Source: Squalus acanthias
Lineage: Eukaryota
Assembly: GCA_030390025.1 (NCBI GenBank)
Contig: JASTWF010000034.1
Coordinates: forward strand, 4,340,001-4,404,000
Length of the DNA: 64,000 nt
Direction of reading: 5' to 3'
Shown here one piece after another: positions 1 through 64,000 of this stretch (the first letter of the stretch is position 1; every line of letters starts with the position of its first letter). The notes beneath the pieces were generated by a model. It was not told where the DNA came from. It ran no database searches and worked only from the letters and a program-made list of their open reading frames with translations. The translations under genes and the position numbers were made by a program.

Positions 1-978
1 ATGATTTGGACGAAGGGATTAAATGTAATATCTCCAAATTTGCGGATGACACTAAATTGGGAGGCAGTGTGAACAATGAGGAGGATGCTAGGAGGCTACA
101 GAGTGACTTGGACAGGTTGGGTGAATGGGCAAATGTATGGCAGATGAAGTACAATGTGGATAAATGTGAGGTTATCCACTTTGGTGGTAAAAATAGAGAG
201 GCGGACTATTACCTGAATGGTGGCAGATTAGGGAAAGGGGACGTGCAACGAGACCTGGGCGTCATGGTACATCAGTCACTGAAGGTGGGAATGCAAGTGC
301 AGCAGGCAGTCAAGAAAGCAAACGGAATGATGGCCTTCATAGCAAGGGGATTTGAGTACAGGAGTAGGGAGGTGATGCTACAGTTGTACAGGGCCTTGGT
401 GAGGCCACACCTGGAGTATTGTGCGCAGTTTTGGTCTCCTAACTTAAGGAAGGACATTCTTGCTATTGAGGGAGTGCAGCGAAGGTTCACTAGATTGATT
501 CCTGGGATGGCCGGACTGACATATCAAGAAAGATTGGGTCAACTGAACTTGTATCCTCTGGAGTTCAGAAGAATGAGGGGGGATCTTATAGAGACATTTA
601 AAATCCTGACTGGTTTAGACAAATTAGATGCGGGCAGAATGTTCCCAATGGTAGGGAAAACTAGAACCAGGGGTCACAGTCTAAGGATTAAGGGGAAGCC
701 ATTTAGGACTGAGCTGAGGAGGAACTTCTTCACCCAGAGAGTGGTGAATCTATGGAATTCTCTTCCACAGAAGGTTGTTGAGGCCAGTTCGCTAAATATA
801 TTCAAAAGGGAGTTAGATATAACACTCACAACTAAGGGGATCAAGGGGTATGGCGAGAAAGCAGGAATGGGGTACTGAGGTAGCATGTTCAGCCATGAAC
901 GCATTGAATGGCGGTGCAGGCTCGAAGGACCGAATGGTCTACTCCTGTACCTATTTTCTATGTTTCTATGTTTCTATG
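1..978 (+). mobile_element. CR1 LINE 3' part (RT C-terminus and 3'UTR), young copy running off the window's left edge
   Basis: Uninterrupted ORF 6..878 with SKFADDTKLGG, RPHLEYCAQFW and NFFTQRVVNLWNSLP; 3'UTR stem-loop region and (TTCTATGT)n tail at ~956-978. Confidence 0.95.
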
Positions 979-1975
979 ACCCCAGCTATTCACAATATAC
1001 ATTAATGAACTATTTAAGGGAACTAAATGTAATATCTCCAAGTTTGCAGATGACACAAAGTTGGGTGGGCGTGTGTGCTGCGAGGAGGATACCGAGAAAC
1101 TCCAGGATGACTTGGACAGGTTGGGTGAATGGGCAGAACCGTGGCACAATGCAATATAACGTGGATAAATGCGAGGTTATCCACTTTGGTGTCAAAAACA
1201 GAAAGGCAGACTATTATCTGAATGGCAATAGATTGGGAGAAGGGGAAGTGCAACGAGACCTGGGTGGCCTTGTGCAGCAGTCGCTGAAGGTATGCATGCA
1301 GGTGCAGCAGGCGGTGAAGAAGGCAAATGGTATGTTGGCCTTCATAGCGAAAGGGTTTGAGTATAGGAACAGGGATGTCCTGCTGCAGTTGTACAGGGCC
1401 TTGGTGAGACCACACGTTGAGTACTGTGTGCAGTTTTGGTCTCCCTATCAGAGGAAGGATATTCTTGCCATGGAAGGAGTTCAGATAAGATTCACAAGGC
1501 TGATACCTGGGTTAGCAGGAATGACATATGAGGAGAGATTGGGTCGATTGGGCTTATACTCGCCGGAGTATAGAAGAATGAGAGGGGTTCTCTTCGAATC
1601 ATATAAAATTCTGACAGGTCTGGACAAACTAGATGCAGGAAGAATGTTCCCGATGGTCGGAGAGTCCAGAACCAGGGGTCATAATCTAAGAATAAGGGGT
1701 AAGCCATTTAGGACAGAAATGAGGAAGAATTTCTTCACCCAGAGAGTGGTGAACCTGTGGAATTCTCTACAACAGAAGGCAGTAGAGGCCAAGTCATTAA
1801 ATATATTCAAGAATGTGTTAGATATATTTCTTAAAGCTAAAGGTATCAAGGGATATTGGGAGAAGGCAGGTACAGGGTACTGAGTTTGGATGATCAGCCG
1901 TGATCTCATCGAATGGTGTAGCAGGTTCGAGGGGCCGAATGGCCTACTCCTGCTCCTATCTTCTATGTTTCTATG
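979..1975 (+). mobile_element. CR1 LINE 3' fragment, second copy of the tandem stack
   Basis: RT C-terminus in ORF 885..1883 (frameshifted near its 5' end); tail ttctatgtttctatg at 1961-1975. Confidence 0.93.
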
Positions 1976-3178
1976 GATGTGGTGTATTTGGATTTTCGGA
2001 AGGCCTTTGATAAAGTCCCACATAAGAGGCTAGTGTGCAAAATTAAAGCACATGGGATTGGGGCTAATATTCTGGCATGGATTGAAAACTGGTTAACAGA
2101 CAGGAAACAGAGAGTAGGAATAAATGGGTCTTTTTCGGGGTGGCAGGTGGTGACTAGTGGGGTACCGTAGGGATCAGCGCTTGGGCCCCAGCTATTCACA
2201 ATATATATCAATGATTTGGATGTGGGAACCAAATGTCATTTCCAAGTTTGCTGACGACACGAATCTAGTGGGATTGTGTGCTGTGAGGAGGTTGCAACGA
2301 GGCTTCAAGGCGAATTAGACAAGTTGAATGAGTGGGAAAATACATAGCAGATGCAGTATAACGTGGATAAATGTGAAGTTATCCACTTCGGTAGGAAAAA
2401 CAGAAAGGCACGGTATTATTTAAATGGTGATAGATTGGGAAATGTTGATGTACAAAGGGACCTGGGTGTCCATGTACACCAGTCACTGAAAGCAAACATG
2501 TAGGTGCAGCAAGCAGTTGGGAAGGCAAATTGTATGTTGGCCTTCATTACAAGAGGATTTTAGTAAACGAGGAAGGATGTCTTACTACAGTTATACAGGG
2601 CCTTGGTGAGAACACACCTGGAGTACTGTGTGCTGTTTTGGTCTCCTTACCTCAGAAAGTATATACTTGCCATCGCGGGAGTGCAGCGAAACTTCACCAG
2701 ACTGATTCCTGGGAAGGCAGGACTGTCGTATGAGGAGATATTGGGTCGACTAGGCTAGTATTCACTAGAGTTTAGAAGAATGAGAGGGGATCTCATTGAA
2801 ACGTGTAAAATTCTAAGAGGGCGAGACAGTCTGGATGCAGGGAGGATGTTTCCTCTGGCTGGGGGTCTGGAACGAGGGGTCACAGTCTCAGGATACCGGC
2901 TAGGACATTTAGGACTGAGATGAGGAGAAATATCTTAACTCAGAGGGTGGTGAACCTGTTGAATTCTCTACCACAGATGGCTTTGGTGGCCAAGTCACTG
3001 AATATATTTAAGAAGGAGATAGATAGATTTCTAGACACAAAAGGTGTAAGGGGTATGGGGAGAGTGCGGGAATAAGGTATTGAGATAGAGGATCAGCCAT
3101 GATCATATTGAATGGCGGAGCAGGCTCGAAGGACCGATTGGCCGACTCCTGCTCCTATTTTTCTATCATTCTATGTTT
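1976..3178 (+). mobile_element. CR1 LINE 3' fragment, third and most decayed copy
   Basis: DVVYLDFRKAFDKVPHKRL RT motif, several stops and frameshifts, CR1 3'UTR and tail at ~3160-3178. Confidence 0.92.
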
Positions 3179-3180
3179 AT

Positions 3181-3481
3181 TATAGACTCTAGCATTTTCC
3201 CTACTACAGATGTTAAGCTAACGGGTCTGTCGTTCCCTATTTTCTCTCTCCCTCCTTTTTTAAATAGCGGGGTTACATTTGCCACCCTACAATCTGCAGG
3301 AACTGTTCCATAATCTATAGAATTTTTGAAGATGACAACCTATGCATTCACTATTTCAATGGCTACCTCTTTTAGGACTGTGCGGATTTTCAGGCCCTGG
3401 GGATTTATCGCCTTGCCGTCCCATTAATTTCTCCAGCACCACTTTTTTATGAATACTAATTCCCTTTAATTCCTCCTTCTC
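3181..3481 (-). mobile_element. CR1 ORF2 fragment (region just upstream of RT)
   Basis: Reverse strand gives CR1-type DKSPGP-like and YRPVSLTSVVGKMLESI-like sequence. Confidence 0.75.
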
Positions 3482-4230
3482 ACTTAAGAAAGGTGGTGTT
3501 ACAGGTCTGAATAGTTGTCAGGGACAGGATGGTGTGACTGCGACTCAGGCAGGTAAGGGGACCCCAGGTGCAGTGCTGGCGGAGCTTCAGCCTGCGCCCT
3601 TGTCCAACATGTATGAACTTCTTGCTACCTATGAGGATGAGGGCAAGGTCTGCAGGGCGGTTGAGCAAACTGACCATGGCACCATGGCATCGGAGTTTAT
3701 TCAAGTGTGGGGAGTCAAAAGGAATGTGATAGTGGTCGGCGACTGTATAGTCAGTGGGATAGATACTGTTCTCGTCAGCCACGGGCGAGAGTTCCGAAGG
3801 TTGTGCTGCCTGCCCGGTTCCAGGGTTAAAGATATCTCCTGGCAGCTGGAGAAGAATTCGGAGTGGGAGAGGGAGGATCCAGTTGCAGTGGTCCATATAG
3901 GAACCAACGACATATTTAGAAGAGGAATGAGGTTCTGCTGATGGAGTTTGAGGAGCTAGGATCCAAATTAAAAAGCAGATCCTCAAAAGTAATAATCTCT
4001 AGATTAATAGCTAGGCCACGCGCAAATTGGCACAGGGACAAACAGAGCAGATGATTTAAATGCGTGGCTAAAAGTGTGGTGTGGAAGAAAGGGATTTGAT
4101 TCACGGGGCACTGGCGCCAGTACTGGGGAAAGAGGGAGCTGTTCCGTTGGGACTGTCTCCACGTAATACGGGCTGGGACCAGTGTCCTGGGAAATTGAAT
4201 AACTAGGGCTGCAGATAGGGTTTGGAACTA
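3482..4230 (+). mobile_element. CR1 ORF1 remnant with SGNH/GDSL esterase domain
   Basis: ORF 3534..3941 contains VIVVGDCIV, CCLPGSRVKDI and VVHIGTNDI, which match esterase blocks of CR1 ORF1; downstream part frameshifted. Confidence 0.85.
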
Positions 4231-4364
4231 CAAAGGGTGGAAGTATCAGGTGAGGGGAAATTTAGAAATCTAAAGAGACACGTCAAGACAATGGTGCAGT
4301 GTAGCGATTTGGGTAATTACAAGCAGATAATACAGATCACAATATTTCTCTTCTCTGCATCTAG

Positions 4365-4676
4365 AGAATGCTTAGGTCCCATGTGCAAAGGCGAGGAAAA
4401 CGCGGAGGAGACTCGGTTTGCTGTCCCTCCACCCGTAGGATTCGCAAAGCTTTCCCTGTGTAAGTCGGGCGGAGCATCTGTGCCCACAACATGCAGGAAC
4501 ATTGTAATGGCAGGGAAGGAGGGGTAGGGGCCTAACGGTGCCTCCCAGATTAGGATTCTCTCGGTGTGGACCATTGCTAAGAATGCACGGGGAAGCGTCA
4601 GTAACCCTTGTGGCTGCTCCCCTCACATCGGGGGTACTGTGATGGACTGGAAGCAAAGTGAAGGAGGTCTATAAGG
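4365..4676 (+). pseudogene. Possible decayed Cys-rich (laminin-EGF-like) exon
   Basis: Polypyrimidine tract plus TAG ending at 4364; frames give ECLGPMCKGEENAEETR and SICAHNMQEHCNGREGGVGA*RCLPD*DSLGVDHC*EC; donor site weak. Confidence 0.25.
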
Positions 4677-4689
4677 GTGATGAGAGATT

Positions 4690-5045
4690 TTTCCCCAGAG
4701 GAATTCATTCGATCTTTGGGGCTGAGTATAGAAGTTTGATGCGTGTTCTAATTGAAGAGTTTAAGATGATCAAAAGGAGTTGAGACGGTAGCTGGAGAGA
4801 AACACAATCTTCTGATGGAGGTGTCGAGATAAACGGAGGCAGAATCTCAAAATTGGAGCTGGTACATTCAGTGGTGATGTCAGGAAGCGGTTCTTCACAC
4901 AAAGGTTAATTAAATCTGGAACTCCCTCCCCAAAACACAGTTGAGTCTAGAATATTGAAATTTTTAAAATTAGATTGATCTACTTTTGTTAGCTAAGTGG
5001 ATTAAGGGTTATTGAACCAAGGCGATAATTTAGAGTTCAGAACAG
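4690..5045 (+). mobile_element. Old degraded CR1 3' fragment
   Basis: Recognisable ttcttcacacaaagg...tctggaactccctccc and attaagggttat motifs of the CR1 RT end. Confidence 0.7.
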
Positions 5046-5273
5046 ATTTACCTCATACAATGACAACAGGAGGAATATGTGGATGTGACTCATGTCCATA
5101 TATTCCTCTTCTATGCGTCTGGGGAAAGCTTAGTTCCTAGTTGCAAAGGAGAGGGAACATATGTGGAGATATTGGGAGACATTGAATAATGGGACTTTAT
5201 ATTAGGAGCTTGGGAGACTAGATTCATTAAACCTATTATTGGGGTCTCTGCTCTCTGCCTCGGGCTTCATTAG

Positions 5274-5537
5274 ACGGGGGATGCGATAGGACAGGGCCCT
5301 AAGACTAATGGGCAGATCCTGAAACCTGAGCTCCAGTCCAGGGAGACGGCAGCAGGAGCAGAGCCTGGCCATGTGACCCTGTCATACCGCCAGTGGGCGG
5401 GGCCTGCGCTGGTTACTGTGTGATTGGCTGCTGGCTCCCTTTGTGATGTCACCTGGAGACAGGTTTTAGCTCCTGGTTACAATTCATCAGTTGTAGTTAC
5501 CGTGGGCAGGAGCTGGAGTTGGCAGCGGACACTGTGA
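5274..5537 (+). pseudogene. Decayed exon-like segment, laminin-EGF-like; paralog of 23881-24164
   Basis: Acceptor ttcattag at 5273, donor GTGAGT at 5538, 264 bp; translates as GGCDRTGP*D*WADPET*AP...WPCDPVIPPVGG; clear nucleotide similarity to 23984-24172. Confidence 0.4.
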
Positions 5538-5589
5538 GTGAGTTTGATCCATGCACATAGGGGGAAGGCCAAAAAAGCACAATGTTTTA

Positions 5590-6135
5590 AATTCATTCAT
5601 GGGATGTGGGCGTCGCTGGCAAAACCAGCATTTATTGCCCTTCCCTAGTTGCCCTTGAGAAGGTGGTGGTGAGCCGCCTTCTTGAACCTCTGCAATTCGT
5701 GCGGTGAAGTTACTCCCACAGTACTGTTAGGGAGGGAGTTCCAGGATTTTGACCCAGCGACGATGGAGGAATGGCGATATACTTTCAATTCAGGATGGTG
5801 TGTGATTTGGAGGGGAACTTGCAGGTGGTGGTGTTCCCATGCGCCTGCTGCCCTTGGCCTTCTAGGTGGAAGAGGTCACGAGTTTGGGAGGTGCTGCCGA
5901 AGAAGCCTTGGCGAGTTGCTGCAGTGCATCTTGTAGACACTGCATTTGTAATTAATACACATAGTAATTAGTACACACTGCATTTGTAATTAATATACTT
6001 AGTAATTTGTACACACTGCAGCCACGGTACACCGGTGGTGGAGGAAGTGAATGTTTAACGTGGTGGATGGGGTGCCAATCAAGCGGGCTGATTTGTCCTG
6101 GATGGTGTCGAGCTTCTTGAGTTTTGTTGGAGCTG
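5590..6135 (-). mobile_element. 3' end of a second LINE family (CR1/L2 superfamily) with (GAAT)n tail
   Basis: KKLDTIQDKSARLIG...LHHRCTVAAVC RT C-terminus; paralogous to 19770-20277. Confidence 0.8.
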
Positions 6136-6139
6136 TAAT

Positions 6140-7370
6140 TGCTCCGTTTATCCCCTCATCCCTTTTTAAACAATAGTTCAACGTTAGCAGTTCTCCAATC
6201 CTCTGGCACCACTCCTGTAGCCAGGGAGGATTGAAAAATGATGGTCAGAGCCTCCGCAATTTCCTCCCTTGCTTCTTTTAATAGCCTCGGATAGATTTCT
6301 ACTCTCAAGGATGCTAAACACCTTAATTATACGTCTCTTACTATGTATATACCGTCAAATATTTCACTATCTTCTTCCTTAACTTCAACGTCATCATCGT
6401 CCCCCTCTTTTTTGAATACAGCTGCAAGTCTTCATTAAGTACCTTACCCACATCCTCCGCCTCCAGATATAGATCACCATTTGGTCCCTGATAGTCCCTA
6501 CTCTTTCCTTAATTATCCTCTTGCTCTTTATGTAATTATAAAAGATCATTGTGTTTTTTTTTATTCTACTTGTCAGTATTTTTGTCATGCCTTCTTTTTG
6601 CTTTCCTAATTTCCTTCTTAATTTCACCCCTACACTTTCTATAATCTTCTAGGCTTTCTGCAGTATTGAGCTCACGGTATCTGATAGAGTCTTCCCTGTG
6701 TTGCCTTATCTTACCCTGTATGCACCTTGTCATCCAGGGGGCTCTAAATTTGGCAGTTCTACTCTTTTTCTTTGTGGGAACATGTTTACCCTGAACTCCA
6801 TGTATCTCCCTCTTGAATGCCTCCCACTGCTCTGACAGTAATTAATCTTCAAGGAACTGTTTCCAGTCAACTTTTGCTAAATCACTTCTCAACCTAGTAA
6901 AATTGGCGGTCCCCCATTTTAGAACCCTTACTCCTGTGTTTTTTCTTTGTCCTTATCCATAATTATGCTAAAACGAACTGAATTATGATCACTGCCCCAA
7001 AAATGCTTTCCCACTGATACTCCTTCCACCTGCCCAGCTTGATTCCCGAAAACTAAATCCAGAACTGCCCCGCCCCCCTCTTGTTGGGCTTGCTACGTAT
7101 TGGCTAAAAAAAAATTCTCTAGAATGCAATTTAGGAATTCTGTGCCCTCTTGTCTTTTAAACTGGTAATATCCCAGTTAATATTGGGCTAAATGAAATCT
7201 CTCACTATTACTGCCCTATTGTTTTTGCACTTGTCAGAAATTTGCCTACAGATTTGCTCTTCTATCTCCGTCAGACTGTTTGGGGTCTATAGTACAATCC
7301 CAGTACTGTGATTGCCCCTTTTTTTTTTAGTTTGACCAATATAGCCTCATTTGATGATCCTTCTGACATA
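6140..7370 (-). mobile_element. Decayed CR1 ORF2 fragment (endonuclease end and linker)
   Basis: Minus-strand ORF 6394..6627 FYNYIKSKRIIKERVG; SDHNSV-like endonuclease motif near 6980-6995. Confidence 0.8.
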
Positions 7371-7906
7371 CCACCGTATTTCCCATTTATTTATTGAGGC
7401 AACATACCCACAACACACTGTGTACATCATAACACCGCCAGGGACATACTTTGAACTGTAAAACGCTCCCACTGACCTCAGGAATATTAACACTCTGACA
7501 GAAACCACCAGTTAATATTAACACTCTCACTGACACATTCTGTCCTTATTATTATACTGTCAAGGGCTGACAGTAATCAATAAAACATTCCCACAGAACC
7601 TTGGCTCATATTTACAATAAGAGGGAGATAAATCCCCCGTCAATATTAACACAGACCACGTGTAATTATTAATTGAATCACAGAACACCTTGCACACAGT
7701 AAAACACTGCTAGCGACATTCCTTGTGCAAAAATATTCTTCCACAAATGCACAATATACATTAACACACGCATATAGACACATTGTTCATGGTAACTCAG
7801 TGTCATGTGTTCCTGTAGGAAATCTCATTCACTCTGTCGCCTGGCCTGTCTCAGCTCTCTGTCATCCTCAGTCACTCTGTATTTATCTGTTGTTTACTGT
7901 ATATAG

Positions 7907-7966
7907 AGGAGCTGACGCTGAGACACGCGCACGCTTCACAGTACCAGGTGGAGAAAGGGAGAAAAG
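7907..7966 (+). other. Candidate 60-bp exon
   Basis: Acceptor tgtttactgtatatag, donor aagGTGAGA, symmetric phase, open frame ELTLRHAHASQYQVEKGRK. Confidence 0.3.
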
Positions 7967-7969
7967 GTG

Positions 7970-8214
7970 AGAGAAAGGGCGAGGCAAAGGAAGAAACAGG
8001 GGACAAGGGAGAGACAGAAAGTGAGTGATAGTGAGAAGAGCCAAAAGGGAGAAACAAGCAGGGTGAGACAGAGCGAGAGAGACATAGACAGACAGAGACA
8101 GACAGATAGACCAGGTGAGACACAGGGAGAGTGAGAGATCGGGTTAGTGAAAGACAGAAATACAGGGAAATGAGAGAAAGAGAGAGACATAACATGAGAG
8201 ATAGGGAGTGGGAA
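7970..8214 (+). repeat. GA-rich low-complexity tract
   Basis: Purine-rich gaga/gaca repeats. Confidence 0.8.
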
Positions 8215-9115
8215 AAACTGTCCCCATCAAATACTCCCAGGACAGCTATAACAAGGGTTGGATACAGAGTAAAGCTCCCTCTACACTGTACCATCAAACA
8301 CTCCCAGGGCAGGTACAGCACGGGTTAGATACAGAGTAAAGCTCCCTCTACACTGTCCCATCAAACACTCCCAGGGCAGATACAGCACGGGTTAGATACA
8401 GAGTAAAGCTCCCTCTACACTGCCCCATCAAACACTCCCAGGACAGGTACAGCACGGGTTAGATACAGAGTAAAGCTCCCTCTACAGTGTCCCATCAAAC
8501 ACTCCCAGGGCAGGTACAGCAGGGGTTATACACAGAGTAAAGCTCCCTCTACACTCTCTCATCAAACACTCCCAGGGCACGTACAGCACGGGTTAGATAC
8601 AGAGTAAAGCTCCCTCTAAACTGCCCCGTCAAACATTCCCAGGGCAGGTACAGCCCGGGTTGCCCACAGAGTAAAGCTCCCTCTACACTGTCCCCATCAA
8701 ACACTCCCAGGGCAGGTACAGCCCGGGTTGGATACAGAGTAAATCTTCCTCTACACTGCCCCATCAAACACTCCCAGGGCAGGTACAGCACGGGTTAGAT
8801 ACAGAGTAAAGATTCTCTATGCTGTCCCTTCAAACAATCCCAGAGCAGGTACAGCACGGGTTAGATACAGAGTAAAGCTCGCTCTGCTCTGCCCCATCAA
8901 ACACTCCCAGGGCAGGAGCAGTACGGGTTTGATTCAGAGTAAAGCTCCCTCTACACTGCCCCATCACACACTCCCAGGGCAGGAGCAGTACGGGTTAGAT
9001 ACAGAGTAATGCTCCCTCTATACTATCCCATCAAACACTCCCAGGGCAGGTACACCACGGATTACTTACAGAGTAAAGTTGCCTCTACACTCCCATCAAA
9101 TGCGCCCAGGGCAGG
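8215..9115 (+). repeat. 67-bp satellite array, part 1
   Basis: Unit acactcccagggcaggtacagcacgggttagatacagagtaaagctccctctacactgtcccatcaa; period 67 (ctacactg at 8281 and 8348). Confidence 0.97.
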
Positions 9116-10372
9116 AGATCGGGAATGAGGAAATGGCTGAGAAATTAAATAAGTACTTTGTTTCTTTCTTCACAGAGGAAGACAGAAAAAACCTCCGAGA
9201 AATACGAGAAAACCAAGGGTGTGGTGAGAATGAGGAACTTAAAGAAATTATTATTAATCAAAAAACATGGATTGAGAATTGGTTAACAGACAGAAAACAA
9301 AGTGTAGGGAGAAACGTGTCTTTTTCAGGATGGCAGGCTGTGACTAGTGGGTTCCGCAAGGATCAGTGCTTGGGCCCCAGCTATTCACAATCTATATCAA
9401 TGAATTGGCTGTGGGGACTAAATGTAACATTTTAAAATTTGCTGATGATGCAAAGCTAGGAGGCAGTGTCAGTTGTGAAGAGGATGCGAAGAGGCTTCAA
9501 GGGGATCTCAAAGGGCTCAGTGAGTGGGCGAGAACATGGCAGATGGAATATAAAGTGGATAAATATGAAGTTAGCAACTTGGGTAGAAAAAACAGAAAGG
9601 CAGAGTATTTCGTAAATGGTGAAAGATTGGGAAATGCAGATGCTCAAAGGGACATGGGTGTCCTTGTACATGAGTCACTGAAAGTGAATGTGCAGGTCCA
9701 GCAAGCCATTAGGAAGGCAAATGGTAGGCTGGCCTTTATTACAAGTGGATTTGAGTACAGGAGTAACGATGTCTTACTCCAATTATATAGGGCCTTGGTG
9801 AGACCACAGCTGGTGTACTGTGTACAATTTTGGTCTCCTTATCGAAGGAAGGATATACTTGCCATAGAGGGAGTGCGACGAAGGTTCACGAGATTGATTC
9901 CTGGGATGGCGGGACTGTCGGATAGGAAGAGATTGAGTAAACGAGTCCGGTTTTCACTTCAATTCAGAAGAATGAGCGGGGATCTCATTGAAGCATACAA
10001 AATTATTAAAGGGCTTGATAGGGTGGATGCTGGGAGAAAGTTTCACTTGGCTGGGGAGTCTAGAACCAGGGGCAACAGCCTCAGGATAAAGGGTCGGCCA
10101 TTCAGGACTGAGATGGACTAAATTTCTTCACACAGAGGGTGGTGAATCTTTGGATTTCCCTACCCCTGAGGGTTGTGGAGGCTTAGTCATTGGTATATTC
10201 AAAACAGAAGTCGATAGATTTCTGACTAGTAAAGGCATCAAGGGATAAGGCGATAGGGCCGCTGGATGTAATTGAGGCAGAAGATCAGCCATGATCTCAT
10301 TGAATGGCGGAGCAGAGGAAGGGCCGAAGGGCCTTCTCCTGCTTCTATTTCTTATGTTCTTATGTTCTTATG
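9116..10372 (+). mobile_element. CR1 insertion within the 67-bp satellite, internally deleted
   Basis: ORFs 9079..9435 and 9366..10121 (LKFADDAKLGG); jump from linker to WIENWL near 9265; (TTCTTATG)n tail at ~10349-10372. Confidence 0.93.
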
Positions 10373-13300
10373 TACTCCCAGGGCAGATACAGCCCGGGTG
10401 AGATACAGAGTAACGCTCCCTCTACACTGTCCCATCAAACACTCCCAGGGAGGTACATCACGGGTTAGATACAGAGTAAAGCTCACTCTACACTGTTCCA
10501 TCAAATACTCCCAGGGCAGTTACAGCCCGGATTAGATACAGTGTAACGCTCCCTCTACACTGTCCCATCAAACACTCCCAGGGAGGTACAGCACGGGGTT
10601 AGATACAGGGTAAAGCTCCCTCTACACTGTCCAATCAATTACTCCCAGAGAAGTTACAGCACGGGTTAGATGCAGACTAAAGCTCGCTCTACACTGTCCC
10701 ATTAAACATTGCCAAGGTAGGAACAGCACGAGTTAGATACAGAATAAAGCTCCCTCTGCACTGTCCCATCAAACACTCCCAGGGCAGGTAAAGCACGAGT
10801 TAGAAACAGAGTAAAGCTTCCCTCTCCACTGTCCCATTAAAAGCTCCCAGGGCAGGTGCAGCAGGGGTTAGATAGAGAGTAAAGCTCCCGCTACATTGCC
10901 TGATCAAACATATCCAGGGCAATTACAGCACGAGTTAGATACAGAGTAAACCTCCCTCTACACTGTCTCCTCAAACACTCCCAGGGCAGGTACAGCACGG
11001 GTTAGATACAGAGTAAAGATCCCTCTACACTGTCCCATCAAACACTCCCAGGGAAGGTTCAGCACGGTTTACATACAGAGTAATGCTTCCTCTGCACTGT
11101 CGCACCCAACACTCCCAGTGTAGGGATAGCACGGGTAGATACAGAGTAAAGATCCCTCTGCACTGTCCTTTCAAATACTCCGGAGTCAAGAACAGCACTG
11201 GTTCGATTCAGAGCAAAGATCCGTCTGCACAGTCTCATCAAACAATTCCAGTGCTGGAACAGCACGGATTAGATACAGAGTAAAGCTCCCGCTACACAGT
11301 TCCATCAAAGAAACCCAGGTATAGGGAGCACGGGTTGGATACAGAGTAAAGATCCCTCTGCACTCTCCCATCAAACACTCCTAGGGCAGATACAGCACGG
11401 GTTAGTTACAGTGTCAGCTCCCTCTGCACTGTCCCATCAAACAATCCTAGGGCAGGTACAGAACGGGTTGGTTAAAGAATAAAGCTCTCTCTTCACTGTC
11501 CCATCAAAAACACCTTGGGCAGGTACAGCACGGGTTAGATAACGAATGAAGCTCTCCCTTCACTGTACCATCAGACAGTCCCTAGTCAGGAACAGCACGG
11601 GTTAGATTCATAGATAAGATTGTCTGCACAGTCCCATCAAACACTTCCATTGCAGGAACAGCACGGGGTAGATACAGAGTAAAGCTCCTTCTAAATTGTC
11701 CCATCAAACAATCCTCGGGCAGGTACCGCACGGGTTTGATACACAGCAAAGTTCCCACTGGACTATCGCATCAAACACACCCAGGTAAAGACAGCACTGG
11801 TCAGATTCAGAGTAAAGCTGCCTCGGCACTGTCCCATCAAACACTCCATGGGTAGGTACAGCACGGGTTAGATACAGAGTAAAGCTCCCTCTACACTGCC
11901 CCGTCAAACATTGCCAGGGTAGGAACAGCACGGGGTAGATACAGATTAAAGCTCCCTTTACACTGTCCCATCCAACACTCCCAAGGCTGGTACTGCACGG
12001 GTTAAATACAGAGTAAAGCTCCTACCACAGTGTAGAGGGAGCTTTACTCTGTATTTAACCCATGCTTTACCTGCCCTGGGAGTGTTTGATGGGATAGTAT
12101 AGAGTCTACACTATCCCATCAAACACTCCCAGGGCAGGTAAAGCATCGGTTAGATACAGAGTAAAGCTCCCTCTACATTATCCCATCAAACACTCCCAGG
12201 CCTGGTACAGCACCAGGTTAGATACCGAGTAAAGCTCCCTCTGCACTGTCCCATCAAACGCTCCTAGGGCAGATACAGCACGGGTTAGACACAGAGTAAA
12301 TCTCCCTCTACACTGTCCCATCAAACACTCCTAGGGCAGATAAAGCACGGGATAGATACAGAGTAAAGCTCCCTCTACACTGTCCCATCAAACACTTCTA
12401 GGGCAGATACAGCACAAGTTAAACACAGAGTAAATCTCGCTCTACACAGTCCCCATCATACACTCCGAGGGCAGGTACAGCACGGGTTAGATACCGAGTA
12501 AAGCTCCCTCTACACTGTCCCATCAAACACTCGGAGGGCAGGTACAGCACGGGTTAGATACAGAGTAAAGCTCCCTCTACACTGTCCCGACAAACACTCC
12601 CAGGGCAGGTAAAGCACGTGTTTGATACAGAGTAAAGCTCCCCCTACATTGTCCCATCAAACACTCGCAGAGAAGGTACAGCACTGGTTAGATACAGTAT
12701 AAAGCTCCCTCTACACTGTCCCATCCAACATTGCCAAGGCAGGTAAAGCTCGGGCTAGATAGAGAGTAAAGGTCCCTCTACACTCTCCCATCAAATACTC
12801 CCTAGTCAGGAACAGCACGGGTGAGATTCATGGTAAAGTTTGCCTGCACAGTCCTATCAAACACTTCCATTGCAGGAACAGCACGAGTTAGATACAGAAT
12901 AAAGCTCCCTCTGCACTCTCCCATCAAACACTTCCAGGGCAGGTAAAGCACGAGTTAGAAACAGAGTAAAGCTTCCCTCTACACTATCCTATCAAACACT
13001 CCCTGGGTAGGTGCAGCAGTATTTAAATACAGCGTAAAGCTCCCTCTACACTGTCTCATCAAAAACTCCAGTGCTGGTATAGCACGGGTTAAATATGTAG
13101 TAAAGCTCCCTCTGCAATGTCCCATCAAACACTCCCAGGGCAGGTATAGCTCAGGTTAGATACAGAGTGAAGCTCCCTCTACACTGTCCCATCAAACACT
13201 CCCAGGGCAGGTACAGCAAGGGTTAGATACAGAGTAAAGATTTCCTGCACAGTCCCATCAAGCACTTCCATTGCAGGAACAGCACGGGTTAGATACAGAG

Positions 13301-14778
13301 TGAAGCTCCCTCTCTGCTGTCCTATAAAATACTCCCAGGGGAGCTACAGTTCGGTTTAGATACTGAGTAAACTCCCTCTACACTCTCCCATCAAATACTC
13401 CCTAGTCAGGAACAGCACGGGTTAGATTCATAGTAAAGATTTCCTTCACAGTACCATCAAGCACTTCCATTGCAGGAACAGCACGGGTTAGATACAGAGT
13501 TAAGCTCCCTCTACACTGTTCCATCAAACATTCCCAGGGCAGGTACAGCACGTGTTAGGTACAGAGTAAGCTCCTTTTGCATTGCCTGATCAACCACAAC
13601 CAGGGCAGGTAGAGCACGAGTAAGAAACAGAGTAAAATTCCATTTACAGTGCCCCACCAAACATTCCCAGGGCATGCACAGTCCGGGTTAGAAACTCAGT
13701 AAAGCTCCTTCTGCACTGCCCCATCAAACACACCAGGTATAGACAGCACGAGTTAGATACAGAGTAAAGCTCCCTCTGCACTCTTCCATCAAACACTCCC
13801 AAGGCAGGTAAAGCACGGGTTAGATAGAGAGAAAAGCTTCCTCCACCCTGCCCCATCAAACATTCCCAGTATAGAGACAGCACGGGTTAGATACAGAGTA
13901 AAGCTCCCTCTGCACTGTCCCATCAAACACTCCCAGGGCAGGTACAGCGCGGGTTAGATACAGAGTAAAGCTCCCTCCACCCTGCCCCATCAAACATTCC
14001 CAGTATAGAGACAACACGGGTTAGATACAGAGTAAAGCTCCCTCTACACTGCCCCATCAAGCACTCCCAGGGCAGCTACAGCACGGGTGAGATACAGAGT
14101 AAAGCTCCCTCTACACTGCCCCATCAAACACTCCCAGGACAGGTACAGCACGGGTTTGATTCACAGTAAAGCTCCCTTTGCACTGTCATTTAAAATACTC
14201 GCTAGTTAAGAACAGCACGGGTTAGATTCAGTGTAAATTCCGACTGCACAGACTCATCAAACACTTTCAGTGCAGGAACAGCACGTGTTAGATCCAGACT
14301 AAAACTCTCTCTAAAATGTCGCCATTAAACACTCCCAGGGCAGGTACAGCATGGGTTCGATACAGAGTGAATCTCCCTCTACACTGTCCCATCAAACAGT
14401 CCCGGGTCAGGTACAGCACGGGTTAGATACAGAGTAAAGATTGTTCTGCACTGTCCCATCAAACACTCCCAGGGCAGGTGCAGCACGGGCTAGATACAGA
14501 GCAGAGCTCCCTTTGCATTGTCCCATCAAAATCTCCAAGGGCAGGTACAACACAAGTTAAATACAGAGTAAAACTCCCTTTGCATTGTCCCATCAAACTC
14601 TCCAAGGGCAGGTACAACACAAGTTAAATACAGAGTAAAACTCCCTTTACACTGTCCCATCTAAGACACCCAGGGCAGGTGCAGCACGGGTTAGATACAG
14701 AGTAAAGCTATCTCTACACTCTCCCATCAAACACTCCCAGGGCAGGTACAGCATGGGTTAGATACAGAGTAAAGCTCA
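10373..14778 (+). repeat. 67-bp satellite array, part 2 (about 65 diverged monomers)
   Basis: Continuous 67-bp periodicity; one inverted monomer at ~12028-12103. Confidence 0.97.
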
Positions 14779-16117
14779 CAGAATCATAGAATCATAGAAG
14801 ATAGGGTCAGCAGTAGGCCATTCGGCACCTCGAGCAGGCTCCGCCATTCAATGAGATCATGGCTGATCATCCACATTCAGTATCCTGCCCCGGCCTTCTC
14901 CCCATATCCCTTGAACTATTTAGCCTTTAGAAATATATCTAACTCCTTCTTGAATATATTTAATGAGTTGACCTCAACTGCCTTCTGTGGTAGAGAATTC
15001 CACAGGTTCACCACTCTTTGGGTGAAGAAATTCCTCCTCATCTCTGTCCTAAATGGCTTACCCCTTATCCTTAGACTGTGACCCCTGGTTCTGGACTCCC
15101 CGGCCATCGGGATCATCCTTCCTGCATCTACTCTGTTTACTCCTGTTAGAATTTTATAAGTTTCAATGAGATCCCCTCTCATTCTTCTAAACTTCAGCGA
15201 GTATAATCCCAATCGACCCAATCTCTCCCAATACGTCATTCCTGCCATCCCAGGTATCAGTCTGGTGAACCTTCGCTGCACACCCTCCATGGCAAGAACA
15301 TCCTTCCCCAGATAAGGCGACCAAAACTGCACACAATAATCAACATGTGGTCTCACCAAGGCTCTGTACAACGGCGGCAAGACATCCTTGTTTCTGTGCT
15401 CGAAACCTCTCGCTACGAAGGCCAACATACCATTTGCCTTCTTAACCGCCTGCTGCACCTGCATGCTTACCTTCAGCGACTGGTGCACAAGGACACACAG
15501 GTCTCGTTGCACTTCCCCTTCTCCCAATCTATTGCCGTTCAGATAATAATCTGCCTCCCTGTTTTTGCCACCAAAGTGGATAACTTCGCATTTATGCACA
15601 TTCTACTGCATTTGCCATGCATCTGCCCAATCACCCAACCTATCCAAATCATGTTGGAGTTTATCGGCATCCTCCTCACAGCACACACGCCCAGCCAGCT
15701 TTGTGTCGTCTGCAAACTTGGAGATATGACATCTAGTTATTCGTCTAGAACTAGATCATTAATATATATTCTGAATAGCTGGGGTCCTAGGACCGATCAC
15801 TGCGGTACCCTACTAGTCACTGCCTGCCACTCGGAAAAAGACCCGTTTATTCCAACTGTTTGCTTCCTGTCTGCCAACCAGTTCTCTATCCAAGTCAGTA
15901 CCCTGCCCCCAAACCCATGTGCCTTAACTTTACACGCTAATCTCTTGTGCGGGACCTTATCGAAAGCCTTCTGAAAGTCCAAATACACCACATCCACTGG
16001 TTCTCCCTTATCTATTTTATCAGTTACATCCTCAAAAAAATCTTGTAGATTAGTCAAGCACGATTTGCCTTTTGTAAATCCATGTTGACTTTGACCGATC
16101 CTGTTACTGTTTTCCAC
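14779..16117 (-). mobile_element. 5'-truncated CR1 LINE
   Basis: Minus-strand ORFs 15797..16117 (QHGFTKGKSCLTNL, YLDFQKAFDKVPH) and 14916..15599; (TTCTATGA)n tail at ~14780-14802. Confidence 0.95.
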
Positions 16118-16119
16118 CC

Positions 16120-16879
16120 AAGTGGCTACCCTTGTGAATTATACTTGTGTAGAAAAGACTGATACTTGGATGTTTTTAGTAATAACATGTATAAGTTTAA
16201 CTGTGTGTGTAGAATAGTGAACTTCACATTAACCAAATATCTACATTCAGTGTGACCTGTAATGACTTGTGCATAAATTGCTGAGGCTTGCTCAAAATGT
16301 AACTGCAAAGACAGCCAGGACTAGTGAAGACTGGCTCTGATAACGGACAGTATCGCAGCTTACGCAGTTTATGAGGCCTTGTACTGCCTGTACCAGGGAA
16401 GCTAGAAATGAGAGAGATAAGGTCAATTCCAATGGGGTGAAGAACTATAAACAAGATAACGATGAACAGGGTAAAGTTGTAGGAAAAATACTGGAAAAGT
16501 GAGGCCAGGATGCTAAACTTAGTCTGAGTGACAATGGTGTTTTGATCATTAGAACCTATTAAAATAGGTGATTTTGTTAAAGTCCATATATGGACAATGC
16601 CCGCATGAACTTTTGATAAGATATGGGTTAAAACCTTGATACTCGAATAACAACTTTACACAGACCTACTGCAAGAACAAAGGAACAGACTGAAGATGAC
16701 GTCACCGGTGTCCGAGAGGTTCCACAGACCAAGGGCTGCGAGCTACTCGTTAAACTATCGCCTGCTGTTCAGTCTATTACGCTGTAAGCTTAATAAATCT
16801 TGATCTATTGCTCAAACATACTGGCTGCTGCCTATTGGTGTTTAGTCCAAGAACTCTGAGAGATCATAAAGCTCTTACA
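16120..16879 (+). mobile_element. Probable LTR remnant (left end not identifiable)
   Basis: No coding signal; CRE TGACGTCA at 16697; AATAAA at 16792 followed ~80 bp later by a ...CTTACA terminus adjoining unrelated Harbinger sequence. Confidence 0.4.
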
Positions 16880-18747
16880 CTTTTGTGTCATCTTTTTCTT
16901 CTGCATGCATCTACGAGGAGCTAGCCCTGTGGCTTCAGCAGAGGTAGAGGCAGCCTGCTCTCTTCCCTGCTGACAAGGAGGCGGGGAGCACCTTGTTGCA
17001 CAGCAGTGAGGCCATGAGGACCCACGTCTATGCTGACATCCCTGTTAGAGAGGAGGTCTATGAGCCTCTGCCATCTATTCTCTATAAATAGCCATCTATT
17101 CTCCATAAAGACCATGTGCTCCTCTGAGTGGCGCATTAGCTGCTCCATGTAGCTGCCCATCCGATCCATGGAGGAGCCTACAGTCACCATTGCCTGTGAC
17201 AAGGTGGTGGTCATGTTGGAGATGGATTCCTCCATTCTCTGAACATTTGCAGACATCGCGCTCGCAAAACCTGTCAGAGCGCCCCTGCACTTCTTGCTGC
17301 TCCTCCAGGATCGCCCTCTTTCTAGATGGCCCCCGAGGCTCAGCGTCTGCATGCAGCTGAGCAGAGCTGGGAGCGTCCTGCGCCCTCCGGCAAGGAGACT
17401 CCACTGCTCTCCCTCTCTCCACCATCTGCTCTTGCACACTTGTGAGTTCTGAGACACCAGTTGACAACAGTACTCTATCTATGTCTTGTGATGGTGCACC
17501 CTCAGCGGCTGAAGGCTCCTCTGAGGAGTCATCTTCCTCTTTCTCCTGGACATTGGAGGGGGGAACTCTTGATGGACCTGTGCGAGAGTGAAGATATGAG
17601 TTAGATATGTCATATGAAGAATGGGTACAGATACCATTATGCACATGATGACCATTCAGTGAGATCAGTGCCCATTTGAGTGATGGATGTATGCCATGTT
17701 GCTGTATGATATGTAATTCTGTCACCAGGTTGCTGAGATGTCCCCCTCGCTCCATCTCCCACCTCCAGCTGCTCAGCGACTCCAGATATTTCTAAAGCAG
17801 CCTCCTCTGCTATTGTAAGGTTTGCAAATGATGGAGTGCCACCGCCGGTTCACCCCTTCTCCCTGTTATTGTCGGCTCTCTTTTCCTGCAAGGAGGGAAA
17901 AAAGAGAAGTTTGAGTGAGACTGATGGAATGAATCTAAGGACTGGATGGGTTAGATATTTAGAGGGTGACTATGATGGAGTGGGGTGCCAAATTCATGTG
18001 GCCTCTTTGTGTGTTGTTAGTTGGTATGATTGCACAAGGGTGAGTGTGAGTGTCAGGGGTGGCTATTGAGATGGGGATGTGATAATGCAAACAGAAAGAG
18101 AGGGACGGGTGGACGTGCAAGGTATTTTGGTGTGAGTAAGAATGTGCAGGGGTAGGGTTGGGAAGGCAGAGTGATGGGGGTGTGATGAGAGGCATAGCAA
18201 GATGAAGGTGAGTGTGGCTTTGTACTCACGTTTCCTGATCTAATGAGATCATTGTAACGTTTGCGGCACTGTACCCAGGTCTTGCTGACAACATCCCTGC
18301 TGGTGACCCCCTCTGCAATCTCCAACCAGGCTGTTTTAGTGTCCTGGGGAGGTCACATCCGTCCATTGGAAGAGAAGAGGACCACCCTGAATGCTTTGAC
18401 TCCCTTCATAAGCATATGGAGGAAGCCATCAGACAACCTGGGTGCAGCACTCTGCCTCTGTGCAGTCATTGACAGTGTTTGCAGCACTCCAATGCTGCAG
18501 TGCACTGACAGCAGTATGTTACATTGACATTCAAGTCCAGTGTGGCCATGGCCCGTTTAAAGATCCCGGCTGAAAACGCTTAATCAACGATGTCAACAGT
18601 CCAGAACCGCATCATTTAATTGGACCGGGTAACACGCTGGGTGGGCTCAATAGGTCCGACTAACGTAATGTCATTTTCAGCAGCGGGCTGACGACCCGCC
18701 ATTGCCACCGCCCGCACCGGACCTGCCAGGTAGGCACAATTCCAGCC
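16880..18747 (-). mobile_element. PIF/Harbinger DNA transposon fragment (Myb-gene half; transposase absent)
   Basis: Myb-like gene plus GC-rich subterminal region ending in a candidate TIR ggcacaattccagcc at 18733-18747. Confidence 0.6.
16921..18469 (-). pseudogene. PIF/Harbinger Myb/SANT-like protein gene, three exons (18469-18230, 17885-17726, 17577-16921), inactivated
   Basis: Exon 1 MTAQRQSAAPRLSD...AWLEIAEGVTSRDVVSKTWVQCRKRYNDL; exon 2 EKRADNNREKG*TGGGTP...LTIAEEAALEI; GT-AG sites with compatible phases; two TGA stops and a frameshift in exon 3. Confidence 0.8.
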
Positions 18748-18934
18748 GTGTTTTTACGGCCTTGAGGAGACCATGATCCATATGTATTTTCAGTGTGAGA
18801 GGTTGCAGCCTCTGTGTCATTACCTGAAGTGGCCGGTGGGCACCGCAGCTCAGTGAGGTGATAATCGATCCTCACTGTCACATTGTGATTTAATTATTGT
18901 TTGTGTGTGTGGCTGTATTGTACATACTTATTAC

Positions 18935-19038
18935 AGGAATAACAACAGAACATGTTGGAAACACTCAGCAGGTCAGGCAGCATCGAGGAGAGAGAAACAG
19001 AGTCAACGTTTCGGGTCCAGGGCCCTTCGTCAGAACTG
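18935..19038 (-). mobile_element. Penelope-like terminal-repeat fragment
   Basis: Homologous to the arms at 20673-20960; contains a hammerhead motif. Confidence 0.7.
19001..19037 (-). ncRNA. Minimal type I hammerhead ribozyme motif (diverged copy)
   Basis: Minus strand AGTT-CTGACGA-A-GGGCC-CTG-GACCC-GAAA-CGTT-GACT. Confidence 0.6.
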
Positions 19039-19194
19039 TTACTGGATATTTGTGGTGTGCTGGGACACTTGCCTTATTGGTTTATATCCACGTCTAGTGA
19101 AAATGGGGCAACTTAATGTCACCCCGCTACAGGTAGTGAACAAAGGACCAATTTGAAAATGTGAATGAGCTCTTCACCAATTGGAACTTTCAAT

Positions 19195-19740
19195 GGCGGT
19201 GTTTTTACCCAGGATCCGCCGCGCGGCAGAAAGTGCCCAATCAATGACTGCAGGATTCCACTGCGCAGGCGCGGGACCGAGGCGTGCTCTGAGCATGCGC
19301 AGTACGCGTGGTGACGTCAAGAGTAATATCGGACAACAATAAAAGCAGCGGGCAGAGAGAAACAGAGCGAACGGTTCAGGTCATTTTCTGTTGTACTAAT
19401 GGCCGAAAAGGCGGCTCGAGAGGCGGGAAGTCATTGTGGGGGCCGGGGAGGAATAGGCGCCGCGGCGGGACTGGGGAGCTTCAAAAACACCGGACGGAGG
19501 GCTCAGGCCCCAAATATGACGCCGTGGGTGCCGTGTTTGCGCCGCGGCGCCAGGCCCGGCCGCCGGGTTGAGCGGGTGACTGTCCGCCCGTTTGCGAGAG
19601 GATTTCTCCGCGGCGAGAGCCCCGGGTTACCCCGGCAACCGGCCGTCATCTTGGTGAAGGAAGGCGTGACTTGTCCCCGCGCCGCCATCTTGGACAGGGC
19701 GGGATCAGGGCGCATGCGCCGCCCACTCCCAGAGCAGGTG
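19195..19740 (+). promoter_or_regulatory. CpG island and probable promoter of the ZNF locus
   Basis: CpG-dense; NRF1-like tgcgcaggcgc (19262), gcatgcgca (19293) and gcgcatgcgc (19710); CRE TGACGTCA (19312); YY1-like gccgccatcttgg (19681); GC box (19697). Confidence 0.7.
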
Positions 19741-19769
19741 CAACTGAAGCTGTTTTTTATATTCGTTTC

Positions 19770-20277
19770 TGCCATGTGGGCGTCGCTGGCAAGGACAGAA
19801 TTTATTGCCCATCCCTAATTGCCCTTGAGAAGGTGGTGGTGAGCTGCCTTCTTAAACCGCTGCAGTCCGTGTGGTGAAGGTACTCCCACATTGCTGTTAC
19901 GTAGGGAGTTCGTGGATTTTGACCCAGCGATGATGAAGGATCGGCGATATACTTCTAAGTCAGGGTGGTGTGTGACTTGGAGGGGAAACTGTAGGTGGTG
20001 ATGTTCCCATGAGCCTGCTGCCCTTGTTCTTCTATGTAGAAGAGTTCGCGGGTTTGGGAGGTGCTACCGATCACGAGCTGGCGAATTGCTGCAGTGCATC
20101 TTGTAGATGGTACACACTGCAGCCACGGTGCGCCGGTGGTGGAGGGAGCGAATGTTTCATGTGGTGAATGGGGTGTCAATCAAGCGGGCTGATTTGTTCT
20201 GGATGGCGTCGAGCTTCTTGAGTGTTGTTGGAGCTGTACTCATCCAGGCAAGTGGAGAGTATTCCATCACACTCCTC
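19770..20277 (-). mobile_element. Second LINE family 3' fragment
   Basis: MEYSPLAWMSTAPTTLKKLDAIQNKSARLI; paralog of 5590-6135. Confidence 0.8.
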
Positions 20278-20739
20278 GCACACAGGGGCTGCATAACTGG
20301 AGAGCAGAGGGAGGGAGAGAGTGGGTTGGGGCAAAAATATGGTGCAATGGGTAAGGATTTCAGCACAGGGAGAGGGAGAGTGTGTGGGACAGGAATTTAC
20401 AGCTTTTGGGGGAAACAAGAGAGGAAAGATTGTTCCATAGAAAGTAGAATTGTCTGTTCTGAATTTATGTCCTATACTTAGTGATGACTTTTGTAATCTC
20501 CTTTTTCAGGGTATTAGAAGGGGAGGATTTGCAGACAAGAAACTCAAAACAAACATCACGCCAAGATCTGAGAGTCACTCGATTCATCAGGCCCTGAATA
20601 TCATCGGCCTTTGAATGCGGAAGGAGAAATCTTTCTCTGTGCAATAGCAAAATACTGCGGATGCTGGAAATCTGAAATAACAACAGAAAACGCTGGAAAA
20701 ACTCAGCAGGCCAGGCAGCATCCGTGGAGAGAGAAAGAG

Positions 20740-20776
20740 AGTTAACGTTTCAGGTCGATGACCTTTCGTCAGAACT
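20740..20776 (-). ncRNA. Minimal type I hammerhead ribozyme motif (left arm)
   Basis: Reverse complement of 20857-20893. Confidence 0.7.
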
Positions 20777-20856
20777 GTGAAGAGCCGGAAATCAAATAGA
20801 TTTAAGGCCAGAGTAAAGCCTCTGGCCTTAAATCTATTTGATTTCCGGCTCTTCAC

Positions 20857-20893
20857 AGTTCTGACGAAAGGTCATCGACCTGAAACGTTAACT
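20857..20893 (+). ncRNA. Minimal type I hammerhead ribozyme motif (right arm)
   Basis: AGTT-CTGACGA-A-AGGTC-ATC-GACCT-GAAA-CGTT-AACT: core boxes, 5-bp stem II, palindromic AACGTT stem III, 4-bp stem I. Confidence 0.7.
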
Positions 20894-21989
20894 CTCTTTC
20901 TCTCTCCACGGATGCTGCCTGGCCTGCTGAGTTTTTCCAACGTTTTCTGTTGTTATTTCAATCTTTCTCTGTGCTTGTGTTTGGGAAAGGATTTTACACA
21001 TCATGCGACTGGGAAAGCACTGAGACCCATTCACACTTGAGCGAGAGTGTTCCAGTGCACTGACTGTGGAGAGAGCTGTAACCAGCTATACAGCCTGAAA
21101 AAACTTCGCACCATTCACAGCGGGGAGAAACCGTACACGTGTTCTGTGTGTGGACGAGGCTTCAACCGATCGTCCCACCTGGAGAGACAGATGGACCATG
21201 GAGAAACCATGGGAATGTGGGGACTGTGAGAAGGGATTCAATTATCCATCTGAGATGCAAATTAATCAGCGCAGTCACACTGGGGAGAGACTGTTTACCC
21301 GCTCCGTATGTGGGAAGGGATTCAATCGGTCATGCATCCTGCTGAAACACCAGCGAGTTCACACTGACGAGAGACCGTTCAGTTGCTTTCACTGTGGGAA
21401 GAGATTCACTGATCCCACCTCATTCAACACCAGCATGTTCACACTGGAGAGAATCCGTTCACCTGCTCCATGTGTGCGAGGGGTTCACAAGGTCATCCAG
21501 TCTGGTGAAACGCAAGCGAATACACTCTGAAAGCTGACCTTTTAAAAGTTCTTGTAAGTATTGGTATGCATAGATTATTAAATATAATACACTGGTTGAC
21601 ATACGGAATTATATCAATATTAAGCGAGAATAACCAGGGATTACGTTAGGTTAGAATACACTCCAGAAAGACGCACATCTGCTGCCGATCATGGGTGAGT
21701 GTGAAGATTGAATTTAATGCCAGCAGGGTGTCTGGAGGACTGCTGGGGAGTGTAGCCAGAGAATCAGTCCCTTTAGTAAAGGACATTGGAAGCTGTGAAT
21801 GTTTGAAGGTTACAGAAGCAGGTAATTAACACTCCTGTGTGGGAGAGTAAAGATCAAACTGATAGAGATCAATGGGCAAGCACAACGAATGATAACAGCT
21901 CACCTCCCCACAAAACCAGCAGCTCACTGGCCCACTAAACCAGCAGCTCACTGGGCCACTACATATGCAGGTCGCCTTCCCACTGAATC

Positions 21990-22476
21990 ATAGTGTTACT
22001 GTGAGGCCTGTGGGGTATATATCTGTGTTACAGTGAGAGGTATGGGGTATTTCCGTGTGTTATAGTGAGGTGTGTGAGGTTGATCAGTGTTAAATTGAGG
22101 GGTGTCAGGTATATCAGTGTTACAGTGAGGGGTGTGGTGTATACCTGTGTCACAGTGAGGGCTTTTGGCTATATCAGTGTTACAGTGAGGGGTGTGGTGT
22201 ATATCAGTGTCACAGTGAGGGCTTTTGGCTATATCAGTGTTACAGTGAGGGGTGTGGGGTATATCAGTGTTACTTTGAGGGGTGTGGGGTATATCAGTGT
22301 TACAGTGAGGGGTGTGGGGTATATCAGTGTTACCGTGAGGGGTGTGGGGTATATCAGTGTTACAGTGAGGGGTGTGGGGTATATCAGTGTTACAGTGAGG
22401 GGTGTGGGGTATATCAGTGTTACACTGAGGGGTCTGTGGTATATCCGTGTTACAGTTAGGGGTGTGGAGTATATCA
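21990..22476 (+). repeat. 30-bp G-rich minisatellite (about 16 units)
   Basis: Unit gtgaggggtgtggggtatatcagtgttaca. Confidence 0.95.
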
Positions 22477-22479
22477 AAA

Positions 22480-22579
22480 GGGGTTTGGATAAGTGGGACT
22501 GGCTGAAGTGCTCTTGCAGGGAGCCGGCTCGATGGGCCGTAAGGCCTCCTTCTGTTCTGTAGCCATTCTATGATTCTAT
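22480..22579 (+). mobile_element. CR1-type 3' tail fragment
   Basis: ggctcgatgggccgtaaggcctcc followed by attctatgattctat tail. Confidence 0.7.
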
Positions 22580-22593
22580 ATGGCCATTAATGC

Positions 22594-23705
22594 ACAACAA
22601 CAATAACTTGTATTTAAATAGCACCTTTAACGTAGTAAAACGTCCCAAGTCGCTTCACAGGAGTATTTTAAGACAAACAATTTTGACATTGAGCCACATC
22701 AGGATAAATTCGGACAGGTGACTAAAAGCTTGGTCAAAGTTGGAGGTTTCAATGAGCGTCTTCATGGAGGAAAGAGAGGTAGCGAGGCGGAGAGGTTTAG
22801 CTGGGAATTCCAGAACTTCGGGCCTAGGCAACAGAAGGCACGGCCACCAAATGTTGAGCGATTATAATCAGGGATGCTCAAGAGGGCAGAATTAGTGGAG
22901 CGCAGATATCTCGGGGGGGAGGGGGGGTTGTGGGGCTGAAGGTGATTAGAGATAGGAAGCGGAGAGGCCATGGAGGGATTTGAAAACAAGGATGAGAATT
23001 TTGAAATCGAGGTGCTGCTTAACCGGGAGCCAGTGTAGGTCAGCGAGCACAGGGGAGATGGGTGAACGGGACTTGGTACGACTTAGGATACGGGCAGCCG
23101 AGTTTTGGATGACCTCAAGTTTACATAGGGTGGAATGTGGGAGGCCAGCCAGGAGTGCGTTGGAATAGTCAAGTCTAGAAGTAACAAAGGCATGGATGAG
23201 GGTTTCAGCAGCGGATGAGCTGAGGCAAGGGCGGAGACGGGCGATGTTAAGGAGGTGGAAGTAGGCGGCCTTTGTTATGCTGCGGATATGTCGTCGGAGG
23301 CTCATTTCAGGGTCAAATATGACACCAATGTTGCGAACAGTGTTGTTCAGCCTCAGACAGATGTTAGGGAGAGGGATTGAGTCTGTGGCTAGGGAACCGT
23401 GTTGGTGGCAGGGACCAAAAACAATGGCTTCGGTCTTCCCAATATTTACTTGGAGAAACTTTTGCTCATGTCGGTCAAGCAGTCTGACAATTTAGACACC
23501 GTGGAGGGGTCGAGAGAAGAGGTAGTGAGGTAGAGCTGGGTGTCGTCAGCGTACAGGTGGAAACTGACTGTGTTTCTGGATGATGTCACCAAGGGGCAAC
23601 ATGTAGATGAGAAATAGGAGGGGGGCAAGGACAGATCCTTGGGGGACACCAGAGGTAACGATGTGGGAGCGGGAAGAGAGGCTAACTGATATTCTGATCC
23701 TTTCC
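22594..23705 (-). mobile_element. L2 LINE 3' fragment
   Basis: [49 protein letters not shown]; (TTG)n tail at ~22594-22607. Confidence 0.92.
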
Positions 23706-23880
23706 GCACAGTATGATCCCAGACCCAGACGCATCCCTCACTGTGGAGAGAGAGAGAGAGGCAGAGACAGTGAGGGAGCAGATACTTAGAGAAGGAAATT
23801 AATACTGGGGTAGAGTTTGACGTTTAGTAGGTGCTATTGTACAAAGTGGGTAATTGTGAATCAGCCACCCATTTTACACC

Positions 23881-24164
23881 GATGGAAATAAAACTCGGGA
23901 GAGATGTAGGGCAGGATCCCGGTTCATTCCCGGAGACGGGGCTGATTGTACACCCTGTGTTCATGCCCAGTGAGACTGCACACCAGGAGCAGAGCCTGGT
24001 CATTGTGACCCTGTGACACCTCGAGTGGGAGGGGCTCCGGCCGCTTTGTGACATCGTTCCTGGCTGCTGTGTGATGTCACCTGGAGACAGGGCCCCGCCC
24101 CTGGTTACAGCCCATCAGTGGGATGTCAGTGTGGGAGGAGCTGGAGTGACAGCTGACACTGGGG
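23881..24164 (+). pseudogene. Decayed laminin-EGF-like exon; paralog of 5274-5537
   Basis: DGNKTRERCRAGSRFIPGDGADCTPCVHAQ*DCTPGAEPGHCDPVTPRVGG...APGYSPSVGCQC; donor GTGAGT at 24165; acceptor not canonical. Confidence 0.4.
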
Positions 24165-24339
24165 GTGAGTTTAGTCCCAATAAACAGGGCAATGGACAGA
24201 ATAGAACTATTCAATATTAAAGTAAGTAATTCAAACACACTGATTAATTGCAAAAATAATCAAATTGAATATATTTATGGTCACAAAAATGCTCCCCCTG
24301 TATTCTGGGATTAATATTTATCATTTTTATCATTCACAG

Positions 24340-24510
24340 TCTCTGGGAGTGAGCAATATCTCAGGAAGGTGGAGAGAGAGAAGTCGAATCATCGCCTCAC
24401 TGACTGGGACTGGATAAATGTCGCTGGGTTCACAGAGCAGATCTGGTGGGATCGAGAACCCCAGTGTCAGAGACGGGATAAAACGGGAAGCTTGAACAAT
24501 GATTGGAAAG
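24340..24510 (+). other. Candidate 171-bp exon, weakly C-type-lectin-like
   Basis: Acceptor tttttatcattcacag, donor aagGTGAGG, symmetric phase, open frame ...RLTDWDWINVAGFTEQIWWDREPQCQRRDKTGSLNNDWK. Confidence 0.35.
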
Positions 24511-24809
24511 GTGAGGAACTTTACTGAGAATCCCATCAGTCCAGGATTTTGCTGAGGTGAGAGTCTAACCAGATACTGGGAGCTGTCCAACATTTGCCAT
24601 CAGGCTCGGCCTTTGATGTGGCAAATTGAGCGGAGCTTAACTCGGAGATAAACCTTGCCCATACCTCACCCGGGAGTGATTGACACTTACATTTAGAGGG
24701 ATATTTATTCTGTATTCATCCCATGCTGTACCCGAGCTGGTTGTGCTTCATTGGGTAGTGTCAAGGGAGCTGTACGCTGCACATGCTGTATTAGAGGGAG
24801 CTTTGCATG

Positions 24810-25548
24810 TCACCCGCGCTGTACCTGCTCTGCGAGTGTTTGAGTGGACAGGGCAGAGGAAGGTTTAGTCTGTATATCTCTGTCTAACCCGTGCTGTTCG
24901 AGCCCTTGGACTGTTTGATTGGGCAGTGTAAAGGAAGCTTTATTCTGTATCTCTCGATCTAACCCGTGCTGTACCTGCCCTTGGACTGTTTGATTGGGCA
25001 GTGTAAAGGGAGCTTTATTCTGTATCTCTGTATCTTACCCGTACTGTACCTGCCCTTAGACTGTTTGATTGGGCAGTTTAAATGGAGCTTTACTCTGTAT
25101 CTCTCTATCTAACCGGTGCTATACCTGCCCTTCGACTGTTTGATTGGACAGTGTAAAGGGAGCTTTACTCTGTATCTCTCTATCTAACCCGTGCTATAAC
25201 TGTGCTTGGACTATTTGATTGGGCAGTGTAAAGGGAGCTTTACTCTGTATCTCTCGATCTAACCGGTGCTATACCTGCCCTTGGACTATTTGATTGGGCA
25301 TTGTAAAGGGAGCTTTACTCTGTATCTCTCTATCTAACCCGTACTGTACCTGCCCTTAGACTGTTTGATTTGGCAGTGTAAAGGGAGCTTTAATCTGTAT
25401 CTCACGATCTAACCTGTGCTATACCTGCCCTTGGACTGTTTGATTGGACAGTGTAAAGGGAGCTTTACTCTTTATCTCTCTATCTCACCCGTGCTATACC
25501 TGCCCTTGGACTATTTGATTGGGCAGTGTAAAGGGAGATTTACTCTGT
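24810..25548 (-). repeat. 75-bp variant of the 67-bp satellite, inverted orientation
   Basis: Period 75 (ttggactg at 24906 and 24981); 8 extra bases in tctgtatctctctatctaacc. Confidence 0.92.
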
Positions 25549-25654
25549 GCATAACTCATACTACATGCAGGAAGATTGTGGCAAATGGAATTCAATCCGG
25601 AGTAGTGTGAGGTAATGCATTTGGGGAGGGCTAACAGTCAACGGATCCTACACT

Positions 25655-26718
25655 GAGGAACATAGGAAGAGGAGTCGGCCATTCAGCCCCTCGAGCCTGT
25701 TGCCCCATCCAATGCGATCATTGACTGATCTGCGATCTAACTTCATAAACCCACATTTGGCCCATAACCCTTCATACCTTTGGTTAACAAAAAGCAATAA
25801 ATCTCCGATATAAAATTAACAATTTATCTAGCATCCAATTCCGTTTGTGGAAGAGAGTTCCAAATTTCTCCCACTTTGTGTGTCGAAGTGTTTCCTAATT
25901 TCACTCCTGAAAGGACTGCCTCTAATTCTTAGACTGTGCCTCCAGTCCTAGTATCCCCACCAATGGAAATAGTTTCTCGCTATCTACTCTATCTGTTCCC
26001 CTTAATATCCTAAAAACTTCGCTCAGATCACCCCTTAACCTTCTAAATTCTAGGGAATAGAACCCTAATTTGTGTAATCTATCCTTGTAACTTAACCCTT
26101 GAAGTCTGGGTATCATTCTGGTAAACCTGCGCTGCACTCCCTCCAAGGCCAATATATCCTTCCTGAGGTGTGGTGCCCAGAACTGCTCACAGCACTCCAG
26201 GTGTGGTCTAACCAGTGTTTTGTATAGCTGCAGAACAACTTCTACCCCCTTGTAATCTCGTCCTTTAGATATAAAGACCAGCTTTCCATTAACCTTTTTG
26301 ATTATTTTCTGTACCTCTCCATGGCATTTTAATGATCTATGTACCTGGACCCCCCAAGTCTCTTTGGACATCTACTCTTTTTAGCTTTTCACCATTTAGA
26401 AAGTAACCTGTTCTATCCTTTTAGGGTCCAAAGTGATTGACCTCACATTTGCTTACATTGAAATGAATTTGCCATAGTTTTGCGCATTCCCTTAATCTGT
26501 CAATATCCCTTTGTAATTTTATGCTTTCACCTACACTGCCTACAATGCTGCCTATCTTTGTGTCATCGGCACATTTGGGTATATGACTTTCTATGACATC
26601 ACCTAAGTCATTAATAAATATTGTGAATAGCCGAGGCCCCAAAACACAGCCCTGCCGGACACCAGGAGTCACATCCTGTCAATTTGAGTACCTACCCATT
26701 ATCCCTACGCTGTATCCT
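25655..26718 (-). mobile_element. CR1 LINE 3' fragment (different subfamily)
   Basis: Minus-strand ORFs 26421..26672 (KCADDTKIG) and 25922..26371. Confidence 0.92.
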
Positions 26719-26720
26719 GA

Positions 26721-28205
26721 CGAGTAAAGATCCCTCTACAGAATCCCATCAAACACTCCCAGGGCAGGTACAGCATGGGTTAGATACAGAGTAAAGCTCC
26801 CTCTACACTGCCCCATCAAACAGTCCCATGGCAGGTTCAGCACGGGTTAGATACTGAGTAAAGACCCCTCTATCCAGTTCGAACAAACACTCCCAGGCCA
26901 GGTACTGCACGAGTTAGAAACAGAGTGTAGCTCACTATACATGGTGCCATCAAACACACCAAGGGCAGATACAACAATGGTTGGATATAGAGTAAAGCTC
27001 CCTCTACACTGTCCCATCAAACACTCCCAGGGCAGGTACAGCATAGGTTAGATACAGAGTAAAGATCCTTCTACAGAATCCCATCACACACTCCCAGGGT
27101 AGGTACAGCACGGGTTAGATACAGAGTAAAGCTCCCTCCACACTGTCCCATCAAACACTCCCAGGGCAGGTAGTGCATGGGTTAGGTACAGAGTAAAGCT
27201 CCCTCTACACTGCCCCATCAAACCCTCGCAGGGCAGGTAGTGCATGGGTTAGGTACAGAGTAAAGCTACCTCGACACTGTCCTCTCAAAAACTGCCAGGG
27301 CAGGTACAGCACGGTTTAGCAACAGAGTAAAGCTCCCTCTACACTGTCCCATCAAACAGCCCCATGGCAGGTTCAGCATTTATTAGATACAGAGTAAAGC
27401 TCCCTCTACACTGCCCCATCAAACACTCCCAGGGCAGGTACAGCACGGGTTAGATACTGATTAAAGCTCCCTGTATACTATCACATCAAACACTCCCAGG
27501 TCTGGAACAGCACGGGTTAGATACAACGTAAAGACCCCTCTATCCTGTTCCAACAAATACTCCCAGGCCAGGTACTGCACGGGTTAGATACAGAGTATAG
27601 CTCACTATACATTGTGCCATCAAACACACCAAGGGCAGATACAACAATGGTTAGTTACAGAGTAAAGTTCCCTCTACACTGTCCCATCAAACACTCCCAG
27701 TTTAGGTACAGCACAGGTAAGTTGCAGAGTAAAGATCACTCTACAGAATCCCATCATACACTCCCAGGGCAGGTTCTGCAATGGTTAGATATAGAATAAA
27801 GCTCCCTCTACACTGTCTCATCAAACACTCGCTGGGCTGTTAGTGCATGGGTTAGGTACAGAATAAAGCTCACTCTACACTGTCCCATCAAACACTCCCA
27901 GGGCAGGTGCAGCACGGGTTAGATACAGAGTAAAGCTCCCTCTACACTGTCCCATCAAACACTCCCAGGGCAGGTACAGCATAGGTTAGATACAGAGTAA
28001 AGATCCTTCTACAGAATCCCATCACACACTCCCAGGGTAGGTACAGCACGGGTTAGATACAGAGTAAAGCTCCCTCCACACTGTCCCATCAAACACTCCC
28101 AGGGCAGGTAGTGCATGGGTTAGGTACAGAGTAAAGCTCCCTCTACACTGCCCCATCAAACCCTCGCAGGGCAGGTAGTGCATGGGTTAGGTACAGAGTA
28201 AAGCT
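26721..28205 (+). repeat. 67-bp satellite array with a 938-bp (14-mer) higher-order repeat, running into the gap
   Basis: 26991-27267 recurs at 27929-28205. Confidence 0.95.
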
Positions 28206-28717
28206 NNNNNNNNNNNNNNNNNNNNNNNNNNNNNNNNNNNNNNNNNNNNNNNNNNNNNNNNNNNNNNNNNNNNNNNNNNNNNNNNNNNNNNNNNNNNNNN
28301 NNNNNNNNNNNNNNNNNNNNNNNNNNNNNNNNNNNNNNNNNNNNNNNNNNNNNNNNNNNNNNNNNNNNNNNNNNNNNNNNNNNNNNNNNNNNNNNNNNNN
28401 NNNNNNNNNNNNNNNNNNNNNNNNNNNNNNNNNNNNNNNNNNNNNNNNNNNNNNNNNNNNNNNNNNNNNNNNNNNNNNNNNNNNNNNNNNNNNNNNNNNN
28501 NNNNNNNNNNNNNNNNNNNNNNNNNNNNNNNNNNNNNNNNNNNNNNNNNNNNNNNNNNNNNNNNNNNNNNNNNNNNNNNNNNNNNNNNNNNNNNNNNNNN
28601 NNNNNNNNNNNNNNNNNNNNNNNNNNNNNNNNNNNNNNNNNNNNNNNNNNNNNNNNNNNNNNNNNNNNNNNNNNNNNNNNNNNNNNNNNNNNNNNNNNNN
28701 NNNNNNNNNNNNNNNNN
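28206..28717. other. Assembly gap (512 N)
   Basis: Run of N. Confidence 1.
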
Positions 28718-31700
28718 GGAATAAAGTTGCAGTCATTTTTTTTAACATGTTAATTTATACACTGGGGAATAAAGATACAGTTAATTTGAAATGGTGCCCT
28801 CTACACCGGGGAATAAAGTTACAATTAATTGTTATTTTCGACATGATGCACTCTACACCGGGGAATAAAGTTACAGTCAATTCTTAATTTCGACATGATA
28901 CACTCTCCACCGGGGAATAAGTTTACAGTTAATGGTTAATGTTGACATGATACACTATACACCGGGGAATAAAGTTACACTCAATTGTTAAATTGACATG
29001 AAACCCTATGCACCGGGGAATAAAGTTACAGTCAATTGTTAATTTCGACATGATATCCTCTACAACGGGGAATAACGTAAATGTCAATTGTTAATTCAGG
29101 CATAAAACACTCTGCAACAGGTAGAAAATTTACAGTTAATTGTTAATTTGACATGATATCCTCTACACTGGGGAATAAAGTTAAAGTCAATTGTTAATTC
29201 TGACATGATACCCTCGGCACCGGGGAATAAAGTAATTGTCAATTGTTAATTTAAGCATGAATCCCTCTACAGCAGGGAATACATTTACAGTTAATTGTTA
29301 ATTTGACGTGATATCCTCTACACTGGGGAATAATGTTAAAGTGAATTTTTAATTTGTCATGATACCCTTTTCACTGGGAAATACTGTACCAGTCAGTTGT
29401 TAATTGTTAATTTAGACAGGATTCCCTCAACACCGGGGGATATAGTTACAGTTATTGGTTAATTTAGACATGATACCCTCTACACCGGGGATGAAATTTA
29501 CAATTAATTGTTAATTTGGACATGAAGCCCTCTACACCGTGGACTAAAGTTACAGATAATTGTTAATTTGACATGATAACCTCTACACTGGTGAATAAAT
29601 TTACAGTTAATTTTTAACTTTTCATGATATCCTCTACGCTGAGAATATAAAGTTACAGTTAATTGTTAATTTGACATGATACCCTCTACACCAGTAAAAA
29701 TAGTTACACTTAATATTTAATTTGAAATGATGCCCTCTACAACGGTGAATAAAGTTACAGTTAATTGTTAATTTAGACATGTTACATTGTACACAGGGGA
29801 ATACATTTAAAGTTATTTGTTAATTTAGATATGTTTCCCTCCACACTGTGGAAAAAAGTTACAGTTTATTGCAAATTAAGAAAAGTTTCCCACCACACCA
29901 GGGAATAAATTTACTGTCAATTGGTAATTTGACATGATACCCTCCACACTAGGGTATAAAGTTACATTTAATTGTTAAATAAGACATCATACCCTCTACA
30001 CTCAGGATATAAGGTTACAGGTAATTTTTAATTTGACATGATAAGCTCTACACCGGGGAATAAAGTTCCAGTTAATGGTTAATTTGATATCATACCCTCT
30101 ACACTGGGGAATAAAGTTACAGTTAATTGTTAATTTTACATTATGCCCTCAAGACCGTGGAATAAAGTTGAAGTTTATTGTTAATCTTTCATGATACCCT
30201 CTACACTGGGGAATAAAGTTACAGTAAATTGTTGAATTGACATGATACCCTCCACATTGTGGAATAAAGTTGCAATCATTTTTTTTAACATGATAATTTC
30301 TAAACTGTGGAATAAAGATTCAGTTAATTTGAAATGGTGCCCTCTACACCGGGGAATAAAGTTACGGTTAATTGTTAATTTCGACATGATGCATTCTACA
30401 CCGGGGAATAAAGTTACAGTGAATTGTTAATTTCGACATGATATCCTCAACACTGGGGAATAACGTAAATATCAATTGTTAATTTAGGCATGAAACACTC
30501 TAAACCAAGGAGCAAATTTACAGTTAATTGTTAATTTGACATGATGCCCTATACACTGGGGAATAAAGTTACAATTAATTGTTAATTTCGACATGATGCC
30601 CTCTACACTGGGGAATAAAGTTACAGTTAATTTTTAATTTAGACATGATACCTTCTCAACAGGGGAATAAAGTTACACTTAATTGTTAATTTAGTCATGA
30701 TACCTTCTACACTGGAGAATAAAGTTACAGTTAATTGCTAAATTTGACAGGATACCCTCTACATCGGGGAATAAAGTTGCTGTTAATTGTTAATTTGACA
30801 TGATTACCTCTACACCGGAGAATAATTATACAGTAAATTGTTAATTTTGACATGAAGCCCTCTACAAAGGTGAATAGAGTTACAGTTAATTGTTAATTTC
30901 GATATGATACCCTCTACACTGGGGAATATAGTTACGGTCAATTACTAATTTTGACATGATACCCTGTATACCGGGGAATAAAGTTACAGTTAATTGTTAA
31001 TTTAGACATGTTTCCCTGCACACCATAGATTAAAGTTACAGTCAATTGTTAATTTTGACATGATATCCTCTACTTTTTGGAATAGTGTTACATTTAATTG
31101 TTAATATTGAAATGAAGCCCTCTACACCGGGGACTAAAGTTACAATTACTTGTTAATTTGACATGATCCACTCTACACCGGCGAAGAAAGTTAGAGTTAT
31201 TTGTTAATTTGACATGATGCCCACTAAACTGGGAAATATATTTAAAGTTAATTGTTAATTTTACATGCTAACCTCTACACTGGGGGACAAAGTTACAGAT
31301 GATTGTTATTTTTACACGATAACCTCTAATCCGGGGAATAAAGTTACATTAAATTGTAAATTTAGATATGATACCCTCTACACCGAGGAATAAGATTACA
31401 TTTAAATGTTAATTTGACATGATGCCCTCTACACCGGGGAATAAAGTTACAGTGAATTGTTAATTTAGAAATGATTCCCTCTAAACCGGGGAATAAAGTT
31501 ACACTTAATTGTTAATTTGAAATGCTACACTCGACACCTGGGAATGAAGTTACAGTTAATTGTTAATCTGTCCTGATACCCTCTACACTGGGGAATAAAG
31601 TTACAGTAAACTGTTGAATTTACATGATACCCTCCACACTGTGGAATAAAGTTGCAGTCATTTTTTTTAACATGATAATTTCTACACTGGGGAATAAAGA

Positions 31701-34700
31701 TACAGTTAATTTCAAATGGTGCCCTCTACACCGGGGAATAAAGTTACAGTCAATTGTTAATTTAGGCATGAAACACTCTACACCAGGGAGTAAATTTACA
31801 GTTAATTGTTAATTTGACATGATATCCTCTACACTGGGAAATAATGTTAAAGTTAATTGTTAATTTGACATGATGCCCTGTACACCGGGGAATAAAGTTA
31901 CAATTAATTGTTAATTTCGACATGATGCCCTCTGCACTGGGGAATAAAGTTACAGTTAATTGTTAATTTAGAAATGATACCTTCTCAACAGGGGAATAAA
32001 GTGACACTTAATCGTTAATTTAGACATGATACCTTCTCAACAGGGGAATAAAGTTACACTTAATTGTTAATTTAGACAGGATACCCTCTACATCGGGTAA
32101 TAAAGTTACTGTTAATGGTTAATTTGGCATCATAACCTCTACAGCGGAGAATAATTTTACAGTTAATTGTTAATTTAGATATGATATCCTCTACAGCACA
32201 GAATAAAGTCACAGTTAATTTTTAATTTGGCATGATATCCTGTACACAAGAGAACAATTTTACAGTTAGTTTTAAATTGACATAATATCCTCTACACCGG
32301 GGAATAAAGTTAATTTAATTGTTAATTTGGCATGATATACTCTACACTGGGGAAAAAAGTTACTTTTAATTGTTAATTTAGACATGATACCTAGTACAAT
32401 GCGTAATAAATTTACAGTTAATTATTAATTTTTACATGATGCCCTCTACACCGGTGAATAAAGTTACAGTAAATTGTTAATTTGACATCATAACCTCTAC
32501 AGCGGAGAATAATTTTACAGTTAATTGTTAATTTAGACATGATATCCTCTACAGCACAGAATAAAGTCACAGTTAATTTTTTATTTGGCGTGATATCCTG
32601 TACACAAGAGAACAATTTTATAGTTAATTTTTAATTGACATAATATCCTCTACACCGGGGAATAAAGTTAATTTATTTGTTAATTTGACATGATATACTC
32701 TACACTGGGTAAAAAAGTTACGGTTAATTGTTAATTTAGACATGATACCCACTACAATGCGGGATAAAGAAGCAACTAATTGTTAATTTTTACATGATGC
32801 CTTCTACACCGGGGGATAAAGTTACATTAAATTGTTAATTTGATATGATACCCTCTACACCGGGAAATAAAGTTACAGTTAATTGTTAATTTTTCATGAT
32901 GTCCTCAACACGCTGAAATAAAGTTACAGTTAATTGTTAATTTAGACATGATACCCTGTACACCAAAGAATAAACTTACTGTTAATTGTTGAATTTACAT
33001 GATACCCTCTAAACTGTGGAATAAAATTACCCTCAATAATCTCTATATTCGGGAATAATGATGCATTTAATTTGAAATGGAACCCTCTACACTGAGAAAT
33101 AAAGTTACAGTTAATTGTTAATTTGATATGATACACTCTGCACCGTGGAATATAGTTACAGTTAATTGCTAATTTTGACATAATATCCTTTACACCGAGG
33201 AATAAAGTTACAGTTAATTGTTAATTTTGACATAATGCCCTCTACACCGGGGAATAAGTTACAGTTAATTGTTAATTCGACATGATATCCTCTAAACCAG
33301 GGATTAAGGTTACAGTTAATTGTTAACTTAAACATCATACACATCACACCGAGGAATATAGTTACAGTTAATTGCAAATTTTGACATGATGCCCTCTACA
33401 CCGGGGAAAGAAGTTACAGTTAATTGTTAATTTTGACATGATGCCCTCTACACCGGGGAGTAAAGTTACAGTTAATTGTTCATTTGATATGATACCCTCT
33501 ACATCGGGAAATAAAGTTACAGTTAATTGTTAATTTTATATGATGCCCTCAACACCGGAGAATAAAGTTGAAGTTAATTGTTAATCTGTCATGATACCTT
33601 ATACACTGGGGAATAAAGTTACATGTAATTGTTAATTTGACATGATATCCTCTACACCGGGGAATAAAGTTACATTTAATTGTTAATTTATACATGCCAC
33701 CCTCTGCACCAGAGAATAAAGTTACAGGTAATTGTTGAATTTACATGATACCCTCTACACCGGGGAATAATTTAAAAGTGAATTTTTTTATCATGATAAT
33801 CTCTACACAGAGGAATAATGATACAGTTAATTTGAAATGATACCCTCTACACCGGGGAATAAAGTTGCAGTTAATTGTTAAATTAATATGATGCCCTCGA
33901 CACCGGGGAATAAAGTTACAGTTAATTGTTAATTTGCCATTATGCCCCCTACACCGGTCAATAAAGTTACAGTTAATTGTTAATTTCGGCATGATGCCCT
34001 CTACACTGGGGAATAAAATTACAGTTAATCGTTAATTAAGACATGATTCCCGGTATTCCAGGAAATGAAGTTACAGTTAATTGTTAATTTACACATGATA
34101 CCTTCTACACTGGGGAATAAAGTTACAGTTAATTGTTCATTTAGACAGGATTCCCTCAACACCGGGGAATAAAGTTACAGTTAATTGTTAATTTTGACAT
34201 GATTCCTGCTACATCGAGGAATAAAGTTACTGTTATATGTTGATTTGACACGATACCCTCTACATCAGTGAATATAGTTACCCTTAATATTTATTTTGAC
34301 ATGAAGCCCTCTACAACGGTGAATAAAGTTACAGTTAATTGTTAATTTCGATATGATGCCCTATGCAGCGGGGAATATAGTTACGTTTAATTGCTAATTT
34401 TGACATGATACCCTGTATACCGGGGAATAAAGTTACAGTTAATTGTTAATTTAGACATGATTCCCTGCACACCATAGAATAAAGTTACAGTCAATTGCTA
34501 ATTTTCACATGATATCCTCTACACTTTGGAATAATGTTACAGTTAATTGTTAATTATGCCATGATGCCCGCTACACTGGGGAATAAATATAAATTTAATC
34601 TTTGATTTGTCATGAAAACCTCTACACTGGGAATTAAGTTAAAGGTGATTATTAATTTTACATGATACCTTCTGCACAGGGGAATAAAGTTACAGTTAAT

Positions 34701-37700
34701 TGTTAATGTAGACATGATTCCCTGCACACCGGGGAATAAAGTTGCAGTTAATTGTTAATTTAGACATGATTCCCTCCACACAATGGAATAAAGTTTCAGT
34801 CAATTGCTAATTTTGACAAGATACCCTATGCACTGTGGAATAATGTTACAGTTAATTGCTAATTTTCAAATGAAGCCCTCTACACCGGGTACTAAAGTTA
34901 CAGTTACTTATGAATTTGACATGATACACTCTACACCGGGGAATAAAGTTAGAGTTATTTGTTAATTTGACATGATGCCCTCTAACCTGGGGAATATATT
35001 TAAAGTTATTTGTTAATTTGTGATGAAAACCTCTAAACTGGGGAATAAAGTTATAGTTGATTGTTAATTTTACATGATAACCTCTGCACTGGGGAACAAA
35101 GTTACAGTTGATCGTTATTTTTAAATGATAACCTCTACACCGGGGGATAAAGTTACATTAAATTGTAAATTTAGATATGATACCCTCTACACCGAGGAAT
35201 AAGATTACATTTAAATGTTAATTTGACATGATGCCCTCTACACCGGGGAATAAAGTTACAGTGAATTGTTAATTTAGAAATTATTCCCTCTAAACCGGGG
35301 AATAAAGTTACACTTAATTGTTAATTTGACATGATACACTCTACCCCTGGGAATGAAGTTACAATTAATTGTTTATTTGACATGATGCCCTCTACACCGG
35401 GGAATAAAGTTACAGTGAATTGTTAATTTAGAAATGATTCCCTCTAAACCGGGAAATAAAGTCACACTTAATTGTTAATTTGACATGATGCCCTCTACAC
35501 CGGGGTATAAAGTTTCAGATAATTGTTAATTTCGACAGGAGGCCCTCTACATTGGTGAATAAAATTACAGTTAATTTTTAATTTAGACATGATACCTACT
35601 AAACTGGGGAATAAAGTAAAAGTTACTTTTTAATTTGTCATGATGCCCTCTACACCGGGTAATATAGTTACGGTTAATTGCTAATTTTGACATGATACCC
35701 TGTATACCGGGGAATAACGTAACAGTCAATTGTTAATTTAAACATTATTCCCTGCACACCATAGAATAAAGTTACAGTCAATTGCTAATTTTGGCATGAT
35801 ATCCTCTACAATTTGGAATAATGTTACAGTTAATTGTTAATTTTGCCATGATACCCACTACACTGGGGAATAAATTTAAACTTAATTTTTAATTTGTCAT
35901 GATGACCTCTACACTGAGAATAAAGTTACAGATGATTGTTAATTTTACATGATACCTTCTACACTGGGGAATAAAGTTAAACTTGATTGTTAATTTTGCA
36001 TGATACCTTCTGCACAGGGGAATAAAGTTACAGTTAATTTTTAATTTAGACATGATTCCCTGCACACCGGGGAATAAAGTTATAGTTAATTGTTAATTTA
36101 GGCATGATTCCCTCTACACAATGGAATAAAGTTTCAGTCAATTGCTAATAATGACATGATACCCTGTACACTGTGAAATAATGTAACAGTTAATTGTTAA
36201 TTTTGACATGAAGCCCTCTACACCGGGAACTAAAGTTACAGTTACTTGTTAATTTGACATGATACACTCTACACTGGGGAATAAAGTTACAGTTGTTTGT
36301 TAATTTTACATGATACCCTCTACACTGGGGAACACAGTTACATTTGATTGTTAATTTTACATGATAACCTCTACACCGGGGAATAAAGTTACATTAAATT
36401 GTTAATTTAGATATGATACCCTCTACACCGCGAAATAATGTTACAGTTAAATGTTAATTTGACACAATTCACTCTACAACGTGGAATAAAGTTACAGTTA
36501 ATTGGTAATTCGATATGATACCCTCTAAACCGGGGAATAAAGTTACAGTTAATTGTTAATTTTATATGATGCCCTCAACACCGGGGAATAAAGTTTAAAT
36601 TATTTGTTAATCTGTCATGATACCCTCTGCACTGGGGAATAACGTTACATTTAATTGTTAATTTGACGTGATATCCTCTACACCGGGGAATAAAGTTACA
36701 TTTACTTGTTAATTTATACATGATACCCTCTGCACCAGAGAATAAAGTTACAGGTAATTGTTGAATTTACATGATACCCTATACACCGGGGAATAAAGTA
36801 AAAGCCAATTGTTAATTTGACTTGATACCCTCTGCACTGGGGAATAAAGTTAAAGTTAATTGTTAATTTCGACATGATACACTCTACACAATGGATTAAA
36901 TTAAAAGTCAATTTTTCATATGACATGATGCTCTCGGCACAGGGGAATAAAGTAATTGTCAATTGTTAATTTAGTCATGAAACCCTCTACAGCAGAGAGT
37001 AAATTTACAGTTAATTGTTAATTTGACATGATATCCTCTGCACTGGGGAATAATGTTAAATTTAATAGTTAATTTGACATGTTGCCTCTGCATCGGAGAA
37101 TAAAGTTACAGTTAATTGTTAATTTGACATTATGCCCTCTACACTGGGAAATAAAGTTACAGTTAATTGTTAATTTAAACATGATGCCCTCTACACTGGG
37201 TAATAAAGTTACAGTTAATAGTTAATTTAGGCATGATGCCTTCTACACAGGGGAATGCATTTACAGGTAATTGTTAATTTAGACATGATGCCCTCTACAC
37301 CGGGGAATAACGTTACTGTTAATTGTTAATTTAGACAGGATTCCCTCGACACCAGGGAATAAAGTTTCAGTTAATTGTTAAATTGACATGATGCCCTTTA
37401 CGCAAGTGAATATAGTTACACTTAATATTTAATTTGAAATGATGCCCTCTACACCGGGGAATAAAGTTACAGTTAATTGTTAATTTTATATGATGCCCTC
37501 TACACCGGGGAATAAAGCTAGGGTTAATTGTTAATTTGACGTGATATCCTCTACACTGGGGAATAATGTTAAAGTGAATTTTTAATTTGTCATGATACCC
37601 TTTTCACTGGGGAATACTGTACCAGTCAATTGTTAATTGTTAATTTAGACAGGATTCCCTCAACACCGGGGGATATAGTTACAGTTCATTTTTAATTTAG

Positions 37701-40700
37701 ACATGATACCCTCTACACCGGGGAATAAATTTACAATTAATTGTTAATTTTGACATGAAGCCCTCTACACCGGGGACTAAATTTACAGATAATTGTTAAT
37801 TTGACATGATAACCTCTACACTGGGGAACAAATTTAAAGTTAATTTTTAACTTGTCATGATAAACTCTACACTGGGGAATAAAGTTACAGTAAATTGTTA
37901 ATTTAAACATGATGCCCTCTGCAACGAGGAGTAAAGTTACAGTTAATTGTTAATTTGACATGATACCCTCTACACCGGGAATAAAGTTACTGTTAATTGT
38001 TAATTTAGAAATGATTCCCTCTACACCGGGGACAACAGTTACAGTTACTTGTTAATTTGATATGATACACGCTACACCAGGGAATAAATTTAGAGTTAAT
38101 TGTTAATTTGACATGATGCCCACTAAACTGGGGAATATATTTAAAGTTATTTTTTAATATGTCATTAAAACCCCAACACTGGGGAAGAAATTTTCATTTG
38201 ATTGTTAATTTTACATGATAACCTCTACACTGGGGAACAAAGTTACAGTTGATTGTTAATGTTACATGATAACCTCTACACCGGGGAATAAAGTTACATT
38301 AAATTATTAATTTAGATATGATACCCTCTACACCGAGGAATAAGGTTACAGTTAAATGTTAATTTGACATGATGCCCTCTACACCGGGGAATAAAGTTAC
38401 AGTGAATTGTGAATTTTGAAATGATTCCCTCTAAACCGGGGAATAAAGTTACAGTTAATTGTTAATTTTATATGATGCCCTCAACACCGGGGAGTAAAGT
38501 TTAAGTTATTTGTTAATCTGTCATGATACCCTCTGCACTGGGGAATAACGTTACATTTAATTGTTAATTTGACGTGATATCCTCTACACCGGGGAATAAA
38601 GTTACATTTACTTGTTAATTTATACATGATACCCTCTGCACCAGAGAATAAAGTTACAGGTAATTGTTGAATTTACATGATACCCTCTACACCGGGGAAT
38701 AAAGTAAAAGCCAATTGTTAATTTGACTTGATACCCTCTGCACTGGGGAATAAAGTTAAAGTTAATTGTTAATTTCGACATGATACACTCTACACCGGGG
38801 ATTAAATTAAAAGTCAATTTTTCATATGACATGATGCTCTCGGCACAGGGGAATAAAGTAATTGTCAATTGTTAATTTAGTCATGAAACTCTCTACAGCA
38901 GAGAGTAAATTTACAGTTAATTGTTAATTTGACATGATATCCTCTGCACTGGGGAATAATGTTAAATTTAATAGTTAATTTGACATGTTGCCTCTGCATC
39001 GGAGAATGAAGTTACAGTTAATTGTTAATTTGACATAATACACTCTACATCTGGGAATGAAATTACAGTTAATTGTTAATTTGAAATGATGCCCTCTACA
39101 CCAGGGAATACATTTACATTGAATTGTTAATTTAGACATGATTCCCGGTATTCCAGGGAATGAAGTTACAGTTAATTGTTAATTTGACATGATACCCTCT
39201 ACACTGGGAATAAAGTTACAGTTAAGTGTTAATTTAGTAATGTATCCCTCTAAACCGGGGAATAAAGTTACACTTAATTTTTAATTTGACACGATGCCCT
39301 CGACACTGGGGATTGCAGTTTCAGTTAATTGTTAATTTCGACAGGATGCCCTCTACATTGGTGAATAAAATTACAGTTATTTTTTAATTTAGACATGATA
39401 CCTTCTAAACTGGGGAACAAGTGAAAGTTATTTTTTTATTTGTCATGATAACCTCTACACTGGGGAATAAAGTTATAGTTGACTGTTAATTTGACATGAT
39501 TCCCTCTAAACCGGGGTATAAAGTTACATTAAATTATTAATTTAGACATATACCCTTTACATCCTGTAATAAAGTTACAATCAGTTTTTAATTTGACATG
39601 ATACTCCCTACATCTGGTAGTAAAGTTACAGTAAATTGTTAACTGAGACATGATACCCTCTGCACCGGGGAATAAACTTACAGTTAATTGTTAATTTAGA
39701 CAGGATTCCCACTACACCGGGGAATAAAGTTAGAGTTAATTGTTAATTTCGACATGATGCCATCTAGACTGGGAATAAATTTACAATTAATTGTTAATTT
39801 AGACATGATACCTTCTACACAGTTGAATAAAGTTACAGTTCATTGTTAATTTAGACATAATTCCTTCTACATAGGGGAATAAAGTTACAATTATATTGGT
39901 GAATAAAGTTAGTTAATTTTTAATTTAGACATGATACCTTCTAAACTGGGGAATAAACTGAAAGTTCATTTTTAATTTGTCATGATAACCTCTACACTGG
40001 GGAATAAAGATATAGTTGACTGTTAATTTGACATGATACCCTCTAAACCGGGGTATAAATTTACAGTGAATTGTTAATTTCGTCATGATACCCTCTACAT
40101 CGGGTAATAAAGTTACAGTAAATTGTTAAATGAGACATGATACACACTGGACCGGGGAATAAACGTACAGTTACTTGTTAATTTGACATGATTCACTATA
40201 CACCAGGGAGTAAAGTTACAGTTAATTGTTAATTTAGACATGATTCCTTCTACATCGGGGAATAAAGTTACAGTTAATTGTTAAATTGACATAATGCCCT
40301 CTACACCTGTGAATATAGTTACACTTAATATGTAATTTGAAAAGGATACCCTCTACAACGGGGAATAAAGTTACAGTTAATTGTTAAATTCGACATGATG
40401 CCATCTTGACTGGGGAATAAAGTTACAGTTAATTGTTAATTTAGACATGATACCTTCTACACAGATGAATAAAGTTACAATTAATTGTTAATTTAGAGAT
40501 GACTCCCTGCACACCGGGGAATAAAGTTTCAGCCAATTGCTAATTATGACATGAAGCACTCTACAACGGGGAAAAAAGTAAAAGTCAATTTTTAATTTGA
40601 CATGGTACCCTCGGCATCGGGGAAAAAGGAATTATCAGTTGTTAATTTAGGCATGAACCCCTCTACAGCAGGGAGTAAATTTACAGTTAATAGTTAATTT

Positions 40701-43700
40701 GACATGATATCCTCTACACTGGGGAATAATGTTTAGGTTAATTGTTAATTTGACATGTTGCCTCTGCATTGGAGAATAAAGTTACAGTTAATTGTTAATT
40801 TGACATTATGCACTCTACATCGGGGAATAAAGTTACAGATAATTGTTAATTTAAACATGATGCCCTCTACACTGATGAATAATGTTACAGTTAATTGTTA
40901 ATTTAGACATGATACCTTCTACACGGGAATAAAGTTACAGTTAATTGTTAATTTAGACAGGCACCCTCAACACCGGGGAATATAGTTACAGTTAATTGTT
41001 GATTTAGAGGTGATACCCTTTACATCGGGGGAATAACGTTACAGTTAATTGTTAATTTAGTCATAATTCCTTCTACTTCGGGGAATAAATTTACAGTTAA
41101 TTGTTAATTTGACATGTTGCCCTCAACACCAGTGAATATAGTTACACTTGATATTTAATTTGAAATGATGCCTCTACAACGGGGAATAAAGTTACAGTTA
41201 ATTGCTAATTTTGACATAATACCTTCTACACAGGGGAATAAAGTTACAGTTAATTGCTAATTTTGACATAATACCTTTTCACACCGTTTAATAAAGATAC
41301 AGTTAATTGTTAATTTAGACATGATACCCTGTACACCAGAGAATAAAGTTACAGTTAATTGTTGAATTGACATGATACCCTCTACACTGTGGAATATAGT
41401 TACAGTTAATTGATAATTTTGACATGATACCTTCTACAAAGGAGAATAAAGTTACATTTAATGGTTTATTTAGACATGATACCCTGTACACCGGGGAATA
41501 AAGTTACATTTAATTGTTGAATTGACATGAAACCGGGTACACTGTGGAATACATTTACAGTCATTATTTTAACATGATAATCTCTACACCGGGAAATAAA
41601 GTTACAGTTACTTGTTAATTTCGACATGATACCTTCTGCACAGTTGAATAAAGTTACAGTTAATTGTTAATTTGATATTATGCCCTCTAAACCAGGGAAT
41701 TAAGTTACAGTTAAGTGTTAATTTAAACATGATGCCCTCTACATCGGGGAATAAAGTTACAGTTAATTGTTAATTTAAACATGTTGCCCTCTATACTGGG
41801 GAATAAAATGACAGAAAATTGTTAATTGAGACAGGATTCCTTCAACACCGGGGAATATAGTTACAGTTAATTGTTAATTTAGACATAATTCCTTCTTCAT
41901 CGGGGAATATAGTTACAGTTAATTGTTAATTTAGACATGATACCCTCTACACCGGGAAATAAAGTTACAGCTAATTGTTAATTTGATATCATACCCTCTA
42001 CAACTAGGAATAAAGTTACAGTTAATTGTTAATTTAGACATGATGCCTTCTACAAAGGGGAATGAAGTTACATGTAATCGTTTATTTAGACATGATGCCC
42101 TCCACACCGGGGAATATAGTTACATTAAATTGATAATATTGCCATAATACCCTCTACACCGGGAAATTAAGTTACAATTAATTGTTAATTTAGACGGGAT
42201 ACCCTCTACACCGGGGAATAAAGTTATAGTTAATTGTTAATTTATACATGATACCCTCTGCACCATAGAATAAAGTTACAGTTAATTGGTAAATTGACAT
42301 GATACCATCTACACTGTGGAATAAAGTTACAGTCATTTTTTTAACATGGTAATCTCTACTCCGGGGAATAAAGTTACAGTTAATTGTTAATTTCGACATG
42401 ATACCCTCGGCACCGGGGAATAAAGTAATTTTCTATTTTTAATTTAGCAATGAAACCCTGTACACCAGAGAATAAAGTTACAGTTAATTGTTGAATTGAC
42501 ATGATACCCGCTACACTGTGGAATATAGTTACAGTCAGTTTTTTAACATGATAATCTCTACACCGGGGAATAAATTTACAGTTAATTGTTAATTTCGGCA
42601 TGATACAATCTACACCGGGGAATAAAGTTAATGTCAAATGTTAATTTGACATGATACCCTCGGCAGCGGGGAATAAAGTAATTGTCAATTGTTAATTTAT
42701 GCATGAAACCCTCTACAGCAGGGAGTAAATTTACAGTTAGTTGTTAATTTGACATTATGCAGTCTACATCGAGGAATAAAGTTACAGTTAATTGTTAATT
42801 TAAACATGATACCTTCTGCACAGGGCAAAAATTGTACTCTTAATTGATAAATTGATATGATACCCACTACACCGGAGAATATCGTTACAGTTAATTATTA
42901 ATTTAGACATAATTCCTTGTACATCGGGGAATAAAGTTACAATTAATTGTTAAATTGACATGATGCCCTCTACACCAGTGAATATAGTTACACCTAATAT
43001 ATAATTTGAAATGATGCGCTACACAACGGGGAATAAAGTTACAGTTAATTGTTAATTTAGACATGAGGCCCTCTACACTCGGGAATAAAGTTGCAGTTAA
43101 TTGTTAATTTTGAAATGATGCCCTCTACACCTGGGAATAAAGTTACAGTTAATTGTTCATTGGATATGATACCATCTACAACGGTTATAAAGTTACAGTT
43201 AATTGTTAATTTAGACATGATGCCCTCTCTACCGGGGATTAAAGTAGCAGTTCATTGTTAATATTGAAATGATGCCCTCTACAACGGGAAATTAAAATTG
43301 GAGTTAAGTGTTAATTTGAAATGATGACCTCTAACCGGTGAATAAAGTTGCAGTTAAATGTGAACTGAAACATCATACCCTTCACACCGGGGATTATTTT
43401 TACAGTTAATTGCAAATTTTGACAGGATGGCTTCTTCACCGAGGAATAAAGTTACAGTTAATTGTTAATTTTGAGATGATACCCTCAACGCCGGGGAATA
43501 AAGTTACAGTTAATTGTTAATTTGACATGATTCCCTCGACACCGGGGACTAAAGTTACAGTTAATTGTTAATTTGATATGATGCCCTCGACACCGGGGAA
43601 TACATTTACACATAATTGTTAACTTGGACATGATGCCCTCTGCATAGGGAATAAAGTTACAGTTATTTGTTAATTGAGACATGATAACCTCTACACTGAT

Positions 43701-45848
43701 AAATAAAGTTACAGTTGATTGTTAATTTTGCATGACATCCTCTACACCAGGGAATAAAGTTACAGTTAATTGTTAATTTAGACATGATACCTTCTACACA
43801 GGGGAATAAAGTTACAGTTAATTGTAAGTTTCGACACGATACCCTCTATATCGGGAATAAAGTTACTGTCAATTGTTAATTTAGACATGATTCCCTGCAC
43901 ACCATCGAATAAAGTTACAGTCAATTGCTAATTTTGAGATGATATCCTCTACCCTTTGGAATAATGTTACAGTTAATTGTTAATTTTGACATGATGCCCA
44001 CTACACTGGAGTATACATTTAAAATAAATTTTTAATTTGTCATGAAAACCTCTGCACTGGGAATAATGTTACAGTTGATAGTTAATTTTTCATGATATCC
44101 TCTACACCGGGGAATAAGGTTACAGTTAATTGTTAATTTTGACATGAAGCCCACTACACCAGCAACTAAAGTTGCAGTTACTTGTTAATTTGACATGATA
44201 CACTCTACACCGGGGAACACAGTTAGAGTTAATTGTTAATTTGTCATGATGCCCACCAAACTGGGCAATATATTTAAAGTTATATTTTAATTTGTCATGA
44301 AAACCTCTACACTGGGGAATAAAGTTACAGTTGATTGTTAATTTTAAATGATACCTTCTACACTGTGGTACAAAGTTACAGTTGATTGTTAATTTTACAT
44401 GATACCCTCAACACCGAGGAATAAGGTTACAGTTAAAAGTTTATTTGACATGAAGCCCTCCACGCCGGGGAATAAAGTTACAGTAAATTGTTAATTTAGA
44501 AATGAATCCCTCGAAACCGGGGAATAAAGTTACACTTAATTTTTAATTTGAAGTGATACACTCTACACCTGGGAATGAAGTTACAAATAATTGTTAATTT
44601 GACATGATGCCATCTACAACGGGGATTAAAGTTACAGTAAATTGCCAATTTAGAATTGAATCCCTCGAAACCGGGGAATGAAGTTACACTTAATTTTTAA
44701 TTTGACATGATGCCCTCTACGCCGGGGTATAAAGTTTCAGTTAATTGTTAATTTCGACAGGATGCCCTCTAGATTGGTGAATAAAATTACAGTTAATTTT
44801 TAATTTAGACATGATGCCTTCTAAACTGGGGAATAAAAATATTGTTGACTGTTAATTTGACATGATACCCTCTACATCGTGTAAAAAAGTTACAATCACT
44901 TTTTAAGTTTACATGATACTCCCTACATCGGGTAATAAAGTTACAGTAAATTGTTAACTGAGACATAATGCACTCTACATCGGGGAATAAACTTACAGTA
45001 AATTTTTTATTTGACATGATTCACTCTACACCAGGAAATAAAGTTACAGTGAATTGTTAATTTAGACATGATTCCCACTACACCGGGAAATGAAGTTACA
45101 TGTAATTGTTAATTTAACACGGCACCCTCTACACTGGGGAGTAAAGTTACAGTTAATTGTTAATTGAATCATGAAACCCTCTACACTGGGGAATAAATTT
45201 ACAGTTAATTGCTAATTTTGACATGATGCGCTCTACACCGGGAAATAAAGTTGCAGTTAAATGGTAATTGAGACATGATGCCCTCTACACCGGAGAATAA
45301 AGTTACAGTTAGTTTTTAACATAGACATGAGTCCCTCTACACAGGGCAAGGAAGTTACAGTTAGTTTTTAATTTAGACATGATACCCTATATACCGGGAA
45401 ATAAAGATAGAGTTAATTGTTAATTTGTCATGATGTCCTCTGCACCGGGTAAAAAAGTTACAGTTAATTGTTCATTTTATATATGATACCCTCTACACTG
45501 GGGAATACAGTTATAGTTAATTGTTAATTTAGACATGATACCTTCTACAAAGGGGAATAAAGTTACATTTGATGGTTTATTTAGGCATGATTCCCTCCAC
45601 ACCGTGGAATATAGTTACAGTTAATTGATAATTTTGATAAAAATACCTTCTACAAAGGGGAATAAAGTTACATTTAACGGTGTATTTAGACATGATAACC
45701 TCCACACCGTGGAATATAGTTACAGTTAATTGATAATTTTGACATGATACCTTCTACAAACGGGAATAAAGTTACATGTAATGATTTATTTAGACATGAT
45801 ACCCTCTGCACCGGGGAACACAGTTACAGTTAATTGTTGAATTGACAT

Positions 45849-46344
45849 ACATAGATACATAGATACATAGAAGATAGGAGCAGGAGTAGGCCATCCGGCC
45901 CTTCGAGCCTGCTCCGCCATTTAATGAGATCATGGCTGATCCTCCAATTCAGTATCCCGTCCCCGCCTTCTCTCCGTAACCCTTAACCCCTTTTGCCTGT
46001 AGAAATATATCTAATTCCCTCTTAAATATATTTAATGAGCTGGCGTACACTGCCCTCTGTGGCAATGAGTTCCACAGGTTCACCACCCTTTGAGTGAAGA
46101 AATTCCCCCTCATTTCTGTCCTAAATGGTTTAGCCCTTATCCTTAAATTATGTCCTCTAGTTCTGTTCTCACCCGCCAAGGGAAACATTCCTTCTGCATC
46201 TAGTCTGTCTAGACCTGTCAGAATTTTATACACTTCTATGAGGTCCCCTCTCAATCTTCTAAACTCCAGTGTGTACATCCCTAAACTACATAGTCTCTCC
46301 TCATAGGTCAATCCCGCCATTCCTGGTATCAGCCTGGTGAATCG
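45849..46344 (-). mobile_element. Young 5'-truncated CR1 insertion with 5-bp TSD GACAT
   Basis: Intact ORF 45949..46320; (TCTATGTA)n tail; gacat at 45844-45848 and 46345-46349; empty paralogous site at 51295. Confidence 0.95.
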
Positions 46345-47580
46345 GACATGAAACCGGGCACACTGTGGAATAAATTTACAGTCATTATTTTAACATGATA
46401 CTCTCTACACCGGGGAATAAAGTTACAGTTACTTGTTAATTTCGACATGATACCTTCTGCACAGTTGAATAAAGTTACAGTTAATTGTTAATTTGATATA
46501 AAGCCCACTAAACCAGGGAATAAAGTTACAGTTAATTGTTAATTTAAACATGATGCCCTCTACATCGGGGAATAAAGTTACAGTTAATTGTTAATTTAAA
46601 CATGATGCCCTCTATACTGGGGAATAAAGTTACAGCAAATTGTCAATTGAGACAGGATTCCTTCAACACCGGGGAATATAGTTAAAGTTACTTGTTAATT
46701 TAGACATAATTCCTTCCCCATCGTGGAATATAGTTACAGTTAATTGTTAATTTAGACATGATACCCTCTAAACCGGGGTATAAAGTTACATTTACTGGTT
46801 TATTTAGACATGATTCCCTTGACACCGGGGAATATAGTTACAGTTAATTGCTAATTTTGATATAATGCCCTCTACACCGGGAAATAAAGTTACAGTTAAT
46901 TGTTAATTTGATATCATACCCTCTACACTGGGGAATAAAGATAAAGTTAATTGTTAATTTGATATGATATCCTCTACACCTGGGAATAAAGTTATAGTTA
47001 ATTGTTAATTTAGACATGATACCTTCTACAAAGGGGAATAAAGTTACAGTTAATTGTTAATTTGATATGATATCCTCTACACCTGGGACTAAAGTTATAG
47101 TTAATTGTTAATTTAGACATGATGCCTTCTACAAAGGGGAATGAAGTTATATTTAATGGTTTATTTAGACATGATGCCCTCCACACCGGGGAATATAGTT
47201 ACAGTAAATTGCTAATATTGCCATAATACCCACTACACCGGGAAATAAAGTTACAGTTAATTGTTAATTTAGACGGGATACCCTCTACACCGGGGAATAA
47301 AGTTACAGTTAATTGTTAATTTATACATGATATTAACTGCACCATAGAATAAAGTTACAGTTAATTGGTAAATTGGCATGATACCCTCTACACTGTGGAA
47401 TAAAGTTACAGTCATTTTTTTAACATGGTAATCTCTACACCGGGGAATAAAGTTACAGTTACGTGTTAATTTCGACATGATACCTTCTGCACAGTTGAAT
47501 ATAGTTACAGTAAATTGATAATATTGCCATAATACACTCTACACCGGGAAATAAAGTTACAGTTAATTGTTAATTTAGAC

Positions 47581-48010
47581 GGGTGGCATAGTGGTTAGCA
47601 CTGGTGCCTCACAGCGCCAGGGACCCGGGTTCGAATCTGGCCTCGGGTGACTGTCTGTGTGGAGTTTGCACATTCTCCCCGTGTCTGCGTGGGTTTTCTC
47701 CGGGTGCTCCGGTTTCCTCCCACAGTCCAAAAATGTGCGGGTTAGGTTGATTTGGCTATGATAAATTGACCCTTAGTGTTAGGGGGGGATTAAATATGTG
47801 GGGTTACGGGGTTCGGATGGGATATGTTAGGGGGAATTAAATACGTGGGGTTAAGGGGATACGGTGGGATATGTGTCGGTGCAGGCTCGATGGGGATTCT
47901 GTGTGAGAAAGCAGGGACAGAGTACTGGATTTGGATGATCAACCATGATCGTATTGAATGGTGGAGCAGGCTCGACGGGCCGAATGGCCTACTCCTGCTC
48001 CTTGTTTCTA
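47581..48010 (+). mobile_element. tRNA-derived V-SINE (HE1-like) with CR1-type tail
   Basis: A box TGGCATAGTGG (47584), B box GGTTCGAATC (47628), V-domain gtggagtttgcacattctccccgtgtctgcgtggg, CR1 3' end and ttctatg tail. Confidence 0.9.
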
Positions 48011-51000
48011 TGGGATACCCTCTACACCGGGGGATAAAGTTATTGTTCATTTATACATGATATCCTCTGCACCATAGAATAAAGTTACAGTTAATTGGTA
48101 AATTGACATGATACCCTCTACACTGTGGAATAAAGTTACAGTCATTTTTTTAAAATGGTAATCTCTACACCGGGGAATAAAGTTACAGTTAATTGTAAAT
48201 TTCGACATGATACCCTCGGCACCGGGGAATAAAGTAATTTTCAATTTTAAATTTAGGCATGAAACCCTGTACACCAGCGAATAAAGTTACAGTTAATTGT
48301 TGAATTGACATGATACCCTCTACACTGTGGAATATAGCTACGGTCATTTTTTTAACATGATAATCTCTACACCGGGGAATAAATTTACAGTTAATTGTTA
48401 ATTTCGACATGATACATTCTACACCGGGGAATAAAGTTAATGTCAATTGTTAATTTGACATGATACCCTCGGCAGCGGGGAATAAAGTAATTGTCAATTG
48501 TTAATTTAGGCATGAAACCCTCTACAGCAGGGAGTAAATTTACAGTTAATTCTTAATTTGACATGATATCATCTACACTGGGGAATACTGTTAAAGGTAA
48601 TTGTTAATTTGACATGTTGCCTCTGCATCAGAGAATAAAGTTACAGATAATTGTTAATTTGACATTATGCACTCTACATCGGGGAATAAAGTTACAGTTA
48701 ATTGTTAATTTAAACATGATACCTTCTGCACAGTGCAAAAAAGTTACTCTTAATTGATAAATTGATATGATACCCTCTACACCGGGGAATATCGTTACAG
48801 TTAATTGTTAATTTAGACATAATTCCTTCTACATCGGGGAATAAAGTTACAGTTAATTGTTAAATTAACATGATGACCTCTACACCAGTGAATATAGTTA
48901 CACTTAATATTTAATTTTAAATGTTGCCCTCCACAATGGGGAATTAAGTTACAGTTAATTGTTAAATTGACATGATGCCCTCTACACCAGTGAATATAGT
49001 TACACCTAATATTTTATTTGAAATGATGCGCTACACAACGGAGAATAAAGTTACAGTTAATTGTTAATTTAGACATGAGGCCCTCTACACTCGGGAATAA
49101 AGTTGCAGTTAACTGTTAATTTTGAAATGATGCCCTCTACACCTGGAAATAAAGTTACAGTTAATTGTTCATTGGATATGATAGCATCTACACCGGGGAA
49201 TAAAGTTACAGTTAATTGTTAATTTAGACATGACGCCCTCTCTACCGGGGAATAAAGTAGCAGTTAATTGTTAATTTTGTAATGATGCCCTCTACAACGG
49301 GAAATTAAAATTGGAGTTAAGTGTTAATTTGAAATGATGCCCTCTACACCGGGGAATAAAGTTGCAGTTAAATGTGAACTGAAACATCATACCCTTCACA
49401 CCGGGGAATATTTTTACAGTTAATTGCAAATTTTGACAGGATGGCCTCTTCACCGAGGAATGAAGTTGCAGTTAATTGTTAATTTGGAGCTGATACCCTC
49501 TACACCGGGGAATAAAGTAACAGTTAATTGTTAATTTGACACGATGCCCTCTACACTGGGGAATAAAGTTACAGTTAATTGTTAATTTGATATGATGCCC
49601 TCGACACCGGGGAATACATTTACAGATAATTGTTAACTTAGACATGATGCCCTCTACACAGGGAATAAAGTTACATTAAATTGTTAATTGAGACATGATA
49701 ACCTCTGCACTGGGAAATAAAGTCACAGTTGATAGTTAATTTTGCATGATATCCTCAACACCAGGGAATAAAGTTATAGTTAATTGTTAATTTAGACATG
49801 ATACCTTCTACACAGGGGAATAAAGTTACATTTAATTGTAAATTTTGACACGATACCCTCTATATCGGGAATAAAGTTACTGTCAATTGTTAATTTAGAC
49901 ATGATTTCCTGCACACCATCGAATAAATTTACAGTCAATTGCTAATTTTGAGATGATATCCTCTACACTTTGGAATAATGTTAGAGTTAATTGTTAATTT
50001 TGACATGATGCCCACTACACTGGAGAATACATTTAAATTTAATTTTTAATTTGTCATGAAATCCTCTACACCGGAGAATAAAGTTACAGTTAATTGTTAA
50101 TTTTGACATGAAGCCAACGACACCAGCAACTAAAGTTGCAGGTTACTTGTTAATTTGACATGATACACTCTACACCGGGTCACACAGTTAGAGTTAATTG
50201 TTAATTTGTAATGATGCCCATCAAACTGGGCAATATATTTAAAGTTATTCTTTAATTTGTCATGAAAACGTCTACACTGGGGAATAAAGTTACAGTTGAT
50301 TGTTAATTTTTCATGATACCCTCTACACCGAGGAATAAGGTTACAGTTAAAAGTTTACCTGACATGATGCCCTCTACACCGGGGAATAAAGTTACAGTAA
50401 ATTGTTAACTGAGACATAATGCACTCTACATCGGGGAATAAACTTACAGTAAATTTTTTATTTGACATGATTCACTCTACACCAGGAAATAAAGTTACAG
50501 TGAATTGTTAATTTAGACATGATTCCCACTACACCGGGAAATGAAGTTACATGTAATTGTTAATTTAACACGGCACCCTCTACACTGGGGAGTAAAGTTA
50601 CAGTTAATTGTTAATTGAATCATGAAACCCTCTACACTGGGGAATAAATTTACAGTTAATTGCTAATTTTGACATGATGCGCTCTACACCGGGAAATAAA
50701 GTTGCAGTTAAATGGTAATTGAGACATGATGCCCTCTACACCGGAGAATAAAGTTACAGTTAGTTTTTAACATAGACATGAGTCCCTCTACACAGGGCAA
50801 GGAAGTTACAGTTAGTTTTTAATTTAGACATGATACCCTATATACCGGGAAATAAAGATAGAGTTAATTGTTAATTTGTCATGATGTCCTCTGCACCGGG
50901 TAAAAAAGTTACAGTTAATTGTTCATTTTATATATGATACCCTCTACACTGGGGAATACAGTTATAGTTAATTGTTAATTTAGACATGATACCTTCTACA

Positions 51001-52530
51001 AAGGGGAATAAAGTTACATTTTATGGTTTATTTAGACATGATTCCCTCCACACCGGGGAATATAGTTACAGTTAATTGATAATTTTGATAAAAATACCTT
51101 CTACAAAGGGGAATAAAGTTACATTTAACGGTGTATTTAGACATGATAACCTCCACACCGTGGAATATAGTTACAGTTAATTGATAATTTTTACATGATA
51201 CCTTCTACAAAGGGGAATAAAGTTACATTTAATGATTTATTTAGACATGATACCCTCTACACCGGGGAACAAAGTTACAGATAATTGTTGAATTGACATG
51301 AAACCGGGCACACTGTGGAATAAATTTACAGTCATTATTTTAACATGACACTCTCTACACCGGGGAATAAAGTTACAGTTACTTGTTAATTTCGCCATGA
51401 TACCTTCTGCACAGTTGAATAAAGTTACAGTTAATTGTTAATTTGATATAAAGCCCACTAAACCAGGGAATAAAGTTACAGTTAATTGTTAATTTAAACA
51501 TGATGCCCTCTACATCGGGGAATAAAGTTACAGTTAATTGTTAATTTAAACATGATGCCCTCTATACTGGGGAATAAAGTTACAGCAAATTGTCAATTGA
51601 GACAGGATTCCTTCAACACCGGGGAATATAGTTAAAGTTACTTGTTAATTTAGACATAATTCCTTCCCCATCGTGGAATATTGTTACAGTTAATTGTTAA
51701 TTTAGACATGATACCCTCTAAACCGGGGTATAAAGTTACATTTACTGGTTTATTTAGACATGATTCCCTTGACACCGGGGAATATAGTTACAGTTAATTG
51801 CTAATTTTGATATAATGCCCTCTACACCGGGAAATAAAGTTACAGTTAATTGTTAATTTGATATCATACCCTCTACACTGGGGAATAAAGATAAAGTTAA
51901 TTGTTAATTTGATATGATATCCTCTACACCTGGGAATAAAGTTATAGTTAATTGTTAATTTAGACATGATACCTTCTACAAAGGGGAATAAAGTTACAGT
52001 TAATTGTTAATTTGATATGATATCCTCTACACCTGGGACTAAAGTTATAGTTAATTGTTAATTTAGACATGATGCCTTCTACAAAGGGGAATGAAGTTAT
52101 ATTTAATGGTTTATTTAGACATGATGCCCTCCACACCGGGGAATATAGTTACAGTAAATTGATAATATTGCCATAATACCCACTACACCGGGAAATAAAG
52201 TTACAGTTAATTGTTAATTTAGACGGGATACCCTCTACACCGGGGAATAAAGTTACAGTTAATTGTTAATTTATACATGATATTAACTGCACCATAGAAT
52301 AAAGTTACAGTTAATTGGTAAATTGGCATGATACCCTCTACACTGTGGAATAAAGTTACAGTCATTTTTTTAACATGGTAATCTCTACACCGGGGAATAA
52401 AGTTACAGTTACGTGTTAATTTCGACATGATACCTTCTGCACAGTTGAATATAGTTACAGTAAATTGATAATATTGCCATAATACACTCTACACCGGGAA
52501 ATAAAGTTACAGTTAATTGTTAATTTAGAC

Positions 52531-52969
52531 GGGTGGCATAGTGGTTAGCACTGGTGCCTCACAGCGCCAGGGACCCGGGTTCGAATCTGGCCTCGGGTGA
52601 CTGTCTGTGTGGAGTTTGCACATTCTCCCCGTGTCTGCGTGGGTTTTCTCCGGGTGCTCCGGTTTCCTCCCACAGTCCAAAAATGTGCGGGTTAGGTTGA
52701 TTTGGCTATGATAAATTGACCCTTAGTGTTAGGGGGGGATTAAATATGTGGGGTTACGGTGTTCGGATGGGATATGTTAGGGGGAATTAAATACGTGGGG
52801 TTACGGGGATAGGGTGGGATATGTGTCGGTGCAGGCTCGATGGGGATTCTGTGTGAGAAAGCAGGGACAGGGTACTGGATTTGGATGATCAACCATGATC
52901 GTATTGAATGGTGGAGCAGGCTCGACGGGCCGAATGGCCTACTCCTGCTCCTAGTTTCTATGTTTCTAT
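52531..52969 (+). mobile_element. Duplicated copy of the same V-SINE insertion
   Basis: Near-identical to 47581-48010 with the same flanks, 4950 bp downstream; one additional tail octamer. Confidence 0.9.
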
Positions 52970-55900
52970 GGGATACCCTCTACACCGGGGGATAAAGTTA
53001 TTGTTCATTTATACATGATATCCTCTGCACCATAGAATAAAGTTACAGTTAATTGGTAAATTGACATGATACCCTCTACACTGTGGAATAAAGTTACAGT
53101 CATTTTTTTAAAATGGTAATCTCTACACCGGGGAATAAAGTTACAGTTAATTGTAAATTTCGACATGATACCCTCGGCACCGGGGAATAAAGTAATTTTC
53201 AATTTTAAATTTAGGCATGAAACCCTGTACACCAGCGAATAAAGTTACAGTTAATTGTTGAATTGACATGATACCCTCTACACTGTGGAATATAGCTACG
53301 GTCATTTTTTTAACATGATAATCTCTACACCGGGGAATAAATTTACAGTTAATTGTTAATTTCGACATGATACATTCTACACCGGGGAATAAAGTTAATG
53401 TCAATTGTTAATTTGACATGATACCCTCGGCAGCGGGGAATAAAGTAATTGTCAATTGTTAATTTAGGCATGAAACCCTCTACAGCAGGGAGTAAATTTA
53501 CAGTTAATTCTTAATTTGACATGATATCATCTACACTGGGGAATACTGTTAAAGGTAATTGTTAATTTGACATGTTGCCTCTGCATCAGAGAATAAAGTT
53601 ACAGATAATTGTTAATTTGACATTATGCACTCTACATCGGGGAATAAAGTTACAGTTAATTGTTAATTTAAACATGATACCTTCTGCACAGTGCAAAAAA
53701 GTTACTCTTAATTGATAAATTGATATGATACCCTCTACACCGGGGAATATCGTTACAGTTAATTGTTAATTTAGACATAATTCCTTCTACATCGGGGAAT
53801 AAAGTTACAGTTAATTGTTAAATTAACATGATGACCTCTACACCAGTGAATATAGTTACACTTAATATTTAATTTTAAATGTTGCCCTCCACAATGGGGA
53901 ATTAAGTTACAGTTAATTGTTAAATTGACATGATGCCCTCTACACCAGTGAATATAGTTACACCTAATATTTTATTTGAAATGATGCGCTACACAACGGA
54001 GAATAAAGTTACAGTTAATTGTTAATTTAGACATGAGGCCCTCTACACTCGGGAATAAAGTTGCAGTTAACTGTTAATTTTGAAATGATGCCCTCTACAC
54101 CTGGAAATAAAGTTACAGTTAATTGTTCATTGGATATGATAGCATCTACACCGGGGAATAAAGTTACAGTTAATTGTTAATTTAGACATGACGCCCTCTC
54201 TACCGGGGAATAAAGTAGCAGTTAATTGTTAATTTTGTAATGATGCCCTCTACAACGGGAAATTAAAATTGGAGTTAAGTGTTAATTTGAAATGATGCCC
54301 TCTACACCGGGGAATAAAGTTGCAGTTAAATGTGAACTGAAACATCATACCCTTCACACCGGGGAATATTTTTACAGTTAATTGCAAATTTTGACAGGAT
54401 GGCCTCTTCACCGAGGAATGAAGTTGCAGTTAATTGTTAATTTGGAGATGAAACCCTCTACACCGGGGAATAAAGTAACAGTTAATTGTTAATTTGACAC
54501 GATGCCCTCTACACTGGGGAATAAAGTTACAGTTAATTGTTAATTTGATATGATGCCCTCGACACCGGGGAATACATTTACAGATAATTGTTAACTTAGA
54601 CATGATGCCCTCTACACAGGGAATAAAGTTACATTAAATTGTTAATTGAGACATGATAACCTCTGCACTGGGAAATAAAGTCATAGTTGATAGTTAATTT
54701 TGCATGATATCCTCAACACCAGGGAATAAAGTTATAGTTAATTGTTAATTTAGACATGATACCTTCTACACAGGGGAATAAAGTTACATTTAATTGTAAA
54801 TTTCGACACGATACCCTCTATATCGGGAATAAAGTTACTGTCAATTGTTAATTTAGACATGATTCCCTGCACACCTTCGAATAAAGTTACAGTCAATTGC
54901 TAATTTTGAGATGATATCCTCTACACTTTGGAATAATGTTAAAGTTAATTGTTAATTTGGACATGATTCCCACTACACTGGAGAATACATTTAAATTAAA
55001 TTTTTTAATTTGTCATGAAAACCTCTACACTGGGAATAATGTTACAGTTGATAGTTAATTTTACATGATATCCTCTACACCGGGGAATAAGGTTACAGTT
55101 AATTGTTAATTTTGACATGAAGCCCACTACACCAGCAACTAAAGTTGCAGTTACTTGTTAATTTGACATGATACACTCTACACCGGGGAACACAGTTTGA
55201 GTTAATTGTTAATTTGTCATGATGCCCACCAAACTGGGCAATATATTTAAAGTTATATTTTAATTTGGTATGAAAACCTCTACACTGGGGAATAAAGTTA
55301 CAGTTGATTGTTAATTTTACATGATACCCTCTACACCGAGGAATAAGGTTACAGTGAATTGTTAATTTAGAAATGAATCCCTCGAAGCCGGGGAATAAAG
55401 TTACACTTAATTTTTAATTTGAAATGATACACTCTACACCTGGGAATGAAGTTACAAATAATTGTTAATTTGACATGATGCCATCCACAACGGGGTGTAA
55501 AGTTACAGTAAATTGTCAATTTAGACATGAATCCCTCGAAACCGGGGAATAAAGTTACACTTAATTTTTAATTTGACATGATGCCCTCTACGCCGGGGTA
55601 TAAAGTTTCAGTTAATTGTTAATTTCGACAGGATGCCCTCTAGATTGGTGAATAAAATTACAGTTAATTTTTAATTTAGACATGATACCTTCTAAACTGG
55701 GGAATAAAGATATTGTTGACTGTTAATTTGACATGATACCCTCTAAACCGGGGTATTAAGTTACAGTTAATTGTTTATTTTGACCTGATACCATCTACAT
55801 CGTGTAAAACAGTTACAATCACTTTTTAAGTTGACATGATACTCCCGACATCGGGTAATAAAGTTACAGTAAATTGTTAACTGAGACATAATGCCCTCTA

Positions 55901-58900
55901 CATCGGGGAATAATCTTACAGTTAATTTTTAATTTGACATGATTCACTCTACACCATGGAATAAAGTTACAGTGAATTGTTAATTTAGACATGATTCCCA
56001 CTACACCGGGAAATGAAGATACATGTAATTGTTAATTTAACATCATACCCTCTACACTGGGGAGTAAAGTTACAGTTTTTTGTTAATTTGACATGATACC
56101 CTCTACACTGGGGAGTAAAGTTACAGTTAATTGTTAATTTGACATGATTCACTCGACACCGGGGAATAAAGTTACAGTTAATTGTTAATTTGATATGATG
56201 CCCTCGACACCGGGGAATACATTTACAGATAATTGTTAACTTAGACATGATGCCCTCTGCACAGGGAATAAAGTTACATTAAAATGTTAATTGAGACATG
56301 ATAACCTCTACACTGGGAAATAAAGTTACAGTCAGTAATTTAACATGATAATCTCTACACCGGGGAATAAATTTACAGTTAATTGTTAATTTCCACATGA
56401 TACATTCTACACCGGGGAATAAAGTTAATGTCAATTGTTAATTTGACATGATACCCTCGGCAGCGGGGAATAAAGTAATTGTCAATTGTTAATTTATGCA
56501 TGAAACCCTCTGCAGCAGGGAGTAAATTTACAGTTAATTGTTAATTTGACATGGTATCATCTACACTGGGGAATAATGTTAAAGGTAATTGTGAATTTGA
56601 CATGTTGCCTCTGCATCAGAGAATAAAGTTACAGTTAATTGTTAATTTGACATTATGCACTCTACATCGGGGAATAAAGTTACAGTTAATTGTTAATTTA
56701 AACATGATACCTTCTGCACAGGGCAAAAATGTTACTCTTAATTGATAAATTGATATGATACCCTCTACACCGGGGAATATCGTTACAGTTAATTGTAAAT
56801 TTAGACATAATTCCTTCTACATCGGGGAATAAAGTTACAGTTAATTGTTAAATTAACATGATACCCTCTACACCAGTGAATATAGTTACACTTAATATTT
56901 AATTTTAAATGTTGCCCTCCACAACGGGGAATTAAGTTACAGTTCATTGTTAAATTGACATTATGCCCTCTACACCAGTGAATGTGTTTACCCCTAATAT
57001 TTAATTTGAAATGATGCGCTACACAACGGGGAATAAAGTTACAGTTAATTTTTAATTTAGACATGAGGCCCTCTACACTCGGGAATAAAGTTGCAGTTAA
57101 TTGTTAATTTTGAAATGATGCCCTCTAAACCTGGGAATAAAGTTACAGTTAATTGTTCATTGGATATGATACCATCTACACCGGGTAATAAAGTTACAGT
57201 TAATTGTTAGGTTGACATGATTCCCTCGACACCAGTGAATATAGTTACACTTGACATTTAATTTGAAATGATGCCTCTACAACGGGGAATAAATTTACAG
57301 TTAATTGCTAATTTTGACATAATACCATTCACACCGGGTAATAAAGAAACAGTTAATTGTTAATTTAGACATGATACCCTGTACACCAGAGAATAAAGTT
57401 ACAGTTCATTGTTGAATTGACATGATACCCTCTACACTGTGGAATATAGTTACAGTTAATAGATAATTTTGACATGATACCTTCTACAAAGGGGAATAAA
57501 GTTACATTTAATGGTTTATTTCGACATGATACCCTGTACACTGTGGAATAAATTTACAGTCATTATTTTAACATGATAATCTCTACACCGGGAAATAAAG
57601 TTACAGTTACTTGTTAATTTCGACATGATACCTTCTGCACAGTTGAATAAAGTTACAGTTAATTGTTAATTTGATATTATGCCCTCTAAACCAGGGAATA
57701 AAGTTACAGTTAATTGTTAATTTAAACATGATGCCCTCTACATCGGGGAATAAAGTTACAGTTAATTGTTAATTTATACATGGTGCCCTCTATACTGGGG
57801 AATAAAATGACAGAAAATTGTTAATTGAGACATGATTCCTTCAACACAGGGGAATATAGTTACAGTTAATTGTTAATTTAGTCATAATTCCTTCTTCATC
57901 GGGGAATATAGTTACAGTTAATTGTTAATTTAGACATGATACCCTCTAAACCGGGGTATAAAGTTGCATTTAATGGTTTATTTAGACATGATTCCCTTGA
58001 CACCGGGGAATATAGTTACAGTTAATTGCTAATTTTGATATAATGCCCTCTACGCCGGGAAATATAGTTACAGTTATTTGTTAATTTGATATCATACCCT
58101 CTACACCTGGGAATAAAGTTACAGTTAATTGTTAATTTAGACATGATACCTTCTACAAAGGGGAATAAAGTTACAGTTAATTGTTAATTTGATATGATAT
58201 CCTCTACACCGGGGAGTAAAGTTATAGTTAATTGTTAATTTAGACATGATGCCTTCTACAAAGGGGAATAAAGTAAAATTTAATGGTTTAATTAGACATG
58301 ATGCCCTCCACATCGGGGAATATAGTTACAGTAAATTGATAATATTGCTATAATACCCTCTGCACCGGGAAATAAAGTTACAGTTAATTGTTAATTTAGA
58401 CGGGATACCCTCTACACCGGGGAATAAAGTTACAGTTAATAGTTAATTTATACATAATACACTCTGCACCATAGAATAAAGTTACAGTTAATTGGTAAAT
58501 TGACATGATACCCTCTACACTGTGGAATAAAGTTACAGTCATTTTTTTAACATGGTAATCTCTACACCGGGGAATAAAGTTACAGTTAATTGTTAATTTC
58601 CACATGATACCCTCGGCACCGGGGAATAAAGTAATTTTCAATTTTTAATTTAGGCATGAAACCCTGTACACCAGAGAATAAAGTTACATTTAATTGTTGA
58701 ATTGACATGATACCCTCTACACTGTGGAATATAGTTACAGTCATTTTTTTAACATGATAATCTCTACACCGGGGAATACATTTACAGTTAATTGTTAATT
58801 TCGACATGATACATTCTACACCGGGGTATAAAGTTAATGTCAATTGTTAATTTGACATGATACCCTCGGCAGCGGCGAATAAAGTAATTGTCAATTGTTA

Positions 58901-61900
58901 ATTTATGCATGAAACCCTCTACAGCAGGGAGTAAATTTACAGTTAATTGTTAATTTGACATGGTATCATCTACACTGGGGAATAATGTTAAAGGTAATTG
59001 TTAATTTGACATGTTGCCTCTGCATCAGAGAATAAAGTTACAGTTAGTTGTTAATTTGACATTATGCACTCTACATCGGGGAATAAAGTTACAGTTAATT
59101 GTTAATTTAAACATGATACCTTCTGCACAGGGCAAAAATGTTACTCTTAATTGATAAATTGATATGATACCCTCTACACCGGGGAATATCGTTACAGTTA
59201 ATTGTTAATTTAGACATAATTCCTTCTACATCGGGGAATAAAGTTACAGTTAATTGTTAAATTAACATGATACCCTCTACACCATTGAATATAGTTACAC
59301 TTAATATTTAATTTTAAATGTTGCCCTCCACAACGGGAATTAAGTTACAGTTAATTGTTAAATTGACATGATGCCCTCTACACCAGTGAATATAGTTACA
59401 CCTAATATTTAATTTGAAGTGCTGCGCTACACAACGGGGAATAAAGTTACAGTTAATTGTTAATTTAGACATGAGGCCCTCTACACTCGGGAATAAAGTT
59501 GCAGTTAATTGTTAAATTGACATGATGCCCTCTACACCAGTGAATATAGTTACACCTAATATTTAATTTGAAGTGCTGCGCTACACAACGGGGAATAAAG
59601 TTACAGTTAATTGTTAATTTAGACATGAGGCCCTCTACACTCGGGAATAAAGTTGCAGTTAATTGTTAATTTTGAAATGATGCCCTCTACACCTGGGAAT
59701 AAAGTTACAGTTAACTGTTCATTGGATATGATAGCATTTACACCGGGGAATAAAGTTACAGTTAATTGTTATTTTAAACATGATGCCCTCTCTACCGGGG
59801 AATAAAGTAGCAGTTAATTGTTAATTTTGAAATGATGCCCTCTACAACGGGAAATTAAGATTGGAGTTAAGTGTTAATTTGAAATGATGCCCTCGGCAGC
59901 GGGGAATAAAGTAATTGTCAATTGTTAATTTAGGCATGAAACCCTCTACAGCAGGGAGTAAATTTACAGTTAATTCTTAATTTGACATGATATCATCTAC
60001 ACTGGGGAATAATGTTAAAGGAAATTGTTAATTTGACATGTTGCCTCTGCATCAGAGAATAAAGTTACAGTTAATTGTTAATTTGACATTATGCACTCTA
60101 CATCGGGGAATAAAGTTACAGTTAATTGTTAATTTCAACATGATACCTTCTGCACAGGGGAAAAAAGTTTCTCTTAATTGATAAATTGATATGATACCCT
60201 CTACACCGGGGAATATCGTTACAGTTAATTGTTAATTTAGACATAATTCCTTCTACATCGGGGAATAAAGTTACAGTTAATTGTTAAATTAACATGATAC
60301 CCTCTATACCAGTGAATATAGTTACACTTAATATTTAATTTTAAATGTTGCCCTCCACAATGGGGAATTAAGTTACAGTTAATTGTTAAATTGACATGAT
60401 GCCCCCTACACCAGTGAATATAGTTACACTTAATATTTAATTTGAAATGATGCGCTACACAACGGAGAATAAAGTTACAGTTAATTGTTAATTTAGACAT
60501 GATGCCCTCTCTACCGGGGAATAAAGTAGCAGTTAATTGTTAATTTTGAAATGATGCCCTCTACAACGGGAAATTAAAATTGGAGTTAAGTGTTAATTTG
60601 AAATGATGCCCTCTATACCGGTGAATAAAGTTGCAGTTAAATGTGAACTGAAACATCATACCCTTCACACCGGGGAATATTTTTACAGTTAATTGCAAAT
60701 TTTGACAGGATGGCCTTTTCACCGAGGAATGAAGTTACAGTTAATTGTTAATTTTGAGATGATACCCTCTACGACAGGGAATAAAGTTACAGTTAATTGT
60801 TAATTTGACATGATTCCCTCGAAACCGGGGAATAAAGTTACAGTTAATTGTTAATTTGATATCATGCCCTCGACACCGGGGAATACATTTACACATAATT
60901 GTTAACTTGGACATGATGCCCTCTGCACAGGGAATAAAGTTACATTAAAATGTTAATTGAGACATGATAACCTCTACACTGGGAAATAAAGTCACAGTTG
61001 ATAGTTAATTTTGCATGATATCCTCAACACCAGGGAATAAACTTACAGTTAATTGTTAATTTAGACATGATACCTTCTACACAGTGTAATAAAGTTACAG
61101 TTAATTGTAAGTTTCGACACGATACCCTCTATATCGGGAATAAAGTTACTGTCAATTGTTAATTTAGACATGATTCCCTGCACACCTTCGAATAAAGTTA
61201 CAGTCAATTGCTAATTTTGAGATGACATCCTCTACACTTTGGAATAATGTTACAGTTAATTGTTAATTTTGACATGATGTCCACTACACTGGAGAATACA
61301 TTTAAAATTAATTTTTAATTTGGCATGAAATCCTCTACACTGGGAATAATGTTACAGTTGATAGTTAATTTTACATGATATCCTCTACACCGGGGAATAA
61401 AGTTAAAGTTAATTGTTAATTTTGACATGAAGCCCACTACACCAGCAACTAAAGTTGCAGTTACTTGTTAATTTGACATGATACACTCTACACCGGGTAA
61501 CACAGTTAGAGTTAATTGTTAATTTGTAATGATGCCCACCAAACTGGGCAATATATTTAAAGTTATATTTTAATTTGTCATGAAAACGTCTACACTGGGG
61601 AATAAATTTACAGTTGATTGTTAATTTTAAATGATACCTTCTACACCGAGGATTAAGGTTACAGTTAAAAGTGTATTTGACGTGATGCCCTCCACACCAG
61701 GGAATAAAGTTACAGTAATTGTTAATTTAGAAATGAATCCCTCGAAACCGGGGAATAAAGTTACACTTAATTTTTTATTTGAAATGATACACTCTACACC
61801 TGGGAATGAAGTTACAAATAATTGTTAATTTGACATGATGCCATCCACAACGGGGAGTAAAGTTACAGTGAATTGTCAATTTAGAAATGAATCCCTCGAA

Positions 61901-63782
61901 ACCGGGGAATAAAGTTACACTTAATTTTTAATTTGACATGATGCCCTCTACGCCGGGGTATAAAGTTTCAGTTAATTGTTAATTTCGACAGGATGCCCTC
62001 TAGATTGGTGAATAAAATTACAGTTAATTTTTAATTTAGACATGAAACCTTCTAAACTGGGGAATAAAGATATTGTTGACTGTTAATTTGACATGATACC
62101 CTCTAAACCGGGGTATTAAGTTACAGTTAATTGTTTATTTTGACCTGATACCATCTACATCGTGTAAAAAAGTTACAATCACTTTTTAAGTTGACATGAT
62201 ACTCCCTACATCGGGTAATAAAGTTACAGTAAATTGTTAACTGAGACATAATGAACTCTACATCGGGGAATAATCTTGCAGTTAATTTTTAATTTGACAT
62301 GATTCACTCTACACCAGGGAATAAAGTTACAGTGAATTGTTAATTTAGACATGATTCCCACGACACCGGGAAATGAAGTTACATGTAATTGTTAATTTAA
62401 CATGATATCCTCTACACTGGGGAGTAAAGTTACAGATTATTGTTAATTTGACATGATACCCTCTACACTGGGGAGTAAAGTTACAGTTAATTGTTAATTT
62501 AGACATGAGTCCCTCTACACTCGGGAATAAAGTTGCAGTTAACTGTTAATTTTGAAATGATGCCCTCTACACCTGGGAATAAAGTTGCAGTTAAATGTGA
62601 ACTGAAACATCATACCCTTCACACCGGGGAATATTTTTACAGTTAATTGCAAATTTTGACAGGATGCCCTCTTCACCGAGGAATAAAGTTACAGTTAATT
62701 GTTAATTTGGAGATGATACCCTCTACGCCGGGGATTAAAGTTACAGTTAATTGTTTATTTGACATGATTCCCTCGACACCGGGGAATAAAGTTACAGATA
62801 ATTGTTAACTTAGACATGATGCCCTCTGCACAGGGAATAAATTTACATTAAATTGTTAATTGAGACATGATAACCTCTACACTGGGAAATAAAGTCACAT
62901 TTGATAGTTAATTTTGCATGATATCCTCAACACCAGGGAATAAAGTTACAGTTAATTGTTAATTTGGACATGATACCTTCTACACAGGGGAATAAAGTTA
63001 CAGTTAATTGTAAATTTCGACACGATACCCTCTATATCGGGAATAAAGTTACTGTCAATTGTTAATTTAGACATGATTCCCTGCACACCATCGAATAAAG
63101 TTACAGTCAATTGCTAATTTTGAGATGATATCCTCTACACTTTGGAATAATGTTACAGTTAATTGTTAATTTTGACATGATGCCCACTACACCGGAGAAT
63201 ACACTTAAATTTAATTTTTAATTTGTCATGAAAACCTCTACACTGGGAATAATGTTACAGTTGATAGTTAATTTTAGATGATATCCACTACACTGGGGAA
63301 TAAAGTTACAGTTAATTGTTAATTTTGACATGAAGCCCACTACACCAGCAACTAAAGTTGCAGTTACTTGTTAATTTGACATGATACACTCTACACCGGG
63401 GAACACAGTTAGAGTTAATTGTTAATTTGTCATGATGCCCAGCAAACTGGGCAATATATTTAAAGTTATATTTTAATTTGTCATGAAAACCTCCACACTG
63501 GGGAATAAAGTTACAGTTGATTGTTAATTTTAAATGATACCTTCTCCACTGTGGTACAAAGTTACAGTTGATTGTTAATTTTACATGATACCCTCAACAC
63601 AGAGGAATAAGGTTACAGTTAAAAGTTTATTTGACATGATACCCTCTACACCGAGGAATAAAGTTACAGTAAATTGTTAATTTAGAAATGAATCCCTCGA
63701 AACCGGGGAATAAAGTTACACTTAATTTTTAATTTGAAATGATACACTCTACACCTGGGAATGAAGTTACAAATAATTGTTT

Positions 63783-64000
63783 ATAGTTATATAAAAAGAA
63801 AAAGGGTGGCTAAAGTAAATGTTGGTCCCTTAGAGGATGAGACCGGGAAATTAATTGTGCGAAATATGGAGATGGCAAAAACACTGAATGAATATTTTGT
63901 ATCAGTCTTTACAGTAGAGGACACTAAGAATATCCCAACACTGGACAAACAGGGGGCTATAGGGGGAGAGGAGCTAAACACGATCAAAATCACTAAGGAA
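63783..64000 (+). mobile_element. CR1 ORF2 linker fragment ending the satellite in this window
   Basis: Translates as YIKRKRVAKVNVGPLEDETGKLIVRNMEMAKTLNEYFVSVFT. Confidence 0.85.

Follow-up and report, generated by a model that had tools for sequence, protein, structure and literature searches.

A young fold-back insertion in a zinc-finger repeat of Squalus acanthias very probably consists of two head-to-head copies of the 3' end of one Penelope-like element

Introduction

A stretch of 64,000 nucleotides of Squalus acanthias DNA (assembly GCA_030390025.1, contig JASTWF010000034.1, positions 4,340,001 to 4,404,000; hereafter the window) carries an insert with two long inverted arms and a hammerhead ribozyme motif on each strand, placed in what reads as a zinc-finger exon. 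This raises the question of what kind of element left the insert, how its two arms came to face each other, and whether its ribozymes and its location have consequences. Insertions of a comparable build have been published for Penelope-like elements (PLEs): an inverted truncated pLTR, a 31-bp tail and a target duplication are reported in PMC3846280, with a scheme in PMC8557442; the tail is described in both PMC3846280 and PMC11167929, and hammerhead pairs on opposite strands, 100-700 bp apart, are reported for Schistosoma in PMC4209133. PMC8557442 and PMC11167929 state as open how the inverted ends and the tail of PLEs are formed and what the role of the PLE hammerheads is.

Results

Architecture of the insert

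The features of the insert and its host, in window positions, are:

20510..21530, plus strand: host, a degenerate multicopy C2H2 zinc-finger-like exon (Pfam matches, paralogs)
20628..20642, plus strand: target-site duplication, left copy, 15 bp, AATCTTTCTCTGTGC; exact repeat; 13 of 14 paralog loci have it once, as an empty site
20643..20672, minus strand: PLE 'tail', 30 nt, on one arm only, reaching the outer 3' end class; it prolongs the arm in long copies
20673..20813, minus strand: tail-bearing arm, the 3' end (pLTR) of a PLE in minus-strand sense; 100% identical to L010/L033 over 180 nt including tail and loop
20740..20776, minus strand: minimal type I hammerhead motif, predicted cut 20744/20743 (motif scan)
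20814..20819, minus strand: loop, six further element bases that belong to the tail arm; parent copies read through them
20820..20960, plus strand: tailless arm, a further copy of the PLE 3' end in inverted orientation that stops at the inner end class (found in 36 of 40 fold-backs); 99% complementary to the tail arm
20857..20893, plus strand: minimal type I hammerhead motif, predicted cut 20889/20890 (motif scan, subfamily alignment; architecture as described in PMC4209133)
20960..20974, plus strand: target-site duplication, right copy, AATCTTTCTCTGTGC; 15/15 identical to the left copy

The original prediction of a 318-bp insert between direct repeats of 14-15 bp agrees with these figures: 317 bp lie between the 15-bp duplications, or 318 bp if the duplication is taken as 14 bp, and both readings are valid because base 20960 fits the arm and the repeat alike. 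The two inverted arms of 141 nt each, with a single mismatch at 20693 (which pairs with 20940) and a 6-nt loop, were likewise confirmed. The 30-bp leader was right in size and place, but it is element sequence, namely the PLE tail. At the junction between the loop and the tailless arm, no clear microhomology was seen. The hairpin region folds with -298 kcal/mol (z = -35.5), and 0 of 100 shuffles were equally stable. In four of the five fold-backs with arms of about 140 nt (the window insert, L005, L006, L007 and L015), the arm mismatch is at one and the same non-CpG site (+51; 20693/20940 in the window), and A is rare there in other arms; the BLAST selection may contribute to this pattern. A third, unrelated copy of the hammerhead-like core lies at window positions 19033-19005 on the minus strand; it belongs to an older solo PLE end that lacks a tail and whose stem II opens with G-C.

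The parent is an EN+ Penelope-like element

A Penelope-type origin had been proposed, and a comparison of the insert with the 3.7 Gb genome bears this out. Among 1,954 first-look candidate loci related to the insert, 40 were scored, and upstream of the arm related loci (L019, L020, L010, L030 and others) enter RT and GIY-YIG frames. Window positions 20640-20819 agree at all 180 nt (100%) with the 3' end of the long RT/GIY-YIG copy L010/L033 and are 96% identical to the pLTRs of L032. In the latter, an open frame of 931 aa lies between direct pLTRs of 848 bp, a single ORF that encodes RT and then a C-terminal GIY-YIG. The pLTRs of L031 and L032 are direct repeats of 842-848 bp with 99% identity, in the partial-tandem pLTR arrangement; the two loci share their flanks and represent one insertion, with a frameshift in L031.

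The L032 protein matches RVT_1 at 457-581 (24.3 bits) and GIY-YIG at 833-869 (20.6 bits), both under the Pfam curated cut-offs. It contains DKG at 335, YIDD, CX4CX2C and YCxxCxxCGxxYIG, with VYCIRCSRCGLLYIG at 835, motifs of the kind that PMC8557442 describes for EN+ PLEs. Moreover, the linker CTRRRCNTC at 797 has the form CX2-5CxxC between RT and EN that is typical of Neptune/Nematis. Homologues of the protein numbered 1,776 among 8,000 scored, many of them with Pfam RT and GIY-YIG domains; among those with a name, the best comes from Chiloscyllium punctatum, with 70% across 65% of the query. The parent is an EN+ PLE with an RT and GIY-YIG frame, and the insert is almost certainly a truncated inverted PLE copy. 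It shows the make-up of an EN+ PLE insertion unit: an inverted 5'-truncated copy, a tail of 30-40 nt at one end and a duplication.

In L031, hammerhead and tail continue in frame into the ORF. Such an overlap of the ORF start by the hammerhead/tail region is known for Pen2a_Av and PAc (PMC3846280, PMC11167929). In the CTGATGA subfamily (L031:4309-4281, L032:4583-4555), the hammerhead core contains an ATG that shares the reading frame of the ORF; the subfamily of the window reads ACG. In L032, about 260 bp of unrelated sequence are inserted directly after the upstream tail.

The host zinc-finger unit was already broken

The insert had been placed inside a zinc-finger exon. The host unit does contain finger domains (zf-H2C2_2, 42.7 bits; zf-C2H2, 32.6 bits) and has a putative acceptor AG at 20508-20509, read from the sequence, but it is degenerate and was already non-coding at the insertion site. 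The only finger-coding frame runs from the ATG at 21198 to a stop at 21530 and is itself degenerate; the insertion lies 224 nt upstream of this ATG. The host flank has 1,569 candidates in the genome, and the 40 scored were 94-100% identical. The insert is absent from 14 of 14 paralog loci: 13 show the site once and empty, and L052 is deleted there. In the paralogs compared for their frames (L039-L044, L048-L052), the site lies between stop codons whichever frame is read. Since the host unit is degenerate, multicopy and already broken in empty paralogs, no intact gene is affected, and we rejected the disruption of an intact zinc-finger gene on the grounds of these broken frames. Assembled contigs of four runs gave only repeat-derived pieces when compared with 20300-21700, and no contig at 99% spans 20605-20634; these data are uninformative on expression, cleavage and polymorphism.

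Downstream of the zinc-finger unit, an array of 30-bp tandem repeats (window 21960-22590) is common to the paralogs. From their motifs, we take the fragments at 22946-23823 on the minus strand to resemble a LINE reverse transcriptase, and the minus-strand frames at 17096-18352 presumably resemble a Myb/SANT-like protein of Harbinger-type transposons.

The insertion is recent and does not define a family of its own

The insertion had been thought to be recent, and this is shown by the single mismatch between the arms and by an empty-site paralog, L039 (G000:C3707:1237819-1241118), in which 3 of 874 flanking bases differ, with 96.6% identity further upstream. L039 may be either a paralog or the other allele of the host unit. 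The exact junction of the window occurs in two copies in 3.7 Gb, the insert itself and L002, which is 99.4% identical to the window insert and has the same junction and a different duplication. The idea of a non-autonomous insertion did not hold: the insert derives, in truncated and inverted form, from an autonomous element and is, because only two copies have its junction, a dead-on-arrival copy and not a member of a non-autonomous family. Many dispersed copies of fixed structure with unrelated flanks, as in MITE- or SINE-like families, were not found; junctions vary among the fold-backs. Tandem same-strand hammerhead units as in non-LTR retrozymes were not found at the insert either, which has one motif per strand.

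A self-propagating fold-back family was considered for a 92-nt fixed-junction set with 1,308 pattern matches genome-wide, and rejected. In this set, flanks are common to 20 of 20 loci (L188-L207, G000:C1), and it therefore rides as a passenger in another repeat. The carried set is one old short PLE fold-back, its hammerhead destroyed, that was amplified inside another dispersed repeat.

The hammerhead motifs and their predicted lock

A hammerhead motif on each strand, closed by AGTT/AACT, had been noticed from the sequence, and both were recovered, with cores at 20861-20889 (plus) and 20772-20744 (minus). The motif has a 4-bp stem I, the core CUGACGA with an extra A, a 5-bp stem II, a palindromic ACGU stem III and GUU. 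The motif scan found the features of a minimal type I hammerhead, i. e. the conserved core with one more base behind A9, a stem III that is palindromic, and the NUH triplet. A search of Rfam up to E 10 returned no hammerhead family; its seven matches, all below the gathering threshold, were hairpin-driven miRNA/sRNA hits and weak others. The first stem II pair of the window is A-U and not the G10.1-C11.1 that is usual in these ribozymes; across subfamilies it is A-U, G-U or G-C. The core pattern has 55,891 matches in the genome as compared to 6 for the reversed control (the pattern itself fixes the core positions), and C at 11.1 is present in only 1,084 of these motifs.

In an alignment of 57 distinct rows, half of them chosen for C at 11.1, 93% of the stem cells were paired as compared to 9-46% in slid controls; loop II varies and the stems hold. 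Evidence from covariation is weak: in pairing and covariation, 16-20 of 500 shuffles score as high as the alignment itself, and 11 of the 57 rows mispair at the only compensating pair, so that maintenance of the stems by covariation is suggestive only. A search for longer stems II gave 616 matches (control, 123). Almost all of those listed represent this one family with insertions or deletions and therefore provide no independent covariation set.

The original prediction also held that transcription in either direction locks the sense ribozyme in a 141-bp duplex, and fold energies predict the same: stems I and II of the ribozyme contribute -5.9 kcal/mol as compared to -298 for the hairpin region. 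The cofold of two copies has its minimum in a non-catalytic duplex of -22.9 kcal/mol, although energy models of such kind do not test hammerhead activity. PLE hammerheads are said to be dimeric, reportedly on the basis of work by Lunse and colleagues from 2017. In either direction, the antisense arm would be made first and would capture the emerging sense hammerhead, leaving it without a same-sense partner for the needed dimer. As the antisense arm comes first and there is no same-sense partner nearby, the motif is predicted to be inactive at the window insert.

Thousands of fold-backs share one geometry

Head-to-head pairs of the motif are common: 2,461 have 30-200 nt between the 3' strands of stem II, and 2,512 fold inside the motif. 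The two sets do not overlap because of their spacing, and the number of short head-to-head fold-backs in the genome is about 5,000. By comparison, there are 193 tail-to-tail pairs at distances of 30-400 nt. With 144 nt, the window fold-back is longer than most, as compared to 54-72 nt in 37 of the first 50 of the 2,461 set. The same geometry is seen in arms that measure between about 75 nt and 2.4 kb, the longest being 1.1 kb (L034) and 2.4 kb (L033).

The ends were studied in 40 automatically detected fold-backs, seven of them picked by BLAST (the window included) and the rest by pattern from the start of contig C1, and thus not a random draw. The 3' ends fall into two classes, one near +70 and the other near +103 relative to the predicted cut, i. 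e. about 30 nt apart. The tail end was paired with the inner end in 35 of the 40 and with another end in four, and one fold-back combined the inner with another end; two tails or two inner ends were seen in none of them (0/40). Duplications of 13-18 bp were present in 34 of the same 40, five had none, and one had a duplication of six, with lengths that run long because one mismatch and end slack were allowed.

The reach of the arms was read by hand in 36 fold-backs, likewise no random draw, after seven of 43 candidates had been dropped (L094 and L096, no pair; L005 and L006, poor junction reference; L092, L097 and L105, ambiguous). In 17 of them, the tailless arm extends further 5' than the tail arm, in 15 it is the other way round, and in four both are equal; the arm lengths correlate (rho 0.63). 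In L034, each arm contains element sequence that is absent from the other. Private variants are usually common to both arms (L024, L081, L082), which indicates that one template is the usual case; in L095, L097 and L077, the arms differ at subfamily columns. Totals for two-template cases were set aside, as true fold-backs are mixed with neighbouring insertions. Fold junctions often hold filler from elsewhere in the element RNA (L035:2497-2532, L011 upstream of 1681, L034:2099-3121), including the ORF start and, in L034, six 81-bp repeats of an RT segment. This filler points to template jumps.

Fold points crowd in the hammerhead

As judged with one anchor pair, 4,648 fold-backs turn within the hammerhead as compared to 880 that turn, on average, just 3' of the cut site, in a stretch of equal length nearer the start. 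Among the first 50 in this latter set, about half are members of the passenger fold-back family, and the contrast is therefore nearer tenfold than the about fivefold seen before its removal. For another 1,047, defined with different anchors, the turning points lie further 5' and are spread over a far longer region. Only 14 among the 2,512 fold symmetrically at the cut site, which rules out ribozyme cleavage as the cause of truncation. With folds crowding in the hammerhead and nearly none at the cut, the motif marks a stop zone, and cleavage does not set the ends. This agrees with PMC11167929, in which ribozyme mutants left insertion unchanged and no reads ended at the cut.

Discussion

Our work indicates that the insert consists, with high probability, of two head-to-head, 5'-truncated copies of a PLE 3' end that entered a broken zinc-finger repeat very recently, likely the result of one insertion event that joined two short reverse transcripts, with hammerheads that are predicted to be inactive in a 141-bp duplex. 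The insertion is of an ordinary, already published kind that is very abundant here, and as a single event it is of little weight: it is one of thousands and sits in an already broken repeat.

How might the two arms have been joined? We see an even chance that they arose by two primings at two RT starts, usually on one RNA. The PLE protein would nick the two strands of the target at positions about 14-15 nt from each other and extend both, as may be deduced from the data described in PMC11167929. The tail arm would come from one nick that primes at the outer start, and the tailless arm from the second nick, with priming at the inner start, usually from the same RNA; both reverse transcripts would stall close together and then get joined. 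A competing idea is that self-priming (snap-back) of one strand yields a free hairpin, with one arm trimmed at the inner site by the endonuclease of the element before integration. Short loops, correlated arm lengths and arms that are usually identical or carry common private variants all fit this idea, self-priming has been proposed in PMC3846280 and nuclease resolution of the tail in PMC8557442, and snap-back with trimming of either arm would yield the same geometry. It would, however, require random trimming of either arm, given the longer tailless arm in 17 of 36 fold-backs; the arms of L034 are not copies of each other, and a few fold-backs (L095, L097, L077) differ between their arms at subfamily columns. 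Moreover, PMC11167929 maps two RT starts at the two ends of the tail as well as extension of both target strands. A longer tailless arm beside a tail, together with L034, cannot be explained by plain snap-back of target-primed cDNA, and because the tailless arm can be longer and each L034 arm holds sequence absent from the other, we favour two primings; self-priming with trimming is a real possibility, though not the one that we expect.

Three other explanations fare worse. The hairpin might be a non-autonomous element that is re-mobilised as a unit in a MITE- or SINE-like manner, with the window and L002 as sister copies; their near identity, same junction and different duplications are what such a process would leave. 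Against this stand only two exact-junction copies in 3.7 Gb, private mismatches that differ between the window and L002 without any common flank, and other copies that break near this position too (L011 and several more). In addition, the sole large fixed-junction set is the passenger with its common flanks, and we regard re-mobilisation as improbable. A still smaller probability attaches to a functional cis-regulatory RNA of a zinc-finger gene, a self-cleaving switch or a source of double-stranded RNA: the setting is exon-like and transcription would give a 141-bp duplex, but the insert is very young and absent from all 14 paralog loci, the host frames are broken and the ribozyme is predicted to be locked. 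Finally, perfect palindromes are a known long-read artefact, and the contig is small. Yet the duplication matches the empty site, the tail is on one arm only, the arms have a mismatch, and thousands of similar structures with duplications exist, so that a fold-back chimera of reads or assembly is extremely unlikely.

The population of fold-backs also invites a broader idea. It is tempting to speculate that the fold-backs are a fossil record of PLE integration in which two reverse transcriptases begin on a single RNA at sites 30 nt from each other, and in which the hammerhead, folded but uncleaved, is the main stop-and-join signal; we put this forward tentatively and consider it rather unlikely as it stands. 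If true, the hammerhead would shape insertion length without cutting. In a search of the open-access literature and its main texts, we found no count of fold points or of tail asymmetry at such scale. The about 5,000 junctions and the near-intact parents in this genome are material for testing models of PLE integration, and thousands of perfect hairpins of 75-150 bp could feed double-stranded-RNA pathways if transcribed.

Several known systems resemble the insert in part. Its motifs are like the minimal type I hammerheads of metazoan PLEs described by Cervera and de la Pena 2014 (PMC4209133), with CUGANGA and GAAA cores, an unpaired base after A9, a 4-bp stem I, a loopless palindromic stem III and mostly solo copies; unlike the Schistosoma families presented there, with a stem II of 7-8 bp, the window has a stem II of 5 bp that opens with A-U. 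Non-LTR retrozymes (bioRxiv 10.64898/2026.07.22.740005) are likewise PLE-derived, short and hammerhead-bearing, but they form tandem same-strand arrays that are capable of dimer formation, whereas the pair in the insert is inverted, and each strand carries a single sense motif. The Poseidon element PAc of Anolis carolinensis, as described by Frangieh et al. 2024 (PMC11167929), shares the two 3' end classes that frame the tail, the hammerhead at the ORF start and the lack of any sign that ribozyme cleavage defines the inserted ends. In contrast to PAc, the parent in Squalus acanthias, as judged from its sequence, carries the CX2-5CxxC linker, which PMC8557442 attributes to Neptune/Nematis and describes as absent from Penelope/Poseidon. 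In build, the insert is like the units left by canonical PLEs with an endonuclease, such as Pen2a_Av of Adineta vaga (PMC3846280; PMC8557442, legend to Fig. 2), which, as portrayed there, also have an inverted 5'-truncated pLTR, a tail of about 30 nt on one arm and a target duplication, and in which pLTR and tail overlap the first codons of the ORF (PMC3846280). Unlike the Adineta units reported there, only the two ends are left here (317 bp), they are present in thousands of copies, and the duplication is 15 bp as compared to 8-10 bp in Adineta.
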